This document shows, in pieces, positions 1 to 8,900 of a stretch of 8,900 bases of DNA; within the stretch, counting starts at the first letter, position 1; the number at the start of each line of letters is the position of its first letter. The notes under the pieces were generated by a model that was given only the letters and a program-made list of their open reading frames with translations, had not been told where the DNA came from and searched no databases. This stretch comes from a virus (lineage: Duplodnaviria > Heunggongvirae > Uroviricota > Caudoviricetes), in the IMG/VR virus record IMGVR_UViG_2703718832_000005. One strand, 5' to 3'. The translations under genes and the position numbers were made by a program.

Positions 1-1248
1 ATGGCACTGAATATTCCATTCAGAAATGCGTACTATCGTTTTGCATCCAGTTACTCATTTCTCTTTTTTATTTCCTGGTCGCTGTGGTGGTCGTTATACG
101 CTATTTGGCTGAAAGGACATCTAGGGTTGACAGGGACGGAATTAGGTACACTTTATTCGGTCAACCAGTTTACCAGCATTCTATTTATGATGTTCTACGG
201 CATCGTTCAGGATAAACTCGGTCTGAAGAATCCGCTCATCTGGTGTATGAGTTTCATCCTGGTCTTGACCGGACCGTTTATGATTTACGTTTATGAACCG
301 TTACTGCAAAGCAATTTTTCTGTAGGTCTAATTCTGGGGGCGCTCTTTTTTGGCCTGGGGTATCTGGCGGGATGCGGTTTGCTTGACAGTTTCACCGAAA
401 AAATGGCGCGAAATTTTCATTTCGAATATGGAACAGCGCGCGCCTGGGGATCTTTTGGCTATGCTATTGGCGCGTTCTTTGCCGGCATATTTTTTAGTAT
501 CAGTCCCCATATCAACTTCTGGTTGGTCTCGCTATTTGGCGCTGTATTTATGATGATCAACATGTGTTTTAAAGATAAGGATCACCAGTGCGTAGCGGCG
601 GATGCGGGAGGGGTAAAAAAAGAGGATTTTATCGCAGTTTTCAAGGATCGAAACTTCTGGGTTTTCGTCATATTTATTGTGGGGACGTGGTCTTTCTATA
701 ACATTTTTGATCAACAACTTTTTCCTGTCTTTTATGCAGGTTTATTCGAATCACACGATGTAGGAACGCGCCTGTATGGTTATCTCAACTCATTCCAGGT
801 GGTACTCGAAGCGCTATGCATGGCGATTATTCCTTTCTTTGTGAATCGGGTAGGGCCAAAAAATACATTACTTATCGGTGTTGTGATTATGGCGTTGCGT
901 ATCCTTTCCTGCGCGCTGTTCGTTAACCCCTGGATTATTTCATTAGTGAAGCTGTTACATGCCATTGAGGTTCCACTTTGTGTCATATCCGTCTTCAAAT
1001 ACAGCGTGGCAAATTTTGATAAGCGCCTGTCGTCGACGATCTTTCTGATTGGTTTTCAAATTGCCAGTTCGCTTGGGATTGTGCTGCTTTCAACGCCGAC
1101 TGGGATACTCTTTGACCACGCAGGCTACCAGACAGTTTTCTTCGCAATTTCGGGTATTGTCTGCCTGATGTTGCTATTTGGCATTTTCTTCCTGAGTAAA
1201 AAACGCGAGCAAATAGTTATGGAAACGCCTGTACCTTCAGCAATATAG
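1..1248 (+). CDS. MFS oligosaccharide:H+ symporter, LacY/OHS family (host chromosomal gene)
   Basis: 415-aa ORF starting at window base 1 with many hydrophobic segments. Aligns by eye to LacY, including counterparts of E126/R144 (FTEK...GTARAWG), E269 (VVLEAL), R302 (MALRIL) and K319/H322/E325 (KLLHAIEVP). Substrate cannot be read from sequence. Confidence 0.85.
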   Translation: MALNIPFRNAYYRFASSYSFLFFISWSLWWSLYAIWLKGHLGLTGTELGTLYSVNQFTSILFMMFYGIVQDKLGLKNPLIWCMSFILVLTGPFMIYVYEPLLQSNFSVGLILGALFFGLGYLAGCGLLDSFTEKMARNFHFEYGTARAWGSFGYAIGAFFAGIFFSISPHINFWLVSLFGAVFMMINMCFKDKDHQCVAADAGGVKKEDFIAVFKDRNFWVFVIFIVGTWSFYNIFDQQLFPVFYAGLFESHDVGTRLYGYLNSFQVVLEALCMAIIPFFVNRVGPKNTLLIGVVIMALRILSCALFVNPWIISLVKLLHAIEVPLCVISVFKYSVANFDKRLSSTIFLIGFQIASSLGIVLLSTPTGILFDHAGYQTVFFAISGIVCLMLLFGIFFLSKKREQIVMETPVPSAI

Positions 1249-1775
1249 ACGTAAACTTTTCCGGTTGTTGTCGATATCTCCCTATCCCTCAACCGGAAAA
1301 TAATAATACTAAAGTGCTTAGCCCTGCTAATAATCACCTAATCTAAACGCCTCATTCATGTTCTGGTACAGTCGCTCAAATGTACTTCAGATGCGCGGTT
1401 CGCTGATTTCCAGGACATTGTCGTCATTCAGCGACCTGTCCCGTGTATCACGGTCCTGCGAATTCATCAAGGAATGCATTGCGGAGTGAAGTATCGAGTC
1501 ACGCCATATTTCGCTATCAGGATTCTGTGTGATGGTTACATCGCCCGGCCCAGGGCTGTTTAGTCATCAGCGCTTTCTGACAGTGCTGAGATTTCAACCT
1601 GTTGCAGTAAAAATGAGTAGATATAAGGCAAGTGTGCTGCCAAACCTATCTTTTACGGGGTGAAGGTAGATTTCGTTTGAAGGGTATCTGGTGTCCCCTG
1701 CAGACATCTACTTGAAGCGGCAGGGGGTTGATTGGAATGGTATTTTTAGATGTGAAAAATATTTTACCCGCTATT

Positions 1776-1976
1776 TTACCCATTAGCGCGGCTTAAGAGC
1801 TTATTTTTGAATTCACAATGGTCACGATATAACCATCTTGCTCGCCCGTGGATAACTTTGGCTTTTGGCAGGTCGCCGGACTTAATCCGGTCATAGATGA
1901 AGGTTTTACCGAAGCCAGTATCGGCCATGATGAATTTCAAATCAACCAGTGAATCAGGCTGTAGTTCGTGTTGCAT
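1776..1976 (-). CDS. Excisionase / AlpA-family small DNA-binding protein
   Basis: 66-aa ORF; the segment ...FIMADTGFGKTFIYDRIKSGDLPKAKVIHGRARWLYRDH... has the size and character of phage Xis/AlpA winged-helix proteins. It is the last gene of the - strand block, where lambdoid phages place xis. ATG at 1976-1974 with a modest SD (GGAG) upstream. Confidence 0.6.
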   Translation of the reverse strand: MQHELQPDSLVDLKFIMADTGFGKTFIYDRIKSGDLPKAKVIHGRARWLYRDHCEFKNKLLSRANG

Positions 1977-2018
1977 GAGTGCTATCTCCGAATAGGGAAT
2001 CGAACCTGCAAATCAGGC

Positions 2019-2043
2019 AATAAAAAACCGCCATCAGGCGGCT
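2019..2043 (-). terminator. Rho-independent terminator between the ea-region genes and xis
   Basis: On the - strand: AGCCGCC-UGAU-GGCGGUU (7-bp stem with one G.U, tetraloop) followed by UUUUAUU. Lies between the stop of the upstream CDS (2085) and the xis start (1976). Confidence 0.6.
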
Positions 2044-2084
2044 TGGTGTTCTTTCAGTTCTTCAAATAGAATATTGGTTACGTC

Positions 2085-3368
2085 TTATTCGATACGCACT
2101 CCTGGTATTTCGCCTTTTGATATTGCTAAGTCATAAATTTGCGCAGCACTATACCCATCTCGCATCCATGAATCTAAGGCGCGAATAGCCTCGCTACGCT
2201 TTTTATCTTCTCTTTCATTTTTGATATCAACGAGGACATCAACGCAATTAAGGCATATGTGGATTTTGTCCTTACATTCGATCATGGCGGCTTTTCCATG
2301 ATTTCCGCCACACAGTGAGCATAAATCTTCAGGGTCTGGCTGGTATTTCTGTAACGTNNNNNNNNNNNNNNNNNNNNNNNNNNNNNNNNNNNNNNNNNNN
2401 NNNNNNNNNNNNNNNNNNNNNNNNNNNNNNNNNNNNNNNNNNNNNNNNNNNNNNNNNNNNNNNNNNNNNNNNNNNNNNNNNNNNNNNNNNNNNNNNNNNN
2501 NNNNNNNNNNNNNNNNNNNNNNNNNNNNNNNNNNNNNNNNNNNNNNNNNNNNNNNNNNNNNNNNNNNNNNNNNNNNNNNNNNNNNNNNNNNNNNNNNNNN
2601 NNNNNNNNNNNNNNNNNNNNNNNNNNNNNNNNNNNNNNNNNNNNNNNNNNNNNNACCTGGATATAAACTCTTTGCCGGCCCCCAGTAGCCATCTGTATTA
2701 ACACGCATAACCTCACAGCCATCAAAACCATCAGTTACAAGAACGTATTCATAAGGCTCCGGCATCCTTTTGCTTACCGGAATCCAACCATCCGGAGTTA
2801 CCGGAGAGTTGCCAGCCTGAACAGTAGGCATATCCGGACCTTTGCGAATCGCCCTGGCAAGATCGATTTGGTCGTCGTACAACCAGTCACCTGTTTGCGG
2901 ATGATTGGCTTCTGCCAATTGTGCAGCCCACTCCAGGCCGTCTTTGTGTCCTTGCAGATAGTCCAGCGGTAACTCATCACTATTACTTACAGGTTCGGCC
3001 TGAAGCATGGCGGCGCGATAGGCGTTCCAGCCGACAGCTTTTCCGTGTTCAAACGCGCTGTCAAAGTCATCATCAATTTCCATCGCAGCGGGCACAGATA
3101 CCGGCGCTGGCGGGGCGGTGTAGAGCGGCATTACCTCAATATTGAAGATATCCCCCTCGCTTGGACACGCCTCTGCGCTACCGTAAACCCAAGGGTGAAC
3201 GACTCCGTTACGCTTGTTGATTAATCTGTGCGCCCACGCCACAGGCTCCGCTTCGAGCGATGCCAGCGCGATACGCGCCAGCGCCGAAGCCTCACCGCAT
3301 TGAACGTGGTCAGTTTCGATAATTTGCTGTAACTGCTCTTTGGTGAATTCTTTGGTAATAGGGCTCAT
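2085..3368 (-). CDS. Phage ea-region protein, tentatively DUF551-like, with a CxxC...CxxC cluster in the C-terminal part; interrupted by an N-run
   Basis: Frame is open from the ATG at 3368 (SD GGGAGGA 7 nt upstream) to the N-run, and again from the N-run to the stop at 2085. The segment PEPYEYVLVTDGFDGCEVMRVNTDGYWG resembles DUF551 proteins of enterobacterial prophages (from memory). The C-terminal piece carries CSLCGG...HICLNC. Frame continuity across the 297 Ns cannot be verified. Confidence 0.5.
   Translation of the reverse strand: MSPITKEFTKEQLQQIIETDHVQCGEASALARIALASLEAEPVAWAHRLINKRNGVVHPWVYGSAEACPSEGDIFNIEVMPLYTAPPAPVSVPAAMEIDDDFDSAFEHGKAVGWNAYRAAMLQAEPVSNSDELPLDYLQGHKDGLEWAAQLAEANHPQTGDWLYDDQIDLARAIRKGPDMPTVQAGNSPVTPDGWIPVSKRMPEPYEYVLVTDGFDGCEVMRVNTDGYWGPAKSLYPGXXXXXXXXXXXXXXXXXXXXXXXXXXXXXXXXXXXXXXXXXXXXXXXXXXXXXXXXXXXXXXXXXXXXXXXXXXXXXXXXXXXXXXXXXXXXXXXXXXXTLQKYQPDPEDLCSLCGGNHGKAAMIECKDKIHICLNCVDVLVDIKNEREDKKRSEAIRALDSWMRDGYSAAQIYDLAISKGEIPGVRIE
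2358..2654. other. Run of 297 N (unresolved or masked sequence)
   Basis: Literal n characters in the sequence. Length is a multiple of 3, so the ORF track reads through as 99 X residues, but the true content is unknown. Confidence 0.99.
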
Positions 3369-3371
3369 GGG

Positions 3372-3590
3372 TTAGTCCTCCCTGTACGGATTTAATTTGT
3401 TGTGCAGTTTGTTAAATGGCCCCCATACGATGGAGCTATACCACTCAGCTATCTTTTCTGCCTGTTCTCCTGCTAACCAGATGAGGACTATCGGTGATAT
3501 TGGAGCCATTAAAATAAGAAAGAGAAGGAAAAATAGAGCCTCTTTAACCCGACTTTGACGTGGATAATTCTTCCGGAATATTTTTGTCAC
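3372..3590 (-). CDS. Small membrane protein (72 aa, one predicted TM helix), function unknown
   Basis: GTG start at 3590-3588 preceded by a strong SD (AAGGGGGAG). Hydrophobic core ALFFLLFLILMAPISPIVLIWLAG flanked by basic residues. The stop lies 3 nt before the next gene's start. Confidence 0.5.
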   Translation of the reverse strand: MTKIFRKNYPRQSRVKEALFFLLFLILMAPISPIVLIWLAGEQAEKIAEWYSSIVWGPFNKLHNKLNPYRED

Positions 3591-3591
3591 C

Positions 3592-4137
3592 TCACTCCCC
3601 CTTCACGCCAATGCCAGCGTCGCGGTCTAAACGCTCAATTTCCGCCAAAATAAGTGCCCCTGCTTTTACCAGGTTGCGACGACGGGTTTTAGGTTTCCAC
3701 CAGGACGCATCCCACGGCCATCCCCACGGCTTGCCACCATTGCGGTTTACTGTTCCGGTTTCGTTGATGTAGCAAACCGCCGCCATTGCCAGTTCGCCGT
3801 TGCAGTGCTCGTCGTCATGCTCTGGCGTCCATCCCTCAATGGTTTTCTGCCGCTGGCGTTCTGCTACCACATCAAGAATTGCGGGATTGAATGCGCCCCC
3901 CTCCAGTTCTGCTATGCGCTTCTCTGCGGATTCCAACTCATCCAGCAGCGCCAGCACGGTAGTGGGGTTTGCTGCGGAGTTCAGCGCGTTCAAGGCAGTG
4001 ATATCTGCATCAAGCTGAGTTCCTTCTGCCAGTGAGATATCGAAAATGTCATCAGGCGGCATAACACTAAGGCGCTCATGTGCGCCAACTGCTGCCGCTG
4101 CGATTTCACGCAGCGCCTGTTTGTCGATGTTGCTCAT
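3592..4137 (-). CDS. Ea22-like protein with a DUF550-like (dATP/dGTP diphosphohydrolase N-domain-like) C-terminal region
   Basis: 181 aa. The N-terminus MSNIDKQALREIAAAA...VLALLDELE is Ea22-like and paralogous to the N-terminus of the 4403-5047 gene. The C-terminal part WTPEHDDEHCNGELAMAAVCY...WPWDASWWKP resembles DUF550 (from memory). ATGA overlap with the upstream gene at 4134-4137. Confidence 0.65.
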   Translation of the reverse strand: MSNIDKQALREIAAAAVGAHERLSVMPPDDIFDISLAEGTQLDADITALNALNSAANPTTVLALLDELESAEKRIAELEGGAFNPAILDVVAERQRQKTIEGWTPEHDDEHCNGELAMAAVCYINETGTVNRNGGKPWGWPWDASWWKPKTRRRNLVKAGALILAEIERLDRDAGIGVKGE

Positions 4138-4406
4138 TGGGCGGTTCCTTCGTAACCGATGGCTTCTGCAATTTCAGCAAGTGTCTCTGCACTTTCACCC
4201 ACTGGCTCATTCATCCAGTCGAAGGAAACAAGCTTACCGCCTTCGATAACGCCGATGTTGAAATCATCACTACCTTGTGTTTTCAGACCATGCTTGATTG
4301 CCTTATCGCGCTTATCGAAGTCAACGCCGTCTGTCGTGTATTCAACTCCATGGCCTTTCTCGTTGCACCACCAGTACTGCTGAATAACGATGTATGATTT
4401 GCTCAT
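4134..4406 (-). CDS. Hypothetical phage protein (90 aa)
   Basis: ATG at 4406-4404 with SD AAGGAG 7 nt upstream. ATGA overlaps with both neighbours (4403-4406 and 4134-4137). Acidic C-terminus. Confidence 0.6.
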   Translation of the reverse strand: MSKSYIVIQQYWWCNEKGHGVEYTTDGVDFDKRDKAIKHGLKTQGSDDFNIGVIEGGKLVSFDWMNEPVGESAETLAEIAEAIGYEGTAQ

Positions 4407-5047
4407 GACTGCACTCCTTTGCGAATTTGCTCCCTGAACAAGCGGGCTGAGACGATGATGTCTCTGATGCGTACTGATTTTTCGTCGAACTGCTCACCAC
4501 CGTTTTTAATATGCGCATCCAGTTCTGCACTGTGATGCTGGATGAAAGCGTTGAGGCACTGCGCCCGTACTTCAGCCAGAAAAGCATCGGTGGCTGGGGT
4601 TTTGTTATCTGACTCCAGCCACTGGTTGTAGTAATAATCGAACATGCCAGTAGGATAACCACATCCGCTGTGCACGTGGTCTTTCATAGCAGAACCACAC
4701 ATGCAGTAGTCATTGTCAGTATTACTAATGATGTCGATAAGTTGCTGTGTCCGTTGCTTCAACATCGCATTCTCCGCCGCCAGCGCCGAAAACTTCTCGT
4801 GTGCCAACTTAACAGCTGCATCAGCCTGCTTAATTGACTCAGTCGCTTTCTGGTGGTCTTCAGCCAGCCCTGCTAAATCAGCCTCCAGTTCGGCTAGGCG
4901 TTCATTTAATGCATCTCGTTCATCCAGTAGAGCCAGCACAACCTGAGGTGTGACTTTCATACGAAATGCCAGCAATTTTTGAGGTGTTGCTACTGTTTCA
5001 ATTGCTACTGCTGCCTCACGCAGTACCTGATAGTCAATCTTGCTCAC
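4403..5047 (-). CDS. Ea22-like protein with a Cys/His-rich C-terminal domain
   Basis: The track ORF starts at a GTG at 5068, but the GTG at 5047-5045 has a strong SD (AAGGAGG) 7 nt upstream and yields [13 protein letters not shown]..., which matches the Ea22-like N-terminus of the paralog. Coiled-coil middle, then [24 protein letters not shown] overlap with the upstream ORF. Confidence 0.65.
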
Positions 5048-5229
5048 TGGTTGCCTCCTTTGCGCCACATCGCATTCAGATATTTGTTGTCATTAACAGA
5101 ACCGAAACTCTTTCTCTTAAGCAATTCCTCTCTCGATGGCATTGGCTTTACGCGTTGGCGAATAATCATTTCTGCCGGAAGAATGCCGGGATTGTATGCA
5201 AGTCCTCTCATGGTAAATTCCTCAGTCAT
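5044..5229 (-). CDS. Hypothetical small phage protein (61 aa)
   Basis: Likely the short form ([15 protein letters not shown]...) of track ORF 5044..5364. Its ATG at 5229-5227 sits 5 nt upstream of the stop of the 5222..5518 ORF (ATGACTGA); the longer N-terminal extension is S/T/H-rich and overlaps that ORF. No strong SD, so start is uncertain. Confidence 0.4.
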
Positions 5230-5518
5230 TACTGATAGCGCCATAGCGTGAGCGGTAATTACGCAGGCGCGGGTCGATATATTCAGGGAAGTGGGTATAT
5301 GTGGCTTTGCGGAATGGTCGGATTGATGTCTGGTAAATTCGCTCGCGTTCTTCTTTCTCTGCAAGCCATATACAATGGCGAAATTCCTTTTCCTCTTTCG
5401 TTTCCTGCGGTAGCGACATTATCAGGTCGTAGTTTTTTCTGAATTTATCCAGCACCTCCGATACGGAATTGCCGGAACAGCGGCGCGGGTCATCCGCACC
5501 ATACAGAGGCGCTGGCAT
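5222..5518 (-). CDS. Hypothetical phage protein (98 aa)
   Basis: ATG at 5518 with a weak SD (AAGG). Protein-like mixed charged composition. Lies 23 nt downstream of the SSB-like gene stop. Confidence 0.5.
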
Positions 5519-5541
5519 AATGGGAGCCTTATTTTCAGTAA

Positions 5542-6129
5542 TCAGAAAGGAGGGTAATCGTTCTGGCTGTAACCATAATCATCTGCATGATTCTGGCTTA
5601 CGTTTTTAGAGCGATTGTCTTTATCTTTGAGATTGGCAACCATGTTGGCGATAGTTTCTGGTTGCTTGCCTTCTGCCTTTTCTTTAAGGGTTTGACCTGT
5701 TTGTGCAATAAACGGGATGCGTATTTCCATCTGGTAGCTGTCTGCGCCAGTCTTTTTGTTTGTGGTTAATACTTTCTGAAGCACTAACCCGATTTTCTTT
5801 CCATGAAATTCAGGTGCAACAAATTTACTGGCGGAAACCATATGCTGCGTTAATTGTCCAATCCCGGCACACCCCATCATGGCGTGAACGACATTTGCGC
5901 CAAATTTGTTTTCCGTTCCGTCATTTTTCTGAACACAGACGCTAAGATATTGGATTTTACGTCCGTCGTCGGATTCGCCAGAAAACTCAATAAATTTGGC
6001 TCCTTTTTCTGATTGCTTTAGTTCTGCTTCAGTAATGGTAATGATATGAGCGCCAGTTTCGTTAATAAAACCACCTTGCCCTGCGGTCAGTGCTGCTTCT
6101 TCGTTATAAGTAAAAATCACGTTGCTCAT
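5542..6129 (-). CDS. Phage single-strand DNA-binding-like protein (Sak4-associated), with an SSB-type C-terminal tip
   Basis: 195 aa, ATGA-coupled to the upstream ATPase gene (6126-6129). The C-terminus ...DDYGYSQNDYPPF resembles the acidic/aromatic tip of bacterial and phage SSBs (E. coli SSB ends DDDIPF). OB-fold not verified. Confidence 0.5.
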   Translation of the reverse strand: MSNVIFTYNEEAALTAGQGGFINETGAHIITITEAELKQSEKGAKFIEFSGESDDGRKIQYLSVCVQKNDGTENKFGANVVHAMMGCAGIGQLTQHMVSASKFVAPEFHGKKIGLVLQKVLTTNKKTGADSYQMEIRIPFIAQTGQTLKEKAEGKQPETIANMVANLKDKDNRSKNVSQNHADDYGYSQNDYPPF

Positions 6130-6806
6130 GCGGCGTTTTCCTTAATTTGATGAACATTATTGATGCCGTAGTAATCACAAACAGTGGCATCGACGAAAGA
6201 GAGATCGTTATCAATCTCATTGGAATCAAACATTCCCATTGGGGATTTAACAGTGTCTGCACCGTTGTTTTTCGTGGTGAAAAAGAACTGGTCATCGCGG
6301 GTAAGAGTGCGAAGAACTATAGTAAACATGCCTTCGACAGTGATTTTCTCGTCCAGCATTTTGCCGATAGTTTTCATTTTCACGCGCCCCATAGGGGTTT
6401 CTTCGGTGTGCGCAAGAAAATAGACTCTCAGGTCATCAGGTGCATCCTGTGCAGCCTTAATCACCTCCCATGCGTGGCGGCCTATCTCAGTAAATTTATC
6501 AAACGATTTTTCTTCTGAGCGGCGCATAAACTCATTGCTCATCACATACTGGAAGTCATCAACAATAACGATTCTTTTCCCGTATTCGTGAGCACGCTTA
6601 ATTACGGCAACTATTACGTCCCATTTGTCAGTGGTAACTACGGTTCCTTTTTTTGCTCTGGCATCCCATGCCAGCCATTCTTTTGATTTAAATGGTAGCG
6701 GCTTGCCTATTGGTTTTATAAGTATTGCTTCCTCTGGATTGATATTTCTCATGCTGGTTGATTTTCCGGTGCCAGACTCACCGAGTATTAATGTCGCAGT
6801 TCCCAT
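6126..6806 (-). CDS. Sak4-like RecA-fold ATPase (AAA_24-type phage single-strand annealing/recombination protein)
   Basis: 226 aa. Walker A GESGTGKST near the N-terminus, Walker B RIVIVDD, no ABC signature LSGGQ. Size and position (after kil, before an SSB-like gene) match phage Sak4 core-only RecA homologs. SD GAGGTG upstream of the ATG at 6806. Confidence 0.6.
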   Translation of the reverse strand: MGTATLILGESGTGKSTSMRNINPEEAILIKPIGKPLPFKSKEWLAWDARAKKGTVVTTDKWDVIVAVIKRAHEYGKRIVIVDDFQYVMSNEFMRRSEEKSFDKFTEIGRHAWEVIKAAQDAPDDLRVYFLAHTEETPMGRVKMKTIGKMLDEKITVEGMFTIVLRTLTRDDQFFFTTKNNGADTVKSPMGMFDSNEIDNDLSFVDATVCDYYGINNVHQIKENAA

Positions 6807-6814
6807 AATTCACC

Positions 6815-7003
6815 TCAGAATGGTAATTCGGATGGGGAGGAAAGAAATTCGCGCTCATTCATGCGCTCTCTTTGTGCTTGCCATAAACAAAGTTGTTTCT
6901 TTGATTTATCTCCCGCTTTACGCCAGTAACGAGCCTCAGCAATGTGATATTCTCTTTTTAATCGACTTAACTCTGGAGTTTTCGCCAGCTCTACCGGAAT
7001 CAT
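6815..7003 (-). CDS. Hypothetical small basic protein (62 aa)
   Basis: ATG at 7003-7001 with strong SD (GGAGG, 5-nt spacer), ATGA-coupled to the kil stop. Lys/Arg-rich sequence MIPVELAKTPELSRLKREYHIAEARYWRKAGDKSKKQ... Confidence 0.5.
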   Translation of the reverse strand: MIPVELAKTPELSRLKREYHIAEARYWRKAGDKSKKQLCLWQAQRERMNEREFLSSPSELPF

Positions 7004-7113
7004 TTAGACCTCCATTTTCTGTAGGCTTCGACGGCCTCACCAAACATCTTTTCATCGCCAATAAAAGTGGCGATAGTGAATTTAGTCTGAATAGCCATAA
7101 GTGTTTTATCCAT
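7000..7113 (-). CDS. kil: Kil-like host cell-division (FtsZ) inhibitor
   Basis: 37-aa product MDKTLMAIQTKFTIATFIGDEKMFGEAVEAYRKWRSK matches my recollection of lambda Kil (MDQTLMAIQTKFTIATFIGDEKMF...). ATG at 7113 with SD AGGAG lying inside the cIII coding sequence. The track's 67-aa version (7000..7203) is an N-terminal extension overlapping cIII in another frame. Confidence 0.65.
   Translation of the reverse strand: MDKTLMAIQTKFTIATFIGDEKMFGEAVEAYRKWRSK

Positions 7114-8900: not shown

Follow-up and report, generated by a model that had tools for sequence, protein, structure and literature searches.

Genes and features between cscB and torI

The DNA analyzed here, a stretch of 8.9 kb called the window throughout, begins with the gene of a sucrose/H+ permease, annotated as cscB or as oligosaccharide MFS transporter in matching genomes. 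The host csc locus has the order dsdA-dsdX'-cscR-cscA-cscK-cscB, cscB being the final gene. According to the ORF list of the window, a gap of 527 bp (1249-1775) separates cscB from an excisionase gene on the opposite strand. The product of the latter is 100% identical to TorI (HkaC, or gp18 in Sf6), the recombination directionality factor (RDF) deposited as PDB 1Z4H under the name 'Tor inhibition protein'; torI is also the annotation found in matching genomes. Of the gap, 440 bp belong to host intergenic DNA, 15 bp to the attR core and 72 bp to the attR arm. The features are as follows:

1-1248, plus strand: cscB, sucrose/H+ MFS permease, 415 aa (Pfam LacY_symp, E = 3e-192)
1257-1300: hairpin 1, in host DNA directly after the cscB stop codon, 11-bp stem and 22-nt loop (folding)
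about 1336-1622, minus strand: decayed DUF4942 pseudogene fragment, residues ~38-151 of 281 (tblastn, DNA identity, Pfam DUF4942 E = 1.7e-4)
1623-1688: host DNA found just downstream of argW in the unoccupied site, the B' side of attR (identical to the DA33133 empty site up to the core)
1689-1703, minus strand: attR core, the crossover region, a 15-bp copy of the argW 3' end, CTGCAGGGGACACCA (common to attR and attL of CX12; published core)
1704-1799 (1704-1775 within the gap): phage arm of attR, the xis-side arm of attP (about 94% to K-12 attR and HK620 attP)
1721-1733, minus strand: putative IHF-like site (consensus scan; plausible by position)
1776-1976, minus strand: torI, excisionase/RDF of the KplE1 family, 66 aa (100% identical to K-12 TorI and PDB 1Z4H)

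The rest of the window holds a typical early-left operon encoding Ea22-like proteins, the anti-RecBCD protein Abc2, SSB, a Sak4-like annealase and Kil. The prophage part is a mosaic when compared to all complete E. coli genomes (best coverage 57%); DUF551-domain and Ea22-like proteins are annotated downstream of torI in matching genomes. A run of 297 masked residues (N, 2358-2654) breaks a putative 427-aa minus-strand ORF (2085-3368).

ORF content of the gap

The initial annotation had found no minus-strand ORF of 60 aa or more in the gap, except for one over the 3' end of the permease gene. This is confirmed: 1125-1337 (70 aa), overlapping the 3' end of cscB, is the only ORF of this size on that strand touching the gap, and stops interrupt all six frames of 1249-1775. 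Taken alone, an ORF-free stretch of 527 bp is not unlikely by chance.

Equally borne out is the view of the gap as a prophage/host junction, shown below to be an attR, devoid of an integrase gene. A tblastn search with recombinases had been proposed to reveal remnants of int; with IntS as query, no match better than E = 1.9 was obtained in the whole window, and no int remnant was found. Recombinase domains were also absent from the ten longest stop-free peptides of the spacer searched against Pfam. By ORFs, IntS tblastn and Pfam, an integrase gene or pseudogene adjoining xis, as in modules of the lambda type, is missing. The segment 1360-1520, considered as a decayed recombinase, was dropped, both IntS tblastn and Pfam being negative, and the region corresponds to the DUF4942 relic. 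No tRNA or tmRNA genes were found in the window, which contains just the 15-nt core and a 16-nt fragment of argW.

Host DNA downstream of argW

The host part of the gap (1249-1688) is the intergenic DNA found between cscB and argW. Window 1516-1703 was joined to the body of argW from CX12 to give a predicted attB, which was found uninterrupted in 1,415 prophage-free genomes out of the 5,426 complete genomes of E. coli. In strain DA33133 the predicted attB is 100% identical, and the annotation reads cscB, 440 bp, tRNA-Arg, yfdC. The host part, along with the 3' end of cscB, occurs in 2,645 genomes, essentially the csc+ population. Thus, the host flank of the core is the sequence adjoining argW in unoccupied sites. 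Conservation of the spacer as host DNA in prophage-free strains had been named in the initial annotation as evidence against its own reading, and this is largely what is seen, 1249-1703 (86% of the spacer) being conserved host intergenic DNA in such strains.

A decayed pseudogene makes up over half of this host DNA. A tblastn search with the intact DUF4942 protein aligned residues 76-151 at 50% identity (E = 1e-19) across an in-frame stop, and residues 38-65 in a different frame, as a consequence of a frameshift. At the DNA level, 1336-1622 is 70-76% identical to intact DUF4942 genes residing elsewhere, and PGAP calls a pseudogene at the fragment in several genomes. Intact DUF4942 is the terminal gene of CP4-57-like islands, which carry Ag43, antirestriction, RadC/JAB and YeeU-CbtA genes. 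To judge by these relatives, the fragment is the relic of a CP4-57-like integrative island, and part of the host DNA. Its presence suggests that an older integrative island once resided at argW in the csc+ lineage, possibly in connection with the way in which the csc genes came to replace dsdC-dsdX'. The host DNA also features a weak terminator-like hairpin (1627-1641, minus strand).

The attR core and the phage arm

The sequence TGGTGTCCCCTGCAG at 1689-1703 is the reverse complement of the 3' end of argW, and is the sole long string common to the junction in the window and to the attL/argW region of a sibling prophage carried by strain CX12. Compared with the published KplE1 core CTGCAGGGGACACCAT (PMC2951348), 15 of 16 nt agree, and the string also matches the 'attP core' of HK620. 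The remaining mismatch, at the 16th nucleotide, stems from the base on the host side, which is a different one in csc+ strains. The junction thus carries a core copied from the 3' end of argW, and its duplicate is found at the attL of the sibling. In K-12, the pseudo-tRNA fragment pawZ is annotated at the equivalent 15 nt.

A four-way alignment separates the two sides of the core. To the left, the window is identical to the unoccupied site of DA33133, unlike K-12 or HK620. To the right, it is about 94% identical to the attR of K-12 KplE1 and to the attP of HK620, and unlike the tRNA body found in attB. The alignment places the boundary to the base: host DNA through 1688, core at 1689-1703, phage DNA from 1704 on.

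The phage arm includes the last 24 nt of torI, and core, arm and torI together are 96-98% identical to the free phages HK620, HK633, IME10, Sf6 and Kapi1. The primer attR-IHF2 delimits an attR of 135 bp, which was reported to undergo recombination in vitro in the presence of IntS, TorI and IHF (PMC3509656). It could be placed at 1780-1799 on the minus strand with one mismatch, and therefore the functional arm reaches about 24 nt into torI. By both alignment and primer site the arm is homologous to K-12 attR and HK620 attP, the attP repeats included. These repeats are perfect direct copies of TATTTTACCC at 1760-1769 and 1772-1781, and coincide with the annotated attP repeat of HK620 (1441-1463). 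The int-side arm holds motifs of the TATTTTACCC type four more times (twice as GGGTAAAA, twice as TTTTAYCC), and one copy overlaps the -10 box of intS. Since the arm-type site P'1 has been reported to overlap the intS -10 box (PMC2951348), this position fits the reading of the repeats as arm-type sites, and from the shared motif we infer that the TATTTTACCC repeats may be bound as such by IntS. The phage arm also contains the right half of an inverted repeat (GCAGGGG, 1720-1726) and the putative IHF site at 1721-1733 (minus strand), proposed on the basis of its position, as matches to the IHF consensus are no more frequent in the window than by chance.

A 45-aa ORF (1646-1783, minus strand) starts within the 3' end of torI and, past the attR arm and the core, ends in host DNA. 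Its counterpart in the free phage is 'hkaB', annotated in HK620 across the attP core. This ORF is probably not a real gene, because its C-terminus would change upon integration.

Order of torI, attP and intS

KplE1, HK620, Sf6, CUS-3 and Kapi1 have in common a recombination module targeting the tRNA-Arg gene argW (PMC2951348, PMC3509656). In Sf6, HK620, KplE1 and Kapi1 attP lies between int and xis, so that the two genes are found at opposite prophage ends once integrated (PMC8787464, PMC2951348). The HK620 annotation shows the same order, with int at 50-1207, the attP core at 1368-1383 and hkaC (torI) at 1457-1657. As attP is located between xis and int, integration at argW leaves torI at attR, and intS at attL, about 40 kb off.

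It had been assumed in the initial annotation that int should follow xis beside attL. This is the lambda arrangement and does not apply here: HK620 has the order hkaC (torI), attP core, int, and in the naming used in the KplE1 literature the junction is attR, not attL. The missing int next to torI is the normal layout, and provides no evidence for an int-deleted or grounded prophage. We conclude, with a probability of roughly 0.93, that the gap consists of host DNA followed by the attR of a P22-like/lambdoid prophage inserted into the tRNA-Arg gene argW by means of the KplE1/HK620/Sf6/Kapi1 module.

The far end of the prophage

In CX12, the sibling prophage shares the cscB-spacer-torI junction of the window at 99.4% identity. 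At a distance of about 42.8 kb, beyond what looks like a complete prophage, intS, tRNA-Arg and yfdC follow one another. The exact junction is also carried by two further siblings, IMG/VR contigs about 98% identical to the window. The provirus UViG_2718217795_000002 (41,292 nt) has the exact 54-nt junction plus the int-side arm, and its int end exhibits a full-length IntS ORF, tRNA-Arg(CCT) and yfdC. The two ends of the module were monitored in complete E. coli genomes, with the following numbers of genomes showing a match:

torI/attR arm: 1,405 genomes
intS/attL arm: 1,998 genomes (1,860 at a coverage of at least 80%, 138 below)
both pieces concatenated (union): 1,999 genomes

As the union exceeds the genomes with the intS arm by one, about 1,404 of the 1,405 torI+ genomes carry intS-type DNA. 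From these counts, a full-length intS is to be expected in between about 90% and 99.9% of torI+ genomes, the lower bound placing all partial intS matches in torI+ genomes.

The prophage had been regarded in the initial annotation as likely int-deleted (cryptic or grounded), or else dependent on a recombinase encoded elsewhere. The latter option is supported by siblings and genome counts, while the former was drawn from what is the normal layout of the family. The window is indeed free of any integrase gene or remnant, the far end of this prophage lies outside of it, and decayed elements do exist at argW, such as the 10-kb remnant KplE1 in K-12 and one of about 7 kb in O157:H7 Xuzhou21. Yet torI without a neighbouring int is how the KplE1/HK620 family is designed, and nearly all genomes with the torI arm also have intS-type DNA. 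Even the K-12 remnant retains both intS and torI and still excises, and in the decay observed in O157:H7 it was intS that was kept, torI and attR being lost. Moreover, the early-left operon (Abc2, SSB, Sak4-like annealase, Kil) is apparently intact in the window. Loss of int from this prophage is thus held to be very unlikely. By analogy with the siblings, intS of this particular prophage should be located at its far end, beyond the 8.9-kb window.

The argW remnant of O157:H7 Xuzhou21 (about 7 kb, locus 12405-21392) contains a DUF4942 fragment, a gene for a serine 'recombinase family protein', P22-like ejection and tail-needle genes, intS and argW. Having kept intS and argW and no torI/attR arm, this excisionase-less remnant is probably fixed in place. 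A different arrangement was observed in strain ET151 (NZ_CP100996.1, 1516165-1517771), where torI and intS are neighbours within about 1.6 kb, in an attP-like fashion, and where matches were obtained at three places of the record altogether. This fits either tandem argW prophages or an assembled excised form.

Hairpins and repeats

The stem of hairpin 1 is formed by TTTTCCGGTTG and CAACCGGAAAA, at 1257-1267 and 1290-1300. The hairpin folds at -20.9 kcal/mol (z = -4.0), and none of 200 shuffled sequences folds as well. It had been described as CCGGTTG-N23-CAACCGG at 1261-1297; the hairpin is real, and in fact longer, with an 11-bp stem, but the 7-nt arms are 22 nt apart. Its DNA is found in all csc+ genomes, empty sites included. 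No U-run follows, hence hairpin 1 is not a canonical intrinsic terminator. It is possibly a 3' stem-loop or a terminator serving the convergent gap.

Hairpin 2 pairs CCCCTGC (1695-1701) with GCAGGGG (1720-1726). The sequence exists as had been noted near 1695-1727, though with a spacing of 18 nt rather than 19, and its folding is not clearly better than that of shuffled sequences (plus strand, z = -0.9; minus strand, z = -2.0). The hairpin is half core and half arm, and is conserved in K-12 and HK620; its role, if any, would be that of a protein-binding symmetry near the core.

TGAAGG motifs occur at 1661 and 1678, both in host DNA present also at empty sites. With 7 copies vs. 4.9 expected, the window shows no enrichment of the motif, and the copy at 1678 is polymorphic in a sibling strain. 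On these grounds TGAAGG was rejected as a phage arm site. The suggestion that hairpins and TGAAGG repeats could be att or arm remnants does not hold for the repeats and hairpin 1, as these reside in host DNA; hairpin 2 alone touches the att core.

The spacer had also been thought to encode a small RNA, or to act as an independent regulatory element with hairpins and TGAAGG repeats as its functional parts. Such a role could be invoked for hairpin 1, markedly more stable than its shuffled versions, and RNAs derived from 3' ends can arise between convergent genes. Against it, no Rfam family matches within 1249-1775, even at E values up to 1; the TGAAGG motif is neither enriched nor constant among strains; hairpin 2 does not surpass shuffled sequences on the plus strand and is half derived from the tRNA core; and over half of the host part is the decayed pseudogene. 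A small RNA or regulatory element of this kind is very improbable, and the gap remains best described as host intergenic DNA joined to attR. Outside the gap, a hit to the Rfam family STnc130 (1926-2053) was rejected, its score (25 bits vs. a gathering score of 55) being mostly driven by a terminator hairpin.

A split argW sequence upstream of torI

The sequence GGAATCGAACCTGCAA (16 nt, 1996-2011), found 20 nt upstream of the torI start, is identical to the stretch of argW that lies next to the core in the tRNA gene. Thus, the window contains the final 30 nt of argW as two abutting halves, the 15-nt core at 1689-1703 and the 16-nt block at 1996-2011. The halves keep the order and orientation that they have in the tRNA gene, have nothing but the attR arm and torI (292 bp) between them, and are the only exact matches to argW of at least 10 nt in the window. 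The 16-nt block is invariant in HK620, K-12 KplE1 and one IMG/VR sibling, and falls inside the cII-dependent 'phage integration' promoter annotated in HK620. No description of it was found in the literature searched. We suggest, tentatively and as a rather doubtful reading, that the block may be the footprint of an ancestral attP with an identity block of at least 30 nt, later split by a cassette made of arm plus RDF, which would have given rise to the xis-attP-int layout; or that it may be a secondary or regulatory site retained in a cII-type promoter.

A strong hairpin, AAGCCGCC-TGAT-GGCGGTTT, is located further upstream of torI (2025-2044), with a T-run behind it on the minus strand. Conservation of the recombination module ceases around 2035. 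Past this point K-12 and the IMG/VR sibling differ from the window and HK620, and by this comparison ~2035 is a mosaic boundary.

Relation to known recombination modules

The window and K-12 KplE1 (CPS-53) feature an identical RDF, the same argW target and core, attR arms about 94% identical and the primer site of the functional attR; in both, the prophage genes end with torI, which points outwards across attR. They differ in the host flank, formed by cscB and the DUF4942 relic in the window and by dsdC in K-12, with the 16th core nucleotide differing accordingly, and in the prophage body, a mosaic with a P22-like/lambdoid early region in the window, a 10-kb remnant in K-12.

The P22-like phages HK620, Sf6, Kapi1, HK633 and IME10 (Lederbergvirus) share with the window core, arm and torI (96-98% identity). 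In HK620, with attP located between xis and int, the annotated attP core corresponds to window 1689-1703 and the attP repeat to 1760-1781. In contrast to free phages of the HK620 type, the site in the window is in the integrated attR form, with host DNA on the left. The window shows no structural genes to be compared with those of P22-like phages, and the late region of the CX12 sibling is contractile-tail-like, not that of a P22 podovirus. In CX12 (locus 12144-12299, 14000-36000) a baseplate/contractile-tail-like late region and two tRNA genes (Asn, Thr) were observed, and no late region of the P22 podovirus type; therefore, the argW module is common to different virion types.

The int-xis module of lambda is similar in many respects, as it is a tyrosine-integrase system with a core, arm-type sites, IHF and a small winged-helix RDF, and has lambdoid early-left surroundings. 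Lambda has int and xis together on one side of attP, so that both genes reside at one prophage end and share transcription from pL. In modules of the KplE1 type, by contrast, attP separates int and xis, the two are transcribed independently, and the junction bound by TorI is the one on the int side.

Integration and excision

IntS, TorI and IHF recombine attL and attR into attP and attB, five TorI sites being located in attL; intS is expressed from a promoter of its own within attL, on which IntS and TorI act as repressors, and torI is transcribed separately; excision dependent on IntS, TorI and IHF has been shown for K-12 and HK620 substrates (PMC2951348, PMC3509656). Excision from the attR of this window would, by analogy, follow the same mechanism. 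In the free phage the order would be torI, attP, intS, and recombination at the core would split torI from intS. The former would remain at attR, the latter would move to the far end, by attL and the intact argW gene, with its promoter overlapping attL. IntS would be kept at a low level by autoregulation, and TorI would be made from its own promoter. At excision, TorI would bind attL and IHF would bend the DNA, and IntS may bridge the arm-type and core sites of attL and attR, exchanging strands inside both cores. The products would be a restored cscB-argW site (attB, as in DA33133) and a circular phage with torI-attP-intS.

Implications for annotation

The architecture described here is already known, and knowledge of the mechanism is unchanged. 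The finding matters mainly as a correction: the observation of an excisionase gene without a neighbouring integrase gene was correct, and reflects a known architecture. About a quarter of complete E. coli genomes contain a member of the family, and Stx phages have likewise been reported to insert at argW. Annotators and prophage callers expecting int beside xis would mislabel members of this family as integrase-less or grounded. The integrase of this prophage is to be sought beside argW, at the other end.

Follow-up and report, generated by a model that had tools for sequence, protein, structure and literature searches.

An HK620-type recombination module encoding a Sak4 annealase, its cognate SSB and Abc2 in an Escherichia coli prophage

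Positions 5222-7003 of the DNA analysed here, a stretch of 8,900 nucleotides that we refer to as the window, hold the full four-gene HK620 Rec module hkaM-sak4-ssb-abc2, inside an E. coli prophage. We put at about 95% the probability that this locus is the early-left (pL operon) recombination module of an HK620/P22-like (Lederbergvirus-type) prophage and that it works by the mechanism proposed below; no result speaks against this. The first-pass annotation had singled out a RecA-fold ATPase and an SSB-like partner as a coupled pair standing where lambda has gam-bet-exo. The pair does sit there, and the coupling is literal in that the two genes share a 4-nt ATGA overlap at 6126-6129, however the unit is the four genes and not just the pair. 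The Sak4-SSB pair is known already, the same proteins having been purified and characterised experimentally in 2018 (Hutinet et al. 2018, PMC5928155), so the discovery value of the locus is small and lies mainly in annotation. Public annotation lags behind the experiments, since this working recombineering pair carries generic RefSeq labels, "ATP-binding protein" for Sak4 and "hypothetical protein" or "DUF669" for the SSB. None of the module proteins is covered by an NCBIfam model. The features of the module are as follows.

6815..7003, minus strand: hkaM, 62-aa orphan, first gene of the module (61/62 identical to HK620 HkaM)
6126..6806, minus strand: sak4 (hkaL), 226-aa RecA-core-only, ATP-dependent single-strand annealing protein
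6756..6782, minus strand: Walker A (P-loop) GESGTGKST, Sak4 residues 9-17, read from the sequence
6555..6572, minus strand: Walker B IVIVDD, Sak4 residues 79-84, read from the sequence
6126..6129, minus strand: ATGA overlap of the sak4 stop and the ssb start (...GCC GCA TGA / ATG AGC AAC)
5542..6129, minus strand: ssb (hkaK), 195-aa, 21.3-kDa atypical phage SSB (SSB-HK620, "SSB-2"; DUF669/N4 gp45-like), cognate partner of Sak4
5545..5562, minus strand: C-terminal tip NDYPPF, the Sak4-recruiting motif of the SSB, read from the sequence
5222..5518, minus strand: abc2 (hkaJ), anti-RecBCD protein 2 (Pfam PF11043, PHROG 656, HK620 HkaJ, PDB 8B1T)

Identity and conservation of the module

When positions 5200-7300 were compared with phage records by megablast, the alignment to coliphage HK620 spanned 95% of the query with 98.3% identity, and the one to phage APC_JM3.2 spanned 100% with 98.4%. 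The matched genes of the HK620 record are hkaM, hkaL, hkaK and hkaJ, in the same order as in the window, and the record labels hkaL a Sak4-like ssDNA annealing protein, hkaK a single strand DNA binding protein and hkaJ an abc2 anti-RecBCD protein. The HK620 module (Clark 2001; Hutinet et al. 2018, PMC5928155) thus has the same four genes, order and overlaps, and its proteins are 100% (Sak4, 226/226 residues), 99% (SSB, 193/195), 97% (Abc2, 95/98) and 98% (HkaM) identical to those described here. With this query 379 phage records gave matches, Stx-converting phages being numerous among them, and of 5426 complete E. coli genomes 187 (~3%) have the pair. All phage genes of the window lie on the minus strand, each of the four module ORFs is intact over its full length, and their start-stop overlaps are preserved. 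A promoter and terminator scan of 5000-8900 found nothing above chance inside the module; in this particular prophage the pair is presumably expressed.

The ATGA overlap suggests that sak4 and ssb would be translationally coupled. Their pairing extends beyond E. coli, for in Xenorhabdus and Arsenophonus prophages an ATPase gene directly precedes an SSB gene with the 4-nt overlap kept, the SSBs being 56-61% identical to that of the window. In phage N4, gp44 (Sak4) is likewise followed by gp45 (SSB). An adjacent cognate ssb accompanies about 80% of sak4 genes. In the Xenorhabdus and Arsenophonus prophages (loci L004, 3327-4606, and L005, 3324-4561), abc2 is not the next gene after the pair; the Sak4-SSB pair forms the conserved core, and abc2 is an addition separable from it. 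A gene of the PAPS-reductase family comes next after the pair at L004, and AntA/ANT antirepressor-family genes lie near it at L005.

The Sak4 ATPase and its SSB partner

The ORF coordinates, both Walker motifs and the DYPPF ending that had been proposed for the pair are all present as described when read on the minus strand. The first-pass annotation had matched the pair to the Sak4 plus cognate SSB system from such motifs, and the match is not one of chance because over their whole length the proteins share 100% and 99% identity with the characterised HK620 proteins HkaL and HkaK. Profile comparisons agree with this assignment, PHROG 2872 ("Sak4-like") matching the ATPase with an E value of 3e-108 and PHROG 743 ("SSB") matching its partner with an E value of 6e-67. 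Of the profile checks that had been suggested, the one for AAA_24 came out positive (30 bits against a cutoff of 27 bits), as did the Sak4 profile, whereas neither SSB nor DUF669 (PF05037) matched the window SSB at E<=10. PHROG 124 also matched the ATPase (E 2e-5), and N4 gp44 aligned with it at 97.9% in hhalign. Walker A residues G9, S11, G12, G14 and K15 and Walker B residues D83 and D84 are invariant in 41 Sak4 homologues.

A match of the ATPase to some other P-loop family, for example a kinase or an ABC protein, had been named as the finding that would undo the assignment. We regard as negligible the probability that the protein is a kinase, ABC or AAA+ protein whose resemblance to Sak4 is a coincidence of Walker motifs: it is identical to HkaL throughout, and in fold comparison its closest structure is a solved Sak4, followed by RAD51 paralogs and RecA, with no kinase or ABC protein among the nearest folds. 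A PADLOC match for the ATPase was dismissed because it covers the P-loop only. Sak4 has the RecA/Rad51 core fold without an N- or C-terminal accessory DNA-binding domain, and the ATPase is Sak4, a RecA-core-only phage single-strand annealing protein. Its solved relative from staphylococcal phage 52A (PDB 8RC5) shares only 13% sequence identity with it. Searches of PDB sequences with Sak4, as a single sequence or as a family profile, returned no match, and those with the SSB, as a single sequence or as family profiles, returned noise with nothing significant; for both proteins the comparison with the PDB is informative by fold and not by sequence.

The SSB differs from its HK620 counterpart at two positions, E153 here versus V and N166 versus S, neither of them in the tip, and the NDYPPF tail is intact. 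Its AlphaFold2 model (pLDDT 79.8) has a beta-barrel core with a helical insertion, and the tail is disordered at residues 177-193, where pLDDT is below 50. Fold comparison finds an OB-fold in the core of the model, and ssDNA binding in vitro has been shown for a protein 99% identical to it (PMC5928155), so that the partner lacks neither of the two properties whose absence had been named as a ground for rejecting it. Against predicted viral structures (BFVD, Foldseek) the best matches of the model are DUF669 proteins (E 8.5e-15), and the SSBs of N4-like phages match it with E values of 2e-9 to 3.5e-9. "DUF669 domain-containing" is also the NCBI name for the SSB homologues. We did not adopt that label as confirmed by sequence, since the Pfam HMM does not recognise the window protein, and among 34 close homologues it matches eight (best E 0.005) and among 98 family representatives one, all of them below threshold. 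The link to N4 gp45 is weak by sequence and clearer by structure. With hhalign, a shallow profile of 34 SSB sequences gave a probability of 4% against gp45, and a 98-sequence profile gave 50% (E 1.6e-4, 153 columns); an HHsearch probability above 95% has been reported for the HK620-type SSB and gp45 (PMC5928155).

Hutinet et al. place HkaK as a distant SSB homologue by way of intermediates (PMC5928155), and publications disagree in how they describe SSB-HK620. Our fold results are a small clarification of this dispute. The model supports an OB-fold core that most resembles the atypical PrgE and the DUF669/N4-like proteins, and not the canonical tetrameric SSB. PrgE of plasmid pCF10 (PDB 8S4S) is itself an atypical OB-fold SSB, 12% identical to the window protein. 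It forms a filament of monomers on DNA and binds dsDNA equally well, whereas SSB-HK620 behaves like a species of tetramer size and its C-terminal tip is of the SSB type. It is possible, though less likely than not, that the protein shares with canonical SSB only the generic OB-fold architecture together with a tip acquired by convergence.

The C-terminus of the 195-aa ORF at 5542-6129 reads ...YSQNDYPPF (the ORF ends ...DDYGYSQNDYPPF), has three acidic residues among its last 13, and finishes in a phenylalanine (F195) that is invariant in 34 close homologues. An exhaustive profile search of the SSB family gave 664 cluster representatives, and tips were read in the 134 full-length sequences among the best 150. 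The family consensus tip is DDDIPF, which is also the tip of E. coli SSB. Because 91 of the 134 end in F and 34 have exactly DDDIPF, the SSB-like tip is, as far as these sequences indicate, a trait of the family, with NDYPPF as its local variant. Tips in the HK620 group are instead NDYPPF or variants such as TPF, APF and QDF. The host proteins that bind the SSB tip include RecO, PriA, ExoI and chi. As a speculation that we hold to be rather doubtful, NDYPPF, unlike DDDIPF, may keep the recruitment of Sak4 private and insulate the phage SSB from the host tip-binding proteins, and relatives with DDDIPF may hijack those proteins; either way the tip would tune the wiring of the module to host replication and repair.

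Mechanism, RecBCD and related modules

The experiments of Hutinet et al. (PMC5928155) were carried out with purified HK620 Sak4 (HkaL) and HkaK, and apply here to proteins that are identical (Sak4) or 99% identical (SSB) to those of the window. Sak4 binds ssDNA and anneals complementary strands, for both of which ATP is required. HkaK is a genuine SSB; its apparent size is that of a tetramer, it shifts ssDNA, and it blocks annealing mediated by RecA. Recombineering by Sak4 rose from 15-fold over background alone to about 210-fold with HkaK. Deletion of NDYPPF, the last six residues, lowered recombineering 10-fold and turned the stimulation of annealing into inhibition, so that stimulation of Sak4 was lost in vivo as well as in vitro, and Sak4 bound SSB-coated ssDNA only when the tail was present. 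The pair did not catalyse strand exchange, and hkaM was dispensable for the stimulation of recombineering (PMC5928155). The recombineering assay with the two genes that had been suggested is already contained in that study, as is the removal of the SSB tip.

How the phage deals with RecBCD had been left as a question by the first-pass annotation, and an answer is found in the next gene, abc2 at 5222-5518, whose start lies 23 nt from the SSB stop codon. Pfam PF11043 (Anti-RecBCD_p2) matches its product at positions 1-97 of 97 with an E value of 4.4e-63, PHROG 656 matches with an E value of 1e-56, and the P22 Abc2 chain in the RecBCD complex (PDB 8B1T) matches it over its full length (E 1.8e-57). 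Judged by these matches, RecBCD is handled by the neighbouring gene abc2. The absence of a Gam homolog, which had been pointed out earlier, holds among the 13 phage ORFs scanned: none had a Pfam match to the Gam, Red-beta, RecT, Erf or Exo families, and the ten of them also scanned against PHROGs had no such match there either. The first gene of the module, hkaM, had no Pfam match; PHROG 1723 matches it (E 1.6e-33), its "recombinase" label being positional only. The window has no Chi site, which is uninformative as only about 0.3 would be expected by chance.

We propose that the module would act in the following way. Abc2 would bind host RecBCD at RecC, halting the destruction of phage DNA ends and blocking Chi activation, with resection to 3′ single strands as the result. 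The phage SSB, with its OB-fold and reportedly tetrameric, would coat the ssDNA and, once bound, recruit the RecA-core-only ATPase Sak4 by its C-terminal NDYPPF tip. ATP-bound Sak4 would then anneal complementary SSB-coated strands. The outcome would be single-strand-annealing recombination, which probably aids concatemer formation and replication. Abc2 is known to bind RecC and to block Chi activation (PMC12315714), and to convert RecBCD into an enzyme that processes ends on behalf of the phage pathway (PMC5928155). Co-expression of abc2 did not stimulate oligonucleotide recombineering (PMC5928155). By analogy with P22, Abc2 may feed substrate to Sak4, the two cooperating on double-strand ends.

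A different emphasis would make replication the main job of the pair (theta-to-sigma switch, concatemer formation or fork restart) and not genetic exchange. In staphylococcal phages, mutants in sak/sak4 and ssb form hardly any genome multimers (Neamah 2017, cited in PMC5928155), Rec modules have been implicated in the theta-to-sigma switch (PMC12315714), and the N4 pair sits within a replication gene cluster. A role in replication does not, however, exclude recombination by annealing, what has been demonstrated is annealing and recombineering activity, and nothing in the window tells the two roles apart; we think it somewhat improbable that replication is the main one, and retain annealing-based recombination as the function of the pair.

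The arf-erf-abc1-abc2 genes of P22 occupy the same pL operon position as the module, abc2 is homologous, and in both cases a modified RecBCD is used in place of a phage exonuclease. The annealase of P22 is the Rad52-like Erf, whereas here it is the RecA-fold, ATP-dependent Sak4; the slot of abc1 is filled here by the SSB, and no relationship links hkaM to arf (PMC5928155). Lambda Red (gam-bet-exo) and RecET of Rac share with the module the genomic slot and the outcome, namely single-strand-annealing recombination, recombineering and neutralised RecBCD. They differ in that among the ORFs scanned here there are no matches to Gam, to an Exo/RecE nuclease or to a Rad52-like Beta/RecT, and in that annealing here needs ATP and a dedicated SSB. 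Lambda Gam blocks RecBCD, whereas Abc2 re-programs it.

Prophage context

The features of the window that lie outside the module are as follows.

1-1248, plus strand: host oligosaccharide (LacY/CscB-type) MFS transporter gene, at the start of the window
1776-1976, minus strand: TorI-like excisionase, entry of the prophage
3592-4137 and 4403-5068, minus strand: two Ead/Ea22-like paralogues, non-essential early-left region
7106-7252: ORF corresponding to cIII, overlapping Kil (annotation in the matching phage records)
7277-8245, minus strand: 322-aa coiled-coil protein, very rich in E, A, K and R (AT skew down to -0.6; PHROG 1376)

About 500 nt of non-coding DNA separate the transporter gene from the TorI-like excisionase. 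The window has no integrase and, at the prophage junction or elsewhere, no tRNA. The absence of an integrase from the window fits the layout of HK620, whose attP is flanked by int and the xis-like gene, so that int and xis end up at opposite ends of the prophage; the window covers one of them, the xis-proximal end. A run of 297 N bases (2358-2654) masks the middle of a 427-aa ORF at 2085-3368 (minus strand), which occupies the slot of DUF551/EaA-type genes in HK620 and APC_JM3.2.

These circumstances bear on whether the genes could be silent relics of a decayed prophage without current function. Only the xis-proximal end is in the window, part of it is hidden by the N run, and the whole window, compared with complete E. 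coli genomes, had no match covering at least 80%, so that this exact mosaic occurs in none of them to that extent. The four module ORFs, on the other hand, are intact and 97-100% identical to those of a viable phage, with their overlaps preserved, and we consider decay unlikely.

The downstream ead/ea genes of HK620 form a different mosaic from that of the window. Between the two Ead/Ea22-like paralogues lies a 90-aa ORF (PHROG 26897), an arrangement unlike both HK620 and APC_JM3.2. A PADLOC match of LmuB to an Ead-like ORF was dismissed as involving a coiled coil only. On the other side, Kil (Pfam Lambda_Kil) lies directly upstream of the module, and upstream of cIII the window departs from HK620 in having the 322-aa coiled-coil gene, as in APC_JM3.2, where its product is annotated "TolA", in place of the hkaP region. 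The TTG start at 8299 listed for this gene is probably wrong, and the ATG at 8245 is the likelier start, because a terminator-like hairpin (8286-8265) lies inside the extension and the ATG at 8245 fits the size of the APC_JM3.2 gene.
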